Assembly (NCBI GenBank): GCA_018897555.1 | Contig: JAHIKK010000112.1 | Span: 12,275-76,274, forward strand | DNA length: 64,000 nt | Reading direction: 5' to 3' | Source of the DNA: Candidatus Omnitrophota bacterium | GTDB taxonomy: Bacteria > Omnitrophota > Gorgyraeia > Gygaellales > Profunditerraquicolaceae | Shown here: positions 1 to 64,000 of the stretch, piece by piece | How the letters are laid out: each line of letters opens with the position of its first letter | Numbering within the stretch: the stretch's first letter is position 1 | Program-made: the position numbers and the translations under genes | The notes under the pieces: generated by a model | What the model was told of the DNA's origin: nothing | What the model saw: the letters and a program-made list of their open reading frames with translations, nothing else | Databases searched by the model: none

Positions 1-394
1 AATAAATTTAATAAAAATCCTGAGAATATCAGCATCAGAATTAGCTATTTCAATATGTTGATTTCCGACAATAGACGATTTATTCCCTTCTCCCGCGTAA
101 AGCATCAATCCGGCCACCCAAAGGTCTCTTAGGGAAAAAGGTATTATCTCTTCTCTACACACACGAAATAATTCATCCTGCCGAAGAGCAATATTGTTTA
201 AACGGGTCTTTCGGGCCTTCTCCCGGCCCATCAGACACTGATTATTAATATTAACCAATACTTCTTTAGGCAACACTATGTCTCTTACCCAATTACTTAC
301 AGAACCTTTAGATACATTCAATGAAACAGCAATCTGTTTCATTGAATGCCCCAACATTCGAAATTTCCTTGCCTTATCCTTTTCCGCTAATTTC
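1..394 (-). CDS. Partial ORF running off the window start: N-terminal helix-turn-helix protein with a LAGLIDADG-like motif (WVAGLMLYAGEGNK); possible homing-endonuclease-like protein
   Basis: Reverse-strand translation from GTG near 392: VKLAEKDKARKFRMLGHSMKQIAVSLNVSKGSVSNWVRDI... (HTH-like), then ...IPFSLRDLWVAGLMLYAGEGNKSSIVGNQHIEIANSDADILRIFIKFI, open to position 1. Not in the ORF track because it is truncated. Confidence 0.35.
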
Positions 395-443
395 ACAACA
401 TTAGTATATCAGAAATTTAGAGTGTGCGCAATAATAGAAAGGA

Positions 444-1019
444 TTAGGTTGCGGTTTTTTTAGCAAGCATATCGAATTCTACGTTTAATTTATCCGAGGG
501 ACCCTTAAAACTTAAAGTGGTATTCTTAAGAGTATGTGGAATGATATTAACACTGATAACACCGGCACGCTGGTTAGCTAAAGTTAAACTTACCCCATCC
601 AAAGAGATAGACCCTTTAGCAAGACAATACTTCATAAATAAAACTGGAATAGCCACGGCGAGTTCCAAATTTCCATTACGTAAAACTTTCCTGCGTATCA
701 GGCCCAGGCAATCAATATGGCCGGAAACAAAATGCCCGGAAATCCTGTCTCCTACCTTAAGGCTGCGCTCCAGATTAACCATCTGTCCAATTCTGAATAA
801 CCCCAGATTAGTATTTTTAAGCGTCTGCTGCATAACTTCAAAACTAAAATAAGCATCTCCGATGGCTACGGCCGTAAGACAGACGCCGTTTAAGGCAATG
901 CTATCTCCAATTTTAGTATCGATCAATGTCTGCTTAGCGCTAATCTCTAACCGGGTTATACCTGAGCGCTGCGTTATTTTTTTTACCTTACCTAACTCTT
1001 CCACAATTCCCGTAAACAT
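444..1019 (-). CDS. ribE: Riboflavin synthase (alpha subunit)
   Basis: MFTGIVEELGKV... N-terminus and lumazine-binding repeat typical of riboflavin synthase; sits in the rib operon. Confidence 0.85.
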   Translation of the reverse strand: MFTGIVEELGKVKKITQRSGITRLEISAKQTLIDTKIGDSIALNGVCLTAVAIGDAYFSFEVMQQTLKNTNLGLFRIGQMVNLERSLKVGDRISGHFVSGHIDCLGLIRRKVLRNGNLELAVAIPVLFMKYCLAKGSISLDGVSLTLANQRAGVISVNIIPHTLKNTTLSFKGPSDKLNVEFDMLAKKTAT

Positions 1020-2114
1020 CTACTTTACCCTCGCCTGGACCAACAGGTCTTCGCCAAAACGCCGGATCTTTAAATCCTGCAATTTAACCGCCTGATCTAC
1101 GCGCTTGACCCCGTTACCCATTACCGAGGAAACAGCGTCTTTACCTCCGATAATCTTGGGGCTGATAAAAAATAAAACTTTATCTACCAGCTTTTCGTCG
1201 AATAACGAACCGATAAGGGTCCCGCCGCCTTCCACAATAATATTGCTTATTTGTAATTGGGCCAACTTCTTTAAGGCATCACGTAAATTAATCTGGCCGG
1301 CTTTTTCCTTGACCTCAAGAATCCTGGCTTTGGCGGCCAACTTTTTGCGATTCTCCGTTTCCTGTCCGGGCCGGCTGGGTAAAGTAATAATAATCACCTG
1401 GCTATCTCCGGCAAAGATATTGGAATTTTCCGATATACTCAAATTACTATCAACAATGACCTTAATTAACTTTTTTTCAGAAAACCAGGCATTCAGGCTG
1501 GGATTATCACGTAACACGGTATTTACCCCCACCATAATCGCATCATAATCTTTACGTATTCTATGGGCAAAGGCCCGTGACTTATCCGAGGTAATCCACT
1601 TGGAATCACCGGTGCGGGTAGCAATCCGTCCATCCAGAGATTCAGCAACTTTTACCGTAATTAAAGGAATTCTGGTAGTGATATATTTAATAAAGCTTTC
1701 GTTAATTTCTTTTAATCGCTCTTCCAGAACCCCCACCTTGACTTTAATATTACCCTGCTTAAGCAACGTAACGCCTTTACCGTTATTTAAAGGATTAGGA
1801 TCAATCATCCCTACCACTACCTCTTTAATACCGCTTCCGATAATACGATTAATACAAGGTGGAGTGCGCCCCGTATGCGCGCAGGGCTCAAGCGTAACAT
1901 ACAAAGTTGCACCGGCGGCCTTTTTGCCCGCTGCATCCAAAGCAACAATCTCCGCATGCGCAAACCCGGCTTTAGCATGAAAACCGCGGCCGATAATTTT
2001 ACCCGCTTTTACCACTAATGCGCCCACTAAAGGGTTAGGAGAAGTTTTCCCTTTAGCCTTAAGCGCTAATTTTAAAGCCAACCCCATGTAATATTCATCA
2101 AGCGGTTTAATCAT
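1020..2114 (-). CDS. ribD: Bifunctional diaminohydroxyphosphoribosylaminopyrimidine deaminase / 5-amino-6-(5-phosphoribosylamino)uracil reductase
   Basis: Cytidine/dCMP deaminase zinc motif (HAEIVAL...PCAHTGRTPPC) followed by RibD C-terminal reductase domain. Confidence 0.9.
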   Translation of the reverse strand: MIKPLDEYYMGLALKLALKAKGKTSPNPLVGALVVKAGKIIGRGFHAKAGFAHAEIVALDAAGKKAAGATLYVTLEPCAHTGRTPPCINRIIGSGIKEVVVGMIDPNPLNNGKGVTLLKQGNIKVKVGVLEERLKEINESFIKYITTRIPLITVKVAESLDGRIATRTGDSKWITSDKSRAFAHRIRKDYDAIMVGVNTVLRDNPSLNAWFSEKKLIKVIVDSNLSISENSNIFAGDSQVIIITLPSRPGQETENRKKLAAKARILEVKEKAGQINLRDALKKLAQLQISNIIVEGGGTLIGSLFDEKLVDKVLFFISPKIIGGKDAVSSVMGNGVKRVDQAVKLQDLKIRRFGEDLLVQARVK

Positions 2115-2926
2115 TTTTTAGCGAGCCTTAGTTTTTCTACTAACTCCAGCGGTATTTTAATCATACCTAATTTTATCTGGGGTTTTACGCTGCCGTGAAA
2201 ATCCGTTCCTCCGGTAATCAAAAGATTAAGCTTTTTAGCTAAATCTAAATAGAAATTAACCATCGCTTGGGAATGCTCGGGATAATACACCTCTATCCCC
2301 TCTAACCCATAACCTGCGAATTCCGCGATCAATGCGTCATTATAGAGCATATACGGATGCGCTAAAACCGCTACACCGCCGGCAGCCTGAATTAATTTTA
2401 TTGCCTCCGGCACAGAAAGGCGAAACCCCAAAACATAGGCCGGAGATTTGTCCCCAATATACCTGCGAAACGCTTCCGCGGTAGAGCCGACTAAACCCTC
2501 TTTCACCAGGGCCCTGGCAATATGCATCCGGCCCACCGTGGCCTTCCCGGAAATACTAAAAACAGCCTCCGGGTTAAGCTTCACCCCTAATCCCTCTAAA
2601 TTCTCTACTATTTTATAAACCCGTTGAATACGGTTAAGTTGTACTAATTTTAATTTTTCAAGCAACTCTTGATTCCGATAATCCAGAAAATACCCAAGTA
2701 GATGTATCTCCTGATACTCGTGCTGAGCAGTTAATTCAATGCCCGGGATTATCTCTAAATCCGTACCTTCTGCTTCGGCTAATGCTTCAGTAAGCGCTTC
2801 TGTCGTATCATGATCAACGATCGCCAGCGCAGAGATCTTCCGGGCAACACCCTCTCTGACCAATTGCGCGGGTGTATATGTGCCGTCGCTGCAAGCGGTA
2901 TGCACATGCAAGTCAGCATATTTCAT
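2111..2926 (-). CDS. PHP-domain metal-dependent phosphoesterase
   Basis: N-terminal DLHVHTACSDG motif of the PHP (polymerase/histidinol phosphatase) family; embedded in the rib operon between nusB and ribD. Confidence 0.6.
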   Translation of the reverse strand: MKYADLHVHTACSDGTYTPAQLVREGVARKISALAIVDHDTTEALTEALAEAEGTDLEIIPGIELTAQHEYQEIHLLGYFLDYRNQELLEKLKLVQLNRIQRVYKIVENLEGLGVKLNPEAVFSISGKATVGRMHIARALVKEGLVGSTAEAFRRYIGDKSPAYVLGFRLSVPEAIKLIQAAGGVAVLAHPYMLYNDALIAEFAGYGLEGIEVYYPEHSQAMVNFYLDLAKKLNLLITGGTDFHGSVKPQIKLGMIKIPLELVEKLRLAKK

Positions 2927-3339
2927 TTTTCTTTCTCAATTTTTACCTGATCCAGTATGGCGTTAACAAACTTACCCGACTCCAGGCCGGAATATTTCTT
3001 GGCTAACTCCACTGCTTCATTAATCGCTACTTTAGGCGGAATATCCGCACGAAACAAAAGTTCAAAACAGCCCAAGCGCATGATATTACGGTCTACAAAG
3101 GCCATACGCTCAAGCTGCCAATTCGCGGCATATTTGCTGATTTTTTTATCAATCTCCTCCAGATGCTCAATCACGCCCCCCAACAGTTGGGCGGAGAAAT
3201 CTTTAAGTTCACCGGATAAATCTTGCCGATCGTTACTGGCGCAAAAATTTTCTAGAATTTCCTGCCAATCACCGTGGGTAATATCAACCTGATAGAGCAT
3301 TTGCAATACATATTCACGCGCCTTAGTCCGTTTTCTCAT
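2923..3339 (-). CDS. nusB: Transcription antitermination factor NusB
   Basis: 138 aa, NusB-like sequence (YQVDI..., ...LAKKYS); conserved ribH-nusB adjacency. Confidence 0.85.
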   Translation of the reverse strand: MRKRTKAREYVLQMLYQVDITHGDWQEILENFCASNDRQDLSGELKDFSAQLLGGVIEHLEEIDKKISKYAANWQLERMAFVDRNIMRLGCFELLFRADIPPKVAINEAVELAKKYSGLESGKFVNAILDQVKIEKEK

Positions 3340-3346
3340 GAGATTA

Positions 3347-3814
3347 TTATTTTAATTGTCCTGACAAATTAACCATCTCAATAGCCGAAAGAGCAGCATC
3401 TTTGCCTTTATTGCCATCCTTAGAACCTGCGCGTTCTACTGCCTGTTCAATACTGTCAGCAGTAATTACGCCAAAAATAACCGGCAGGCCGCTATCCAAA
3501 GAAACCTTTGCTACCCCCTTAGCTACTTCCGCAGCAATATAATCAAAATGCGGAGTTGCTCCCCGGATAATCGTACCTAAACAAATCAAGGCATCAACGG
3601 ATTTAGCTTTAGCCATTTTCTGGGCAACCAAAGGAATCTCAAATGCCCCGGGAACCCAAACCACGGTAATATCTTTATCTTCTGCGCCGTGCCTGACCAA
3701 AGTATCAATACAACCGCTTACCAGCTCCTTAGTCATAAAATCATTAAACCTGGAAGCCACCAGGCCAAAGGTCTGTCCTTTTGCTAACAGTTTACCTTCA
3801 ATTACTTTCACCAT
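3347..3814 (-). CDS. ribH: 6,7-dimethyl-8-ribityllumazine synthase
   Basis: [24 protein letters not shown]... lumazine synthase signature; start moved to the internal MVKV Met. Confidence 0.9.
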
Positions 3815-3873
3815 ATTTCCTCCTTGTTTACGAAACAACACCCGCGCAATTCCAATTAGCGCGGGGTGCCTGT

Positions 3874-5082
3874 TTAGAGATCCAGATGATGCCCTAGTTT
3901 CTCTTTTTTTGTTTTAAGGTATTTATAATTCTGAGCGTTAGGCTCAATCTCTAAGGGTACCCGCTGTGAAACTCCTAAGCCATAACCTTCCAGGCCGACA
4001 ATCTTGCGCGGATTATTCGTTAACAGCCTGATCTGCTTAATCCCTAAATCTACAAGAATCTGGGCGCCAATACCGTAATCGCGTAAATCCGCCTTATGCC
4101 CCAATGCTTCATTGGCCTCTACCGTATCCATTCCGTTATCCTGAAGGTTATACGCGCGCAGTTTCTCGACTAATCCGATGCCGCGGCCTTCTTGATGCAT
4201 ATAAAGGATCACGCCTTTTTTCTCCAGAGCAATCATCTGCATCGCCTTTTCTAATTGCCTTCCGCAGTCACAGCGCAATGAGCCAAAGACATCCCCGGTT
4301 AAACACTCTGAATGTACGCGGACCAATATTGATTCATCTAACCAGCTACCCATACACAAAGCAATGTGTGTCTGGCCATTGGTCTGATCGCGATAAACAA
4401 TTAACTTAAACTCACCAAATTTCGTGGGTAATTTGGTCTCTACAATTGCCTCCACCAGTTTCTCGCTCCTGCGGCGATATTCAATCAGGCTGGCAATCGT
4501 ACAAATCTTTAAAGTATGCTTCTTGGCAAACTCCCGAAGCTGCGGCAGGCGAGCCATAGTCCCGTCATCATTCATAATCTCGCAAATTACTCCGGCCGGA
4601 TAAAGCCCGGCCAGCCGCATTAAATCCAAGCTGGCTTCCGTATGCCCTGCCCTGACCAAGACTCCGCCGCGGCGCGAACGCAAAGGAAAAATGTGCCCGG
4701 GACGCACCAGGTCTTCCGGCTTGGTTTGCGCATTAATTAAAACTTCAATGGTTTTAGCCCGGTCGCCAGCAGAAATACCCGTACTCACCCCTAAAGCGGC
4801 ATCCACAGAAATCATCCAAGCGGTCTTAAAAGGATCCTCATTACCGGCTTGCAAAGTATTCTTAAGCATAGGATCAAGCTCCAATAAACGCAGCCGCTCC
4901 TCCTCCATGGGAACACAAATCAGTCCCCGCCCAAATTTAGCCATAAAATTAATGTCTGCGGATTTAACGCTGGAAGCGGCCATCACTAAATCCCCCTCGT
5001 TCTCCCGGTCTTCATCGTCAACGACAATGACCATTAATCCGGCTTTTAAATCTTCTAAAATTTCTGTGATGGAATTAAACAT
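3874..5082 (-). CDS. ribBA: Bifunctional 3,4-dihydroxy-2-butanone-4-phosphate synthase / GTP cyclohydrolase II
   Basis: [20 protein letters not shown] (DHBP synthase) plus C-terminal GTP cyclohydrolase II (HSECLTGD...CDCG). Start set at the MFNSITEIL Met, because the longer track ORF would run into the riboswitch terminator; RBS ggag lies upstream of it. Confidence 0.9.
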
Positions 5083-5089
5083 AAGTCTC

Positions 5090-5123
5090 CATAAAAAAAA
5101 TAAACCCGAAAACAATCTTCGGG
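5090..5123 (-). terminator. Rho-independent terminator/attenuator (FMN riboswitch expression platform)
   Basis: Minus-strand cccgaagattgttttcggg hairpin followed by tttatttttttt, directly upstream of the ribBA RBS. Confidence 0.8.
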
Positions 5124-5138
5124 CGTATTAATGTCAAT

Positions 5139-5272
5139 CTTTTCTCATCTGGACTTTCGCCGTAAAAAAAACGGCACCATCGGCCCTGGAATCTCACCAG
5201 ATCTGTCCGCCACAAAATCCATGGCTGACTCGCGGGCTAAACCGCCGGTAAGGAATTGCACCTTGCCCTAAA
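5139..5272 (-). promoter_or_regulatory. FMN riboswitch (RFN element) controlling the rib operon
   Basis: Minus-strand sequence GGGCAAGGTGCAATTCCTTACCGGCGGTTTAGCCCGCGAG ... GGTGAGATTCCAGGGCCGATGGTGCC ... GAAAGTCCAGATGAGAAAAG matches the conserved FMN aptamer core (GGGCAGGGTGAAATTCCCGACCGGCGGTA..AGCCCGCGAGC ... GGTGGATTCAG..GCCGACAGT.AAAGTCTGGATGGGAGAAG). Confidence 0.9.
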
Positions 5273-5342
5273 GATTAATTGTTATTATCTTAACAGAAAA
5301 ACGGGGCTTGTCAATACAATTAAAAACAACTATAATACATCT

Positions 5343-5813
5343 ATGCCCAATAAAATTCTAAAACAAATCCATAAAAAATTACTCCGCAAAGAAAAAACCG
5401 TTGCGGTTGCCGAATCCTGCAGCGGTGGGGAACTTTCCAGCCTCTTGACCAGTTTACCGGGATCTTCCGGTTATTTTCTTTTAGGCGTAGTTACTTATAG
5501 CAACAAATCTAAGGAAATGATCCTAAATATCCCGGCTAAAATAATTGCCAGATACGGCGCAGTTTCCCGCCAAGTGGCAATATTAATGGCCCGGAACATC
5601 CGTAAAAAAACACTTGCCGACTTTGGCCTGAGTATTACCGGAATTGCCGGCCCCACCGGAGCAACTACAACCAAACCCATCGGCATGGTATTTATAGCTT
5701 TAGCCAAAAAAAATAAAACCCTCTGCCGGTTATTTTTACTATCCGGAAAGAGGGAAGCTGTCCGTAAACAATCTGTTGGCGAAGCCCTGCGCTTATTATA
5801 CGCGCAGATATAA
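5343..5813 (+). CDS. CinA C-terminal domain protein (nicotinamide-nucleotide amidohydrolase PncC family)
   Basis: TVAVAESCSGGELSSLLTSLPGSS...ITGIAGPTG motifs of the CinA/PncC family; start trimmed to MPNKILK so it does not overlap the riboswitch. Confidence 0.7.
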   Translation: MPNKILKQIHKKLLRKEKTVAVAESCSGGELSSLLTSLPGSSGYFLLGVVTYSNKSKEMILNIPAKIIARYGAVSRQVAILMARNIRKKTLADFGLSITGIAGPTGATTTKPIGMVFIALAKKNKTLCRLFLLSGKREAVRKQSVGEALRLLYAQI

Positions 5814-6269
5814 CTTTAAAACCAGCAAAAGCACAATATTAGTATAAATACCGGCGATCAAGTCATCTCCCATTACCCCGATTGCGCCATGCCTATTCTG
5901 CAGCCTGGCTGCCGGATACGGCTTAAGTGTATCCAGAATACGAAAGATGAGAAAGGCCAGACAAATTATCTTAAAATCATTAGGCATAAAACTAAGCGCA
6001 ATGAGCATGCCTGCCACTTCATCAATTACAATACAGCCCGGATCTTTTTTATTTAACAATTTCTCCGTCCGGCCGCTAGTCACCAGGCCCAAGGCGATGA
6101 TACCGGCAATAAATAAAAAATAGGTTGCCCCGGGAGTGCCCTTAAGTAAATAATATACTCCTACTCCGGCGATACTGCCGAAAGTTCCGGGGACAAGGGG
6201 TAAATAACCGATAAAAAAAACAGTGCTAGAAGCTTTAACTAAAAAATCCCCCGCTCTTTCAAATTTCAT
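5796..6269 (-). CDS. pgpA: Phosphatidylglycerophosphatase A
   Basis: PLVPGTFGSIAGVGVYYLL and membrane profile typical of PgpA. Confidence 0.75.
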   Translation of the reverse strand: MKFERAGDFLVKASSTVFFIGYLPLVPGTFGSIAGVGVYYLLKGTPGATYFLFIAGIIALGLVTSGRTEKLLNKKDPGCIVIDEVAGMLIALSFMPNDFKIICLAFLIFRILDTLKPYPAARLQNRHGAIGVMGDDLIAGIYTNIVLLLVLKLYLRV

Positions 6270-6853
6270 AGGCGGGTAATTATTTTACGGTTGCTCCAAA
6301 GATAGGATAACCCGGAATAAAGAGTTAACCCTACGGTCACCAGCATCAGGAAAAATATTCCCTGGCGGAAGACCTTTTCCCAGGCAGGATTCCAATTATA
6401 ATATTTAAGCATAATTTCTTTAAACACAATAGAACATAAAATAACAAGAATAACTAACATCTGTAAAAATGTCTTGTGTTTACCAGCGCGCGCAGCAGAT
6501 AATACTTTACCTTTATTCAAAGCAAATAGGCGTAAAGAAGTAATTAATATTTCTCTAGAGACGATAATTATAAACATCCAAGCATCAATTAACTGCAATT
6601 GCACGAATGCCGTAAAAGCCGCCAGTACCAGAATTTTATCTGCGATAGGATCCATCAATCTACCAAAATCGGTAACCATGTTATCTCTTTTGGCTATAAA
6701 ACCATCAAGAAAATCAGAAACGGCAGCAAAAATAAATATAATAAGCGCTATTAGTTTTATCCACCAAATTTTATCGAGTCCTGGAAGAAAAAGAAAAGCA
6801 AAGACAAAAGCAAGAATGATTCGAAACATGGTTATTTTATTAGCAAGATTCAT
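6266..6853 (-). CDS. pgsA: CDP-diacylglycerol--glycerol-3-phosphate 3-phosphatidyltransferase
   Basis: NKITMFRI N-terminus and the D-G-x2-A-R (DFLDGFIAKR) CDP-alcohol phosphatidyltransferase motif. Confidence 0.8.
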   Translation of the reverse strand: MNLANKITMFRIILAFVFAFLFLPGLDKIWWIKLIALIIFIFAAVSDFLDGFIAKRDNMVTDFGRLMDPIADKILVLAAFTAFVQLQLIDAWMFIIIVSREILITSLRLFALNKGKVLSAARAGKHKTFLQMLVILVILCSIVFKEIMLKYYNWNPAWEKVFRQGIFFLMLVTVGLTLYSGLSYLWSNRKIITRL

Positions 6854-8094
6854 ATTTTTTCCCCCACTAAGTCATATTCTAAAGTATCTGTAATTTTTAC
6901 TTGGATAAATTTACCTATTTCCAGCGGCCCAGTTGTATTTATATACACCACTCCGTCTACCTCCGGGGCATCACCCTGACTGCGCCCGATATATGCACCA
7001 TCCTGCTTTTCCTCAACCAGCACAGTAATATTCTTTCCCAGGAATTTCGCATTTATACCGGCGGCTATCTCCCGCTGCGCGGACATAATTTTATCAAATC
7101 TTTCCTGTTTTAGCTGTAGAGAGATTTGCCCCTTAAAATTATAGGCAGGCGTGCCTTCTTCCCGGGAATAAATAAAAGCTCCCAGCCTGTCGAATTTGGC
7201 CTCTTTAACAAATTCCAGCAACTCACTAAATTCTTTTTCCGTCTCTGAGGGAAAACCTACGATTAAGGAGGTACGTAAATAAACCCCGGGAATAGTTTTC
7301 CTGATTTTTTTGATTAAAGCCATAATCTCTTCCTTAGCCATCGGCCGATGCATAGCTTTTAGAATACGGTTATTAATATGCTGAATCGGCAAGTCAATAT
7401 ATTTACATATCCGCTCTGAAGAAGCAATCAGCTTCAGCAGCTGGCTGGTAATCCGTTCCGGATGCAAATATAAAAGACGGATCCATCCGATATCCGGCGC
7501 ATTACTAATTATTTTCTGTAAAAGCCCGGTTAGCTGGCTTTTACCGGTAGTATCCATACCAAAACCGGTAATATCCTGGCCGATAATATTTAACTCTGAA
7601 ATCTTCTGGCGATTAAAACGCTCTACATTTCGGATTATGGCGGGCTCATCCAGGCTCTCCAGGCTGCCTTTAATCTTAGGGATTACGCAGTAACTACACT
7701 GGTTTACACAGCCTTCGCATATTTTCAGGTAAGCGTAATGTTTAGGGGTTAAAGCAAACCTTTTTGATTCGTGGTTTAATCCCAGTGTCCCCACGAAAGC
7801 ATCTACTTCCGGTAAATCCTTGGCTAAATTTTTATAACGCTGCGCCAGGCAGCCGTAAACAATTATTTTTTTAAGTTTCCCCTGTTTCTTTAGCTGGACT
7901 AAATCCAAAATTACATCGATGGATTCACGCTTTGCCTCTTGGATAAAAGCACAGGTATTCACTAAAACTACTTCTGCCTGAGTAATGTCATCAACAATAG
8001 AATAATCTTTAAACTTAAGCCGCCCGGCAAGAGCTTCGGCATCCACCAGGTTTCGGGGACACCCTAAGGTGATTATCCCTATTTTTTCTTTCAT
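6850..8094 (-). CDS. rimO: Ribosomal protein S12 methylthiotransferase (radical SAM MTTase, RimO-like)
   Basis: KIGIITLGCPRNLVDAE N-terminal MTTase domain, radical-SAM CEGCVNQCSYC motif, C-terminal TRAM domain; ~414 aa like RimO. Confidence 0.7.
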   Translation of the reverse strand: MKEKIGIITLGCPRNLVDAEALAGRLKFKDYSIVDDITQAEVVLVNTCAFIQEAKRESIDVILDLVQLKKQGKLKKIIVYGCLAQRYKNLAKDLPEVDAFVGTLGLNHESKRFALTPKHYAYLKICEGCVNQCSYCVIPKIKGSLESLDEPAIIRNVERFNRQKISELNIIGQDITGFGMDTTGKSQLTGLLQKIISNAPDIGWIRLLYLHPERITSQLLKLIASSERICKYIDLPIQHINNRILKAMHRPMAKEEIMALIKKIRKTIPGVYLRTSLIVGFPSETEKEFSELLEFVKEAKFDRLGAFIYSREEGTPAYNFKGQISLQLKQERFDKIMSAQREIAAGINAKFLGKNITVLVEEKQDGAYIGRSQGDAPEVDGVVYINTTGPLEIGKFIQVKITDTLEYDLVGEKI

Positions 8095-8873
8095 CTGGAG
8101 ATTTTTAAACCTTCTTTATTAATAACGATATTCTTTAAAGACTGTCCGTGCCGTCCAAGATTAGCAAAACGCTGGTCATTAACCTGCAGTTCTACTGCTC
8201 CGGCATCCCCCAGAGACAATTCCACTTTTTCGCGAGCCTTCCAGGTTTCAGACCGGCCGCGGCCAAGCACGCCATGAAAAACAACCTTCCCGTCAACTTT
8301 AACTGAAATCCAAGATTTACCACGCGCAAATATACCCAAAGCAAACTCCGGAGTCAGCTCTTTATTAACTTTAGTTGACGTAACCACAGCTTTAGGCACA
8401 GAAACAGGCATGGAAATTTTAGTCTTTTCTAACCGGCTCTTTGGCCGGGAAAAAACAAACTTAATTAAATTAACCCCTAAAAATATAAAAATTATCGCGA
8501 TAACCGCGAATATAATTATTTTCTTTAAGTTATCCGAGGGCTTGATCGCGCTCAGCTTGGCAGTAGCATCTTTAATAAAAGAAAATTTATTTTCAACCCG
8601 CGTTCCTATGGGCTTACCCACGATGGCATTTAAAGCCGGTTTCTGTGGCTGCGCGCTAGGGCCGATAAAATTTTTAGCATCCAGGCCCAGATAACCGCAA
8701 TAAATCTTAATAAAACCTTTAAGATAAATTGGGCTTAAATTCGAAATACTATCACCTTCAATTGCCCGCAAGACGTTAGGGTGAATTTTGGTCTTTTTAT
8801 GGATATCCTCTAAACTTAACCCCTTCTCCTGGCGAATCTTTTTTAGCCGGGGACCGGCTGTTTCAATATTCAC
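8091..8873 (-). CDS. rodZ: RodZ-like cytoskeleton protein (XRE-type HTH + TM + C-terminal DUF4115-like domain)
   Basis: LKKIRQEKGLSLEDIHKKTKIHPNVLRAIE HTH, central TM segment, C-terminal beta-rich domain. Confidence 0.5.
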   Translation of the reverse strand: MNIETAGPRLKKIRQEKGLSLEDIHKKTKIHPNVLRAIEGDSISNLSPIYLKGFIKIYCGYLGLDAKNFIGPSAQPQKPALNAIVGKPIGTRVENKFSFIKDATAKLSAIKPSDNLKKIIIFAVIAIIFIFLGVNLIKFVFSRPKSRLEKTKISMPVSVPKAVVTSTKVNKELTPEFALGIFARGKSWISVKVDGKVVFHGVLGRGRSETWKAREKVELSLGDAGAVELQVNDQRFANLGRHGQSLKNIVINKEGLKISR

Positions 8874-11050
8874 GTTTTCTCCACCTCCTTACCACTAGTC
8901 AGCTCTTTGAGCCAAGAATCCCGGTCAACTAAAATCCTACGCGGTTTACTTCCTTCAAACTGGCCCACTAAACCTTCCATCTCCATCATATCAATAATCC
9001 GCGCAGCACGCGTATATCCTAAACGCATACGCCTCTGCAATATAGAAACCGAGGCCTGGTTACTTTCCATGATTACCCGCACCGCTTCATCATAAAGTTC
9101 ATCTTTATCGCCGTTGGCTAAACTATTTTTCTGCTGCTCCTTAAGAATCTGGTCATCATAAACCGGCTCACTTTGAGCCTTAATAAATTCTACCACCCGC
9201 TCAATCTCGGCATCTTTAACCAAAGCCCCCTGAATACGGATTAAATCTTCTTTCCCGGGTTGCAAAAATAACATATCCCCCTTGCCTAATAAAGCCTCTG
9301 CGCCATTGCTATCGAGCACTGTCCGTGAATCGACTTTAGAAGCTACTTTAAAAGATACACGTGCCGGTAAATTTGCTTTGATTACACCAGTAATTACATC
9401 CACGCTTGGCCGCTGTGTAGCCAAAATCAAATGTATGCCTACTGCCCGCGATAGCTGCGCCAGGCGCGTAATCGCATTCTCAATCTGATCACGGGCCACA
9501 CTCATTAAATCCGCAAACTCATCAACAATAACGATAATATAAGGAATCTTCTCCTGCTTTTCATTATAAGCCTCAATATTTCTAACTCCGGCTTTAGATA
9601 AAAGCACGTAACGAGACTCCATCTCGGAAACCACCCAATTAAGCGCAACTGCTGCCTTCTTGGCGTCTGTAACTACCGGGCATAAAAGATGCGGCAGGCC
9701 GTTAAAAGGCATCAACTCCACCATCTTGGGGTCAATCATTAAAAATTTTAAATTATTCGGAGAGCCCCGGAAAAGTAATGACAAAATACAGGTATTCACG
9801 CAGACAGTTTTGCCGCTTCCGGTAGTTCCGGCAATTAATAGATGCGGCATATCATCCAAATCGCCAAATACGCTCCGGCCGGTGATATCCTTACCTAAAG
9901 CTATAGTCAAAGGTGATTTCTGCTTAGAATATTCCGCAGAAGTAAGTAAATCCCGGATACAAACTAAAGTGCTCTGCAGATTAGGTACCTCCACTCCTAC
10001 CCTGCCCTTACCCGGGATAGGAGCAATAATCCTGATCGACTGGGCTTTGATGGCCAAGGCAATATCATCACTTAAGGCCTCAATACGATTGATCTTTACT
10101 CCGGCAGCCGGTTCCAATTCATAACGCGTAATTACCGGGCCGCGGATAATATCCGTAACTTTTGCCGAAATACCGAAATCCTCTAAAGTATCTTCTAATG
10201 TCCTGGCGCAAGCCTCCAAGTCTTCTTTCATTTGCCTGGTATCCGCCGGAGGCGGCGCGTCTAATAAATCCACAGAAGGCAAATGATAATCACCGATTTT
10301 TAGCTCGCTAGGTTTTAACTTTATGGGTTCTGCCTGCGCCTTATCCTTAATCTGAATTTTCAATTTAGGCGAGACGCCTAAAGGCATAAATATTTTAGGT
10401 TTAGAATTAACAGGCTGAGGATCTTGCTTCTTAGAAAACAGGCTGCCTTTGTTAATAAGATTAGTTTTAACTTTAGCCGCCTTTTGTTTATTAGAAAAAA
10501 ACGGCAGCCAAGCAAAAAAAGATTTCAATTTCCCGATGAACTTAGAAAAAAGCGAGGAAATAAGCTCCTCATTAAAAAAAGCCCAGCCCAGAATTAAAAA
10601 AAGAGTAAAAATGATAAAAGCGCCTAAAGGAGCGACAGTTTTTGTTAAGTTCGAAGAGATAAGGGCACCAAAGAATCCGGAAGTTTGGAACCGCAACGGA
10701 TCATTATTTAAATTAAACATACCGATCAACGAGCTTAGGGAAACAAGTATGGCAAACACCCCAATGACCCGCGCAATGCTTATGTAAGGTTTATCCTTAT
10801 GGAAATATTTTATACCCAGCCTGATTGCTAAGAGGGGAATGATGAAACTAGAAATATTGCCAAAAAGCAATATGAGGATGCCGCCTAAATATGCGCCGAA
10901 AACTCCCAGGAGATTTTTCGTGGGGAAATTAGGGTGGGAAGTAAAAAAAACAAGGTCCAGGCGGTCAAAGCGAATAAGGCTGGCTAAAATCATCAGCCCC
11001 ACTGCTACGAGAATAACGCCTTTAACCTCATTAATTCTTCTTTCTCTCAC
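8870..11050 (-). CDS. ftsK: DNA translocase FtsK/SpoIIIE
   Basis: N-terminal TM segments, Walker A GTTGSGKT, FtsK motor domain and C-terminal gamma (winged helix) domain. Confidence 0.9.
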   Translation of the reverse strand: MRERRINEVKGVILVAVGLMILASLIRFDRLDLVFFTSHPNFPTKNLLGVFGAYLGGILILLFGNISSFIIPLLAIRLGIKYFHKDKPYISIARVIGVFAILVSLSSLIGMFNLNNDPLRFQTSGFFGALISSNLTKTVAPLGAFIIFTLFLILGWAFFNEELISSLFSKFIGKLKSFFAWLPFFSNKQKAAKVKTNLINKGSLFSKKQDPQPVNSKPKIFMPLGVSPKLKIQIKDKAQAEPIKLKPSELKIGDYHLPSVDLLDAPPPADTRQMKEDLEACARTLEDTLEDFGISAKVTDIIRGPVITRYELEPAAGVKINRIEALSDDIALAIKAQSIRIIAPIPGKGRVGVEVPNLQSTLVCIRDLLTSAEYSKQKSPLTIALGKDITGRSVFGDLDDMPHLLIAGTTGSGKTVCVNTCILSLLFRGSPNNLKFLMIDPKMVELMPFNGLPHLLCPVVTDAKKAAVALNWVVSEMESRYVLLSKAGVRNIEAYNEKQEKIPYIIVIVDEFADLMSVARDQIENAITRLAQLSRAVGIHLILATQRPSVDVITGVIKANLPARVSFKVASKVDSRTVLDSNGAEALLGKGDMLFLQPGKEDLIRIQGALVKDAEIERVVEFIKAQSEPVYDDQILKEQQKNSLANGDKDELYDEAVRVIMESNQASVSILQRRMRLGYTRAARIIDMMEMEGLVGQFEGSKPRRILVDRDSWLKELTSGKEVEKT

Positions 11051-11062
11051 TTCAAAATTTAA

Positions 11063-13150
11063 CTACTTTACCGCGGTATCTTCAGCCTGTTTTTTGCTTA
11101 AATTAATCCTGCCCAACTCATCTACGCCGATGACCTTAACTTTAAATTCATCGCCGACTTTGACCACGTCATCGATCTTCTTTATAAAATCTTTGGACAA
11201 TTCCGAAACATGCACCAATCCTTCTTTACGCGGAGCGATCTCCACAAAAGCGCCAAACTGCATAATCCTCTTCACCTTACCAAAATAAATTCTACCCACC
11301 TCTACTTCATCGGTAATCGCCCTGATCATTTTAATCGCCGCATCGGATTTAGCCGCATCCACTGAACCCACTAAAACCGTGCCGTCATCTTTAATATCAA
11401 TACTGGCGCCGGTAGCGGCAATAATGGCCTTAATCGTCTTTCCTCCCGGCCCAATAAGTTCTCCGATTTTTTCAGTATTAATTTTTAAAACATCGATACG
11501 CGGAGCAAAACTGGAAAGTTCTTCCCGGGGGCTATTTAATGCCGCGCTCATTTTGTCTAAGATAAATAATCTTCCTTCTTTAGACTGCAGCAAACATTCT
11601 TTAAGCAGTTCCAGTGAAATCCCGGCATTCTTAAGGTCTAACTGCACCGCAGTAATTCCGTTGCGGGTTCCGGCAACCTTAAAATCCATATCCCCGAAAT
11701 GATCCTCTAATCCGGCGATATCCGTTAAAATTGCCGTCTTATTAGCCTCCTTAACCAATCCCAAAGCCACGCCCCCTACTGCTTCTTTAATCGGTACTCC
11801 GGCATCCATCAAGGATAAGGTAGCCGCGCAAACCGAAGCCATACTGCTGGAACCATTGGATTCTAAAATTTCAGAAACTACTCTTACGGTATACGGGAAT
11901 TTCTCTTTTGACGGCATTACCGCCAGCAAAGCCTTTTCCGCTAAAGCGCCATGGCCAATTTCACGCCTGCCGGGTGAGCGCGCCGGCTTAGTTTCACCGA
12001 CACTAAAAGAAGGAAAATTATAATGCAGCATAAAAGACTTCTTTCTCTCTCCATCCAAAGACTCAATCAACTGTTCATCTTGCCCCGTACCTAATGTCGT
12101 CACGGCTAAACTTTGAGTTTGTCCGCGCGTAAAAAGACTGGAGCCATGGGTACGCGGGAGCACAGAAACCTCACAGCTGATCTCCCGAATCTGCTTAAAA
12201 GAACGCCCGTCGATACGCGTCCCCTCATCCGCAATCATTTTACGCACCTGTCTTTTCTCCACTTCATGCAGGCCAGTATGAATATCCGTCCCCGCAAAGC
12301 CTTCCGCCGTTAATTGATTTTCCAGCTCTTTAGTCAACAAGGCTACCTGCTCTTCACGCTCTTCCTTTTTACTTAATTTATAAACCTTGGCTAATTTCTC
12401 CTGAGAGAGCGCTTCAATCTTCTGCATTAAAGCCGGGTCAATTAATTTGAGGTCAACCTTAGCTTTTGCCTGGCCATAAAGCCGGGCAAATTCTTCCTGC
12501 AAAGCAAGAATAGGCTTTAAGCTATCCATCCCGAATTTCACTGCTTGGAAATACTCTTCTTCGGAGACCTCATTAGCTCTGGACTCCAACATTACTACGC
12601 CATTACTATTGCCGGCAACTACTACTTCTAAATCCGCGCTCGCCATCTCCACATAAGTGGGATTTAATACCAATTCATTATTTATCCTGGCTACTCTACA
12701 GCTAGCCAGAGGGCCATGAAAAGGAATATCGGAAATAGACAAAGCCGCGCTTGCGCCGATCAATGCCAGGACATTCGGATCATTCTCCCCGTCACTTGAA
12801 AGCACCATGGCCATCACCTGAACTTCATTTAAAAATCCTTCAGGGAATAACGGACGAATGGGCCGGTCAATAAGACGGCTCCCTAAAATTTCATTTTCTG
12901 AAGGCCTGCCCTCACGTTTAAAAAATCCTCCGGGAATCCTACCGGCGGCATAGGTTTTTTCCTGATATTCAACCGTCAGAGGAAAAAAATCCTGCCCTTC
13001 CCTGATTGAGCTAGACATGCAAGCGGTAACTAAAATAACGGTTGCCCCATAGGTAATCGTCACTGAACCATTAGCTTGCTTAGCCAATCTACCCGTCTCT
13101 AAAATAAGGTCATTTTTACCAAATTTAATTTTTAAACTTTTATTTTGCAT
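11063..13150 (-). CDS. pnp: Polyribonucleotide nucleotidyltransferase (PNPase)
   Basis: Two RNase PH domains, KH and S1 domains; 695 aa; downstream of rpsO. Confidence 0.95.
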   Translation of the reverse strand: MQNKSLKIKFGKNDLILETGRLAKQANGSVTITYGATVILVTACMSSSIREGQDFFPLTVEYQEKTYAAGRIPGGFFKREGRPSENEILGSRLIDRPIRPLFPEGFLNEVQVMAMVLSSDGENDPNVLALIGASAALSISDIPFHGPLASCRVARINNELVLNPTYVEMASADLEVVVAGNSNGVVMLESRANEVSEEEYFQAVKFGMDSLKPILALQEEFARLYGQAKAKVDLKLIDPALMQKIEALSQEKLAKVYKLSKKEEREEQVALLTKELENQLTAEGFAGTDIHTGLHEVEKRQVRKMIADEGTRIDGRSFKQIREISCEVSVLPRTHGSSLFTRGQTQSLAVTTLGTGQDEQLIESLDGERKKSFMLHYNFPSFSVGETKPARSPGRREIGHGALAEKALLAVMPSKEKFPYTVRVVSEILESNGSSSMASVCAATLSLMDAGVPIKEAVGGVALGLVKEANKTAILTDIAGLEDHFGDMDFKVAGTRNGITAVQLDLKNAGISLELLKECLLQSKEGRLFILDKMSAALNSPREELSSFAPRIDVLKINTEKIGELIGPGGKTIKAIIAATGASIDIKDDGTVLVGSVDAAKSDAAIKMIRAITDEVEVGRIYFGKVKRIMQFGAFVEIAPRKEGLVHVSELSKDFIKKIDDVVKVGDEFKVKVIGVDELGRINLSKKQAEDTAVK

Positions 13151-13188
13151 GATTGCTCTTTCTTTTTATGGATTGACTCTTCTTGGGT

Positions 13189-13458
13189 TTACTTTCTCAA
13201 GCTAAGCTTTCCCAGTATCTCTTCGTACTTCTTCATATCCTTATCCTTGAGATACTTGAGGAGTCTACGGCGCCTGCTCACTAATAGCAGTAATCCGTGG
13301 CGAGAATGGAGATCCTTCTTATGCGTTTTAAAGTGCAGACCTAAATCATTGATTCTCTCGGTTAAAATCGCTATTTGCACCACGGCGCTTCCAGTATCTC
13401 TGGCATGCACCTTAAAATCATCAATTAATTTTGCCTTTTGTTCCTTTACCAAAACCAA
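13189..13458 (-). CDS. rpsO: 30S ribosomal protein S15
   Basis: 89 aa, ...[25 protein letters not shown]... S15 signature. Confidence 0.95.
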
Positions 13459-13534
13459 TTTTCTACCTCCCTTTCTTAAAGATTATACGTTAATTATTCC
13501 CACAAGTCAACAGGTTAATCAACGCTAAATTAAT

Positions 13535-13660
13535 TTATTTCTTTCCTAACAGTGCGATTACTTTGTCCAGCTTCTGAATCACCAAAACGCTGAAACAAAC
13601 AAACCAAACCGTTAAAGCCAATGAAATTAAACCACCGATAAAACTTACGCTTGTTGCCAT
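13535..13660 (-). CDS. Hypothetical 41-aa single-pass membrane peptide
   Basis: MATSVSFIGGLISLALTVWFVCFSVLVIQKLDKVIALLGKK, preceded by GGGAGA RBS 8 nt upstream; not in the ORF track (below length cutoff). Confidence 0.3.
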   Translation of the reverse strand: MATSVSFIGGLISLALTVWFVCFSVLVIQKLDKVIALLGKK

Positions 13661-13675
13661 ATTATTAATCTCCCT

Positions 13676-13700
13676 GCCTGCCAGCCGGCAGGCTTTTTTA
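13676..13700 (+). terminator. Terminator-like hairpin (gcctgccagccggcaggc + T6) on the plus strand, opposing local gene direction
   Basis: Perfect 7-bp GC stem followed by tttttt on the + strand; no + strand gene upstream. Confidence 0.35.
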
Positions 13701-13769
13701 TATTTAAGTATTCTAGCATAAGAAAATATTTATGCAACTTCAATTTAAGGATAAATATATCCAGCGGCC

Positions 13770-15419
13770 TTACGCCTTACGAGGTTTATTTTTAGCTGTT
13801 TCAATCTCAATCAGTACTTTAATGATCTTCCGGTCAAAATGCCACCCCGCCTCCTGGCGCAGAATTTTAAACGCTCCTTGCTTAGAATATGCCTTGCGGT
13901 AGGGCCGGTCAGAAATAAGCGCCTGATAGGCATCGGCGATGGCGATGATGCGGGCACATAAGGGGATTTCTTCATCACACAAGCCTAAAGGATATCCCAG
14001 GCCGTCAAGCCTCTCGTGATGATGCATAACTATGGGTACAACCTCCTTTAAAAAATGCACAGTGCGGATAATCTCTGCCCCGATCTTAGGATGCGCCTGA
14101 ATTATCTTGTATTCTTCGGGAGTAAGTTTACCTTTTTTCTGCAGTATAGCGTCACTTATTCCGATTTTGCCGATGTCATGTAAAACCGCGGCCTTTTCCA
14201 GATTATTCAGGGCGTTTTCATCTAATCCTAATTTTTTACCGATAGACAAAGCAATCACGATCATGCTCTCGGCATGCTCGGCGGTATAAGAGTCCCTGGC
14301 CTCTAAAGACTTAGAAAAAGCGTACATCGATTCCAGAACTACCTGATCCACTCTTTTGCCTAACTTGGTTAATTTTCTTTTTAAGTTTTTTGCCTCTTCC
14401 TTATAATCCGTCCTGCCATTCTTATGCCGGATATCTTTATGCACATGGCTATAGACCACTGCCCTGTTTCCGCCGGCTTCTTTAGCCTGCTGCAGAGCTT
14501 TATCCACAGCATCAAGCAGGCTTTTAGCGGTAATCAATCTATCCTGCCAGCCCAGCAAAAGCTCAGCTACGCCGATACTGATCTTAATCTTGATAGAATG
14601 ATTTTCTATCTTAAAAATATTTGTTCCTACTTTATTAATGATCCTCTCTGCCACATACAAGGCATCACGCCTCTGCGTTTGCGGCATGATGACGACAAAT
14701 TCTTCGCCGCCGTACCGGGTTAAGATGTCACTTTTCCTTAAAAGGCCTTTGGTAAGATTAACAAACTCCAATAACAACGCATCCCCTACCTGATGGCCGT
14801 AAACATCATTGATGGATTTAAAATAATCTATGTCTATAATCAAAATAGCCAGCGGCAAAGCATGCCTTCTGGAAAGTTCAATTTCAACAGGCAGGCGCTC
14901 CATAAGATAACGGTAATTATACGCCCAAGTATGCGGGTCACGCAAGGTAAGCTCGCGCAATTTCTCAAAATGCCTTCTGTTTTCTTCTTCCTGGCGCCTT
15001 GGTTCCGTAATATCGCGTGATAAATGCACCACTGCCTCAACCTCGCCTTTACTGCTTAATATAGGTTGAGCAATAACTTCGACGTTATACTCCTTTTTAT
15101 CCTTATCATAATGAATATGCTCGGCCTTAACCACTTTCTTAGTCTTTAGGGCTTCCAGCATCGGGCAGCGATCATGCGGCGCAAGACAGCGCGTGGCCCT
15201 CTTATGGGTAATTTCATAACACTTTTTTCCTTTGATTTGGCTTAAAGAAAACCCCTCTTTTTCCAGGCATTCTTTATTTGCCGTAAGAATGGAATAATCC
15301 TTAGGGTTAATAACCATTAAAATATCCGGGATGTTATTAATGATCTTTTCAAAAAGAGGTTTGTCTATCGCTGATTTCTTCATCCTATTTTTAGCTTTGC
15401 TAATCTTTTTCATCTTCAT
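13770..15419 (-). CDS. PAS-GGDEF-HD-GYP protein (diguanylate cyclase fused to c-di-GMP phosphodiesterase)
   Basis: N-terminal PAS-like region, RYGGEEF GGDEF motif, C-terminal HD (HAE...HDIGK) and HHERLDGLGYP (HD-GYP) motifs. Confidence 0.8.
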   Translation of the reverse strand: MKMKKISKAKNRMKKSAIDKPLFEKIINNIPDILMVINPKDYSILTANKECLEKEGFSLSQIKGKKCYEITHKRATRCLAPHDRCPMLEALKTKKVVKAEHIHYDKDKKEYNVEVIAQPILSSKGEVEAVVHLSRDITEPRRQEEENRRHFEKLRELTLRDPHTWAYNYRYLMERLPVEIELSRRHALPLAILIIDIDYFKSINDVYGHQVGDALLLEFVNLTKGLLRKSDILTRYGGEEFVVIMPQTQRRDALYVAERIINKVGTNIFKIENHSIKIKISIGVAELLLGWQDRLITAKSLLDAVDKALQQAKEAGGNRAVVYSHVHKDIRHKNGRTDYKEEAKNLKRKLTKLGKRVDQVVLESMYAFSKSLEARDSYTAEHAESMIVIALSIGKKLGLDENALNNLEKAAVLHDIGKIGISDAILQKKGKLTPEEYKIIQAHPKIGAEIIRTVHFLKEVVPIVMHHHERLDGLGYPLGLCDEEIPLCARIIAIADAYQALISDRPYRKAYSKQGAFKILRQEAGWHFDRKIIKVLIEIETAKNKPRKA

Positions 15420-15813
15420 TAATTTTTCTACGCACCAACTTTTTTTGCGCGTGGCGCCGTTTATCCTCTAAGATCTTTATTTTAATACTTTTCGGCTTTT
15501 GGCGGTTCCGGCGCATAACCTTAGCCTTAAACGACTGCCTCTGCAAATTATCCTGTTGAATTTTATGCACAATTTTACTCAAAAGTATATGCCTGGCTAA
15601 AGAACGATTCAATAGCTGCGAACGCTGGCGCTGGCATTTTACCTCCAGGCCCGTAGGCAAATGTTTTAAATAAACACAGGTGGAGGTCTTATTAACATTC
15701 TGCCCGCCGGGGCCGCTGGAGCGGATAAAGCTTTCCACAATATCCTCTTCACGTACTCCCAAAAGAGCCATCCTTTTTTCTAGTGTCAGGTGGTTCTCGG
15801 CGATAACCGGCAT
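15400..15813 (-). CDS. arfB: Alternative ribosome-rescue factor ArfB (peptidyl-tRNA hydrolase, RF-1 domain)
   Basis: SSGPGGQNVNKT GGQ motif, ~137 aa with basic C-terminal tail. Confidence 0.75.
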   Translation of the reverse strand: MPVIAENHLTLEKRMALLGVREEDIVESFIRSSGPGGQNVNKTSTCVYLKHLPTGLEVKCQRQRSQLLNRSLARHILLSKIVHKIQQDNLQRQSFKAKVMRRNRQKPKSIKIKILEDKRRHAQKKLVRRKINEDEKD

Positions 15814-15820
15814 TTCTAAA

Positions 15821-16477
15821 TTACTCCTTAATCTCTTGATTGATATTTTTAATGAGATTATCCAGATCTTTAATCAACGGCACAGGAAGCAGTTTTAATA
15901 CCGTAACCTCCTGCTTAAGCAAGCGTAACTGGCCAAGCAGCCTCTTTAAAACCGCATTTCTTTTCTTCTCCTGAGCAGCTTCCGGATCCAGCTCCTGCCG
16001 CTGACGAATAATCACTCCTAAATTTTTTTTAAGCTCAACAGCGTCCCGGCCTTTTTCAAATATCTCTTTCTTTAAATTGTGATAATCATCTTCATCCAGC
16101 CCCTTATTATTTTTAGCCTGGCGTAAAATATCAACCGACTCATAACTAGGGATATGGGCAGGCTGGGCGGAGGAGGCATATTCATTTTTTAAATACTGCG
16201 GCTCCTCTTTCTCCAGGAAATAATATGACTTAAGCAGTTTCATCGCCGTTTGCTTGCGAATGCCGATCTCCCGGCTGACATAAATATCAAAACTCATATA
16301 CCCCCACTCCTTATACATCTTATCTTTCCAGACTGAATACAAAGAACGGCCCAATTCAATCCAAGAGCATTTAAAATTTTTAGCGCTCTCTAAAATATGA
16401 TAACGTAAAGAATTGCTGTCTAAATTCTCCATTTTTGCTTGGATATTCTTAAGTGATTTTGATTTAATCTCTTCCAT
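15821..16477 (-). CDS. Hypothetical protein (possible HTH near N-terminus, coiled-coil C-terminus)
   Basis: 218 aa ORF, no recognised family. Confidence 0.4.
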   Translation of the reverse strand: MEEIKSKSLKNIQAKMENLDSNSLRYHILESAKNFKCSWIELGRSLYSVWKDKMYKEWGYMSFDIYVSREIGIRKQTAMKLLKSYYFLEKEEPQYLKNEYASSAQPAHIPSYESVDILRQAKNNKGLDEDDYHNLKKEIFEKGRDAVELKKNLGVIIRQRQELDPEAAQEKKRNAVLKRLLGQLRLLKQEVTVLKLLPVPLIKDLDNLIKNINQEIKE

Positions 16478-16482
16478 CTGGT

Positions 16483-17547
16483 TTATTGGCCAAAGATAGC
16501 TTTTAGCTCCTTGCCTAATCCTTTATATTGATCAATAACATTAGCTACCTTATCCATTAACTGCTGCGGCGACTGATGAGACAAATTCTTCATCGCCGCC
16601 TTTAAGATTATACTTTTGATCTTTTCCTGGCTTAAAGCCGGGTTATCCAGCAAAGTATCAATCTTAAACTCTAAACGTAAATTACCTTTGGGATCAGTAA
16701 ATAGATCCAAAGCGTTTTTCATCAAATCCAGCTCCAACTGCTGCTCTTGCGCTTGCGCCTGATAAACCAAATCAGAAAGATTAAACCTGGTAACAATCTC
16801 TAAAGCATTATGCTGAGCCTTAAAGAACGAGCTTAAATCCAACCTGGCTGAGGAAAGCTTGCGATTGGAAATAAAATTACCGTAATAAGCAGAAAACTTA
16901 GTCACGTCCAGATCCTTAACCTCTAATTCTGCGTCCAGGTCTTTGGCCAGATAATCCAACCAGCCGCTAAATGTAATCTTGCCGAAGGACTCGGCCTGAT
17001 GGCTAAGCAATTGGGCACTTACGCTAAAATTTGTCGCTAGAGACGTAATCGGCAAAGCAACTTTAGCCACTTTTATATTCAGCTTATTTACAACCATCTG
17101 AAAACCTCCGGGAGTTACTTTCTTATCCGTAAAAATTATTTTACCATCACGCAGATTAAGGCTGGTAAAATAAATTTCCGGGGCTTTACCTTTTTGCTCA
17201 AGAGTTGGCAGGTTGAACTTACCGCCTGCTGACCGCTCCAGGTTAATCACCGGCTCGACAATATTTAGGCTGTGAATAACTATTTTCCCAAATAACAAAG
17301 CCACCAGGTTAGGCGACAGCGATATTTTCTTAATACTCGCTAAATCTCCGATCTCTAATTTTTCCAGAGTAATCGTAAAAGGCAGGCTTAAACTTATTTT
17401 ACTCAGGCTGGCCTTAAGTTTTAAATTCTGCTCTATCTGCTCCTGGATGATCCTGGGAGCATACGTTCCTAACAGAATATTAGCCGCCACAAAAAAAACA
17501 AAAATAATCCCCAAGAACAAGAATAAAATTTTATACCTTTTTTTCAT
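16483..17547 (-). CDS. Membrane-anchored hypothetical protein (AsmA-like/DUF748-like)
   Basis: N-terminal TM helix MKKRYKILFLFLGIIFVFFVAANILLG then beta-rich periplasmic region. Confidence 0.35.
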   Translation of the reverse strand: MKKRYKILFLFLGIIFVFFVAANILLGTYAPRIIQEQIEQNLKLKASLSKISLSLPFTITLEKLEIGDLASIKKISLSPNLVALLFGKIVIHSLNIVEPVINLERSAGGKFNLPTLEQKGKAPEIYFTSLNLRDGKIIFTDKKVTPGGFQMVVNKLNIKVAKVALPITSLATNFSVSAQLLSHQAESFGKITFSGWLDYLAKDLDAELEVKDLDVTKFSAYYGNFISNRKLSSARLDLSSFFKAQHNALEIVTRFNLSDLVYQAQAQEQQLELDLMKNALDLFTDPKGNLRLEFKIDTLLDNPALSQEKIKSIILKAAMKNLSHQSPQQLMDKVANVIDQYKGLGKELKAIFGQ

Positions 17548-17550
17548 CGA

Positions 17551-18279
17551 TTACTCCAATTGCAGCGCCTTTTGAATCCTAGAACGGATAGTATCCCTGA
17601 GTAAGGCAAAATCACCTTGTCCATAACCATTGGTTGCAACCGGCTCAAGTACAATAACTTTTGCCGCAACAACTTTAGTTTTAAAAATCCAACCCCCCTT
17701 AGGGATGGCCGCGTGCGTACCCTTTAAACAGATCGGCAGGATGGGCCTCTTCTCCTTGATCGCCAGCTTAAATGCCCCGTTTTGAAACTCACCCATTTCA
17801 TCGCTGCTGCTGCGGGTGCCTTCAGGAAAAAATAACACCGACATATCTTTTTGCAGCCAGCGGCTGGCCTCCTGATAAATCTTTTTGATGCTGGAAAAAT
17901 CACCCCGGGTAAGCTTAATATGTTTAATTAAACTCAAGCACCAACCGATAAAAGGAACCTTAAACAAACTGGCCTTCGCTACCCATTTAAACTGCATCCT
18001 GGTCTGATAAAGCGCTACAATATCCGCCAGGCTCTGATGATTGGCAATGACCACGTAGGCCTGTTTATGGTCAATATGTTCCAGGCCGCTGATTTTTACC
18101 TTCCAAAAGGGATTTAAGCCGATCACCGCATCCGACCACCAGAAACACTGCGCATGCGTAATCTTCTTTTTCTTATCAAACGGAAAAAGCAGGATATTTA
18201 AGGCAAAAACTACCAAAAAAAGCAGAATTGTCAATAACCCGCTGCCCACCCAAATAAATACAGAAATAATCGCTTTCAT
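17551..18279 (-). CDS. plsC: 1-acyl-sn-glycerol-3-phosphate acyltransferase
   Basis: NHQSLADI (HX4D) and FPEGTRS motifs; start trimmed to MKAIISVF so it no longer overlaps the helicase gene by 128 nt. Confidence 0.7.
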   Translation of the reverse strand: MKAIISVFIWVGSGLLTILLFLVVFALNILLFPFDKKKKITHAQCFWWSDAVIGLNPFWKVKISGLEHIDHKQAYVVIANHQSLADIVALYQTRMQFKWVAKASLFKVPFIGWCLSLIKHIKLTRGDFSSIKKIYQEASRWLQKDMSVLFFPEGTRSSSDEMGEFQNGAFKLAIKEKRPILPICLKGTHAAIPKGGWIFKTKVVAAKVIVLEPVATNGYGQGDFALLRDTIRSRIQKALQLE

Positions 18280-18324
18280 ACTCTTTAAGTGACTATAGCC
18301 CAAATACCGAGGGTTGTCAACTTC

Positions 18325-18347
18325 AAATAAAGGGGACGGTTTATTTT
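18325..18347 (-). repeat. Member of the dispersed 'aaaatagaaacggtccc' repeat family (single copy, variant aaataaaggggacggtttatttt)
   Basis: Nearly identical to the left arm at 55261-55284; overlaps the stop codon of the helicase gene. Confidence 0.5.
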
Positions 18348-21247
18348 GCTGCTTGGGGACAGATTTGATTATAGGCGCAATAGGCGCAAGCCTTGTATTC
18401 GGGTTTAGCCGGATAATCTTGCTGGCGAATCCCCGCGGAAACCTCCAGGATATCCTCTTGAACATCATCTAAGTCCTCTTCGGCTAGCTCATGCCTGCCG
18501 ATAATCCCGGATTCCAGAAAATATAGCTCCACCGCTGCCGGCAAAACCCCGAAAATATGCTGGTAAGCTAAAGCATAAAGCGATAACTGCTTGCTTTCTT
18601 TGACCCGCTTATCCGCATCCTTCTGGGCCTTAATCGCTGAAGTCTTAAAATCCATAATCACCGCTCTATCCTTTTCCATATCTATACGATCAAACCTGCC
18701 AATGATCTTATTGTTGCCAATAACAAAAGAAAATTCTTTTTCAATGAATTTAGGAACCGAACCGCGTTTTTCTTCATCCTTATAAAACCTGACTAAAGCC
18801 TCCCTGCCGATGCGGAAACGTTCCTCTTGATGCTTAGCATCCAGAAACCCCTGAGGATCAAAATTAGCTTCAAAGCAATCCAGGAGTTGATCCAGGGTAA
18901 ACTTACTGCCATCAAGCTTACGCAGCAAATACTGGCTTACCGCCTCATGCATGGCCCGGCCGTAGATAACCGTATGATGCTCCATAATCGGCACGCGCAG
19001 AATATTCACATATTTATATTTTAAAGGGCAGGTCAGATAATCATCAATCTGATAATAACTTAAGGAGAGTAACTTATCTTCGGCAATTTTGGGAAGAACG
19101 GATCTGGGCAACTCCTTAAACGGAGCAAAACGCTGGATACTCTCCAGGCTGGGAGTCTTTTTCTTTTCCGCGGCCTCAGGCTGTTTACCTAAAGCCTCCG
19201 GCACAAACTGGCTCACCTTGCGTAAACGCTTGCCGCCATAATCATCAGCACTGGTCAGATATAATTCCTCTTTAGAACGCGTCATCCCCACGTAAAAAAG
19301 CCGGCGCTCCTCCTGCGTATGAAAATCTCCGGTAGGAAGAACTTCTTTAATCAGAGCATCCGGCAATTCAATCTGCTGCGAACGTTTCGGCAGCGGAAAT
19401 TTACCCTGCACCAGGCTGACTAAAAATACCACTCTAAATTCCAGGCCTTTAGCTTTATGAATAGTCAGAATATTCACCGCATCCTGGTCTAAGTCCGCCT
19501 CCACTGTCGGCGGGTCATCTCCGGAATCAATCAACAGATTAAGATGCTGGATAAAATTAATTACCCGGTCCTCTTTGGCGATCAATTCATAATTACGCAC
19601 CTGATTAAAAAATTTAGCAATATTCTGAATTTTAGTTTCTTTTTCTAAAGTAGGGTCGTACGTTAAATATTTAAGATAACCGGTATCAGTAAGAAAACTG
19701 TAAAGCAGCCTGCCGGTAGTCTCATCACGGGAAACCTGCAGAAATTTTTCAATCTCAAGAAGTATCTGTTTAATTTTATCTTTAGTTTGATCCTGCACGC
19801 CCGATAACTCCGGGATTTTTTCTAAATCGCTAAACACCGCATAAAGCGTACGGTTCCTGCGCCGGGCAAAATGATTGCATAACGCCAAATCCGCTAAATT
19901 TACTTTATAAATATCCGAGCTTACCAGGTAATATAAACTTAATGAATCCGAAGGATTGGCAATTACGCGCAGAAAATTAATACACAACTTAACCTCGCCC
20001 CGGGCATATAAACCCTGATTGCCGCTAAACTGCCAGGGAATATTCTGCATATTTAACGACTGGATAAAACTTTGCGCATCGGAATTGGAGCGCACCAAAA
20101 TGGCAAAATCCCTATACTTAAACTTACCTAAACTTACTTTATCTTGTATAATCTTACTTACATTATCAGCTTCAGCGGAGTGGGTGTCAAAGTGTAAATG
20201 CACTGGCTTTGCGCCATCCTTAGTCAAACTAATCAGATGTTTATCGATTTTGGCTTTTACCTCAAAACGCTCCGGATTATTATTTTGAATTAATTGATAG
20301 GCACTATCTAAAATTACCTGGGTAGAACGATAATTCTGAATCAGGGTAATTTTTGCCGCGCCAGGATACTCTTGGTTGAAATTTACCAGATTACTATAGG
20401 CAGCTCCGCGCCAGCGATAGATGCACTGATCATCATCTCCGACAACGGTAACATTTTTTAAACTGCCGGCAAGAAGTTTTACCAGCTGAAACTGCGCAAA
20501 GTTGGTATCCTGAAACTCATCGACTAAAATATATTTAAATTGTTTCTGATAATTTTGCAAAACCAAAGGATGCTCACGCAATAGCTGTAAGCTTAAATAA
20601 AACTGATTGCCAAAATCCACCAGGCCTTCTTTAGCCAAAAGTTCCTGATATTTAACATAGACCGAAGCCACCTCCATCTGCTGCGCTGCCAACTCTGCAT
20701 TGGCTAAATCCTGCGGATCAGCTTTAGCCTGAATTAAAAAATCCTGGGCATATTTTAAATACTCCTGAGGCGAAATATCTTCATCTTTGGCCCGGCTAAA
20801 AAATGAAATCAGCGCTTCGATAAAACGGGTAGGTTCAGCCAGCGGCCGGTAATAATCAAGCGTAAATTCAAAGAGGTGTTCGCGGAAAAATACGGCGGCT
20901 TCCGGCTGAGCCAACACCTTAAAATCCGGATTTAATCCGGCGACTAAAGCATTCTCGCGTAAAATACGATCACCAAAAGCATGAAATGTAGAGATCCAGG
21001 TATCGGTATAACCGTAAGGCATGAGAATATCCACCCGCTCCTGCATCTCTTTAGCTGCCTTATCCGTAAAAGTAAGCGCTAAGATTTCATCGGTCTTCGC
21101 CAGCCCCTGGTTGATCAACCAGCCGATGCGCTGAGTAATCATGCGCGTCTTGCCGGTTCCGGCGCCGGCAATAATCAACAGCGGCCCGTCTTTATGCGTA
21201 ACCGCCTGCGCCTGCTCCCGGTTTAATCCCTCTAATACTTTATCCAT
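18341..21247 (-). CDS. UvrD/PcrA-type helicase with C-terminal PD-(D/E)XK nuclease domain (AddA-like)
   Basis: Walker A AGAGTGKT, UvrD helicase motifs, C-terminal Cas4/AddB-like nuclease with Cys cluster (C...CAYCAYNQICP). Confidence 0.8.
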   Translation of the reverse strand: MDKVLEGLNREQAQAVTHKDGPLLIIAGAGTGKTRMITQRIGWLINQGLAKTDEILALTFTDKAAKEMQERVDILMPYGYTDTWISTFHAFGDRILRENALVAGLNPDFKVLAQPEAAVFFREHLFEFTLDYYRPLAEPTRFIEALISFFSRAKDEDISPQEYLKYAQDFLIQAKADPQDLANAELAAQQMEVASVYVKYQELLAKEGLVDFGNQFYLSLQLLREHPLVLQNYQKQFKYILVDEFQDTNFAQFQLVKLLAGSLKNVTVVGDDDQCIYRWRGAAYSNLVNFNQEYPGAAKITLIQNYRSTQVILDSAYQLIQNNNPERFEVKAKIDKHLISLTKDGAKPVHLHFDTHSAEADNVSKIIQDKVSLGKFKYRDFAILVRSNSDAQSFIQSLNMQNIPWQFSGNQGLYARGEVKLCINFLRVIANPSDSLSLYYLVSSDIYKVNLADLALCNHFARRRNRTLYAVFSDLEKIPELSGVQDQTKDKIKQILLEIEKFLQVSRDETTGRLLYSFLTDTGYLKYLTYDPTLEKETKIQNIAKFFNQVRNYELIAKEDRVINFIQHLNLLIDSGDDPPTVEADLDQDAVNILTIHKAKGLEFRVVFLVSLVQGKFPLPKRSQQIELPDALIKEVLPTGDFHTQEERRLFYVGMTRSKEELYLTSADDYGGKRLRKVSQFVPEALGKQPEAAEKKKTPSLESIQRFAPFKELPRSVLPKIAEDKLLSLSYYQIDDYLTCPLKYKYVNILRVPIMEHHTVIYGRAMHEAVSQYLLRKLDGSKFTLDQLLDCFEANFDPQGFLDAKHQEERFRIGREALVRFYKDEEKRGSVPKFIEKEFSFVIGNNKIIGRFDRIDMEKDRAVIMDFKTSAIKAQKDADKRVKESKQLSLYALAYQHIFGVLPAAVELYFLESGIIGRHELAEEDLDDVQEDILEVSAGIRQQDYPAKPEYKACAYCAYNQICPQAAK

Positions 21248-21267
21248 AATCTCTAACTTTGTTATAT

Positions 21268-22305
21268 TTAATCTTTATTAATCACCTGGATCATTTCACA
21301 AAGCCGGCCAAAATCACGCAGATTAAAGTTCATCACTAACCGTGGTAAATTAAGAAATTCTTTTTCCTGGATTTCTTTGGAGGTGGGAGGCGAAACTTTA
21401 ATTTCACCGCTGGTCAAAATATCTTTAAATTTTTTATTTATAAACTTCAGCGTCTTTTCAGAGATCTGGCGGTTTAACCTTATTACCGCCAGGCCCAAAA
21501 CATACCTTATCGAGTGATATACCCGGTAAAAATCCTCGATATAGCTGACTGCTTGATCCGCAGTTTTTACAATCGCAAAAAGGCTAAGATCTTCTTTATT
21601 AATAAATCCTTTTTTAACCAACTGGCTCTTTACAAAATGCATCCAGCTGGTCCAATAGGTTGATCCTTTCGGCTCCATTAAAACTATCGGCCGGGGGCGG
21701 GATTTACCGGTTTGCACCAAGGTAATCATTTCAAACCCCTCATCCAGCGTGCCAAATCCCCCCGGAAAAAGAGCAGTGGCATCCGTCTCTTTAACAAAAA
21801 TCAATTTTCGGGTAAAGAAATATTTAAAGTTGATCAATTTTTCTTTTTCGTCAATGTAGGGGTTGGGTTTTTGTTCAAAGGGCAGGCGGATATTCAGCGC
21901 AAAATCCTTGCTGCTTCCGGCCCCCTTATTCCCGGCCTCCATTACCCCGGGGCCTCCGCCGGTTACAATCATATAACCTTTTTCGGTTAACTTCCGGGAG
22001 AGCTCTTCTGCCATTTTATATTCAGCAGAATTATTTTTTGAGCGGGCTGAACCAAAAATAATTACCTTTTTAATAGCCCGATACGGAGAAAATACCTTAA
22101 AAGAATAACGCAGTTCCTTAAGCGTATTATTTGCCAGCTTCAGGTCTCCTCGATCGATAGACTCCTTGCCCAATTTAACACTGGTAGTTAATATTTCGCG
22201 TAATAAATGCTCCGTTTCCAGGGAACCGGATTTCCTGGCAAGTTCAGCAATCAAGTTATCCATAACCTGATCCCCAACTTCATAATCTTTTAAAAACCTA
22301 TCCAT
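21268..22305 (-). CDS. LOG-family (TIGR00730) nucleotide 5'-monophosphate nucleosidase, long PpnN-like form
   Basis: IFGSARSK...GGGPGVMEAGNKGA...PGGFGTLDEGFE LOG motifs with N- and C-terminal extensions. Confidence 0.7.
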   Translation of the reverse strand: MDRFLKDYEVGDQVMDNLIAELARKSGSLETEHLLREILTTSVKLGKESIDRGDLKLANNTLKELRYSFKVFSPYRAIKKVIIFGSARSKNNSAEYKMAEELSRKLTEKGYMIVTGGGPGVMEAGNKGAGSSKDFALNIRLPFEQKPNPYIDEKEKLINFKYFFTRKLIFVKETDATALFPGGFGTLDEGFEMITLVQTGKSRPRPIVLMEPKGSTYWTSWMHFVKSQLVKKGFINKEDLSLFAIVKTADQAVSYIEDFYRVYHSIRYVLGLAVIRLNRQISEKTLKFINKKFKDILTSGEIKVSPPTSKEIQEKEFLNLPRLVMNFNLRDFGRLCEMIQVINKD

Positions 22306-22333
22306 TATTTACCCTCCCATCCACCTGCCTGCT

Positions 22334-22570
22334 TCAATAATTAAAAAGATCCTTTAATACATACTGTTTACCTGAAACCTTATTCAAAGCATTAAGCAGC
22401 CGGTATTGTATTTTCAAATTCAAACGCCTGCCCCTGGCCGCACGCGAAACCATTTTATGCGTAATCTGCTCAGTGGAATTACTTACCAGATCATGAGACT
22501 TAAACCCATGTTCAGCCATGATTCTGGCAATCGGCTGCTCCCCAAGGTCTCGTTGGATTTCGTTATTCAT
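22334..22570 (-). CDS. Hypothetical 78-aa protein
   Basis: ORF whose ATG overlaps the TGA of the upstream Bro-N gene (ATGA) and lies inside repeat copy R1. Confidence 0.4.
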   Translation of the reverse strand: MNNEIQRDLGEQPIARIMAEHGFKSHDLVSNSTEQITHKMVSRAARGRRLNLKIQYRLLNALNKVSGKQYVLKDLFNY

Positions 22571-23208
22571 GATAAAAATAGAAACGGTCCCATTATTCCT
22601 TCACGTTTTAACCGTTTTATCTTCATATATTGACTAGGCGTAACTCCAAAGGTAGCTTTGGAGATTTCTGCTGTTAAAATTTCGTAATCCTTTTTCTCTT
22701 GTGCCCCGCGTTTCTGCCATTCATCCGTAAGCTCTTCACGAATAGCAATACCCCGCATTCTTTTCTCAATCCAATCATCAGGATAACCTTTAAGCTTGTA
22801 AAGCATCCTTGTTCTTTTTGTAGCAAGCTCAGGATTTTCAATCTCCTGAATACGTTCATAGCCAACTTTCGCTAACCAACGTTTAAATAGCTCAGCTTTA
22901 GGAGATGGCACTGACTGAACAATACGAAAAATACCTTCTGTATTAGCGCAATCGGTCTCGTATTTTTTGCCGTCAGACGCTTCTAATTTGAGTCCGTGAC
23001 AAAATGTCACGACCTCGCTACCTTCCTCTCTTAATCTTTGTTTTAATTTACGCCAATAAGCGCCCGCATCAATACTGTCCGTTAATACTCCGCACACATC
23101 CGCAACGGAAAACCACCACTCATTCTTATGAATGGTTTTTCGTACCTTCTTACCTTTAAATATCGCTATCTTTGTCTCCATACTCCCCTCCTTTTCCTGC
23201 GTTATCAT
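22567..23208 (-). CDS. Bro-N domain protein (DinD / phage antirepressor-like)
   Basis: KIAIFKGKKVRKTIHKNEWWFSVADVCGVL matches the BRO-N fold; its last 8 codons (MGPFLFLS*) are encoded by the repeat element itself. Confidence 0.6.
   Translation of the reverse strand: MITQEKEGSMETKIAIFKGKKVRKTIHKNEWWFSVADVCGVLTDSIDAGAYWRKLKQRLREEGSEVVTFCHGLKLEASDGKKYETDCANTEGIFRIVQSVPSPKAELFKRWLAKVGYERIQEIENPELATKRTRMLYKLKGYPDDWIEKRMRGIAIREELTDEWQKRGAQEKKDYEILTAEISKATFGVTPSQYMKIKRLKREGIMGPFLFLS
22571..22599 (+). repeat. Repeat family copy R1 (gataaaaatagaaacggtcccattattcc)
   Basis: 24/24 identity with 23483-23506; same family as 55304-55327 and 57065-57090. Confidence 0.7.
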
Positions 23209-23221
23209 TACTTTCTCCTTA

Positions 23222-23461
23222 CTATAACTGACGCAGAAAAGGCCAAAATCTAACAGAAATTATCGTTACCGTAGCTAAAACAACTAAAAATATCCCCATT
23301 ATTTTATTATTGCGAATTTCTTTTTGCATAGAGATAGGTTCAATCCGCCAATTGATCCTTTCATAGAATTTCTTTTGGATTTCAATAGTCAGTTCTGGCT
23401 TAAAGAAAACGAATAGACCAACTATTATGCCAATCACAGAAATTAAAATTGGGGCAAGCAT
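23222..23461 (-). CDS. Small membrane protein (2 TM helices)
   Basis: 79 aa, two hydrophobic helices, GAGGAG RBS upstream. Confidence 0.4.
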   Translation of the reverse strand: MLAPILISVIGIIVGLFVFFKPELTIEIQKKFYERINWRIEPISMQKEIRNNKIMGIFLVVLATVTIISVRFWPFLRQL

Positions 23462-23482
23462 ATTGATCTCCTCTCAGGAATA

Positions 23483-23519
23483 GATAAAAATAGAAACGGT
23501 CCCATTGTTTCATTATTTC
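23483..23519 (+). repeat. Repeat family copy R2 (gataaaaatagaaacggtcccattgtttcattatttc); direct repeat of R1
   Basis: Direct-orientation copy; R1/R2 bracket the Bro-N gene and the 79-aa membrane protein gene. Confidence 0.7.
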
Positions 23520-23588
23520 GAAGTATCGCTCTTTTCTTATGCCCAAAAAGTGCCCAATTTATTCAATAATTTTCCTTAATGTATATTA

Positions 23589-23655
23589 GCGGGTGACGAT
23601 GGCTGGATTCGAGGACGCTTCAGGCGGCCGAGAAACAGGCATCGGCAGGACCCGC
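23589..23655 (+). other. GC-rich structured element A (gcgggtgac...ggcaggacccgc closing stem), candidate small RNA or structured repeat
   Basis: ~67 nt at >60% GC in an AT-rich intergenic region; 6-bp closing helix gcgggt/acccgc plus internal cgatg/catcg pairing; 23666-23695 then forms atcct-tc-gggcc-tac-ggccc-tc-aggat. Confidence 0.3.
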
Positions 23656-23703
23656 ATAAACCGAGATCCTTCGGGCCTACGGCCCTCAGGATGACAGTAT
23701 ATC

Positions 23704-23731
23704 TTGACAACGCCGGAATTTCAAGTATACT
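23704..23731 (+). promoter_or_regulatory. Sigma70-type promoter for rpmB (TTGACA-16nt-TATACT)
   Basis: Consensus -35 and near-consensus -10 about 40 nt upstream of the rpmB AAGGAG RBS. Confidence 0.6.
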
Positions 23732-23770
23732 TAATAAAATTAAAGAATAAATCTATAAGGAGTTCTAAAA

Positions 23771-24025
23771 ATGCTTAGAAAATGCGTAATCTGCAAAAAG
23801 GGTGCACTTCAAGGAAAAGTATTGGCCAGAAAAGGCCAATATAAAGCCAAGGGCGGTACAGGCTCAAAGATCGCCCGCTGGAGCAAACGTAAATTTTTCC
23901 CAAATCTACAAAAAGTAAAAATTTTAGTTGATGGTACATCGCATCGGGTATTCATCTGCACCAAATGCATCAAAAAAGGTGATTTCAAAAAAGCCACTCC
24001 CAGAAAACTTAAAATCACTACTTAA
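23771..24025 (+). CDS. rpmB: 50S ribosomal protein L28
   Basis: CxxC...KFFPNLQKVKILVDG...CTKCIKKG zinc-ribbon L28 signature. Confidence 0.85.
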   Translation: MLRKCVICKKGALQGKVLARKGQYKAKGGTGSKIARWSKRKFFPNLQKVKILVDGTSHRVFICTKCIKKGDFKKATPRKLKITT

Positions 24026-25706
24026 AAAATATATCCTTAGCCTCCAGGATCATTGATTCTTCCTGGCGCCAACTATCTATTTTAGGGGTATAGACCAGGT
24101 CAAAAGAATCTGCCTGTAATAAACTCTCTCTTAAACTACTCATCCCAAAAGCAATTACCTCCAGAGTAGTCTTTCCATCCGTTGCCCAGAATTTTAAAGT
24201 CCCGCGGTTTAAAAGTTGCACCTGGCCTTTAAGCTTGAGCGCGCGGGTATAAAACAAAGGCTCCGGATTAGCCATGCCAAACGGCTCCAACAGCTCTAAC
24301 TCCTTAACCAGTGATTCATTTAAATCACTTAAAATCAGCTCCGCATCAATATCTCTGCTCGGAAGTAAATCCTCTAAAGTCAACCGGTCGCTGGCCAGCT
24401 TATTAATACTCTTTCTGAATTCATCGATATTATCTTTAGTAATTAACAACCCGGCAGCATGGGCGTGGCCGCCAAAACTATTCAAGAGCTCCTTAGAGTC
24501 CATTAACGCGTCAAAAAGATGGAAATTCTTAATTGAACGCGCCGACCCCTTACACAAATCTTCTTTTATGGAAATCACAATCGCCGGCCGGTAAAACCTA
24601 TCTGCCAGCTTGGAGGCCACAATCCCTAAAACACCCTGATGCCAATCTTCTTTGGCAATCACAATAACCTTATTCTCTTTAAAATTCATCTGCTGGTTAA
24701 TCAACTCCTCGGCTTCCTCCAAAATCTTACTTTCAATCTTCTGGCGCTGGCGGTTAAACTTCTCCAGCTCTAAAGCGAGATCTTGCGCATCTTGAGTATT
24801 CTGACACATCAAGAGCTTGAGTGACACTTCAGCATAATCCATGCGGCCGGGAGCATTTAGCCTGGGAGCAATAATAAAACTGACATAGGTAGAATTGAAT
24901 TTTTTATTTTCAATTCCCGCATTTTCAATGATCGCCCGCAGCCCCAATCTTTTGGTTTGCGGCAGCCTGGCCAGCCCCTCTCTGGCAATAATCCTATTTT
25001 CACCGGTTAAAGGCACACTGTCAGCGATCGTACCTAAAGTAACTAAATCCAAATCATCAACTAATAAAGAACCGGTTACTGCTTGGGCGAATTTATAAGC
25101 TACTCCCACTCCGGCCAATTCCCTATAGGGATAACCTGAATGCTTAACCTTAGGATTAATAATGCTGGAGGCTGCAGGCAGATTGGAATCCTGCGGCTCA
25201 TGATGATCCGTAACAATCACATCAATGTTTGCCTGCCGGAGAGCCTCTATTTCTTTATGGTTGGCGATGCCGCAATCAGCGGTCAGGATAAGCTTTACTC
25301 GGTTTTCCCTGGCAAACCGGACAATCTCCGGATTTAAACCATAACCTTCATTAACCCGATGCGGAATATGATGCAGGACTTCCAGGCCCATGCCCATAAG
25401 CGCGTTTTTAAGTACGACCGTACTGGTTATCCCGTCAACATCATAGTCGCCAAAAACCATTACCTTTTCTTTATTCTCTTGCGCCTTCTTCACCAGGCTA
25501 ATGGCGCCAGGCATATCCGAAAACAAGTGCGGACTGAACAAATCACTAATGGTATCTTTGAGAAATTTTCCGGCGGCGGCAATGGTAGTTATCTTACGGT
25601 TAATCAAAATCTGAGCCAATACTTTAGAAATGCCCAATTCTTTAGAAAACTGATTTTGTAAGGAAATATTAGGAGTGGCTAATCTTAGGATGGAATGGCT
25701 GGACAT
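24018..25706 (-). CDS. recJ: Single-stranded-DNA-specific exonuclease RecJ
   Basis: DHH motifs (VFGDYDVDGITS, DHH) and DHHA1 domain; 562 aa; 3' end convergently overlaps rpmB by 8 nt. Confidence 0.9.
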   Translation of the reverse strand: MSSHSILRLATPNISLQNQFSKELGISKVLAQILINRKITTIAAAGKFLKDTISDLFSPHLFSDMPGAISLVKKAQENKEKVMVFGDYDVDGITSTVVLKNALMGMGLEVLHHIPHRVNEGYGLNPEIVRFARENRVKLILTADCGIANHKEIEALRQANIDVIVTDHHEPQDSNLPAASSIINPKVKHSGYPYRELAGVGVAYKFAQAVTGSLLVDDLDLVTLGTIADSVPLTGENRIIAREGLARLPQTKRLGLRAIIENAGIENKKFNSTYVSFIIAPRLNAPGRMDYAEVSLKLLMCQNTQDAQDLALELEKFNRQRQKIESKILEEAEELINQQMNFKENKVIVIAKEDWHQGVLGIVASKLADRFYRPAIVISIKEDLCKGSARSIKNFHLFDALMDSKELLNSFGGHAHAAGLLITKDNIDEFRKSINKLASDRLTLEDLLPSRDIDAELILSDLNESLVKELELLEPFGMANPEPLFYTRALKLKGQVQLLNRGTLKFWATDGKTTLEVIAFGMSSLRESLLQADSFDLVYTPKIDSWRQEESMILEAKDIFFK

Positions 25707-27377
25707 TTACATCTTTTCCGGTTGAGTTATCCCTAACAACCCTAATCCGCTTGCTAAAACAATTTTTACTCCTTTAATCAAGGCGAGCCGGGCGCCGGTT
25801 AAGGCGTCATCCTGGCCTAAAACGCGGTGTAGATCATAAAATTTATGGAAACTTTCAGAGAGCTCCTGAAGATACACTGTAAGCATATACGGATCAGAAG
25901 TAACCAAACAAATATTTAAAGTCGCCTCAAACTCCAACAATTTTTTAATCAGGCTCAGCTCTTCCTTCTCGCCAAGCACAGAGAGATCTAAATCATCTTT
26001 AATGGTTACCGAACTGCTGCGTAATATGCTGCAGATTCGCGCATGGGCATACTGGACATAATAAACCGGGTTTTCTGAGGATTGTTTTTTGGCTACCTCT
26101 AAATCAAAATCCAAATGGCTCGATGTCCGGCGCATTAAAAAGAAAAATCTTGCGGCATCCGCGCCCACTTCATCTAAAACCTCCCGCAAAGTTATATATT
26201 GTCCGCGCCGCGTGGACATTTGAATCTCCTGTCCATTCCTAAAAATAGTCGCTAACTGGACGATAACTATGGAGAGATCATCCTTCTTATGTCCAAACGC
26301 CTCAATCGAAGCCTTGATCCGGTTAATATAGCCGTGATGATCCGGGCCCCAAAGATTAATTAACCAGCTATAACCCCGTTTAAATTTATCCTCGTGATAC
26401 GCAATGTCCGGAGCTAAATACGTCTGGCTGCCATCACTTTTAATAATTACCCGGTCTTTATCATCGCCAAAAGCCGTGGATTTAAACCAAAGCGCTCCGT
26501 CCTGCTCGTACAAAAATCCTTTTTGCTTTAATTGCTCAAACCCTTGCTCGACTTTGCCGCTTTTAGCCAGCTCCTTTTGCGAATACCAGCAGTCAAATTT
26601 AACCCCGAAATCATCCAGCTCCTGTTTAATTATCTTCAGGATATGGCCAGCGGCAAAATCACCCAGATCTTCTTCTTTAATTTTCTTATTATCCGCTTCT
26701 TGGGCGATATCTTTAATGTAATCACCCTGATAATAGTTCTGTGGAAACTCGATACTTTCGCCCTTTAATTCTTTAAGCCGTAACTGGACAGACTTGCCCA
26801 AAATATTAATCTGATTGCCTTCATCATTAAGATAATATTCCCGGCTAACCTTAAAACCGATAAAAGACAAAACATTGGCCAGGCAATCCCCGACTGCTGC
26901 CTGACGGGCATGGGCAACCGATAAAGAACCGGTGGGATTGGCGCTGACAAACTCAATTAAGACTTTTTTGCCTTTTCCTAAATCTATCTTTAATGCCTCT
27001 TTGCCTTGAGTGATTATTCTGCGCAGCTTTTCATAAAAGTAATTTTCCTGAAGATAGAAGTTTACAAACCCGGCGCCCTCCACTTTTACCTGGGTGATTA
27101 AATCTTTTAAATCTGCGTTGTTTTTTATTTCCTTCCGGATAGACTCAACCAACTGGCTGGCAATAACCCGCGGCGGCTGCTTTAGCTCTTTACTTAATTT
27201 TAAAGCAATGTTGGTGGTAAAGTCGCCGAAGCGTTTATCGGTAGGAAGCTCAAGAAAAATATCATCCTTATAATCAGCGGCCAGGCCTGAATGCGCAAGG
27301 CTGGCGTTGACTAAAGCAATAAGCTCTTGCTGAATATCATTCTTCATTTTTTTATTTATAAATTGCGGTTGGTGCAA
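25707..27377 (-). CDS. argS: Arginine--tRNA ligase
   Basis: N-terminal Arg_tRNA_synt_N, class I HIGH-like (PTGSLSVAHAR) and DALR anticodon-binding domain. Confidence 0.95.
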   Translation of the reverse strand: MHQPQFINKKMKNDIQQELIALVNASLAHSGLAADYKDDIFLELPTDKRFGDFTTNIALKLSKELKQPPRVIASQLVESIRKEIKNNADLKDLITQVKVEGAGFVNFYLQENYFYEKLRRIITQGKEALKIDLGKGKKVLIEFVSANPTGSLSVAHARQAAVGDCLANVLSFIGFKVSREYYLNDEGNQINILGKSVQLRLKELKGESIEFPQNYYQGDYIKDIAQEADNKKIKEEDLGDFAAGHILKIIKQELDDFGVKFDCWYSQKELAKSGKVEQGFEQLKQKGFLYEQDGALWFKSTAFGDDKDRVIIKSDGSQTYLAPDIAYHEDKFKRGYSWLINLWGPDHHGYINRIKASIEAFGHKKDDLSIVIVQLATIFRNGQEIQMSTRRGQYITLREVLDEVGADAARFFFLMRRTSSHLDFDLEVAKKQSSENPVYYVQYAHARICSILRSSSVTIKDDLDLSVLGEKEELSLIKKLLEFEATLNICLVTSDPYMLTVYLQELSESFHKFYDLHRVLGQDDALTGARLALIKGVKIVLASGLGLLGITQPEKM

Positions 27378-27388
27378 ATAGGGGTAAG

Positions 27389-27754
27389 TTATTTCTTAGG
27401 GGACAGGACTCTTACCTTTTTAGCGTCAGACCAAAGCCCCTCTAAAGAATAAAACTCTCTCACCGGTTTATAGAACGCATGCGCGATTACTGAAACGTAA
27501 TCCAGGGCTATCCAGCCCGATTCATCGTTCGGAGAAACCTTAGAGAGAGTTTTTATTTTTTGTTTTTCCAGATCTTCCTGAATTGCCTGAGCAATCGCGG
27601 TAGCCTGCCTTAAGGAATTACCGCTGGCAATCACAAAGTAATCGCAAAACCCGGCTACCTTGGAAACATCAAGAATAATAACCTTTTCGGCTTTTTTAGA
27701 TTTGGCAACCCAGGCGATACGTTGCGCTAAAGTCTTTGAGTCTATTTTTTTACT
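27389..27754 (-). CDS. rsfS: Ribosome silencing factor RsfS (Iojap family); start codon uncertain
   Basis: Track ORF starts at GTG 27634 (81 aa), but the open frame continues upstream and encodes the conserved RsfS N-terminus (...VIILDVSKVAGFCDYFVIASGNS...) with no in-frame ATG/GTG/TTG; an AGGAG RBS sits 8 nt before an in-frame ATA at 27743-27745. Confidence 0.55.
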   Translation of the reverse strand, partial: SKKIDSKTLAQRIAWVAKSKKAEKVIILDVSKVAGFCDYFVIASGNSLRQATAIAQAIQEDLEKQKIKTLSKVSPNDESGWIALDYVSVIAHAFYKPVREFYSLEGLWSDAKKVRVLSPKK

Positions 27755-27770
27755 CCTATTCTTTAAGCAG

Positions 27771-27923
27771 TTACTTGTCTTTTCCTAAAATCTTGTACAT
27801 CCCGGTGTTGCATTCAGGGCATTTACCTTTCATTGCCGGGCGGCCGTTTTTCATGGTAACCCTCTGTTCATCCTTCATTGTTTTCTTCCCCTTGCATTTT
27901 ACGCAATATCCTGTTTCTGCCAT
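27771..27923 (-). CDS. Small zinc-ribbon protein (50 aa, CxxC...CxxC)
   Basis: MAETGYCVKCKGKKTMKDEQRVTMKNGRPAMKGKCPECNTGMYKILGKDK with AAGGAGG RBS 6 nt upstream; below ORF-track cutoff. Confidence 0.5.
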   Translation of the reverse strand: MAETGYCVKCKGKKTMKDEQRVTMKNGRPAMKGKCPECNTGMYKILGKDK

Positions 27924-28020
27924 TTGTTTCCTCCTTTAAATGATCCCGCCGAATAAGTGTAAGGCGAGACTAGGTTATCATTTTCACTATTCTTAATTTT
28001 AACATAGGAAAATTTTGATG

Positions 28021-29028
28021 TCAAATTATTAATGCTTTTCCTTTCATCGAATGTTTTTCTTCTATTTCACCGACAATCTCTTCCAGTAGATCCTCCAAGG
28101 TGACTAAACCTAAAGCCAACTTATTCTTATCCACAATAATGGCGATCTGCATCTTCTCGGCTTGAAACTTCCTGAGCAGCTCGCTCACCCGCATGGAGCC
28201 TGAAACAAAACAAGCCCCGTGAAGCAGGTCTTGCAAGAGAAATAAGCCTTTCTCGCGCAAGATATACAAAAGATCGCGGGCATAAACTATGCCCACGATA
28301 TTATCCTTGCTCCCGCTATATACCGGAAGCCGGGCATGCCCTTCCTCCACAAAGATATTCAGCAAGTCATCGGAATTAGTATTAATGTTTACCGCGATGA
28401 TTTTATCCTGGGAGACCATGACATCGGTAAGTTTAGTCTCTCCGAATTCAAAGATACGGTGGAGCATCTTGCGTTCCTCTTCGCTTAAAACCCCCTCTTC
28501 CTGGCCCATTTCAATCATGGTTTTTAGTTCTTCCACCGTAATCAGAGGAGACCTCTTAATGCCCTGTGCCCCGAATATTTTTAAAATAAAATTACTGATC
28601 CCGATAAAAAATACGATGAAAGGCTTTAAAATTATTAGCACCACCTCCATCAAGGGCGCAGTAAACAGGGAAACCTTTTCCGCGTGCTTGGCGGAAAGTA
28701 TTTTGGGAGTCACTTCGCAAAAAATAAGTAAAAATAAAGTTGTCACAAAAGTAGAGGCCACTACGCCCCAACGATACCCATAAATCTGGACGAATATCCC
28801 GGTGACAATCGATGAAACAGCAATATTCACCAGATTATTGCCGATAAGTATGGCGGCGATCACCTTGTCCAATTTCAGCACTAACCGCTGGACACTCTGG
28901 GCGCGCTTGACCCCCTGCTGCAGCATATGGCGCAGCCGGATCTTACTTAATCCGATAATCGCCGTCTCCGACGCCGAAAAAAAGAAAGAAAACACCGCTA
29001 AAATTAATAAAATTAATAAAATGGCCAT
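28021..29028 (-). CDS. CNNM/CorC-HlyC family transporter-associated protein (DUF21 + CBS pair)
   Basis: N-terminal 4-TM DUF21 domain, tandem CBS domains. Confidence 0.7.
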   Translation of the reverse strand: MAILLILLILAVFSFFFSASETAIIGLSKIRLRHMLQQGVKRAQSVQRLVLKLDKVIAAILIGNNLVNIAVSSIVTGIFVQIYGYRWGVVASTFVTTLFLLIFCEVTPKILSAKHAEKVSLFTAPLMEVVLIILKPFIVFFIGISNFILKIFGAQGIKRSPLITVEELKTMIEMGQEEGVLSEEERKMLHRIFEFGETKLTDVMVSQDKIIAVNINTNSDDLLNIFVEEGHARLPVYSGSKDNIVGIVYARDLLYILREKGLFLLQDLLHGACFVSGSMRVSELLRKFQAEKMQIAIIVDKNKLALGLVTLEDLLEEIVGEIEEKHSMKGKALII

Positions 29029-29030
29029 CT

Positions 29031-30299
29031 TTATCCTAAATTCAGTTTACCGTAAATCTGTTTTTCGCTTTTCTGCAGCGGACCGATAAGGGCGAGGTTA
29101 ATAATTTCATTCTTAAATATTTGCCCGGCTATTGCCCGGACATCCTCCGGGTGAACCTTATTTACCTCTTTAATAATCTGCTCTAAAGAATACACTTTAT
29201 CTAAACAGGCAACACTCTCCCCCATCCAGAGCATATACTCCATAGTATCCTCCAGCGCCAAACTCAACTGCCCTAAGTAAAACTCTTTTGCCCGCTTAAA
29301 TTCATCCTTAGTCACCAGGGATTTTTTGATCTTACCCAATTCCTGAAAGATTAATCCCAGGCAATCCGAGACTTTATGATTATCAATCCCGGCGTGCACT
29401 AAGAATACTCCGGTATCTTGATAGCGCTTAAGCCCGCTGCCGATCTCATAAGCTAACCCTCTTTTTTCCCGGACTTCATTAAAAAGCCGGCTAGACATAT
29501 TTGCGCCTAAAATTATATGCAAAATTGCCTGGGCATGCCTTAAAGAGTGATCGCGCTTTAAAGCATGGAAACCTAAAGCCATATGGGTCTGCTCGGTATC
29601 TTTAGGGAAAATCTTTAGCTGCGGTTTATCCTGACACTGTTGAGCTTGAGGAAAGGTATTTAATTGGTTGCTCTCTAGCGGTGAAAAAATAGCCGAAACC
29701 TTCTTTACCAACAGATCATGATCCAACAAACCTGCCGCGCTAATTACAATATTCGCCGGAGTATAGTGATTGGATTGAAAAGATTTTAAAACATTCCGGC
29801 TAATATTATTTACGGTTTCCACCGTCCCGATTACCGGTGAACCCAAAGCCTGGCTTGGCCAAAGCAGTTCATCCAGTAATTCATAGACATAACTTTGCGG
29901 AAGATCCCGGTACATTTTTAATTCTTCCAAAACTACCGTTTTCTCTTTTTCGATATCCGCCGGCGCCAAACACGGATTATTTACCATGTCCGATAAAATA
30001 TCTAAAGCGCTTACCAAATAACGATGGGGAATCTTAACCAGATAACAAGTGTGTTCCTCAGAAGTAAAACCATTTAATAAGCCGCCTACTCCTTCGATTG
30101 ATTCTTTGATCGCCCGGCAAGAGTATTTTTTACTGCCCTTAAAAAGTAAATGTTCCAGAAAATGCGAAATACCTTTTTGCTCGCCCGGCTCATAACGGCT
30201 GCCGATATTAATCCAGATCCCCAAAGATACGGATTGCACGTTGCTTGAACGTTTAGTGATTATTCTTAACCCATTATTCAACTTCTGCCTTTTATACAT
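29031..30299 (-). CDS. M16-family zinc peptidase (pitrilysin-like)
   Basis: HFLEHLLFKG inverted HxxEH zinc-binding motif. Confidence 0.8.
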   Translation of the reverse strand: MYKRQKLNNGLRIITKRSSNVQSVSLGIWINIGSRYEPGEQKGISHFLEHLLFKGSKKYSCRAIKESIEGVGGLLNGFTSEEHTCYLVKIPHRYLVSALDILSDMVNNPCLAPADIEKEKTVVLEELKMYRDLPQSYVYELLDELLWPSQALGSPVIGTVETVNNISRNVLKSFQSNHYTPANIVISAAGLLDHDLLVKKVSAIFSPLESNQLNTFPQAQQCQDKPQLKIFPKDTEQTHMALGFHALKRDHSLRHAQAILHIILGANMSSRLFNEVREKRGLAYEIGSGLKRYQDTGVFLVHAGIDNHKVSDCLGLIFQELGKIKKSLVTKDEFKRAKEFYLGQLSLALEDTMEYMLWMGESVACLDKVYSLEQIIKEVNKVHPEDVRAIAGQIFKNEIINLALIGPLQKSEKQIYGKLNLG

Positions 30300-31077
30300 T
30301 TAACCTTCCTACAAAGCTGCCTACTCTTTGTACTAAATTACGTTTGCCTATATTTTCTTTGATCTTGGCGACAATCGCGCTGCCGATAATTACTCCGTCA
30401 GAAATCTTCGAAACTTCTTTTACCTGGGCCGCGCTGGAAATACCAAATCCTACGCAAACCGGTTTAGAAGTTAATTTTTTTATCCTTAACAGATTAGCTT
30501 TAAGGTCCGCGCTTAAATTATCGCGGCTACCGGTTACCCCTGTCAAAGAGACATAATAAATAAAACCTTTGCCGGCTTTAGATATTAATTTGATCCGCGC
30601 GTTGGAACTGGTTGGAGCAACAAAACAAATATTAGCCAGGACTTTTTGGTTAGCGTAACGAATAAAATCTTTTGCTTCCTCAAGCGGTAAATCCGGGATA
30701 ATTACCCCGTCAACTCCGGCGGCTGTGGCTTTATCAATGAACCGCCTGTCTCCGAAACAAAAAACAGGGTTGTAATAAGTCATTAAACATATCGGCAGGC
30801 TGACCTGCTTACGTAATTTCTTCACTAAATCTAAAATCTTAGGCAGGCTAGTTCCCTTTTTAAGTGAATATCCGGAAGCCTCCTGGATTACCGGGCCGTC
30901 AGCCAGGGGTTCTGAAAAAGGCACCCCCAATTCAATTATATCTGTGCCTCTTTTTTCAAGTTCGATCATTAGTTTAGCGGTTGTCGGTAAATCCGGATAA
31001 CCCGCAGTTATAAAAGCAATGAATGCTTTCCTGCCCTGTTTCTTTAATTGAATGAATTTCTTATCAATGCGATTCAT
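30292..31077 (-). CDS. trpA: Tryptophan synthase alpha chain
   Basis: TrpA fold, [17 protein letters not shown] motif. Confidence 0.9.
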
Positions 31078-32275
31078 GCAGATCCTTATCCCCTCTTCCG
31101 GAGAGGCACAGAATAACTATAGCGTTCTTCTTAATCGACCTTCCGGCTTTTTTCAAATAGGCAATCGCATGCGCGGATTCCAATGCCGGAATTATCCCTT
31201 CCACCTTAGATAACAACTTAAATCCTTCCAAGGCTTCCTTATCCGTAATGGCGACATAATCCGCCCGCTTTATTTCTTGATAATAGGCATGCTCCGGGCC
31301 AACCCCCGGATAGTCCAGGCCGGCGGCAACAGAATGAGCATTTTTAATCTGGCCGAATTTATCTTCTAAAATTTTTGACTTGGAGCCATGCAAAACTCCG
31401 ATAGAGCCATACTCCAGGCTGGCGGAATGTTTTCCCGAAGAGATCCCTAAGCCCGCAGCTTCCACCCCGATCATTTTTACCTTGGAATCATTAAAAAAAG
31501 GATGGAATAACCCCAGGGCATTACTGCCGCCGCCAACACAAGCAACCAGATAATCCGGCAGGCGATTTTCCTGCTTTAAAATTTGAGCCCTGGCCTCATC
31601 TCCGATCACGCGTTGAAAATTACGCACCATTTCCGGATAAGGATGCGGCCCGGCAACTGTGCCGATAACATAATAGGTATCCCGCACATTGGTTACCCAA
31701 TCGCGCAAAGCTTCAGTCATCGCGTCTTTTAAGGTCCGGGTTCCGCTTTTAACACTGATTACCCGCGCCCCGAGCAATTTCATACGCATAACATTTAAAG
31801 CCTGGCGATGAATATCCTCTTCTCCCATATAAACATCGCACTTTAATCCGAATAAAGCAGCCACCGTAGCCGTAGCTACTCCATGCTGGCCTGCCCCCGT
31901 CTCGGCAATCAATCTTTTTTTACCCATCCTCACCGCTAAAAGCACCTGGCCCAAAGTGTTATTAATTTTATGCGCACCGGTATGCAAGAGATCTTCTCTT
32001 TTTAAATAAACCTTCTGAATGCCTAAATACCGGCTTAAGTTTTCTGCCAGATAAAGCGGGGTAGGCCGTCCGGCGTATTCACGCAAATAAAAAGCAAGCT
32101 GGCTGGCAAATTTTTTATCCTGCTTAGCCCGGGAATATTCTTTAGTTAATTCATCCAAAGCATAAATCAGTGTCTCCGGAACAAACCTTCCGCCAAAAAC
32201 ACCAAAGTGCCCGGTTTTATCAGGCAGTTTATTTTGCCTTAAGTATTTTTTTTGAATAAAAATAGATTTTTTCAT
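31064..32275 (-). CDS. trpB: Tryptophan synthase beta chain
   Basis: PLP-dependent Trp[10 protein letters not shown] motif. Confidence 0.95.
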
Positions 32276-32889
32276 ATTGATCTTACCGCTTGCATAAACC
32301 TTTTGATCTTCTGGTGGTTCTTTTTCCCGGGCCTTGATTCTAAGGAGCTAGAGGCATCCACCCAATCAGGTTTTAATAATTTAACTGCTTTACGGACATT
32401 CTCCGCGGTTAACCCTCCGGATACAAAGATAACAGGCTCCATTCTAACCGCTTGGGCAAGTATTTTCCAGTTAAATTTATTTCCTGTTCCGCCAAGTTTG
32501 GTTCTGGAAAAACTGTCAAATAAATAAGCAAAAGTTTTATATCTGGATATGCCCTCTAAATCTTCTTTAGCCTTTATTCTAAAGGCCTTGATTACTTTAT
32601 ACCCTTTAAATTTCTGACAGTATTCGGGCGATTCCTGGCCGTGAAACTGCAGAATATCTAAATTACAAAGCTTAGCGATTCTTTTTACTTTCGCCACCTC
32701 CGCATTCACAAAAACTCCCACCCGCTTAATTTTTCGCGGTAAAATTCGCGATATATTTTTTGCTTGCTGCGGGCGGATATAACGCGGGCTTTTATCATAG
32801 AAGACAAATCCAATAGCCTCGGCTCCAAAGAACAATGCCGCCAAAGCATCCTCTAAATTAGTAATCCCGCAAATTTTTACTTTTACCAC
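32272..32889 (-). CDS. trpF: Phosphoribosylanthranilate isomerase
   Basis: [11 protein letters not shown]-terminus typical of TrpF. Confidence 0.85.
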
Positions 32890-33671
32890 CCCATTACCTC
32901 TTCTACTTTATTTTTAATATCCGCTGCCTCCATAAAAGCAGTGCCGATTAATACCGCGCTGGCCCCGAGAATCTTTAAGAACAAAATATCCTGAGAATTT
33001 TTGATCCCGCTCTCCACCACCACTATCTTTTCTTTAGGGATTAAAGTAAATAATTTTTCCGTAGTTTTAAAATCAATCTCCAGCGTGCGCAGATTACGGT
33101 TATTGATTCCGATTATCGGGACCTTTAAACTAAGGACCTTCTTAAGCTCCTTCTCATCATGCACCTCCACCAGATAATCCAGGCCTAAGCTATCGGCAAT
33201 CTGCATTAATTCCAGGAGCTTGTCCTTGGTCAATAAATCCGCAATCAATAAAATTGCATCCGCTCCAAAATAACGGGACTCATAAACCTGATAGCTTTCT
33301 AAAATAAAATCTTTTCTCAAAATCGGAACACTGATGATATTCTTTACCTGGTTTAAATAAGCCAGATTCCCGCTAAAGAAATCCTCCTCCGTTAATACGG
33401 AAACTGCCTGCACCCCCGCCTCCTGGTAAAGCCGGGCAATCTCCTCTAAATTAAAATTCTGGCGGATAATCCCCCTGGAAGGTGAGGCCTGCTTAATTTC
33501 AGCAATCAAACAGATCTGCTTAGGCTTACTGATTGCCTCTTTAAACGGCCGCGTTGCCGGCAAACCGGCTAATTTAGCGATTAAATCTTCCGGGCTAAGC
33601 GCCTGCTTGGCCAAAAGAATTCTTTCTTTCTTTTTTGCCACAATTTGTTTTAAGATATCAGTTTTAGACAT
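32883..33671 (-). CDS. trpC: Indole-3-glycerol phosphate synthase
   Basis: IAEIKQASPSRG and TIM-barrel IGPS signature. Confidence 0.9.
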   Translation of the reverse strand: MSKTDILKQIVAKKKERILLAKQALSPEDLIAKLAGLPATRPFKEAISKPKQICLIAEIKQASPSRGIIRQNFNLEEIARLYQEAGVQAVSVLTEEDFFSGNLAYLNQVKNIISVPILRKDFILESYQVYESRYFGADAILLIADLLTKDKLLELMQIADSLGLDYLVEVHDEKELKKVLSLKVPIIGINNRNLRTLEIDFKTTEKLFTLIPKEKIVVVESGIKNSQDILFLKILGASAVLIGTAFMEAADIKNKVEEVMGW

Positions 33672-33680
33672 ACTAAAGTA

Positions 33681-34688
33681 TTATTGTGAATATTCCTTTA
33701 AGAGCTTAAGTTTTTCCAATGCTGCCCCGGAATCAATGGACTCCTGTGCTAGTTTTATTCCCTTGGCAATCGTATCCGTTTTATCCGCCGCATATATAGC
33801 GCAACCGGCATTAAATAAAACAATATCCCTGCAGCTGCCCGGCTTACCCTTCAAGAGCTCCTGAGTAATCTTTACATTCTCATCGATTGAACCGCCTAAT
33901 AAATCATTTGGGCTTGCCCTCTTAAAACCAAAATCCTCCGGGACAATTTCGTAATCTTTGAGTATCCCGCCGTTAACCTCGGTAACAAAAGTTTTATCCG
34001 TAGTCGTGACTTCATCCAGGCCATCGGCGCCATGTACCACTAAAATATGCTTTGAACCTAAATTGCGCAGAACTTCTGCCAGCGGCCTAACCCACTGCCT
34101 GGCATATACCCCGATTAACTGATTAGTGGCCCGCGCCGGATTAATCAACGGCCCTAAAATATTAAAGATGGTTTTTTGCGCGATTTGTTTTCTTGCCGGC
34201 ATAACATAGCGCATGGCTAAATGTAAATTTGGCGCAAATAAAAAAGCAATCCCTATCTGGACAAGGCATCTTTTAATCTTTTCCGTATCCATGTTAATAT
34301 TAACGCCTAAAGCTTCCAAAATATCCGCGCTGCCGCATTTACTGGATACGGAACGATTACCGTGTTTAGCCACCGTCACCCCGGCGCCGCAGGCGACCAA
34401 CGCGCTAAGGGTTGAAATATTGAATGTTCCTTTTTTATCCCCCCCGGTTCCGCAGGTATCCAGGATGTTGGGTTTATCTACGATAATCGGCTCAACATAT
34501 TTGAGCATGACATTTACCGCCGCCGTTAATTCCGCGACTGTCTCGCCCTTAGCATTTAAAGCCGTTAAAAAAGCGACGATATCCGCGGTAGCAGCCGTGC
34601 CGCTTAGAATCTCCCGCATTACCTGCTGCATCTGCAAGTCAGTTAGATCTTTTTTGCTAAGTAATTGTTTAGTTGAATCTTTGATCAT
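33681..34688 (-). CDS. trpD: Anthranilate phosphoribosyltransferase
   Basis: [17 protein letters not shown] motif. Confidence 0.9.
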
Positions 34689-35266
34689 TTAATTTTAATA
34701 AAATTATCCAGTATGGCTTTACCGCTTTTAGTGAGTATAGATTCCGGGTGAAACTGCACCCCCCAGAGAGGGAATTTTTTATGTTTTAACCCCATGATTT
34801 CAGATTCTTTTGTCCAGGCGGTTATCTCCAGGCAATCCGGTAGGCTTTTCTTCTCCACCAATAAAGAATGATAACGCGTGGCCAAAAACGGATTGGGAAT
34901 ATTTTTAAAAATTTCTTTTTTATTATGATAAATTTTGGAGGTCTTGCCATGCATCAGCCTCTTCGCCTGCACGATTTTGCCGCCAAAAACATAACCGATT
35001 GCCTGATGCCCCAGGCAAACTCCCAAAATAGGAATTTTTCCGCAAAACTCTTCTATCACCGCGCAGGAAATACCCGCGTCTTCCGGCCTGCCTGGCCCCG
35101 GAGAAATAACTATTTCCTGCGGATTAAGTTTCTTAATCTCCTTAAGCGTTAGCGCGTCATTCCGGTAAACCAAAACCCGCTGCCCTAATTCTCCTAAATA
35201 CTGCACCAGGTTATAAGTAAAGGAGTCATAGTTATCGATCATTAAAATCATTCTTCTTCTCTCCAA
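34685..35266 (-). CDS. trpG: Anthranilate synthase component II / aminodeoxychorismate synthase glutamine amidotransferase
   Basis: Class I glutamine amidotransferase (GVCLGHQ catalytic Cys). Confidence 0.85.
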
Positions 35267-36510
35267 ACTTTAGCGCCCAAATTAATCAACTTTTTTTCGA
35301 TAAATTCATATCCCCGCTCCAAGTGATAAATCCTGGAAATGGATGTCTTCCCGCGCGCCGCTAACCCGGCTAAAACTAAGCCGGCAGAAGCCCGCAAGTC
35401 GCTGGCCATTACCGGAGCGCCGGATAAACTTTTTATCCCCTCCACAATAGCATGCGGCCCTTCTCTCTGAATATGCGCGCCCATACGATTAAGCTCGGCA
35501 ACATGCATAAACCTGTCCGGATAAATTTTTTCGGTAATTACGCTGATGCCTCCGGTGACTGACATTAAGCTCATCATCTGCGCCTGCATATCCGTGGGAA
35601 ATCCCGGATAGGGAAGCGTAGTAATATTTACCGAGTTTAATTTTTTATTGCCTTTAACCCTTAGCGCTCCATCTACGCGTTCAAAATGCGCGCCAGCTTC
35701 ATCTAGTTTATCAATTAAAGCTCCCAGATGCTGGTATTGCACGTTTTTAATTAATACATCTCCACCGGTAATTAAAGCCGCTAAAATTAATGTTCCGGCC
35801 TCGATTCGATCGGGAATTATTGAATGCACTGCGCCATGTAAATGTTTTACCCCCTCAATTTCAATCACCGGTGTGCCCTGGCCCTTAATTTTCGCGCCCA
35901 TCTTAATTAAAAACTCCGCCAAATCTACCACTTCCGGCTCGCAGGCCGCAGACTCAATTATCGTTTTACCGGACGCCAGCACCGCAGCCATCATCACATT
36001 ATCCGTAGCTAAAACTGATGAGCCGTAGACTCCGCCCAGATAGATATAAGCGCCGTGCAATTTATTTGCCTTGGCAATCACATAACCTGAATCAATACTA
36101 ATATCCGCGCCCAAAGCCCGGATACCTTTAAGATGCAGGTCCACCGGCCGCACGCCAATCACGCAGCCTCCCGGAAGAGAAACTTTGGCTTTTTTCAATT
36201 TACCTAAAAGCGGGCCCAAAACACAAAATGAAGCACGCATGGTCGAAACTAATTTGTATTCAGCGATATAATTTGTAGCCTTACCCGCGGTAACGTTAAC
36301 CCTGCCTTTATCAAACTCCGCAATCTTGCCTAGGGCGCGTAAGATCTTCAGCATACTATGGGTATCACGCAGATTCGGCACACCTTTAATTACACACGCC
36401 TCATCCGTAAGCAAGGTCGCCGCCAGAATCGGCAACACAGCGTTTTTTGCCCCGGAGACCGTAACCTCGCCTTTTAATTTTGCCCCGCCTTCAATAATCA
36501 GTTTATCCAT
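35248..36510 (-). CDS. murA: UDP-N-acetylglucosamine 1-carboxyvinyltransferase
   Basis: [16 protein letters not shown]... EPSP-synthase fold MurA. Confidence 0.95.
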
Positions 36511-37292
36511 TTATCCATTCCTTTTTTGGCCAAAACTGCGCGTTGGATATTATTATAATCCTTAATTATTTTTATATCACTGAAATTTTTCTCTTCCAGC
36601 ATCACTCTCACCGCTTTAGCCTGCCCGGACCCTACCTCAAAAGCCAATAAACCGTTATTGCGCAAATGAACTGTTGACCGGCTGATTATCGAACGATAAA
36701 AATCCAAACCATCAATACCTGCCGCCAGGGCCAGAACCGGCTCAAAAGATATCTCTTTAGCCAAACCCGCCAACTCTCCCGCGGATATATAAGGAGGATT
36801 ACTGATAATTAAATCAAATTTTTTATTTTTAAGCCCGCTAAAAAGATCCATGCGTAAAAATTTAACCTCTACTTTATTTAAACGGGCATTCTCGCCTGCC
36901 AGCTGCAAAGCCTCATCCGATATATCGATAGCCCAAACAAATGCCCGGGGCAATAGCTTAGCGATGGATACGGCAATACAGCCTGAACCTGTGCCCAGAT
37001 CAAGAATCTCGGGAGACACTTTATCCTCTGCCTTTAATTCTGCTATAGCCGACTCAACTAAAATCTCTGTTTCCGGGCGGGGAATCAACGCACGCTGATC
37101 AACCTTAAACTCCAAGCCCATGAATTCGCATGATCCTAAAATATACTGCAACGGCTCACCCATTATCCTGCGCTTTAATATCCGGGATACTTGGGCGGAT
37201 TTATCTCTATCTAAACGCGCCTCTTTATTCAGATATAAAGATAGCCGGCCGCAATTTAAAACATGGCTATAAACTAACTCCGCTTCATTCAT
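36498..37292 (-). CDS. prmC: Release factor glutamine methyltransferase
   Basis: NPPY motif (IISNPPYI) and SAM-binding [10 protein letters not shown]. Confidence 0.85.
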
Positions 37293-38358
37293 TCTTTTTC
37301 TCTGATTCTGCTTTTAATAAAGCCTCAAAAAGCTCATCCATCTGCCCCTCTAAAACCGCCTCTAATTGATGCGCGGTAAAATTAATCCGGTGGTCCGTAA
37401 CCCGGCGGTCCGGAAAATTATAAGTCCGGATCTTTTCGCTGCGGTCTCCGGTGCCAATCTGGGTTTTTCTGGCGCTGGATAATCTTTTTGCCTCCTCCTC
37501 GACTTTTACCTCTAAGATCCGGGCGCGTAAAACTCTCATCGCCTTGGCTCTATTCTTGATCTGTGAACGCTCATCCTGGCAAGCAACTACCGTGCCGGTA
37601 GGAAGATGGGTAATCCTTACGGCTGAATCCGTCTTCTGCATATGCTGGCCACCCGGGCCGCTGGAGCGATAAGTATCAATCCTTAAATCTTTTGGTTCGA
37701 TAACTAAATCGATCTCTTCCGGCTCCACCAATACTGCCACCGTAGCCGTAGAAGTATGAATCCGGCCTTGCGCCTCAGTCGTAGGAACCCGCTGCACGCG
37801 ATGCACGCCGCTTTCGAATTTCAAACAACGAAAAGAATCCTTGCCCTTTACGCTAAAAACTATCTCTTTAATTCCGCCGGCTTCGTTAATACTGGAGTAC
37901 ATCGGTTCAATTACCCAGCCTTTATAATCAGCATATTTGGAATACATCCGATAGAGTACCGCCGCAAAAAGCCCTGCCTCATCCCCTCCGGTGCCCTGCC
38001 GGATTTCAACAATGCAATTACGGCCGGCGTCTTTATCTTCACCGGCCAGGATTTTTTTTAATTCCGATTCTGTATCTGTTTTTTTGGCTTGCAGGTTTTT
38101 AAGTTCTTCCTGCGCCAACTCCAGAAAATCCTGTTCATGCTTTCCGGATAACACACCCTCTAAGTCACTTATCTCTTTAAGCAAATTTTTGTAGCCGCGG
38201 AATATAGAAACTACGTCTTTGATATCAGAAAGCTCTTTGGCCAGTTTATTATATTGCTGGCGGTCAACAATCTGTTCGTGGCTGCCTAAAAGATACTCCA
38301 GCTCCTGATAACGCGCAGTTAGTTTCTCTAACTGCTCATACATTTTATTTTTTACCAT
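37285..38358 (-). CDS. prfA: Peptide chain release factor 1
   Basis: GGQ motif ([23 protein letters not shown]) and RF-1 PxT-type domain; precedes prmC. Confidence 0.95.
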
Positions 38359-38545
38359 ATTTCTTGATGAATTTATCCACGCGGCCGGCAGAATCCACTA
38401 ACTTTTGTTTTCCGGTAAAAAATGGATGGCATTTTGAACAAATCTCAACCCGGATACTGGGCTTCGTTGACCTGGTGTGCACCGTCTCACCGCAAGCGCA
38501 AACAATGGTACTCTCTTTGTAATTGGGATGAACCTTATCTTTCAT
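38345..38545 (-). CDS. rpmE: 50S ribosomal protein L31
   Basis: 66 aa, HPNYK...CxCG...[11 protein letters not shown]31 signature. Confidence 0.9.
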
Positions 38546-38560
38546 TTCTTTTCTCCTTTT

Positions 38561-39820
38561 TTATTTCTGATTCATACTGTTTAAGAACTCTTCGTTATTC
38601 TTTGTCTTTCCCAGCTTTTCAATCAATAACTCCATCGCCTCCACATTATTTAACTCATTTAAAACTTTGCGTAATATCCAGGTTTTTGACAACACATCCG
38701 GTTTGACCAGGAGTTCCTCATGGCGGGTATTGGAACGCTTAATATCAATAGCCGGATAAATCCTGCGCTGAAAGAGATTACGATCCAGCTGGATTTCCAT
38801 ATTCCCCGTTCCTTTAAACTCTTCGAAGATAACTTCATCCATCCGGCTTCCCGTATCGACTAAAGCCGTAGCAATAATGGTCAAGCTTCCGCCTTCATCT
38901 ACCGCGCGCGCCGCCCCAAAGAATCTCTTGGGTTTCTGCAGGGCATTAGAATCAATACCTCCGGAAAGAACCTTGCCGCTATGCGGAACCACGGAGTTAT
39001 AGGCCCGGGCTAAACGCGTGATGCTGTCTAAAAGGACGACCACATCGCGTTTATGTTCCACCAGGCGCTTGGCCTTCTCTAAAACTATCTCGGCAACCTG
39101 CACGTGGCGTTCCGGCGGCTCATCAAAGGTAGATGAGATTACTTCACCTTTAACATTACGCTGCATATCCGTAACTTCTTCCGGCCGCTCATCGATCAAC
39201 AGGACAATTAGAATTACATCCGGATTATTACTGGTAATGGCATTAGCGATCTTCTGCAAAAGAACAGTTTTACCGCTATAGGGCTGAGCAACAATCAGGC
39301 CGCGCTGGCCTTTACCGATGGGAGTAAGCAACCCCATGATGCGCATAGATAACTCATCCGGTTTAGTCTCCATATTAAACGGCTCACGCGGATAAACCGG
39401 AGTAAGATTGTCAAAAAGCACCTTTTCTTTTACCTCCTCGGGATTCTCAAAATTCACCGCCTCCACCTTAAGTAAAGCAAAATATTTTTCTCCTTCCTTA
39501 GGCGGACGGATCTGGCCGCTGACCGTATCCCCCGTGCGCAATTCAAATTTCCTGATCTGCGACGGAGAGATATAAATATCATCCGGGCAGGGAAGATAAT
39601 TATAATTCGGGCTGCGCAGGAAACCAAATCCTTCAGAAAGGATCTCCAGCACCCCTTCCCCGAACATCAACCCTTCCTTTTCCGCCTGAGCCTGAAGTAT
39701 TTTAAAAATCAGATCCTGCTTTTTTAAACCGCTGGTACCGCTGGCATTTAAATCTTTAGCCAGCTTATTCAACTCACCAATCTTCATCTCTTTAAGATTT
39801 TTAATATCTAACTTTTCCAC
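38561..39820 (-). CDS. rho: Transcription termination factor Rho
   Basis: N-terminal domain, CSD RNA-binding, RecA-like ATPase (GKTVLLQ). Confidence 0.95.
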
Positions 39821-40416
39821 AACTGCCTCCGTATTTTAGAAACTTGTTTCTGGGTTTTGGTTACCTGGCCGCTATTATCTATGATAAAATCCGCAAAGCG
39901 CGATTTTGCTTTTTGCGAAATCTGGGATTTCATTCTCAAAACTACCTGTTTTTTTGCCAACCCTAAACTCTTCTGGCTGCGTAAAATCTGCTGCTGCCTA
40001 CTGGCAGTTACTACAATCAACTTATCCACCATCCGGGTTAATCCTGCCTCAATAATTAAAGCCGCATCCAGAACGATAATTCTCTTTTTTGTTTTACGGA
40101 TACGCCGCTTGATCTGCCGGATTAACTCCGGATGCACAATACTATTCAGCTTAGTTAAAGCGGTTTTGTCGGTAAAAACAATTTTTGCTAATTTTTCCCG
40201 GTCAATGGAATTATCCGGCTTAAGGATTCCCCGGCCGAACGATTTTATGATCTTCCTATAAACTCCGGTGCCGCTTAAGATAAGCTCATGCCCCAGGCAA
40301 TCCGCATCAATCAACAGGCAATCTTTATCCTTAAACATACCGGCTACCGTGCTTTTACCGCAGCCGATACAGCCGGTAACCCCTAAAATAAATTTATTTT
40401 TTCTTGGCTTTGCCAT
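39808..40416 (-). CDS. coaE: Dephospho-CoA kinase
   Basis: [14 protein letters not shown]-loop; start trimmed to MAKPRKN. Confidence 0.8.
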
Positions 40417-41782
40417 ATAACTGGATATATTTATCCGCCGAGACCTTCCAGGAAAAATTACATTCCATGGCATACTTGATCAAAGATCGCCATTTATTTT
40501 TATCTTTAAATACCAGCGTGGCTTTTTTAATTAATTTTAGCAATTCTTCTTTGGTGTATTGGCTAAAAATAAAACCATTATTCCTGCTGATGGTATCCGC
40601 CAAGCCGCCGGTTTTAAAAACCAACGGGATTGTTCCGTAATGTAAACTAATTAATTGCCCCAATCCACAGGGCTCATATTGAGACGGCATCAGGAAAATA
40701 TCGCTGCCGGCGTAAATCTTATGCGCCAGGGGATCATCAAATTTTAAATTTAATGAAATAACTTTTGGATATTTCAGGGCGGCGGACTTAAGAATTTTTT
40801 GATACTTCAGGTCTCCGGCTCCCAAAATAACTAATTGCACATCCAGCTTACAAAGATCATCTAAGGCTTCGGCAAAAATATCCAGGCCCTTCTGCTCGGC
40901 CAGGCGGGAAACCATTCCTAAAACGGGAATATCCTTATTCAGCGCTAGGCCGCATATTTTCTGTAAATCCTCTTTATTCAAGGCTTTATCTTCCGGGTTG
41001 GCTAGAGAAAAATTCTGCGCGATAAATCTGTCCGTATTCGGATCCCAAACAGAATAATCCACCCCATTTAAAATGCCGCTTAAAACCTCCTTACGCTGCC
41101 TTAAGAGCCCATCTAAACCAAATCCCAGCTTTTCGGTCTGAATCTCCTGAGCATAAGTGGGGCTAACCGTGTTGATAAAATCCGTAAACACCATTCCCCC
41201 TTTTAACAGGTTAACCTTATTGAAAAATTCAAAACCATCAATATCAAAAAGCTCCCAACCCAGGCCCAGCTTGGGAAATTCTTCTTTAGCGAAAATCCCC
41301 TGATAACCGATATTATGCAGAGTGAGAACGCAGCGCATCCGGCTATAAAAACTCATCTTTGCATACAAGTTCTTCAAATACCCCGCCACCAGGCTCGCCT
41401 CCCAGTCATGTAAATGCAAAATATCCGCGGGAAAATCTATCTCTTTTAATAAATCCAGCGCCCGGCGGCAGAAAAAAGCAAACCGCTCTAAATTATCCGG
41501 ATAATCACCGTTTTTATCCCCATACAGCCCATCACGGTTAAAATAAGCCTTATTTTCAATAAAGTAGACTTTAATATTTTTACCCATAACGCAAGTGGTT
41601 ACATCCTGGGCCACCCGGCTAATTTTAAACTTCGCCTCCGTAATACATTTATAACCGGGCATGATCACAATTATTTCATGCCCGCAATACTCCAAAGCTA
41701 AAGGCAAAGCTCCCGTCACATCCGCCAGCCCTCCGGTCTTAGCAAAAGGCACAACCTCCGAAGCCACCATCGCTATCTTCAT
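40394..41782 (-). CDS. glgA: Glycogen synthase (ADP-glucose type)
   Basis: KIAMVASEVVPFAKTGGLADV N-terminal signature; start trimmed to MKIAMV. Confidence 0.85.
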   Translation of the reverse strand: MKIAMVASEVVPFAKTGGLADVTGALPLALEYCGHEIIVIMPGYKCITEAKFKISRVAQDVTTCVMGKNIKVYFIENKAYFNRDGLYGDKNGDYPDNLERFAFFCRRALDLLKEIDFPADILHLHDWEASLVAGYLKNLYAKMSFYSRMRCVLTLHNIGYQGIFAKEEFPKLGLGWELFDIDGFEFFNKVNLLKGGMVFTDFINTVSPTYAQEIQTEKLGFGLDGLLRQRKEVLSGILNGVDYSVWDPNTDRFIAQNFSLANPEDKALNKEDLQKICGLALNKDIPVLGMVSRLAEQKGLDIFAEALDDLCKLDVQLVILGAGDLKYQKILKSAALKYPKVISLNLKFDDPLAHKIYAGSDIFLMPSQYEPCGLGQLISLHYGTIPLVFKTGGLADTISRNNGFIFSQYTKEELLKLIKKATLVFKDKNKWRSLIKYAMECNFSWKVSADKYIQLYGKAKKK

Positions 41783-44343
41783 TAAAGCACCTCTTCCCCT
41801 TCTGAAAATACGGACATCTTCAGCCAATTGGCTCCTGTTTTCATATCTACTTTTATCGGCACGCCTAATTTCATGACATTCTCCATTCGATCTTTAACTA
41901 ACCCCGTAAGTATATTTAATTCGGAAATCGGCAGGTCAAAAACCAATTCATCATGAATCTGTAAAATCATCTTGGCGGCTAAGCCCTTGTCTTTAATTTG
42001 CGCGGATATCTTAATCATTGCCAGCTTAATTAAATCGCTGGCTGTTCCCTGGATAGGGGTATTTACAGCTTGACGCTCAGCAAACTGCCGGATCCCCATG
42101 TTTTTATTATTAATTTCAGGGATATACCTTCTTCTTCCCAAAAGCGTGGTAACGAATCCTTCGCTTTTAGCCTTTTTTATCTGGGCATCAATATATTCTT
42201 TCACTTTAGGATAACGTAAAAAATAAGCATCGATAAAATCCTGCGCTTGATTGACCGGGATATCCAGATCCTTGCTCAAGCCATACGCGCTCTGGCCATA
42301 AATAATACCGAAATTTACTCTTTTGGCTACCTCGCGCATCGAGGATTCAACTTTTGATTCGGGGAGATTATAAATTAAAGAAGCCGTCAACCGGTGCACA
42401 TCCTGATCGCGGCTAAAGGCCTCAATCAGCGTAGGATCACCACAAAGATGCGCCAACACCCTTAATTCTATTTGTGAATAATCACAGGAAAGCAGGCAAT
42501 TCTTTTCACCGGAAGCAATAATCGCCTGCCTGATCTTACTGCCGATATCCGTCTTAATCGGTATATTCTGTAAATTAGGATTACTGGAACTTAACCTGCC
42601 TGTTTCGGTACCGGCCTGATTAAAAGAGGTATGCACCCTGCCGCTAGAAGGGTCTACTAGTTTAGGCAGAGCGTCGACATAAGTATTTTTTAATTTGGTC
42701 AACTGCCGATACTCCAGCAATAGAGCGGGTAAAGCATGTTTATCGCTTAAGCGCTTTAACACCTCTTCATCCGTAGAGGGCCCGGTTTTAGTTTTTTTAA
42801 TTACCGGAAGGCCCAACTTAACAAACAAAACCTCCCCCAGCTGTTTTGGCGAGTTGATGTTAAATTGCGTTCCACTTGCCTCATAAATATCCGAAATTAA
42901 CTTAATTAACCTGCGCTCAATATCAACGGAAAGATTTTTAAGCAACTCTAAATCCAACTTTATCCCGTCTTGCTCCATCTCTGCCAGAATGCTTACCAAG
43001 GGCATCTCCAGATCAAAGAAAAGCCTGGATAAATCTTTTTCTTCTAAGGCCTGCAAAAGAGGCGGCTTTAATCTGATGACCAAAGCCAATGCCTCTTTGG
43101 CTTCCAAAGACCCCTGGCGGATAAATTCACCTAAATTTTCCAACGCCAAGTCCTCCAGCGCATAACTTGTTCGCGATGGATTTAACAGATACGCGGCGAT
43201 CATAACATCAAAATCCAAGCCGTTTAAAATCAAGCCTTCCCTAAAAAGAGCGACTTTTAGTTTCTTAAGATCATGGCCTGTCTTCTTGATCCGAGGATCA
43301 GAAATTGCCAGGCGCAGGCCTGCTGCCTGGGCAAGCTTACCGCTAAAGAATTTATCATCGATGGCAAAAAATAGATCCTCAGCGCTTGATCCGTAAATGG
43401 CAATTTCATCGCAATGTTTAAGCATGGCGGTTAACTCCGCCTGATTACAGCTGCACAGGCTGGTTGGCGCGATTTTATCCGCCGCATCCGGAAGTTCACC
43501 GAGCAGCTTTTTAAACTCCAACTTCTTAAAAATGCCGGCGAGGCGGGAGTAATCCGGCTGTCCGGTTTTAGCCTTTTCTAAATCCAAATCTAAATCCAGC
43601 TCTTGATCCAGGCTGATCAACTCCCTATTTAATTTTATGCGCTGGCTATTGCTCTGGATCATTTCTTTAATTTTTTGAGGCTTTACTTTTGAAATATTCT
43701 TCAACAGCTTATCTAAAGAACCAAATTCTAAGATCAGTTTTTGGGCAGTTTTATCTCCAATCCCCGGAACCCCCGGGATATTATCCGCAGTATCGCCCAT
43801 CAGCGCGATAATATCTACCAGCCGCTCCGGAGCAACCCCGAAACGCTCCTTTACTTTAGCCAGGTCATAAAACACTCCGCTGTCTTTATTCGGGCTAAAT
43901 ACCGAAATACGTTTACCCACTAATTGCAGGATATCTTTATCGCTACTCACAATGGTCACCGCCAATGACCGCGAGGCGGCATCTTTGGCCAACTGAGCGA
44001 TGAGATCATCGGCTTCAAAACCTTCTTTTTCAAAAATAGGAATTCCGTAGGCTGCCACCACCTCTTTGATCAGAGGAATCTGGCTAATCAGGCTATCCGG
44101 CATTGCCGCCCGGTGCATCTTATATTGCGCGAATTTCTTCAGGCGGAAAGTGTTCCGCGATAAATCAAAACAGCAAACCAGATAATCCGGCTTCTGCTCT
44201 TTTAATACTTTATTCAGAATATTTATAAATCCATAAACCGCGTTTGTCTTCTGGCCGCTGGATGTGCTCAACTCCTTTAAGGCATAAAATGCCCGATAAC
44301 AAAATGCAGTGGCATCAATTAAGATTAAACTTTTTTCAGCCAT
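41782..44343 (-). CDS. polA: DNA polymerase I
   Basis: 5'-3' exonuclease N-terminus, polymerase A family motifs (RRxAKxxNFGxxYG, HDEL). Confidence 0.95.
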   Translation of the reverse strand: MAEKSLILIDATAFCYRAFYALKELSTSSGQKTNAVYGFINILNKVLKEQKPDYLVCCFDLSRNTFRLKKFAQYKMHRAAMPDSLISQIPLIKEVVAAYGIPIFEKEGFEADDLIAQLAKDAASRSLAVTIVSSDKDILQLVGKRISVFSPNKDSGVFYDLAKVKERFGVAPERLVDIIALMGDTADNIPGVPGIGDKTAQKLILEFGSLDKLLKNISKVKPQKIKEMIQSNSQRIKLNRELISLDQELDLDLDLEKAKTGQPDYSRLAGIFKKLEFKKLLGELPDAADKIAPTSLCSCNQAELTAMLKHCDEIAIYGSSAEDLFFAIDDKFFSGKLAQAAGLRLAISDPRIKKTGHDLKKLKVALFREGLILNGLDFDVMIAAYLLNPSRTSYALEDLALENLGEFIRQGSLEAKEALALVIRLKPPLLQALEEKDLSRLFFDLEMPLVSILAEMEQDGIKLDLELLKNLSVDIERRLIKLISDIYEASGTQFNINSPKQLGEVLFVKLGLPVIKKTKTGPSTDEEVLKRLSDKHALPALLLEYRQLTKLKNTYVDALPKLVDPSSGRVHTSFNQAGTETGRLSSSNPNLQNIPIKTDIGSKIRQAIIASGEKNCLLSCDYSQIELRVLAHLCGDPTLIEAFSRDQDVHRLTASLIYNLPESKVESSMREVAKRVNFGIIYGQSAYGLSKDLDIPVNQAQDFIDAYFLRYPKVKEYIDAQIKKAKSEGFVTTLLGRRRYIPEINNKNMGIRQFAERQAVNTPIQGTASDLIKLAMIKISAQIKDKGLAAKMILQIHDELVFDLPISELNILTGLVKDRMENVMKLGVPIKVDMKTGANWLKMSVFSEGEEVL

Positions 44344-44527
44344 TAATTAAATATTCAAGGAATTCAATATAAGGAAAGATGTTTTAGTGAGCCCGGCAAA
44401 AAAATAAACAGATAATGTTGCAATTACAGTAATTATGAGTTTAGGCGGGAAGAGATTATTCATTTAGCTGTTAACTATTATATACAATTAGCTGTATCCG
44501 TCAAGTAAAAAGCAAGAAAATTTTCGC

Positions 44528-47092
44528 CTAAATGATCGAATCCATGGTTAATACCGGATGCGCTACCTGTTTTAAAAAAACGAGAAGTTCTTCCAAACTA
44601 GTAGCTACGGATTCATCGGCAATCTTATCCAATAAATCCTCTTGCCCAATCTCCTGGGCCCTGGATTTTAGTTTGTCATGCAAAATTTCCTTTAACTCCT
44701 TGGGCATCCAGACCACTCTGGTTAGGCCGCCTTCAGCTGAAATAAATTTCTTACTTAAAATATATAACTTACCCACCCCCAAGAACCCCGGAGTCTGCAC
44801 CCCGCCGCCAACCAATCCGGCTAAAGTTGTAAAACTCATCCCACAAGGAGTGTTGCCGGAATAATCGCGGTGCACCAGCATTACCCCGTTGGCTTCCGGG
44901 AGAATAGCCACAATGCATTCAAAACATCCGCAGGAAGATTGCGGACTATCCATCAGCGAATACATACTTACCGCACTAATGGTTTGATTAGATTTTTGCT
45001 GGACGAATGCATTTATATTATCCCATTGGCCAAGCCGGGCATCCAGGAGATTACCTTTGAGAATAGGTTGATTGGGGCCGGTAGGGATAATTTCAAAAGA
45101 AGCTTTGGCATCCAGCCAGGAATATGCCCCGCATAAACCTAAGCGCTCCGGAGTAACCACGCAAACATGATTCGGGGCAAAGGATTGGCATAATAAACAG
45201 GAATAAAATGTATCCACGCTCTCATCAGTCATGCCGGCTAAGCGCTCATCGCGTTGATTATAAATTTGCTGTGCCTGGAGTGAAACTCTGGCTACATCCT
45301 CCTGCTGAGTATAAAGCTTAACCTGCACCTTATCCACAATCGCGCTGTACTCCGCATGTAACATCGCATGTAAAATAATCCCCAAATGTTTTAGCCGGAA
45401 ACCTTTACTATAAGCATCCTGGGATATTCTAATCCAGACCCTGTCGCGCTGGCCCATATGCATCAGGCCCATGCCATAATTAATAAAACGATGGATCTGC
45501 CTCTCTAATATTGACTCAAAATCTTTTTGCATTTTACGGCCAAAAACATCTACGACTATCGCCAAAGGTAAAGATTTAGTCCCTGGCGGCAACTGATCAA
45601 TATCCGGGCCAATCAATTCCACGCTACCATCAGTAATACTAACCTCATCACCGGAACTTAAAAACTCAATCGCCGCTCCGGCCTTACCTCCAAACTCCGC
45701 CGCCAATTGCTCCTTAAGCACACGCTCGCCTTCAAAGGCAGCAGCATAAGGCAGGGGAACAGGCACCTGCAACATTTTGACTTTAATCCCACGCGTCAAA
45801 ATACATTTAGAAGGTAATTTTCGATAATCCTTCTCCGTAACTAAGGCCTCAAATAAGGTGGTATCAATTTTACCTAATTGCGGCACATCCAGATCCGTAA
45901 TCACGGGCAGGCCAAAAGCCAGGGCCCCTAAACCTGTGGCCACTGAGAGTTCATCCACCTGGCCAAGCAGAAGGACAAATGCCAAAACACGATTGCGGAT
46001 ATAATCCGCTATCCCTTCCCACTGTCCGGGCTTATTACCACCGTAAATTAAGGGAACGCGGACCGCAAAATTAATCGCGTAAATCGCGGAAAGATAGTCA
46101 TCTCCTAATGCCACGATATAATTTTCTAAACCTAATTCCACCCCCTGATTTTGAAGTTGCTGCTTAAAAGTATTTCCCTTAATGTTGCCCGCCAGAAAAC
46201 TAACAATGCTTTTGGATTGAAAATCACGAATTAATTCCACAGCGGATTGATCATCCTTGGCCGGGCCCAAAATTACCGCAATTCCCGCGATCCTTCCGTC
46301 AACTAATTGCAGACCCAGCGACCGCAAAATCTTATCCGGAATAAAACCCCATCCCTCGGCAGGATGCTCTTGATTTAACACGGCTATGGCGGCTAAAATC
46401 TCCTCGCATATCAAAGTAGCCATACCCTGGTTTAATAAACCCCCTAAACTATTAATGAACAAACCGCTGGAGGCAGCCTGCTGATTAGCCAAAGCCTCTG
46501 CCTGATTAAAAGCCGCTAAACAATCTTGCAGGTTTTTTACCTGGATATTCAACAGGGCATTAATTAAAGGCAGGTAATAATTGGTTTCCGGAAACTCAAT
46601 TTTTACATTCTGGCCTTTTTGGCTGATTGCCCTATCCAGGGATTGACGCGTAAGATTTAATACGGCGAGAGTTCCTTTTGTCCCAAGTTCCGCGAGTAAT
46701 GGAGGCACTTGGCCTGCTTTAACCTGCCTTAAAGAGAGATCCGGCATGGCTTTATCTACAAAGATAACTAAACATACGCCGACGGCTTTGCCGTCTTTGA
46801 ATTTAACCGCTTCGGCTCTGCCCTCGCCGACAATCTCCTGGATCGGGTTAGGCATTACCTGAATATCCGCCGGTAACTGGCCGCTAAAGCTCTGCGTGTT
46901 GATAACCTTAACCGCAACCTTATATTTTTCACAAATTAATTTGGCTAATGGGAATACTACGCCGGTGGGCCCGTCAATGCAGACAGTATCGTTAATCAGA
47001 TAAGCGTCTAGCTTTTTTAAGTCATCTTCGGAGCTGATGAAAACAACGCCCTTTTTTCTTGCGCCGGGTATCTGCGGTAAGTTAAGCGCCAT
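44528..47092 (-). CDS. acsB: CO-methylating acetyl-CoA synthase catalytic subunit (AcsB/CdhC family), long form
   Basis: C-terminal half aligns closely to AcsB including the A-cluster ligand motif TDESVDTFYSCLLCQSFAPNHVCVVTPERLGLCGA ... SSCGCFECIVAILPE; 854 aa with a ~110-aa N-terminal extension. Confidence 0.85.
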   Translation of the reverse strand: MALNLPQIPGARKKGVVFISSEDDLKKLDAYLINDTVCIDGPTGVVFPLAKLICEKYKVAVKVINTQSFSGQLPADIQVMPNPIQEIVGEGRAEAVKFKDGKAVGVCLVIFVDKAMPDLSLRQVKAGQVPPLLAELGTKGTLAVLNLTRQSLDRAISQKGQNVKIEFPETNYYLPLINALLNIQVKNLQDCLAAFNQAEALANQQAASSGLFINSLGGLLNQGMATLICEEILAAIAVLNQEHPAEGWGFIPDKILRSLGLQLVDGRIAGIAVILGPAKDDQSAVELIRDFQSKSIVSFLAGNIKGNTFKQQLQNQGVELGLENYIVALGDDYLSAIYAINFAVRVPLIYGGNKPGQWEGIADYIRNRVLAFVLLLGQVDELSVATGLGALAFGLPVITDLDVPQLGKIDTTLFEALVTEKDYRKLPSKCILTRGIKVKMLQVPVPLPYAAAFEGERVLKEQLAAEFGGKAGAAIEFLSSGDEVSITDGSVELIGPDIDQLPPGTKSLPLAIVVDVFGRKMQKDFESILERQIHRFINYGMGLMHMGQRDRVWIRISQDAYSKGFRLKHLGIILHAMLHAEYSAIVDKVQVKLYTQQEDVARVSLQAQQIYNQRDERLAGMTDESVDTFYSCLLCQSFAPNHVCVVTPERLGLCGAYSWLDAKASFEIIPTGPNQPILKGNLLDARLGQWDNINAFVQQKSNQTISAVSMYSLMDSPQSSCGCFECIVAILPEANGVMLVHRDYSGNTPCGMSFTTLAGLVGGGVQTPGFLGVGKLYILSKKFISAEGGLTRVVWMPKELKEILHDKLKSRAQEIGQEDLLDKIADESVATSLEELLVFLKQVAHPVLTMDSII

Positions 47093-47962
47093 CTATAATC
47101 CACTTGCCTTTAAAACTTCGGGCACAAGCTTATCCCAGCCAATGGGCATAATATGAATTCCCCGGCACAGCGGTTTTAATTGCTTAATTAAACGGCTGGC
47201 AATCTCTATGGAAGTAGCCGCCTTATCTTTACTTTGCTCCATCTCTAAAACCAAATCCTCCGGCACATAAATGCCGGCAACATTTTTATTCATGTAGCGA
47301 GCCATACCTGCGGACTTCAACAAAACAATACCCGCAATAATCGGAACTTTAACCTCTTTGATCTTGGAAATAAAGTTCTCAAAAATTTTTATATCAAAAA
47401 CTGCCTGGGTTTGGAAAAATTCAGCTCCGGCGGCAATTTTTTTCTCCAGCTTCATGATCTGCGGGGCTAACGGGTCTGAGCCGGGATTAACTACCGCGCC
47501 AATACAGAATTTTGGCGGATTACCCTCTAGTTTATTATCCTGCATATCAAAACCGGTTTCTAATTTCCTGGCCACCTGTAATAATTGCACTGAATCTAAA
47601 TCAAAAACCGGCTTGGCCTGCGGATGATCCCCTAAACTAGGATGGTCTCCGGTGGCAATGAGAACATTCTGAATTCCTAAAGCCGCCGCAGAAAGTAAAT
47701 CTGATTGCAGGGCCAGGCGGTTACGGTCGCGGCAGGTGAGCTGATAAATCGGCTCAAAACCCTTCTGCTTAAGCAGAAAGCTCACGGTTAATGACCCCAG
47801 GCGCATTACGGAGCTCTGTAAATCCGTAACATTAATCGCATCGACTTTGTTACGAATAAGCTCAGCATCCTGCAACAACCTCTCAGTATGGATCCCTTTG
47901 TCCGGGCCAACCTCAGAAGTAACCAAAAATTTCCCTGCCTGTATTTTTTCTTTAAAAGTCAT
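47093..47962 (-). CDS. metF: 5,10-methylenetetrahydrofolate reductase
   Basis: MetF TIM-barrel sequence; adjacent to acsB. Confidence 0.85.
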   Translation of the reverse strand: MTFKEKIQAGKFLVTSEVGPDKGIHTERLLQDAELIRNKVDAINVTDLQSSVMRLGSLTVSFLLKQKGFEPIYQLTCRDRNRLALQSDLLSAAALGIQNVLIATGDHPSLGDHPQAKPVFDLDSVQLLQVARKLETGFDMQDNKLEGNPPKFCIGAVVNPGSDPLAPQIMKLEKKIAAGAEFFQTQAVFDIKIFENFISKIKEVKVPIIAGIVLLKSAGMARYMNKNVAGIYVPEDLVLEMEQSKDKAATSIEIASRLIKQLKPLCRGIHIMPIGWDKLVPEVLKASGL

Positions 47963-47977
47963 TTAATTATTTTTCTT

Positions 47978-47998
47978 AACATAATACTACATTATGTT
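47978..47998. promoter_or_regulatory. Perfect inverted repeat aacataat-N5-attatgtt upstream of metF (candidate operator)
   Basis: 8-bp arms, 5-nt spacer, 16-36 nt upstream of the metF start. Confidence 0.3.
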
Positions 47999-48112
47999 AT
48001 ATTTTTATTGCAAGCTGAAGTAATTCAGAGTTACGTATACACGCGAACCCGTTCTCACGAGCGGGTTCTTCGCTTTCTAGAGACTAAATACCATCTCCCA
48101 AAATCGATATAC

Positions 48113-48460
48113 TTAAAATCCCATCGCCTTCCCAAGATTCTTTTGTACCTTCTGGAGGTCTTGCTGTAATAGAGCCCCTAATTTATGAATTATCATGCTA
48201 TCTTTTATTGTTCGCATAATCCCTGTAACCAAAGATGGGTAGATAAGTCCTGTCTCTTCCCATTTATCTATTTTGGTATCACCAAATAACACCCTTTTTA
48301 TATTCCCGGTGATAGCCGCAACGATTACCTCTTGTCGTCCATTATGATAATTATCACTACTTATTATTAAGGCAGGCCTTTTCTTAGATCCGATTCCTTC
48401 GGAAAAACCAAAATCAACGAGAACTATATCTCCCCGTTTATATTTTATCATACGCGGCAT
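48113..48460 (-). CDS. mazF: MazF/PemK-family type II toxin (mRNA interferase)
   Basis: RGDIVLVDFGFSEGIGSKKRPALIIS...GRQEVIVAAITG PemK/MazF signature. Confidence 0.8.
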   Translation of the reverse strand: MPRMIKYKRGDIVLVDFGFSEGIGSKKRPALIISSDNYHNGRQEVIVAAITGNIKRVLFGDTKIDKWEETGLIYPSLVTGIMRTIKDSMIIHKLGALLQQDLQKVQKNLGKAMGF

Positions 48461-48689
48461 CCTTTTCGTTATTCCATAATTCCTTTAAAATAGGATCTTG
48501 CTTTAAATTCATAGTTAAAGCTGATAATTCTTTCTCTTCTCCTTCTTGACGTAAACGCTCCAGCACGCTTTCCACGACATATTCCCGGATTGTTTCACCA
48601 TGAAGAGCCGCGTAGGCTTTTATTCTCCTATGCTCTTCAGGGAGCACATCAATGCTTAATCTCTCTCGCGCCATCTCTGCTTTCGCCAT
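48438..48689 (-). CDS. Ribbon-helix-helix antitoxin partner of MazF
   Basis: MAKAEMARERLSIDVLPEEHRRIKAYAALHGETIREYVVESVLERL RHH fold; overlaps toxin start by 23 nt; start trimmed from the longer track ORF. Confidence 0.65.
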   Translation of the reverse strand: MAKAEMARERLSIDVLPEEHRRIKAYAALHGETIREYVVESVLERLRQEGEEKELSALTMNLKQDPILKELWNNEKDAAYDKI

Positions 48690-48855
48690 ATTTAACACCC
48701 CCCTGGTATAAATATACACTATTTCAGTAAATGTGTCAAGACACAAATGTTGATTAATTAATCCTGCTGCTTTGACTAAAACGCCATTCACTCGAAGACT
48801 GCCAGATTCATTCTAAAACCTAGAAACATTTCTATAAGATAAGTATCGTGTCCCC

Positions 48856-48871
48856 AGAATTGCGCAATTCT
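48856..48871. promoter_or_regulatory. Perfect 16-bp palindrome agaattgcgcaattct
   Basis: Zero-spacer palindrome overlapping the stop codon of the 163-aa membrane protein gene, upstream of the TA promoter region. Confidence 0.25.
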
Positions 48872-49361
48872 ACCTACCAATAACTGTTCTATAAAATAAC
48901 ATATAACTAATAATAATATACGACGCAGTATTTGCTATCCAAACTGCTCGTTTTATCTTTATCTTATCTATTGGCTTAAAATATTTTTTCACTATAAAAT
49001 ATTCAATAAATACAGTTAAAAAATAAAGTACGACTAATTCTGGTATATAAATAACCCAATTATTTAATCCTGATCTCCATATAAATGCTTTAACAAAAAA
49101 AATGGGTACGCCAACTAATGTTGAGATAAAATTTGCAACAATCGATGGAAAAAAGGTTTCTTTAAACCTAATTTTTAATACCCATTTATATATAAAAGCC
49201 TCTAATAGCATTACAAAGACTAAAACTTGTAACATCAATAATGGAATATCAAGTAACACTACAGGAATTCCCGCATCTGCGTAAGCAACAGAGGTAATCA
49301 AAGTAAAACAAAAAAATATAAATATTATTTTATTTTTAACAAGATTTTTATAACTATCCAT
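48870..49361 (-). CDS. Hypothetical multi-pass membrane protein, very AT-rich
   Basis: 163 aa, signal/TM segments; local GC far below neighbours. Confidence 0.45.
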   Translation of the reverse strand: MDSYKNLVKNKIIFIFFCFTLITSVAYADAGIPVVLLDIPLLMLQVLVFVMLLEAFIYKWVLKIRFKETFFPSIVANFISTLVGVPIFFVKAFIWRSGLNNWVIYIPELVVLYFLTVFIEYFIVKKYFKPIDKIKIKRAVWIANTASYIIISYMLFYRTVIGR

Positions 49362-49397
49362 TCTCTCCTCTTAGTTAAGATTTTCGGCTTTTGCTGG

Positions 49398-49527
49398 AGG
49401 CACAGTTAGAAGATTTTCGGCAATAGTGTGCAAGGAATTACGTCGAGCGTAGGCTGTGTCCTTTTAGCGTAAGGAACATAGCCGGAGCGAGACGTAAGCC
49501 GCAGCACACGGCGAAAATCTTCGTGCC
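49398..49527. repeat. ~130-nt GC-rich imperfect palindromic element (MITE-like or structured RNA)
   Basis: Arms ggcac..gaagattttcggcaatagtgtgc and gcagcacacggcgaaaatcttc..gtgcc pair over ~25 bp; plus direct repeat of aagattttcggc at 49375 and 49409. Confidence 0.35.
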
Positions 49528-49557
49528 GGAAGCAAGAGCCGGAAATCGCAAGTACAT

Positions 49558-50355
49558 CTATTGCTGCGCGACAGCTGCCTCGACCAGGTTGCGCATAAGA
49601 ATAGCTACGGTCAAGGGGCCAACTCCTCCGGGTACAGGAGTAATGTAGCTGGCCTTTTTTTCCGCTGCTTCAAATTCCACATCTCCGACAATCTTATCGC
49701 CTACGCGGTTAATCCCGACATCAATGACCACCGCACCCTCCTTAATCCATTCCCCCTTAATTAATCCGGCTTTGCCTACGGCCACAATCAAAACTTCAGC
49801 GTGCCGGACATGCTCTTCTAACTTGCCCGCCTTGCTTGTGCCAATATGACAAACAGTAACCGTAGCCAATTTATCCAACAACAAAAATACCAAAGGTTTA
49901 CCCACTGTTTCGCTATGGCCCACCACCACCACTTCCTTGCCATATAAATCCACGCCGCTAGTTTTAATTAATTCCATCACCGCGGCCGCCACCGGAGAAT
50001 TCACCCCTTCAATATCTTTATTCCGCAAAATAAACCGGCGAATCGACTCACCATCTATTTGTTTAGGTAAAGGCATCTGAATGCTAATGCCATGCACATG
50101 CTTATCGTTGTTTAATTTCTGAATGAGTTCAACTACCTGGCTTTCAGTTGCCTCTTCAGGCAAAACGCGCAAACAATATTCAATCCCAAGTTCACCGGCT
50201 AACCTCTGCTGTGACTTTGCGTAACTCATTGCCCCGGGATTTTCACCGATCAGAATACTGGCTAAAACCGGAGGCTGTTTTAAACCGCGCACAGTGAGGC
50301 GTAATTCTTCCTTTATTTTTTCAGCGATAGGCTTACCCTCTAATAACTTTGCCAA
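49558..50355 (-). CDS. folD: Bifunctional 5,10-methylene-THF dehydrogenase / 5,10-methenyl-THF cyclohydrolase
   Basis: FolD signature (GHSETVGKPL, PVPGGVGP). Confidence 0.9.
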   Translation of the reverse strand: MAKLLEGKPIAEKIKEELRLTVRGLKQPPVLASILIGENPGAMSYAKSQQRLAGELGIEYCLRVLPEEATESQVVELIQKLNNDKHVHGISIQMPLPKQIDGESIRRFILRNKDIEGVNSPVAAAVMELIKTSGVDLYGKEVVVVGHSETVGKPLVFLLLDKLATVTVCHIGTSKAGKLEEHVRHAEVLIVAVGKAGLIKGEWIKEGAVVIDVGINRVGDKIVGDVEFEAAEKKASYITPVPGGVGPLTVAILMRNLVEAAVAQQ

Positions 50356-50896
50356 CTTTTTCCTCCATTTTGGCCCTGGCCTGCTTAACGAACTTAGCTT
50401 TCAACCCTAATTCTTTATTGATCACGCCCGTCAGTTTTTTATCATTGAGTATTTTTAAATTGATATCCACATTAAGACGGGCAGAGCAAAATGCCGACTC
50501 TAAAAATATTGCCGCTATGGCCATATCGCTGATTAAATTTACGTTTGTTTTTTTAATTAAAGGCGCCAGCATCTTTAACCCTTCGCAACAAAACCTGGCC
50601 AGCATTAAAGGCACATCCATTGCTTTCCGGGAATCCTTGCTCTTATATGCCAGAATATCTAAATCCACCAAATTTAAGAAATCATCTTTTAATTTATCTG
50701 ATTTTTTTAAAATCGTTTTGAGTTCTTTCTCATATTTAGAATATTTGGGCTTGCCCAAAGTGAAATTAATCACCATGCTCAGGAGGCTGGCACCCATAGC
50801 CGCATTCATTGCCGCGGCAGATCCGCCGCCGGGAGCAGGAAGCTTGGCGGAAAGGTCATTTAAGTATTTAGTTAAGCTTTGAGTTTTATATTCCAT
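50333..50896 (-). CDS. fchA: Methenyltetrahydrofolate cyclohydrolase / formiminotransferase-cyclodeaminase-family protein (FchA-like)
   Basis: LPAPGGGSAAAMNAAMGASLLSMV cyclodeaminase-domain motif; coupled to folD. Confidence 0.7.
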   Translation of the reverse strand: MEYKTQSLTKYLNDLSAKLPAPGGGSAAAMNAAMGASLLSMVINFTLGKPKYSKYEKELKTILKKSDKLKDDFLNLVDLDILAYKSKDSRKAMDVPLMLARFCCEGLKMLAPLIKKTNVNLISDMAIAAIFLESAFCSARLNVDINLKILNDKKLTGVINKELGLKAKFVKQARAKMEEKVGKVIRG

Positions 50897-50900
50897 GGTT

Positions 50901-51281
50901 TTACAGTGTAAAGTTTGCGTTTAATTCAAAAGCATCTTTAATTAAAGATATCTTCGGCAGATTATCCAAATACAGAAGCGACAACACATCAAAACGCGCT
51001 GAACGCTCCAGGAGATTATTGCTCTTCAAATAATAAATAGCGGCTTTGGAGATCTGCCTCTGTTTCCTGGCAAAAACCGCTTCTTCAGGAACCCCGAAAT
51101 TAGAGGAATGCCTGGCCTTAACCTCCACAAAACAAATAGTGCCCTTATCTTCTGCAATTATATCCACTTCGCCAAATTTAGTTCGATAATTACGCTGGAG
51201 AATCTTATAACCCTTAGTTTTTAGAAACTCCACTGCTGTTTTTTCTGCTTGCTTGCCAAACTCTATCCTTGTTTCAGGCAC
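50901..51281 (-). CDS. yraN: YraN-family (UPF0102) endonuclease
   Basis: GEVDIIA...CFVEVK motif; conserved rnhB-yraN neighbourhood. Confidence 0.8.
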   Translation of the reverse strand: MPETRIEFGKQAEKTAVEFLKTKGYKILQRNYRTKFGEVDIIAEDKGTICFVEVKARHSSNFGVPEEAVFARKQRQISKAAIYYLKSNNLLERSARFDVLSLLYLDNLPKISLIKDAFELNANFTL

Positions 51282-51877
51282 TTTAAAAAACTCTTTCTGT
51301 GAATAGCCGCAGGCCCAATTTGTCTTAAGATCTCCCGATGCCTTTGCGTGGGATAACCTTTATGCTGAATAAAACCGTATTGCGGATAAATTTTATGATA
51401 CGCATCCATAATCTGATCTCGCCGTACTTTAGCCAGTATGGATGCGGCGGCGATACTCAAAGATTTGCCATCCCCCTGAACAATACTCTGATAAGGCAGA
51501 TCCAGCTTAAGGCGCATATTTCCGTCAATAAGTACAAATACGCGTTCTAATTCTTGGGGTTTAAGCTGCTTGGTCAATTTAGAGATTGCCTTTTGCATGG
51601 CTAAGATTGTCGCTTGCAAAATATTAATCTGATCAATCTTAATATGGTTAACGGCGGCAATGGCATATAAAGATTTACTTTTTATTTCAAAAAACGCGTC
51701 TTTTCTTTGCGCCGGAGTTAATTTTTTAGAATCATCTATCCGATGAATAAATCGAAAATCCTTTAACCACACTGCCGCCGCTACTACCGGCCCGGCTAAA
51801 GGCCCTCGGCCTGCTTCATCCACGCCGATAATATAATCAAAACCCTTAAGCTTAAGCTTTCTTTCGTAGCAGAGCAC
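51263..51877 (-). CDS. rnhB: Ribonuclease HII
   Basis: GVDEAGRGPLAGPVV catalytic motif. Confidence 0.9.
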   Translation of the reverse strand: MLCYERKLKLKGFDYIIGVDEAGRGPLAGPVVAAAVWLKDFRFIHRIDDSKKLTPAQRKDAFFEIKSKSLYAIAAVNHIKIDQINILQATILAMQKAISKLTKQLKPQELERVFVLIDGNMRLKLDLPYQSIVQGDGKSLSIAAASILAKVRRDQIMDAYHKIYPQYGFIQHKGYPTQRHREILRQIGPAAIHRKSFLKCLKQG

Positions 51878-52234
51878 TTACTTAACTTTTTCTTCTTTGC
51901 TTTCTATTTTAGTGGCATGTTTGCCAATCTTCCCTCTTAAATAGTAAAGCTTAGCCCTTCTAACCTTACCAAAACGGATAATCTCAATGCGGTCAATAAC
52001 CGGAGAATAAAGCGGAAACACCCGCTCCACCCCCTCACCGGAAGAAACTTTCCTCACGGTAAAATTAATTTTGCTGCCTGATCCACTCTTCGCAATCACC
52101 ACACCCTCAAAAGGATGCAGGCGGAATTTATCCGGGCCTTCGGGAATTCTGGTAAGCACCTTAACCGTGTCTCCGACATTAATCGCCGGCATCTCTTTCT
52201 TAGTAAACCCTGCCTCAATTGATTTAATATCCAT
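51878..52234 (-). CDS. rplS: 50S ribosomal protein L19
   Basis: 118 aa, L19 signature (FKVGDTVKV..., RRAKLYYLR). Confidence 0.9.
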   Translation of the reverse strand: MDIKSIEAGFTKKEMPAINVGDTVKVLTRIPEGPDKFRLHPFEGVVIAKSGSGSKINFTVRKVSSGEGVERVFPLYSPVIDRIEIIRFGKVRRAKLYYLRGKIGKHATKIESKEEKVK

Positions 52235-52249
52235 TACTGTTGCTCCTTT

Positions 52250-54039
<1,790 letters not shown>

Positions 54040-54075
54040 TTATAATGAACTGTGGTGAAACTCATACGCGTCTGT

Positions 54076-54218
54076 CTTGTCTTGTTCCTCCGCGCACCGC
54101 TTGAGCCGCCCCAGCGTGGCGGCTCTACGCTCGAGCAGAATCTTGCGCTCCCCGCCAAGAATCGTGGCGGGACCGTGCCCGCGCAAGATTCTTAACGTGC
54201 GCTCCGGAACAAGCCAAG
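54076..54218. repeat. ~145-nt GC-rich rod-like palindromic element (MITE-like or 6S-like structured RNA)
   Basis: Closing arms cttgtcttgttcctccgcgcac / gtgcgctccggaacaagccaag (about 19 of 22 positions complementary) enclosing nested hairpins gagccgcc-N7-ggcggctc, agaatcttgcgc...gcgcaagattct, cccgcca-N7-tggcggg; the 60-aa track ORF inside (54040-54222) is probably not coding. Confidence 0.4.
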
Positions 54219-54310
54219 CCATCCGCTAAATCAAGAGTGTCCCCTTTTAAAACGTCCCCCGATTCCATACTGTTCTCCGCCAAAGCAACTATTAATTATT
54301 TTTATCGATC

Positions 54311-55102
54311 TTATTTAATTCTAGAAAAATCAATCGGTATCCGTTTCTCCTCGTTTTCATAAATAACCACAATTTCATACTTTGACGATAAATTAATATC
54401 ACTGTAATTGTATAAATGGCTAGGTTTCTGCACTGATAAACCGACAACGTCACTGCTATCTATCTTCAAATCTTTGCGATATTGTTCAGCGATCTTGTTT
54501 GCCATCTCCATTGTTTGCTTCACGACAGCATTAGCGGTTTCCTGCCAGTTGTTCTGGACACCCAACAGATGAGAGTAAGAATATGGGCTTTTGTCATTGT
54601 ATAATGGGTTCGATTCAGCTTCTTGAACTTTGATGCCATCTTTGAGCAAAACAAAATTTACTTTACTCTGAAATGCATATAATCCAGCGCCAACTGGGTT
54701 AACCTGCTCTACTGTCTCAATGTGAAATGTCGGCAGCGTTGCAAGAAAGTTAACGTAGTCCATATCTATTGCTTCATAATTCTTTGTTTGCTTGGCTGCG
54801 TAATCAGCAATCAAATAATAATTAGAGCAAATCAATATGTAGACTTGACGTATACCACCCAAGAAATTAGTAATGTTTTTTGAGTATATGAAAGCGTAAT
54901 TGATAACATCTGGCTTTAATCTGTTCTTCTTACCAAAGTCAATAGCTTCCTGTATCTGCTCTGGCGATAAACGAGCGATTAAGCCATTCTTATAATTCTT
55001 TAACGTTGCAGGACGCTGGCCTCTAATATATGTTTCCCTCATAGAAAAACCGCAGCCACTTACAAAAATGCTCAAGGTCACAATAAAAATAAGTCTCCTC
55101 AT
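54311..55102 (-). CDS. Hypothetical lipoprotein
   Basis: Signal peptide with lipobox VSGC; 263 aa, no recognised family. Confidence 0.45.
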   Translation of the reverse strand: MRRLIFIVTLSIFVSGCGFSMRETYIRGQRPATLKNYKNGLIARLSPEQIQEAIDFGKKNRLKPDVINYAFIYSKNITNFLGGIRQVYILICSNYYLIADYAAKQTKNYEAIDMDYVNFLATLPTFHIETVEQVNPVGAGLYAFQSKVNFVLLKDGIKVQEAESNPLYNDKSPYSYSHLLGVQNNWQETANAVVKQTMEMANKIAEQYRKDLKIDSSDVVGLSVQKPSHLYNYSDINLSSKYEIVVIYENEEKRIPIDFSRIK

Positions 55103-55260
55103 TTCTCCCTCTCTACAATTTAGTAGACCTCATTTAACACAGAATGAGGTTAGAATACCTTGCTCTACGCAAAAACTATAATAAAAAATTATCATTCTTG
55201 TAAATCTAAGTTCTGAAAACTTTTCTCCAAGTATCATAATTCCCAATTTTCCTCTTCTGA

Positions 55261-55327
55261 AAATAAAGAGACCGTTTCTATTTTTCTTGGGCCCGATTCT
55301 AGTAAAATAGAAACGGTCCCTTTATTC
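55261..55327. repeat. Inverted pair of the 'aaaatagaaacggtccc' repeat family forming a ~17-bp hairpin; probable bidirectional terminator
   Basis: aaataaagagaccgtttctatttt-[19-nt loop]-aaaatagaaacggtccctttattc; on the minus strand followed by a T-rich tract; sits 3' of the PH-domain protein gene. Confidence 0.6.
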
Positions 55328-55334
55328 ATTACTA

Positions 55335-55874
55335 TTATTTGTGCAATATATCAGAAATCTTTAGGTGGACGTCTTTAGGATTCTTTATGTCAATCCAAGT
55401 TAATTCTTTTACTGGTCCTCCAGCAGTATCAAATAGAATATTCCCGATTTTAGTGTTATACCATAAAACATTCACTTCGATATTCTGCACTTTGCTCAAG
55501 GGGCATTCTTTGTATGTCTTACCAATCATACCTCTTTGGGTAATAATTCTTTTATTAGTAATAGCATATATTGTGTTCTTCCATTGAGAGCGATTGATGA
55601 AAAAAGTTATAACCGTAATAACCCAAAACGGGGTCCAGAATAGGGAAATAATAGTAAATAATGATGTTGCGCCAAAAAAAGAACCCATAAATGGCCTTAC
55701 TTCAAAATACAATTTTTCTTCTGGAAGTAATGTGCCAAGGGACAATATTTTTGGAGTTATATAATGAAATTCTTTATGGATTTCCTTGGCTGAACCTTCA
55801 AGAGAACTTCCACAATGTTTACACTTAATGGCCTCATCCTGTATTTCTTCTGCGCAAAAAGGACATTTTTTCAT
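55335..55874 (-). CDS. Zinc-ribbon + membrane-anchored bacterial PH (bPH_2/YdbT-like) domain protein
   Basis: N-terminal CPFC...CKHC zinc ribbon, TM hairpin, C-terminal PH-like domain. Confidence 0.5.
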   Translation of the reverse strand: MKKCPFCAEEIQDEAIKCKHCGSSLEGSAKEIHKEFHYITPKILSLGTLLPEEKLYFEVRPFMGSFFGATSLFTIISLFWTPFWVITVITFFINRSQWKNTIYAITNKRIITQRGMIGKTYKECPLSKVQNIEVNVLWYNTKIGNILFDTAGGPVKELTWIDIKNPKDVHLKISDILHK

Positions 55875-55940
55875 TTCATATTCTCCTTTCTTAAATAATA
55901 TTAGAAAACCTCGCTCTACACCAATTAAATGTACTGCTTA

Positions 55941-56027
55941 GCGGGTGGCTTGGGTGTTTTCGACGCGCGTCAGCGCTAGAAAATACCCAAGACAGCCTGC
56001 CCGCCAATCTTTATGGCGGGGACCCGC
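55941..56027. other. GC-rich structured element B (gcgggtggc...ggcggggacccgc), related to element A; contains a cccgcc-aatctttat-ggcggg hairpin
   Basis: Same gcgggtgRc / gRcRgg(g)acccgc closing motif as 23589-23655; nested 13-bp stem cttgggtgttttc/gaaaatacccaag around palindrome gacgcgcgtc; lies in the queA 3' UTR and upstream of the PH-protein gene. Confidence 0.35.
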
Positions 56028-57019
56028 TAAATGATCAGCATTGCATCACCGTAGCTATAAAATCTATACTTCTTATCCACTGCTTCTTGATATGCCTTGG
56101 TCATTAAATCTTTGCCGCCAAATGCACAAACCAGCATGAACAGAGTAGTCATCGGAAGATGAAAATTGGTCAGCAGGCAATCTACTGATGCGAATTTGTA
56201 ACCCGGATAGATAAATAAATCTGTATTGCCTTCTTTACGGCCAGAGGCATAAGTTTCCAAAGCCCTCAGGCTGGTGGTGCCCACAGCAATAATGCGGCCT
56301 TTATCCGCTTTTACTTTAGCCAGCGCGGCAATAGTTGCATCAGGAACTAAGAAATATTCCGGCTCCATTTTGTGCTCAGTGATATTTTCGCATTTAACCG
56401 GACGGAAAGTGCCTAACCCCACATGTAATGTAACATAACCCAGATTAACGCCAACTGCCTGGATTTGTTTAAGCGATTCTGGCGTAAAATGCAGGCCGGC
56501 AGTAGGCGCAGCAAGCGCCCCTTCATTTTTTGCGTAAACCGTCTGATAATAAACTGTATCTAAATCCTCAGGATCACGTTTAATATAAGGCGGCAGAGGA
56601 ACAATCCCAAAGTTATAAATCATATCCGCATCCGTCTGCTTGAAACTAATCTGCCCCCGGCTGCTTAAAATTCCGGTAACCTTGCCGGAAGCAAAAATAA
56701 TCTTTTCACCGACTTTTGTGCGGCTGGGCTGAACCAGGCAGGAAAAAGTTGTGCCGTTAATCCGGCGGGTGAGTAAAATTTCAACTCTTCCGCCGGTTAT
56801 TTTATTCCCCATTAAACGACAGTGCAAAACCTTAGTATCATTAAGCACCAACAAATCATTTTTTCTAAAAAATCCGGCAATCTCCTTAAATACTTCGTGG
56901 CTGATCGTGCCGGTTTTTCGATTGACGATTAAAAGGCGGGCCTGGCCTCTATCTTCCAAAGGATATTGAGCAATCAGTTCCTTAGGCAGCGGATAATCAA
57001 ATTCAGTAAGTTTTAGCAT
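56027..57019 (-). CDS. queA: S-adenosylmethionine:tRNA ribosyltransferase-isomerase
   Basis: MLKLTEFDYPLPKELIAQYP canonical QueA N-terminus; the track's TTG-extended start lies inside the upstream hairpin repeat and is rejected. Confidence 0.9.
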   Translation of the reverse strand: MLKLTEFDYPLPKELIAQYPLEDRGQARLLIVNRKTGTISHEVFKEIAGFFRKNDLLVLNDTKVLHCRLMGNKITGGRVEILLTRRINGTTFSCLVQPSRTKVGEKIIFASGKVTGILSSRGQISFKQTDADMIYNFGIVPLPPYIKRDPEDLDTVYYQTVYAKNEGALAAPTAGLHFTPESLKQIQAVGVNLGYVTLHVGLGTFRPVKCENITEHKMEPEYFLVPDATIAALAKVKADKGRIIAVGTTSLRALETYASGRKEGNTDLFIYPGYKFASVDCLLTNFHLPMTTLFMLVCAFGGKDLMTKAYQEAVDKKYRFYSYGDAMLII

Positions 57020-57030
57020 ATTTAAAACTA

Positions 57031-57090
57031 GGGGACGGTTCTGTTTTTCCGAATACAATTTTAGAAAAACAGAACCGTCCCCATTATTTA
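57031..57090. repeat. Inverted pair of the repeat family (ggggacggttctgttttt / aaaaacagaaccgtcccc-attattta) forming an 18-bp hairpin between the GH gene and queA
   Basis: Perfect 18-bp stem with 16-nt loop; tail attattt matches family consensus. Confidence 0.6.
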
Positions 57091-58266
57091 ATTCAGGTAG
57101 CCGATAACTTGATCGGTTAAATCGTCAATGGAATAGAGGACTACGCCGTCGGGAGCCAGATCATTAATCAAACGAAGTTGATTAGAAAACAGGTCCGGAT
57201 TGTCTTTCATTAAGAACACCCCCATACCGACATAAATTTTCCCTTTGCCGCGATGGCCCAGGCTGCTCTTTACCACTTCTTTAGCAAACTGATTATCCTT
57301 AGTATAAGACATCAATACCACATAATCAATAATCCCCTCTTCTAACCAACCCGACCAATCCTGGAAGGCGTTGCTATAGGCGCGCTCAGTAACCGGAATA
57401 ACCGCGCAGGAGACCGCTAAACCGGGGGATTTAACTTTAACTAAACTGGTGATTTTACGCAATAAATCCGTAACCTGCTGGCGTTTCCAGTTATCCCAGG
57501 CCAAATACTCATCTTCATTGTTCAGCGTATCTAAAGCATTAATCCCGGTTTTATCGCGAAATCTCTCTATATTCATCAGCCCATAACCATAGGTTAAACC
57601 GAATTTATTAAACCTTGAACCCGGGACAAACGGAATAGGCGATGGATAACGCAGATAATCTAAGTGTATCCCGCTAAATAACGGATAACGGTTAATAATT
57701 TCATTAATAATCGTGAGTATGTACGTTTCTACCCTGGTGTCCCCCGGCTCTAAAAATATCATATCTTCTCTTAAATAATATTTATCCAACTCCGTGCTGG
57801 TAGAAATCTTCGAAGGCCTTTGATACTGATCGCGGGTAAGAATGGAACTGCCGTACTTATTCAGAATATCCGCTTTTTCGTTTTTCCCCAATCCTAAGAT
57901 GTTCACCCAGGCAAAAACTTTAATATTGTTCTGCCCGGCCTCTCTAAGCAATAAATCCAGCGTATCCAACCCGGCGGAGGCAACCATCTGGTCATATTTT
58001 GTTTTGTCAGCAATCCTCGAATCATAATAAGCATTACCCGACTGAAAAATCTGCAGATAAATCTCATTAATTTTAGCCTTATTACATTGCGCGATCAAAT
58101 TATGCACACCGGCTTCAGAATAAAGCATTTTTTTAGCGGAAAACACCGACACCCAAATACCTCGAGGAACAGCCGGCTTAACCGGAATCGGCTGATCTTC
58201 GGCTAAGGCCAATCTAAAGCTGAATAAATAACAGATTAGTAATAGAGTTAATGTTTTATGCTTCAT
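57088..58266 (-). CDS. Secreted glycoside-hydrolase-like protein (GHL10/DUF187-type TIM barrel)
   Basis: Signal peptide, conserved GIWVSVF...NEIYLQIF block. Confidence 0.5.
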   Translation of the reverse strand: MKHKTLTLLLICYLFSFRLALAEDQPIPVKPAVPRGIWVSVFSAKKMLYSEAGVHNLIAQCNKAKINEIYLQIFQSGNAYYDSRIADKTKYDQMVASAGLDTLDLLLREAGQNNIKVFAWVNILGLGKNEKADILNKYGSSILTRDQYQRPSKISTSTELDKYYLREDMIFLEPGDTRVETYILTIINEIINRYPLFSGIHLDYLRYPSPIPFVPGSRFNKFGLTYGYGLMNIERFRDKTGINALDTLNNEDEYLAWDNWKRQQVTDLLRKITSLVKVKSPGLAVSCAVIPVTERAYSNAFQDWSGWLEEGIIDYVVLMSYTKDNQFAKEVVKSSLGHRGKGKIYVGMGVFLMKDNPDLFSNQLRLINDLAPDGVVLYSIDDLTDQVIGYLN

Positions 58267-58798
58267 TTCTCTCCATAATCCGCGGCGGCATTGAGTATTT
58301 ACAACCGCAATATTTCTGGCGATAGATACCTTGACGCTTAGCTTCTATCTGCGCCTGCTTAAAACCAAGGCGGAAATCTTCATAATAAAAATCTATACCT
58401 ACTTCTTGGCCAATTTGACAGCCTAATTGTTTAAGCAACTCATGATTCTGATATGGACTGGCCAATAAGGTGGTACTAAATACTTTAAAACCGCCTTGCT
58501 TAGCCTGCCTGGCAGTTTTGCGCAAACGCAACGACCAACAGATTGCGCACCGGCCAAGCAGTAATTCCGGAGTATTAATTGCCTGAAAAAAATCGTTTTC
58601 TTCATGCTCCGGATACTCTACAACCAGGGAAAATTCCTGACTAAGAATCTTTAAGGCTTCAACACGCCGGTGGTATTCACTAACCGGGTAAATATTAGGA
58701 TTATAATAAAATCCGCTAATTTTAAATCCCTGATCTTTTAACCTGCTAAAAGGATAAATTAAACAAGGCCCGCAGCAGATGTGCAGCAGGATATCCAT
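58256..58798 (-). CDS. queH: Epoxyqueuosine reductase QueH (DUF208)
   Basis: MDILLHICCGPC N-terminal Cys motif and conserved C-terminal Cys pair typical of QueH. Confidence 0.75.
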   Translation of the reverse strand: MDILLHICCGPCLIYPFSRLKDQGFKISGFYYNPNIYPVSEYHRRVEALKILSQEFSLVVEYPEHEENDFFQAINTPELLLGRCAICWSLRLRKTARQAKQGGFKVFSTTLLASPYQNHELLKQLGCQIGQEVGIDFYYEDFRLGFKQAQIEAKRQGIYRQKYCGCKYSMPPRIMERNEA

Positions 58799-58805
58799 AA
58801 CTTTA

Positions 58806-59858
58806 CTAAAAGATCTCTTCTTGTTGCTCTTGATTGAACTTTAAACCAAAATGCTCAAAAGCCTTCCGGGTAGCTAAGCGGCCCCGCGAAGTACGTTTTA
58901 AATACCCCGCCATTAAAAGATACGGCTCGACCGCATCCTCAATCGTATCCACCTCTTCATTGAGGCTGGCAGCTAAAGACTCAATCCCTACCGGCCCGCC
59001 GCCAAATGACTCCAGAATTAACTTTAAAACCTTACGATCCAAATCATCAAAACCTGCCTGGTCAATACCCAGCTCATCAAGGATCTTGGAAGCTGCTGCC
59101 TGATCTACATTTTGAATTTTTAAAACCTGGGCGTAATCCCTCACCCGGCGCAAGAGCCGATTGGCGATACGCGGAGTCCCCCGGGAGCGTTTGGCAATCT
59201 CTAAAGTTGCCGCCGCATTAATTTTTACCGATAATAACTGGCTGGAATTTTTTATAATTTTAGCCAAATCTTCCAGCTTGTAGAAATCCAGGCTATAAAA
59301 TATGCCAAACCTGCTTCTTAACGGAGCAGCTAAAAGCCCGGTGCGCGTAGTGGCACCGATTAAAGTAAACGGCTTAAGGTTAAACTTGATGGTCTTAGCG
59401 TATGGCCCTTTATCAATAATAAAATCAATCTGGAAACTTTCCATTGCCGGATACAAAAATTCTTCCACCACTTTGGACATGCGATGTATCTCATCAATAA
59501 ACAGGACGTCTCCGCTCTCCAAATTGGTCAGTATACCGATTAAATCTCCGGCCCGCTCAATCGCCGGGCCGCTGGTGGCGGTAATTTTAGCGCCCATCTC
59601 ATGCGCGATAATATGCGACAGGGAAGTTTTACCCAACCCCGGAGGCCCGCTTAAAAGTACATGTTCTAAGGGCTCTTTTCTCTCTTGAGCTGCCTGAATG
59701 GCAATTTTTAAATTATCCACAATATCCTGATGGCCGACAAACTCACCAAACTTCTTGGGCCTTAAGGATATATTTAAAACTACATCCTCTTCGGATTCCT
59801 TGATATCCGTATTAATGGAATCAGCTTTCAGCAGTGTGTGCCTGGTCTCTTCGCTCAT
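58806..59858 (-). CDS. ruvB: Holliday junction branch-migration ATPase RuvB
   Basis: AAA+ Walker A GPPGLGKTSL, RuvB winged-helix C-terminus. Confidence 0.95.
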   Translation of the reverse strand: MSEETRHTLLKADSINTDIKESEEDVVLNISLRPKKFGEFVGHQDIVDNLKIAIQAAQERKEPLEHVLLSGPPGLGKTSLSHIIAHEMGAKITATSGPAIERAGDLIGILTNLESGDVLFIDEIHRMSKVVEEFLYPAMESFQIDFIIDKGPYAKTIKFNLKPFTLIGATTRTGLLAAPLRSRFGIFYSLDFYKLEDLAKIIKNSSQLLSVKINAAATLEIAKRSRGTPRIANRLLRRVRDYAQVLKIQNVDQAAASKILDELGIDQAGFDDLDRKVLKLILESFGGGPVGIESLAASLNEEVDTIEDAVEPYLLMAGYLKRTSRGRLATRKAFEHFGLKFNQEQQEEIF

Positions 59859-60594
59859 AAGGAATAATGTTTTCTTTGTTCCTGGACATAATTATATCTT
59901 CAAATTCCACGTCTTGACGGGCAATAATTTCTTTCATTTTGGCCAGCTCCAGGATGGCTAAAAAGATCACCACAATCTCCATCTTGCTTTTAGTCTTGGA
60001 GAATAGCTCCGAAAGCTTAATTTCTGTTTGTACCAGCAGCAGGTGCAGGATATCATGGACTTTTTGCTCAACCGTATACTGATCCTTGATCACCTCATAA
60101 AAAACTTCGCGGGGTATATCTTTTAAAGCCTGAGAAAAAGCATTAATCAAATCAAAAATGTTGGCCTCAAAATATTTATCCACCTGCTTATCGAACGCTT
60201 TACTCTGGGCCGCTTCTTCGGTTTTCGGGCGCTTAAAAACTTCCTGCTGGCTAGCTTCCCTTTGCTTTAAATTTTCAGCGATTTGTTTAAACTTTTCATA
60301 CTCTAGCAGCCTTTTGACCAACTCCGCGCGCGGATCCTCCTGTTCTTCTAAAACCGCCAACTCTTCTGCCGGAAGCAACATTTTGGATTTTATCTGCATC
60401 AGCGTGGCCGCCATTACCAGAAATTCTCCTACAATATTTAAATCCAAAAGTTGCATCAAATTAATATACTCTAAGTATTGTTGAGTGACTTTGGCAATCG
60501 GAATATCGTAAATATTAAGGTGGTCTTTTTTGACTAAATATAATAACAGGTCTAACGGACCCTCAAACATATCCAGGCGGATTTTATAGTTCAT
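59821..60594 (-). CDS. scpA: Segregation and condensation protein A
   Basis: FEGPLDLLLYLVKKDHLNIYDIPIA ScpA N-terminus. Confidence 0.85.
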   Translation of the reverse strand: MNYKIRLDMFEGPLDLLLYLVKKDHLNIYDIPIAKVTQQYLEYINLMQLLDLNIVGEFLVMAATLMQIKSKMLLPAEELAVLEEQEDPRAELVKRLLEYEKFKQIAENLKQREASQQEVFKRPKTEEAAQSKAFDKQVDKYFEANIFDLINAFSQALKDIPREVFYEVIKDQYTVEQKVHDILHLLLVQTEIKLSELFSKTKSKMEIVVIFLAILELAKMKEIIARQDVEFEDIIMSRNKENIIPYERRDQAHTAES

Positions 60595-61574
60595 ATTTTA
60601 AGCAATTCTCTTACTGTAAAAATAGTTTTCTTAGCCAATAGGGATGCCTTTTGCCTTCCGGCGGATAAAATCTCTTGAATGCGCCTTTTGTCTTTTTGCC
60701 AAGCGAGCCGTTTTTCCTGAATCGGCGCCAATAAATTAGTAAGCAGGACTGTCAATTCCTTTTTACATTCCGTGCAACCAATCATGGCTTTACTGCAACG
60801 CTCCTGAACCTGATCCTTAAGCAAAGGGGAAAACGCCGCATAATAAGAGAAAACATTGCATTTATCCGGATGCCCGCGATCAGCAACGTGAATACGCTCC
60901 GGATCTGTAAACATACTCTGCACCTTTTTACGGATAACCTCGGGCGCGTCAGTGAGAGCGATATAATTATTATAACTCTTACTCATCTTGCGGCCATCTA
61001 AGCCTAAAAGACGGGTAGTCTGGGTAAGCAAAGCCTTGGGTTCCGCAAAACAAGTTGTTTTGTAAAGATGATTAAACTTTCGCGCTATCTGACGGCACAA
61101 CTCTAAATGCGGCAGCTGATCCTCACCCACCGGCACGCTATCGGCCTTATAAAGTAAAATATCCGCGGCTTGTAAAACCGGATACCCTAAAAAAGCATAA
61201 GTACTTAAATCGCGATTAACCACCTGGCGCAGTTGTTCTTTATAGGTAGGGCAACGCTCAAGCAGCCCTAAGGGCGTAATCAGAGAAAAAATAAAATAAA
61301 GCTCCAGGTGTTCGGGAACTTGCGATTGAATAAAAATAGTGGATCTTTCAGGGTCAATCCCGCAAGAGAGCCAATCAATGACATTGTCCAACATGTTATC
61401 TTTAAGCAAGTCCGGATTTTCATACTCAGACATCAGCGCATGCCAATCCGCGACCATAAAGAAACAATCATATTCATCTTGCAACTTCGTCCAATTAGCC
61501 AAAGCACCAACCAAATGGCCCAGATGTAATTTACCCGTAGGACGCATCCCGCTCAATATCCGCTTTTTATGCAT
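60591..61574 (-). CDS. trpS: Tryptophan--tRNA ligase
   Basis: Class I HIGH (PTGKLHLGH) and KMSKS motifs. Confidence 0.95.
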   Translation of the reverse strand: MHKKRILSGMRPTGKLHLGHLVGALANWTKLQDEYDCFFMVADWHALMSEYENPDLLKDNMLDNVIDWLSCGIDPERSTIFIQSQVPEHLELYFIFSLITPLGLLERCPTYKEQLRQVVNRDLSTYAFLGYPVLQAADILLYKADSVPVGEDQLPHLELCRQIARKFNHLYKTTCFAEPKALLTQTTRLLGLDGRKMSKSYNNYIALTDAPEVIRKKVQSMFTDPERIHVADRGHPDKCNVFSYYAAFSPLLKDQVQERCSKAMIGCTECKKELTVLLTNLLAPIQEKRLAWQKDKRRIQEILSAGRQKASLLAKKTIFTVRELLKI

Positions 61575-61598
61575 ATCTTAGTCCGATATAGCTGTAAG

Positions 61599-63785
61599 CT
61601 ATAACTTCCTCGCTATCTTCTCTATATCATAAGCTTCAATAATATCGCCTTCGACTAATTGATCAAACCCGCTAACTGCAATACCACACTCAAACCCCTC
61701 ACCAACCTCGCGCACATCATCCTTAAAACGTTTAAGGCTGGCAAGCTTGCCTTCAAAAGCAACCGCACCATTGCGCATCACGGTAATCATGCAGCTACGG
61801 TTAATCTTCCCCTTGGTTACAAAACATCCGGCAATGATACCGGAACTGGAAAGCTTAAACATCTTCCTGACTTCGACCCTGCCTAAAAATACTTTCTTTA
61901 ATTTTGGATCAAGCATACCCTCAACCGCAGCTTTTATGTCATTAGCCAGCTCATAAATAATATTATATATTTTTACATCTATGCCTTCTTTGGAGATCAA
62001 CTCCTTAGCCGGCTCATCAGCAGAAACATTAAATCCCAAAAGCAACGCATCAGAAGCTACCGCTAAAATTACATCGGAAGTATTGATATTTCCCGCCCCC
62101 AGATGGATGATATTAATTTTTATTTCGGAAACATTCAACTTCTCCAAAGTATCTTTAATTGCCTCCAGCGATCCCTGGACATCCGCCTTAATAATTAAAT
62201 TTAGTTCCTTGATTTTACCGGCGGCAATCTGCAGATGCAACTCTTCCAAGCTTACCCTCTTTACCTCTTTAACCTGCTGAAGCTTTTCTTTTTCCACGCG
62301 GGCGGCAATTAAACTCTTAGCCTGCCTTTCATCTTCAATCACAAAAAACTGGCCCCCTACCTGCGGAATTCCGCTTATCCCCAAAATCTCTACCGGAGTT
62401 GCCGGGCCGACAGAAGTTACTCCCTGCCCCCGGTCATTGAGCATCGCCCTGACTTTTCCATATAAATTACCTACGATTATATTCTGGTTAAGATGTAATG
62501 TGCCGTTCTGCACAAGCAATGTCGCTACCGGCCCCCTGCCTTTAGCCATCCGGGCTTCCACGACTACTCCATAGGCCAGGCGGTCAGGATTGGCTTTTAA
62601 TTCCATAATTTCGGCTTGCAACAAAATCATCTCCAGTAAGCTGTCTATTCCCGCGCCGGTCTTAGCAGAGACCGGGACAGTAATCGTTTTACCGCCCCAA
62701 TCCTCAGGATTTAATCCGGCTGCAGCTAACTGTTTTTTAACCGTGTCTATATTTGCCTGCGCTTTATCTATTTTATTAATCGCCACGATGATCGTTACTC
62801 CGGCAGCCCGCGCATGGTCGATGGCTTCCTGAGTTTGCGACATAATTCCGTCATCAGCAGCTACGACTAACACCACAATATCGGTAATCCGGGCGCCGCG
62901 AGCACGCATCGCGGTAAATGCTTCATGGCCGGGTGTATCTAAAAAGGTAATCTCCCCCTGCGGAAGGCTGACCCGGTAAGCACCGATATGTTGAGTAATC
63001 CCTCCATGTTCTCCTTCTGTAACTTTAGTTTTACGTATGGCATCCAAAAGAGAGGTCTTACCATGATCAACATGCCCCATAAAGGTTACTATCGGTGAAC
63101 GGCTCTTTTGCTCTTGCGGCTTATCTATTTTTTGATGCGCCTGCAAAGCCGTTTCTTCGGCATTCAAAGCTTTCTTAACTCCAAAATTATATTTTAAACA
63201 TAATTTATTTAAAGTAGCCTCATCTAAAGACTGATTAATCCCGATCATTACCCCCATACCCATAAGATGCTTAATCAGAACCGAAGACTTCTCCTGTAAT
63301 TTTATGGATAAATCTTTAACCGTAATCGGAAGCTCCAGTTCAATCTCTTTTTCCGGGCCGGCTTCGGCCTTAACCTCAGGGATAAATTCTGATTTCACTG
63401 GAGGAGAAACTTCGACTTTTGCCTCTGGCTTATGGATAGGCTTAACTGCCACTTTTACTTCAACCTTGAGCTCAGGTTTTATTACCGGTTTAACTACCGC
63501 TTTCACTTCAACCTTGGCTTCAGGTTTTATTACCGGTTTAACTGCCATTTTCACTTCAACCCTAGGCTCAGATTTTGCTACCGGTTTAAGCATAGACTTA
63601 AATACCGGCTTAATTTTTTCCTTAACCTTGTTTACTGCCAATTTGAGCTTAAGCGGCTTAGCTAGAGGCTTAAACTTAACCGCCTCTTGCGCTTTAGCAA
63701 CCGGCTTCTTAGTTTTTACCTCCACTTTAACCTTAGGCTTAACTATTTTTTTTACTACTTTTTTTTCTTTTTTTATTTTTAGCAT
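61599..63785 (-). CDS. infB: Translation initiation factor IF-2
   Basis: G domain ([12 protein letters not shown]), IF-2 domains; lysine-rich repetitive N-terminus; start set at MLKIKK downstream of the GC hairpin. Confidence 0.95.
63440..63585 (-). repeat. In-frame ~39-nt tandem repeats inside the infB N-terminal region
   Basis: Encodes 3-4 copies of VKPVIKPE[AL]KVEVK; DNA repeats ggtttaactRccRctttcacttcaaccttggctYcaggtttt. Confidence 0.6.
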
Positions 63786-63801
63786 ATTTTTCTCTTTCTC
63801 G

Positions 63802-63822
63802 CCCGCCAATCTTTGTGGCGGG
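63802..63822 (-). other. GC hairpin cccgcc-aatctttgt-ggcggg between nusA stop and infB start
   Basis: Near-identical to the hairpins at 55999-56020 and 54151-54171. Confidence 0.5.
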
Positions 63823-63838
63823 ACTTTATATTAAAAAA

Positions 63839-64000
63839 CTACGACAGTTTCTTGGCCTTGGCGATAATTTTTTGAGCCTTCTTTTCTCCAATACCCTTAA
63901 TCTTGGTCAGCCCCTCCACCTGAAGTTTAATTACATCATCTACACTCTTGATGCCTGCTTCTTTTAAACTTTCGACGAGCTTCTCACTGACTTCTAGTAG
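63839..64000 (-). CDS. nusA: Transcription termination/antitermination factor NusA, C-terminal end (partial)
   Basis: Reverse translation ...LLEVSEKLVESLKEAGIKSVDDVIKLQVEGLTKIKGIGEKKAQKIIAKAKKLS* with HhH motif; conserved nusA-infB synteny. Confidence 0.6.
   Translation of the reverse strand, partial: LLEVSEKLVESLKEAGIKSVDDVIKLQVEGLTKIKGIGEKKAQKIIAKAKKLS

Follow-up and report, generated by a model that had tools for sequence, protein, structure and literature searches.

A sharply delimited motif of 24–26 nt, hereafter M (AAAAATAGAAMCGKYCCCWTTATT), occurs seven times, distributed over five sites, in the DNA analysed here, a 64-kb stretch from a Candidatus Omnitrophota bacterium (the window); its consensus is (A)AAAATAGAA[C/A]CG[T/G][C/T]CCC[T/A]TTATT. 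The five sites, which a preliminary description had listed as a dispersed repeat family, are real, as all were located by pattern, looser core, and profile searches. The pattern search returned four matches in the window, namely both single full copies (22575–22598 and 23487–23510, plus strand) and both copies of the pair at 55260–55327, and none in 100 shuffles of it. Three further copies were added by the looser core search and the profile scan, in which the E-values of the window copies ranged from 2e-7 to 4.5e-4. Two of the sites are inverted pairs, two are single full copies, and one is a half copy.

The inverted pair at 57022–57091, with the dialect core GAACCGTCCCC, lies between the stop codon of a GHL10 gene (57088) and the ATG of queA (57019). 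On the plus strand, its arms read as the reverse complement of M, rc(M), at approximately 57023–57049 and as M at 57064–57090. The paired segments (57022–57049 and 57064–57091) form 28-nt arms separated by a 14-nt gap, with a perfect run of about 19–20 bp, and the RNA of the sense (minus) strand is predicted to fold at −36.6 kcal/mol (z −7.5). The second pair (55260–55327) has the dialect core GAAACGGTCCC, and one of its arms reads GAAACGGTCTC. Its copies were placed by pattern search at 55261–55284 (minus strand) and 55304–55327 (plus strand). The 26-nt arms of this pair (55262–55287 and 55301–55326) are 92% complementary, with a longest perfect Watson–Crick run of 15 bp and 24 continuous RNA pairs if one G–U is counted; the predicted sense-strand (minus) RNA fold is −30.8 kcal/mol (z −5.6). 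As DNA, the hairpins at 55260–55327 and 57022–57091 fold at −18 and −22.8 kcal/mol, respectively. The perfect stems of 17–18 bp previously ascribed to these pairs are approximate only. No known RNA family matched either hairpin at gathering thresholds, and the sub-threshold matches were microRNA-like chance matches only.

Because nearly all genes of the window are on the minus strand, both hairpins are situated in co-directional gaps, and their earlier placement in convergent gaps was wrong. The hairpin at 55260–55327 begins 8 nt past the stop codon of a zinc-ribbon/bPH gene (55335–55874, minus strand). The sense-strand tail directly after its stem is UUUAUUUU, and a promoter-like TTTACA-18-TATAGT follows downstream at 55204–55175. 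The hairpin at 57022–57091 begins at −1 nt relative to the upstream stop, and its far end is 11 nt short of the queA ATG. A TTG-extended queA reading frame (56027–57058) starts inside its 14-nt loop. As had been suspected, this start exists in the open reading frame and not in the gene: in the public gene call, as in about 120 homologues, the product has 330 aa and starts at the ATG at 57019, and the hairpin explains the spurious N-terminal extension.

The remaining sites hold isolated copies. The full copy at 22574–22598 (plus strand, E 1.1e-5), which reads as rc(M) in the gene sense (minus strand), overlaps the final codons (GIMGPFLFLS*) of a Bro-N reading frame (22567–23208), thereby explaining the odd C-terminus of that gene, and ends 3 nt ahead of the ATG of a 78-aa frame (22334–22570); no local hairpin was detected there by RNA folding (z −0.8). 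A direct repeat of this copy, 912 bp away at 23486–23511 (plus strand, E 4.2e-5, family D3), stands 24 nt upstream of the ATG of a 79-aa membrane protein frame (23222–23461). Finally, a degenerate 17-nt half copy (AACCGTCCCCTTTATTT) at 18325–18341 (minus strand, E 4.5e-4) abuts by one base the TAA stop (18341–18343) of a UvrD/PD-(D/E)XK helicase gene; just downstream, a promoter-like TTGACA-17-TATAGT for an acyltransferase gene can be read from the sequence.

A scan of species-representative genomes placed M in 54 assemblies, mostly Omnitrophota MAGs, and 281 copies were counted in 110 loci and the window together. In the same set, the 8-mer CCGTCCCC occurs 214 times, about 90% of them within the same 24–26-nt motif, and the sequence outside M around these occurrences is not conserved. 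Three main core dialects recur over the 54 assemblies, a count to be read with the retrieval pattern itself fixing most of the core, and each genome prefers one. Two of the loci (L002 and L003) are 100% identical to the window and are uninformative as comparisons. By crude ORF calls, 133 of 168 sites (79%) are intergenic, and M occasionally falls within the ends of coding regions. Single copies without a hairpin are common; among these, rc(M) on the sense strand outnumbers the opposite orientation 23:7, and a single rc(M) often stands 3–30 nt ahead of a start codon. A promoter function was rejected, as inspection of M revealed neither a correctly spaced sigma-70 −35 element nor a sigma-54 GG/GC pattern. 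No match to M was found among 2.9 million viral contigs of IMG/VR.

The pairs share a single architecture. All 84 simple inverted pairs are arranged as rc(M)-loop-M, loops of 17–19 nt being the most frequent, and the opposite arrangement was never encountered. The median distance from a stop codon to the start of the hairpin is about 5 nt. Many pairs lie 5–20 nt before the next start codon in apparent operons, and eight lie between divergent genes according to crude ORF calls. Within one genome the loops are homologous (in CAWDSS, AACGTCTCCTAATCAGCAG), and different genomes have a CCGTCG...TTG loop type in common; whole hairpins, loops included, are thus copied. Doublet arms and single copies carry on average 1.29 and 1.37 mismatches, respectively, in a sample truncated at four mismatches by the search threshold. 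The isolated arm has no self-complementarity, folding at 0 kcal/mol and no better than its own shuffles, and GTAG was not found in it. The classical GTAG...TTTAAA...CTAC repeat is a separate type that occurs in other Omnitrophota MAGs, with none in the window. At one locus (L077), seven same-strand copies lie beside a tyrosine recombinase gene at irregular spacings of 33–729 bp. An integron or CRISPR array at this locus was rejected in view of the irregular spacing and of the recombinase, which is convergent and adjoins a tRNA-like sequence. Integron attC sites were likewise rejected for M in general, since it has no GTTRRRY core and its arms pair perfectly without extrahelical bases.

Clustering of ORFs from the motif-selected loci yielded a family of eight Y1 transposases, all matching Pfam Y1_Tnp. 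Their best NCBIfam match is NF047646, the REP-associated tyrosine transposase (RAYT), at 56–86 bits compared with 20–28 bits for the IS200 model; the curated cut-off of NF047646 is exceeded by three of seven, several others lying below it. The HUH and conserved tyrosine columns are invariant in the alignments, and the RAYTs that share the core of M are only 36–64% identical to one another, Syntrophales included. At four loci (L086, L038, L105, and L053), rc(M) stands just upstream of the RAYT gene. In the first three, M is also present at or adjoining the RAYT stop codon; L053 is truncated by the end of its locus. In L024, the RAYT is split, probably by a frameshift, and a copy of M precedes the N-terminal fragment. 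RAYTs with the same rc(M)/M flanks occur on large Syntrophales contigs and in L201–L204, where one RAYT is labelled Omnitrophica and the other contigs are unlabelled. In the RAYT loci, a TTGACA −35 box is located just inside the flanking repeat and not within it.

The association was also recovered in reverse. Among 80 metagenome loci selected by RAYT protein similarity alone, rc(M) was present upstream in 57 of 74 testable cases and M downstream in 56 of 71, with both in 48 loci. The flanking copies carry GAACCGTCCCC, GAAACGTCCCC, or GAAGCGTCCCC, and the main dialect of the window, GAAACGGTCCC, was beside none of the RAYTs examined. No RAYT gene was found in the window, its adjoining 2 kb, or L001. 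RAYT-bearing contigs are mostly just 1–3 kb long. An exact-sequence look-up identified one RAYT protein as identical in two assemblies (L201 and L202), at the same site between SMC/TraB and a riboflavin operon.

Comparison of the interval between GHL10 and queA in relatives revealed presence and absence of the hairpin at an orthologous site. It is present in the window and in L118, where 65 of 68 positions are identical at the orthologous position, and absent from L117, L119, and L120, which retain a degenerate remnant. This pattern fits gain or loss, decay not being distinguishable from insertion at this one site. At four-fold sites, the window and L118 have diverged by about 20%, and the orthologous hairpin has survived in both.

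Taken together, the RAYT-gene link, the pair architecture, and the presence and absence of the hairpin between GHL10 and queA indicate that these elements are REPIN-like. We consider it very probable that M is the repeat recognised by a clade of RAYTs (HUH/Y1 transposases of single-stranded DNA), its inverted pairs being REPIN-like non-autonomous elements that lie just after genes. The same observations bear out the preliminary description, which had proposed a REP/MITE-like mobile or protein-bound element and suspected a RAYT/IS200-like transposase; M indeed flanks RAYT genes in inverted orientation, both in related genomes and in metagenome loci selected by protein. The non-autonomous element would consist of two copies of M arranged as rc(M)-loop-M and would measure about 65–70 nt altogether, compared with about 90–110 nt for published REPINs. 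Because a RAYT gene lies between the same two inverted copies, the hairpins resemble a RAYT unit reduced to its two ends with a short spacer in between. If M behaves as do IS200/IS605 and the REP/RAYT systems of E. coli and Pseudomonas, the doublet would form a hairpin in single-stranded DNA on which the RAYT would act in trans, cutting and copying it. Single and half copies would then represent decayed or rearranged remnants. Several observations weigh against this reading: the window and its adjoining 2 kb contain no RAYT gene, the main dialect of the window is beside none of the RAYTs examined, the single arm is neither self-complementary nor equipped with GTAG, several RAYTs score below the NCBIfam cut-off and none matches a solved structure by sequence, doublet arms show no measurable advantage in conservation over single copies in the truncated sample, and copies around the window are only moderately dense.

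In the published definition, REPINs are inverted doublets with one dominant configuration and spacing, A/T-run flanks, and repeat-flanked RAYTs (PMC3337134); the features of M match this definition, which supports the REPIN-like reading. The likeness to the REPIN/RAYT systems of P. fluorescens SBW25 and Enterobacteria (Bertels & Rainey 2011; PMC3116915, PMC3337134) covers a repeat of approximately 20–25 nt that is mostly extragenic, inverted doublets of one dominant configuration and spacing that form a near-perfect hairpin with A-run and T-run flanks, remnant-like single copies, loops that are less conserved than arms, and a RAYT gene between inverted copies of the repeat. However, the arm of M is without a palindromic core and without a GTAG or GTGG head. 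Furthermore, its core is constant over divergent RAYTs from several phyla, whereas the published systems stress lineage-specific pairs of repeat and RAYT. One published account, devoted nearly throughout to proteobacteria, mentions RAYTs mainly in gammaproteobacteria and analyses REPINs in Pseudomonas and Neisseria. Our literature search found no link between Omnitrophota and uptake sequences, REPINs, or RAYTs, and the core sequences of M in print occurred only as primers. Thus, elements of a known, REPIN-like kind are present in a phylum in which they were not previously described, with an arm that is unusually conserved and non-palindromic.

E. coli REP/BIME elements and their TnpA-REP (RayT/YafM) share with M an HUH/Y1 transposase, for which NCBIfam RayT is the best match, and a position of the repeats after genes. 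In E. coli, REPs after genes stabilise mRNA or attenuate transcription. In E. coli, the single REP already forms an imperfect palindrome, with a GTAG ahead of it that the enzyme reads, whereas for M only the doublet folds. A phmmer search with the L086 RAYT as query matched neither the solved TnpA-REP structure nor any other solved structure at the sequence level.

The strongest competing explanation is that a RAYT with its two flanking repeats constitutes an autonomous IS200-like insertion sequence that crosses genomes and phyla, and that the hairpins are short-lived MITEs derived from its ends, not a vertically inherited, host-tolerated REPIN/RAYT partnership. In favor of this, the same core flanks RAYTs in Omnitrophota, in Syntrophales (Smithellaceae and Syntrophus), and in MAGs labelled Elusimicrobia and Atribacterota. 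The shortness of most RAYT contigs is expected if repeats break the assembly, L115 lies in a transposase-crowded region, and several repeat pairs at some loci (L140 and L154) suggest neighbouring copies. IS200/IS605 elements share the Y1_Tnp fold, and their short non-autonomous derivatives likewise look like joined ends of a transposase unit. Nevertheless, IS200/IS605 ends are differing subterminal hairpins, whereas those here are 24-nt inverted repeats, and NCBIfam places the proteins with RayT and not with IS200. At least one RAYT occupies a fixed chromosomal site in two assemblies, which would fit a fixed single-copy gene. The survival of a hairpin across the divergence between the window and L118 and the absence of M from viral contigs also argue against this explanation. 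We regard it as unlikely.

Another possibility is that the hairpins are mainly intrinsic terminators or stabilisers of mRNA 3' ends under selection for expression, their likeness reflecting function and not mobility. The window hairpins do have strong stems with a G+C-rich base, flanking A and T runs, and positions a few bases past stop codons, and a promoter-like site follows one of them. The intrinsic-terminator consensus has a G+C-rich stem of 5–14 bp, a loop of 3–8 nt, and a U-tract directly behind the stem; the stems of the window hairpins, at 19–24 bp, are far longer and their loops measure 13–14 nt, so that they were not listed by a consensus scan. Against this possibility, loops of 13–20 nt exceed those of typical intrinsic terminators. 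Selection on structure alone would permit compensatory drift, yet about 24 nt are kept in 54 assemblies, with only three main core dialects among copies whose retrieval pattern itself fixes most of the core. Additionally, single copies without a hairpin are common, pairs occur between divergent genes and closely ahead of starts in apparent operons (crude ORF calls), and M stands on both sides of RAYT genes. As the general explanation of the family, expression control is thus highly improbable. REPIN-like elements may nonetheless affect individual transcripts, since stem flanks of AATAAA and TTTATT and landing a few bases from stops could make them two-way terminators, attenuators, or 3'-end stabilisers of mRNA. 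The tails after the two window stems are UUUAUUUU and UAGUUUUAAAU. A terminator role is plausible for the hairpin at 55260–55327, given its tail and the downstream promoter-like site, and doubtful for that at 57022–57091, since a promoter could not fit into the 11 nt that separate its end from the queA ATG.

The weakest candidate, a DNA-uptake sequence enriched by a competence receptor, as in Neisseria (DUS) or Pasteurellaceae such as Haemophilus (USS), with inverted pairs doubling as terminators, would account for a short motif conserved over many species, genome-specific dialects, and single and inverted copies after genes and occasionally in coding ends, but was rejected as having next to no likelihood, because M is far sparser (five sites in 64 kb of the window, or about 1 per 13 kb, and 0–1 per ~20 kb in relatives, against a DUS/USS density of about 1 per kb in coding and non-coding DNA alike, independent of any transposase), is strongly biased to intergenic sites, is copied as whole hairpins with their loops, and is tied to a transposase gene together with which unrelated phyla share its core.

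Returning to the REPIN-like reading, the constancy of the repeat raises a further, more tentative proposal. One RAYT/repeat lineage might have retained a near-invariant 12-nt core (AGAACCGTCCCC, with two close dialects) even as the identity of its transposases fell to about 40%, over several phyla (Omnitrophota, Syntrophales/Desulfobacterota, and probably Aminicenantes, Elusimicrobia, and Nitrospirota), with hairpin populations mainly in Omnitrophota. We consider this possible, at somewhat less than even chances. Given that the arm is non-palindromic and without GTAG, such a RAYT clade would need a mode of recognition unlike that of E. coli TnpA-REP. If this is true, the RAYT may read only the doublet hairpin, or linear single- or double-stranded DNA, and the cross-phylum spread could be a result of gene flow linked to the host dependence that has been proposed for Omnitrophota.

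Among mobile elements that persist for very long periods within bacterial lineages, REPIN/RAYT systems have been studied most closely. The bacteria of the uncultured phylum Omnitrophota are ultra-small and probably depend on hosts. The M family would extend such systems to Omnitrophota and to syntrophs, and it offers a 24-nt marker by which DNA of this kind can be recognised in metagenomes. Contig breaks might be explained in part by how densely M occurs in Omnitrophota genomes and by the repeats on either side of RAYT genes. At the level of individual loci, the M family marks the queA–tgt interval as a rearrangement-prone spot. The family also raises the mechanistic question of how a RAYT may act on a repeat that is not itself palindromic.

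Strict matching recovered four copies of the repeated motif M in the window, against none in 100 shuffles, and a looser core search combined with a profile scan added a variant pair (57023-57049 and 57064-57090) and a 17-nt half copy at 18325-18341. Taken together, these searches place M at all five locations named in the preliminary description. The cores are mixed, with GAAACGGTCCC in four copies and GAACCGTCCCC in two and in the half copy. Two inverted pairs, each consisting of the reverse complement rc(M), a loop and M, fold as RNA on the sense strand at about 55260-55327 (-30.8 kcal/mol, z -5.6) and at 57022-57091 (-36.6 kcal/mol, z -7.5). Nearly all window genes lie on the - strand, and both pairs occupy co-directional gaps, which corrects an earlier placement in convergent ones: the first begins 8 nt past the stop of a zinc-ribbon/bacterial-PH gene, and the second is located between the GHL10 gene stop and the queA ATG. 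The suspicion that a TTG-extended queA start is artefactual was borne out, as the TTG in the hairpin loop yields a 343-aa ORF, whereas about 120 homologues, like the public gene call, have 330 aa. A Bro-N gene (22567-23208, - strand) and a small 79-aa membrane ORF are flanked by two single copies of M, at 22574 and 23486, which are direct repeats 912 bp apart. The copy at 22574 encodes the ten C-terminal codons of the Bro-N ORF, and the end of this ORF in M overlaps the ATG of the next ORF (ATGA). The Bro-N domain family is frequently associated with phages or mobile elements.

A scan of one genome per species with a degenerate 23-mer covering all gapless window copies matched at least 110 blocks in at least 54 assemblies, and the matches listed were mostly labelled Omnitrophota or 'Planctomycetales' third-party bins. 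Within these listed matches, M is a sharply bounded unit of 24-26 nt, (A)AAAATAGAACCGTCCCCTTTATT(T), with an outer end that is often partially duplicated; when copies were anchored on the core alone, about 90% of the 8-nt core occurrences fell within M, and no sequence conservation was detected beyond its boundaries. Three core variants, or dialects, occur among the matches listed (GAACCGTCCCC, GAAACGTCCCC and GAAACGGTCCC), with one strongly preferred per genome (for example in 44 of the 51 JAPLLY copies and in all 18 from CAWDSS). Architecture was assessed on 281 listed copies, with up to four mismatches allowed. All 84 simple inverted pairs among them are arranged as rc(M)-loop-M (AATAAAGGGGACGG...TTTTT-loop-AAAAA...CCGTCCCCTTTATT), the opposite order, M-loop-rc(M), being found in none of the 84, and loop lengths peak at 17-19 nt. 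By crude ORF calls, 133 of 168 listed sites are intergenic. Where the neighbouring genes are co-directional, the median distance from the upstream stop to the hairpin is about 5 nt, and the hairpin's distance to the next start codon is broadly spread. Hairpin loops from one genome are related to one another (CAWDSS: AACGTCTCCTAATCAGCAG), and a CCGTCG...TTG loop type recurs in different genomes, which shows that whole hairpins, not arms alone, are copied. Folding of a single arm gave no secondary structure. Among single copies in co-directional contexts, 23 have rc(M) and seven have M on the sense strand, an excess that might reflect targeting relative to replication.

Clustering of every ORF in the M-selected loci yielded, among the matches listed, a family of eight proteins from eight assemblies. 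All eight match Pfam Y1_Tnp, and among NCBIfam models each scores highest with NF047646 (REP-associated tyrosine transposase, RAYT; 56-86 bits, three exceeding the curated cut-off), against 20-28 bits for the IS200 model. In four of the eight loci (L086, L038, L105 and L053), rc(M) lies immediately upstream of the RAYT gene. M is at or adjoining the RAYT stop codon in L086, L038 and L105, with the RAYT ORFs of L086 and L038 ending in the TAG of M itself; in L053, the locus end cuts off the downstream side. A split RAYT gene in L024 has a motif copy upstream of its N-terminal fragment. Close homologues with the same flanks are present on large Syntrophales contigs (Smithellaceae, 1.3 Mb; a 4.8-Mb contig; Syntrophus sp., 436 kb), where the upstream repeat is followed by a TTGACA -35 box, and on four more contigs (L201-L204), the RAYT of L201/L202 being labelled Candidatus Omnitrophica by NCBI. 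Two assemblies carry the gene in identical placement between SMC/TraB and a riboflavin operon. The link was also tested in reverse, on 80 metagenome loci retrieved by similarity to the RAYT protein alignment without use of M. The encoded proteins are 36-64% identical to the query; rc(M) lies within 300 nt upstream in 57 of 74 testable loci, M lies just 3' of the gene in 56 of 71, and 48 of the 80 loci have repeats on both sides. Two 21-kb control loci selected via queA contained no M matches. Judged from these flanks and the reverse test together, M is the cognate repeat of this RAYT clade, and the polarity of the hairpins matches that of the RAYT unit's two ends. The window itself contains no RAYT gene, and among the RAYTs examined none was flanked by its main dialect. 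Additionally, a conserved leader (...TTAGATTTCCCCTCC...AGAGTAGAAGGAGGGA...) precedes the RAYT start codons in L038, L046 and L047; it could pair over the ribosome-binding site of some RAYT genes, which points to control of the transposase at the level of translation.

A graded series of syntenic relatives was obtained from queA homologues. In L118 (queA 94% identical), the GHL10/queA spacer holds the same hairpin, which matches at 65 of 68 bases and throughout both arms; identity at four-fold degenerate sites is about 80% in the two flanking genes and 89-94% in three other nearby genes. The hairpin is absent from L117 (queA 97%), L119 (90%) and L120 (88%), which retain a degenerate ...CTGTCCCTAATTATTTA... 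stretch ahead of the queA ATG. At this one site, the hairpin is thus present or absent among close relatives, through loss, decay or gain. The hairpin at 55260-55327 lies in the queA-tgt interval (54034-56026), whose gene content differs in every relative examined (L117-L120): the window has the bacterial-PH gene and a 263-aa lipoprotein-like ORF, and the relatives have unrelated ORFs, flavodoxin or TPR genes. In L117, three further M copies and duplicated queA 3'-end fragments lie side by side there. The interval looks like a rearrangement hot spot. By homology, we infer that mobility of the hairpins would be RAYT-driven.

The preliminary description had also considered the hairpins as terminators. 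The hairpin at 55260-55327, which combines a strong stem, a UUUAUUUU tail and a downstream promoter-like site for the next gene, could plausibly play a secondary part in transcription; this is doubtful for the one at 57022-57091, which ends 11 nt short of the queA ATG. Other identifications that were considered and set aside are a DNA-uptake sequence, attC or CRISPR, a promoter, a known RNA family and a viral origin.

Several other elements were observed in the window and loci. Directly 3' of the queA stop, a GC-rich element of about 95 nt (55932-56034, - strand) is closed by a stem (AGCGGGU/ACCCGCU) around two inner hairpins, of which one is CCCGCCAUAAAGAUUGGCGGG, and folds at -50.1 kcal/mol (z -5.6). 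It has no Rfam match, is kept in the closest relative (L117, 9500-9600) and could represent either a structured RNA of unknown type or a second family of repeats. Related sequences occur at 23583-23666, 54045-54290 and 63801-63822, a resembling element lies 78 nt from the single M copy at 23486, and the small CCCGCC...GGCGGG hairpin is found again between nusA and infB. In its 5' part, the infB (IF-2) coding region contains three tandem 48-nt repeats (63409-63589), which probably encode a repetitive N-terminal protein segment. An FMN riboswitch (RF00050, 98 bits; 5133-5279, - strand) lies upstream of a 413-aa ORF (3874-5115). Furthermore, the M-selected locus L077 (contig CAZRVK010000003.1, 900-3300, + strand) carries about seven paralogous ORFs, each 56-68 aa long, in an array; they have a common N-terminus (M.YKIKK.WKQP..I.LVR...) and Cys-rich tails and resemble peptide precursors. 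A single rc(M) copy precedes most of them, and the array is adjoined by a tyrosine recombinase gene and a tRNA-like sequence.

Published REPINs, mobile hairpins of two inverted repeats, and their RAYTs involve extragenic repeats of about 20 nt; the repeats form inverted, hairpin-forming doublets with a single dominant configuration and spacing, A/T runs in the flanks are thought to be due to transcription-attenuation use, single repeats are remnants, and repeats flank RAYT genes (PMC3337134; bioRxiv 10.1101/2021.07.10.451892). The M family agrees in all of these features. However, the core of a classical REP sequence is an imperfect palindrome and usually carries a GTAG or GTGG head, whereas the M arm lacks both. 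A separate classical palindromic repeat (GTAG-N-TTTAAA-N-CTAC), absent from the window, occurs in other Omnitrophota MAGs (L007, L060, L034, L010, L046 and L052), sometimes nested within M-hairpin loops or adjoining single M copies. It has its own RAYT there: the same MAGs hold RAYT genes without M flanks, that of L046 being flanked by GTAGAC...GTCTAC palindromes. The literature emphasizes lineage-specific repeat/RAYT pairs, and one study names RAYTs chiefly from gammaproteobacteria and takes its REPINs from Pseudomonas and Neisseria (bioRxiv 10.1101/2021.07.10.451892), whereas the M core is common to RAYTs about 40% identical to each other from several phyla. No mention of M, or of REPINs or RAYTs in Omnitrophota, was found in the searchable literature. 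The earlier REP/MITE-like reading, together with its suggestion of a RAYT/IS200-like transposase, is supported by the RAYT link, the fixed rc(M)-loop-M architecture and the match to published REPINs. The element is a REPIN-like family with a cognate RAYT clade. Although of an ordinary kind, it is notable for its non-palindromic arm, its conservation and its occurrence in an uncultured phylum.

Follow-up and report, generated by a model that had tools for sequence, protein, structure and literature searches.

The GC-rich element B (55941-56027, + strand) of a 64,000-nt stretch of Omnitrophota DNA, hereafter the window, is an internally deleted copy of a large family of structured repeats, here termed family 1, and is best interpreted as the degenerate, queA-side terminus of a site that holds variable gene cassettes. 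We assign this combined reading a probability of roughly 0.5. B is a core-less "mini" copy, read on the structured strand of the family (the R strand), and a full-length copy, element C, lies 1.7 kb away in an orientation inverted relative to B, the two structured strands having their 5' ends turned inward.

The 87-nt sequence is as the initial annotation had described it, and the three helices named there are all present in the computed fold. On the + strand, B folds at -50.4 kcal/mol (z = -6.7), a value equalled by 0 of 200 shuffles, and on the - strand at -45.1 kcal/mol (z = -5.1), where no shuffle folds as well. The closing stem pairs 55941-55946 with 56022-56027, a 13-bp helix pairs 55949-55961 with 55979-55991 and is capped by the palindrome GACGCGCGTC at 55962-55971, and a hairpin is formed by CCCGCC (56000-56005), then AATCTTTAT, and then GGCGGG (56015-56020). 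This hairpin belongs to a 25-nt module, CCUG-CCCGCC-AAUCUUUAU-GGCGGG (55996-56020, + strand), that is nested within the 3' closing strand of B. The small hairpin recurs inside C at 54151-54171 and stands free as CCCGCC-AATCTTTGT-GGCGGG at 63802-63822, between nusA and infB; being nested in two elements and alone in a third place, it looks like a mobile mini-hairpin. With a GC content of ~0.54 compared with 0.32-0.36 in its flanks, B is indeed a GC-rich island in AT-rich DNA, and it is not a tRNA, as ARAGORN gave neither a tRNA nor a tmRNA.

B is located, as first proposed, between queA (56027-57019, - strand), whose TAG stop codon (56029-56027, minus strand) has a single base in common with B, the final one of the element, and a gene for a Zn-ribbon/PH-domain protein (bPH_2, PF03703, E = 9e-12), with B 66 nt upstream of the start codon of the latter. 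Nearly all genes of the window are on the - strand, and the strand that bears the wobble and G.A pairs of family 1 is, at B, the + strand, antisense to both flanking genes. The original label of a queA 3' UTR element needs correcting in that it presumes the gene strand. No intrinsic terminator (a GC-rich stem with a U-tract) was found at B or C, and no sigma-70-like promoter near either. Directly upstream of B on the structured strand lies a conserved 5' extension, ext-1 (ACCTCGCTCTACACCAATTAAATGTACTGCTTA, 55908-55940, + strand), which also precedes the family-1 copies of L025 and L022 (related loci and contigs carry L numbers) and an L091 copy beside a different gene. Ext-1 resembles the reverse complement of the family-1 core motif GGCAGAGCGAGG, as would fit a remnant of a second, inverted element and equally a sequence that pairs with the core. 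Three candidate motifs were judged by sequence only and dropped: a promoter of the sigma-54 or ECF type within the AAAGGGGAC block, a K-turn, because the register misfits the canonical bulge plus tandem G.A, and a mimic of the Tgt substrate, for want of a UGU heptaloop.

The proposed kinship of B with element A (23589-23655, + strand) is borne out, as both carry the closing module exactly and on the + strand. The pattern GCGGGTGRC-N40-70-GGACCCGC has two matches in the window, namely A and B, both on the + strand, and a mean of 0.00 matches in 100 shuffles, so the ends common to the two are not due to chance. The family-1 form of this module, 5' GCGGGUGR ... RCAGGACCCGC 3', was found in over 30 elements, minis of several further kinds among them, and at least nine further minis in other contigs have the same closing module and different interiors. 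A is a mini with the closing module GCGGGUGAC ... GGCAGGACCCGC, which is all that it has in common with family 1. To its left is a species-specific segment, encoding Bro-N (PF02498) and a 79-aa protein, whose right edge it occupies, its 3' end pointing outward to the promoter of rpmB (L28). The homologous loci of the sister species (L199, L202, L205, and L207) do not contain A, which is missing there together with the whole adjacent segment, and the neighbouring rpmB promoter is conserved; A and the Bro-N segment are present or absent together. Three smaller features were noted around this segment. A 24-nt direct repeat, GATAAAAATAGAAACGGTCCCATT (22571-22594 and ~23483-23506), brackets the Bro-N and 79-aa genes. 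An imperfect GC-rich hairpin without a U-tract (GATCCTTCGGGCC-TAC-GGCCCTCAGGATG, 23661-23695) directly follows A and falls inside the segment missing from the sister species. The L28 leader of the four sister loci contains, at a distance of ~40-80 nt from rpmB on its upstream side, an additional GC-rich insert (GGAACCCGGCGCTAATCGGTATTGCTCCGGTGTTGTGTCC) that is absent in the window.

Element C (54068-54226, - strand) was found by a fuzzy search for the 3' end common to A and B. It is a full-length family member of 159 nt, with P1, P2, P3, and P4 round a three-way junction, and occupies the gap between a 263-aa gene and tgt (52921-54033, - strand), the conserved gene on its outer side, 34 nt upstream of the tgt start codon. 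The covariance model R1 matches C at 154.8 bits (E = 2.7e-30), and the fold energy is -86.6 on the R strand compared with -78.9 on the other. A 5' extension of C, ext-2 (AAAAGGGGACACTCTTGATTTA on the minus strand, 54227-54248), is common to the copies L005b, L007b, L008a, and L008b and in part to two L091 copies. As the intact counterpart of B, C offers the best way into family 1.

The structure of the family, derived from an alignment of twelve full-length copies, is that of a GC-rich element of ~160 nt, closed by the long stem P1, in which stem P2 and the arms P3 and P4 meet at the three-way junction. RNAalifold found compensatory changes in 23 of the 40 pairs of this alignment. In a fuller structure of 53 pairs, 87% of the cells are paired, compared with ~44% when the partners are slid, double changes occur in 20 pairs compared with 6-11 in the slid controls, and the covariation lies above that of all 500 shuffles. 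The R strand, with the consensus 5'-GCGG(A/G)UGG...CAG(G)AC(CC)GC-3', corresponds to the window + strand for B and A and to the - strand for C; it gives the better fold in 18 of 19 copies, and across 85 aligned copies it has 173 GU compared with 90 AC and 244 G.A compared with 53 C.U. Both strands of the copies fold strongly. The conserved core comprises GAGCGGGCA..., GAGCG, and GAGCG-N-AG-(hairpin CCWCGNNGGGG)-CRAGCG. Distant members have a P1 of wholly different sequence in which complementarity is kept, and the bases outside GCGG...CCGC are complementary as well (TTTT/AAAA, TTA/TAA, TGCCA/TGGCA), so that they look like an extension of P1. The elements are 87-190 nt long and start with GCGG; the GC content of the copies is 0.46-0.77, and chimeric copies occur in L019 and L010. 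No direct-repeat target duplication was found round the copies, TA/TA being present in a subset only. No open frame is conserved either: none is open in more than 40 of 68 copies, and the frame from AUG/GUG at position 5 is open in just 10 of 27, for which reason a type I toxin-antitoxin or small-peptide gene was rejected. The P3 apex (alignment columns ~75-125) contains an AT-rich, highly variable stretch of ~15 nt between the conserved GGGCANGGUUGCCC and GGCAGAGCG, in which AUAUAUG or AUAAAUG is often present; this stretch could be an exposed specificity or pairing region.

The suggestion that B might be a member of a repeat family is supported by its closing module, which is that of a large family, and by the full-length member nearby. 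When the window was scanned with R1 at E <= 1, C was matched and neither B nor A was. Against the full-length copy of L153, B aligns over its 5'-terminal 21 nt, of which 18 are identical, and over its 3'-terminal ~30 nt, and ~100 nt of the family-1 core (P2-P4) are missing from it; the long closing helix P1 and the lineage-specific module 5' GCGGGUGG ... ACAG-GACCCGC 3' are retained. The CCCGCC hairpin is absent from the B-type elements of L006 and L007, which makes it a clean 25-nt indel inside the 3' closing strand. Since B aligns with both ends of L153 and its hairpin is an indel, B is the P1 of family 1 with the core deleted and the small hairpin nested in it, a derivative without the conserved three-way-junction core and no intact member. 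Full-length copies abut the queA stop codon in the orientation of B in L010, L022, L023, L025, and L027, and B, an internally deleted, core-less family-1 copy, sits at the site that intact copies occupy in relatives.

The 58-nt hairpin of B is 100% identical to that of L006 and ~95% identical to that of L007, and the identity of queA third-codon positions to the same genomes is 66% and 60%, respectively. In contrast, C is 89% identical to its L005 counterpart, and tgt third-codon positions are 91% identical. B is not simply decaying, and the conservation of its hairpin is unexpected. Of compensatory changes B has none of its own, being almost without variation, whereas its parent family shows many.

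A genome scan yielded 27 related Omnitrophota loci with the gene order queH-GHL10-queA-[variable]-tgt-trmD, and identical QueA proteins are present in GCA_018897095.1 and other assemblies. B-type elements are present at the same site in four of the relatives (L005, L006, L007, and L078), the five relatives with full-length copies at queA have a longer element with the ends of B, and other loci have other GC-rich elements. L011, L012, and L014 have no such element and a queA-tgt gap of 15-119 nt; across relatives, its length varies between 15 nt and over 3 kb. In the window, C and B bracket a low-GC (0.35) cargo (54311-55874, - strand) of two genes found only in the source species, encoding a 263-aa ORFan (54311-55102, - strand) and the 179-aa Zn-ribbon/bPH_2 protein (55335-55874, - strand). 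By tblastn against the 27 loci, both proteins occur in the window alone, and B and C thus bracket the sole two genes of the queA-tgt locus that are absent from every relative. The 3' ends of the structured strands of B and C abut queA and tgt, and their 5' ends face the 1.7-kb low-GC insert. The interior of the locus differs in every species: bPH_2 plus an ORFan in the window, and DUF6515, DUF5677 plus ORF6N/Rha, a trypsin-like peptidase, or ORFans elsewhere.

The queA-tgt spacer is a mosaic of several repeat families. In L008, two 99%-identical direct family-1 copies (5303-5463 and 6075-6235) flank a small flavodoxin-like gene (MKTLITYYSY...), which looks like a cassette, since it is found in some relatives only and its position relative to the elements shifts. 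A structured "family 2" of ~230 nt, closed by TGGCAAGTTT...AAACTTGCCA, is queA-proximal in L008 (5020-5270), L013, L015, L021, L029, and L077, and a short repeat, GCAGTCATTGCGAG...CGAAGCAATCTCT, lies between the queA stop and other elements in L006 (4995-5045), L019 (~2880-2930), and L020 (~5000-5050). A "family 3" is represented in the window by a rod-like GC-rich element (49362-49557, + strand) that folds at -95.9 kcal/mol (z = -9.7) compared with -72.1 on the - strand; it has multiple copies among the related loci, often adjoins family-1 copies (L137, L125), and carries a GAGCG-hairpin-GAGCG module like that of family-1 P4. The window also contains a canonical FMN riboswitch (5133-5279, - strand; 98.1 bits, E = 1.7e-21).

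Beyond this locus, metagenome contigs were scanned with a pattern for the P4 hairpin, which gave at least 120 stretches, and R1 confirmed at least 85 and at least 44 matches in them, at up to 152 bits. Family-1 copies in public contigs number more than 130, several contigs holding two or three, and a rough estimate of density is one extra copy per ~35 kb, although the sample, collected by means of a single hairpin pattern, falls short of an unbiased census. A pattern scan of viral contigs gave 0 matches, and there were none either when plasmids were searched with C, or phages with B, by blastn. Copies between genes mostly have co-directional neighbours (37, compared with 6 convergent and 2 divergent), and with respect to two co-directional neighbours the orientation of the copy is the same in 19 cases and opposite in 18. 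The 82 proteins that flank the copies fall into 142 Pfam families, none present more than three times, and represent unrelated housekeeping genes; no transposase, recombinase, or recurrent partner was found among the matches listed for them. In the Omnitrophota literature on RNA motifs, palindromic elements, and riboswitches, we found no relevant report.

These data bear directly on the initial proposal that B could be a 5' leader riboregulator of the PH-domain gene, and on a broader version in which the elements would be cis-regulatory RNAs, either as this leader or as a queuosine-related riboswitch for queA and tgt. Such a role would suit the position of B 66 nt upstream of the PH-domain start codon and the orthologous family-1 copies that stand upstream of tgt, in sense orientation, in at least eight genomes. 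However, all four relatives with B-type elements keep B without the PH-domain gene, the structured strand of B is antisense, and copies elsewhere flank unrelated housekeeping genes in either orientation, with no associated gene family. In addition, there are no Rfam riboswitch matches, and B is without the conserved core. A riboswitch or leader class was rejected for family 1 on the same grounds, as neither a constant orientation (19 vs 18) nor a coherent gene set (142 Pfam families) was found. In our judgement these comparative data already refute the cis-regulatory reading, and a role of either kind is very improbable; for B alone, the riboregulator idea can go.

The distribution of the copies also has a polarity, although relatedness of strains in the contig sample, and pairs with a common interior, may have inflated its statistics. 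The median non-coding gap is 222 nt on the R-5' side compared with 56 nt on the R-3' side (30 of 39 cases; p = 0.001), and the GC content 300-1300 nt out is 0.440 on the 5' side compared with 0.472 on the 3' side (p = 0.003), the 5' side being AT-richer near the copies too. Inverted pairs face each other 5'-to-5' in 9 cases compared with 2 (hand count), and the DNA between inverted pairs has a GC content of 0.27-0.41. Copies lie within 50 nt of a contig end in 12 of 54 cases, compared with 2.1 expected (p = 1e-6). The cargo between pairs consists of ORFans, a UG19 defence reverse transcriptase (2e-146), a PDC-S31 candidate defence protein, and a DUF5677 protein. Cargo between or beside copies is located in L134 at 4499-8188, in L091 at 847-2742, and in L010 at 5213-8071; the UG19-class enzyme, between two copies in L134, has a 437-aa partner, and DUF5677 proteins occur in two unrelated contigs. 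Same-contig paralogues are 59-83% identical and mostly old, with 3-17 double compensatory pairs per paralogue pair, and they cease to resemble each other within 0-12 nt of the 3' end and within 2-38 nt of the 5' end.

Several of these properties could also be accommodated if family 1 consisted of multi-copy small non-coding RNAs, expressed or processed independently, from the R strand, in which case B would be a specialised, conserved short paralogue on the + strand, antisense to the queA/PH-gene transcript, with a promoter in 55908-55940. The strand-specific wobble and G.A pairs favour an RNA, as do the conserved junction nucleotides and the covarying P2-P4, which terminal inverted repeats cannot explain, and diverged paralogues in one genome all keep the fold. 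Orientation is independent of the neighbours, as expected for free-standing genes, the more AT-rich space is on the 5' side, where a promoter would sit, the hairpin of B is far more conserved than synonymous sites, and the upstream block is conserved at B, L025, L022, and the L091 copy in its other gene context. Against this, no positioned -10 or sigma-70-like signal was found upstream of the copies, promoter scores being no better than on the control strand, and none was found near B or C. The 3' flanks are A-rich on both strands, with no U-tract to serve as a terminator, and the conserved core, indispensable to an RNA of this kind, is missing entirely from B and A. Moreover, one extra copy per ~35 kb is more repeat-like than expected of a small-RNA gene family, and the AT-rich asymmetry extends beyond 1 kb, more than a promoter needs. 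We therefore regard a family of small RNAs as possible but rather unlikely.

It may instead be that family 1 is a REP-like host element only, a set of passive, stable stem-loops in transcribed spacers that shield upstream mRNA from 3' exonucleases or modulate translation termination, with the link to variable DNA a by-product of permissive spacers. In Escherichia coli, REP elements stabilise upstream mRNA and, near a stop codon, lower translation. B begins right at the stop codon of queA, has a gene-strand fold of -45 kcal/mol, and is conserved at the queA site. The strong folding of both strands and the preference for co-directional (37) or convergent (6) over divergent (2) genes point in the same direction. 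Left unexplained by passive stem-loops are the strand-specific G.U/G.A pattern together with the random orientation to transcription, the conserved three-way-junction core, and the 5'-side polarity in GC and spacing, and we consider this account improbable as a full explanation.

The data show what B is, and they show the family with its structure, structured strand, distribution, and polarity; the likeliest reading of family-1 function, we infer, is that of a boundary or terminal module of variable cassettes. Under the mechanism that we propose, family-1 members would act as folded single-strand modules, either RNA or single-stranded DNA of one defined strand, that mark variable accessory-gene cassettes and probably supply their termini or points of recombination, their recognition or mobilisation being supplied in trans by a postulated factor. 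At the queA side of the locus, B has lost the P2-P4 core of the ~160-nt element and gained the 25-nt nested hairpin, and with the full-length C it makes up an inverted pair round a low-GC insert with two species-specific genes. In the queA transcript, B would form a -45 kcal/mol stem-loop starting at the stop codon, and, by analogy with REP elements, this stem-loop may have been co-opted for queA 3'-end protection or insulation. The lack of a target duplication, of a partner enzyme among the flanks, and of any match in the viral contigs, plasmids, and phages searched counts against a cassette-boundary role. The retention of structure by old paralogues suggests selection on every copy, so that a host function fits better than a purely selfish element, and the hairpin of B, conserved beyond the third-codon positions of queA, is unlike a decaying relic.

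A wider hypothesis, which we offer tentatively and hold to be doubtful, is that family 1 and its minis, perhaps with the GAGCG-module family 3, are undescribed folded single-strand modules that define or mobilise accessory and defence cassettes in Omnitrophota and related uncultured bacteria. Such modules would follow an attC-like logic with unrelated sequence, an RNA-like three-way-junction core, and a recombinase or nuclease partner, and B would be a conserved functional half-site at a queA-tgt hotspot.

If the cassette reading is correct, a widespread structured nucleic-acid family with more than 130 copies in public contigs, from a phylum without cultured members, is missing from Rfam. This family would be tied to the borders of hypervariable low-GC cassettes, including those with the UG19 reverse transcriptase and the candidate defence protein, and would make it possible to test by what route streamlined genomes accommodate accessory and defence genes amid their housekeeping genes. 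It would also carry a warning for annotation, in that the GC-rich islands of the window (B, A, C, 49362-49557, and the hairpin at 63802) would be members of repeat families and no gene-specific riboregulators. The idea of a repeat family was right, but the repeat is an unusual one: its three-way-junction core is conserved and covaries, one particular strand is the structured one, and there is a polarity to variable low-GC DNA.

The Infernal search of Rfam suggested at the outset assigned no family to B, A, or C (cmscan at gathering score and at E <= 10), and in Rfam 15 none of 16 related loci matched at gathering score and none of 20 diverse member loci at E <= 1. Like REP/BIME, ERIC, BOX, and the Rickettsia palindromic elements, family-1 copies are GC-rich, extragenic, multi-copy stable hairpins in either orientation, and like REP/BIME-type repeats they lie mostly between co-directional or convergent genes and form mosaic clusters, here with family 3 and minis. 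Unlike REP, a palindrome of 20-40 nt, full copies are ~160 nt long with a three-way-junction core and covarying internal helices, have no GTAG head, and are polarised with respect to low-GC cargo; the 82 proteins in the flanks gave no HUH or RAYT family. With MITEs, including the Correia elements, family 1 has in common that it is non-coding and multi-copy, with complementary termini that internally deleted minis keep, and, as with MITE pairs that move intervening genes, inverted pairs bracket accessory genes, their presence varies between species, and contigs break at the copies. Unlike MITEs, however, it is not framed by direct repeats of a target site, and its internal helices covary and old paralogues stay folded, neither of which MITE biology requires. 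The matches listed for the 82 flanking proteins include neither a transposase nor a parent insertion sequence.

In size range, long closing stem, and covariation, family 1 resembles the structured RNAs of Rfam (riboswitches, 6S, Y RNA, retron ncRNA, and omega/bridge RNAs). No reverse transcriptase, TnpB/IscB, or IS110 recombinase recurs among the most frequent flanking families. A retron ncRNA was rejected, since there is no recurrent adjacent reverse transcriptase and the L134 enzyme is cargo of the UG19 defence type, and a 6S or Y RNA was dropped for lack of a model match and because the copy number is too high. Membership of the integron attC sites (RYYYAAC ... GTTRRRY) was likewise rejected, as the core sites, the one-way array, and the integrase are missing: the ends of family 1 read TTAGCGGGTG ... 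GGACCCGCTAA with no GTTRRRY, its copies are scattered among housekeeping genes in both orientations, unlike the one-way arrays next to intI, and no integrase is among the most frequent flanking families. The resemblance to attC is thus one of working principle only. In both, one defined strand folds, a conserved closing part with an asymmetric internal loop encloses a variable and sometimes branched interior of very different lengths, and the folded element lies at the borders of small, promoter-poor accessory cassettes.
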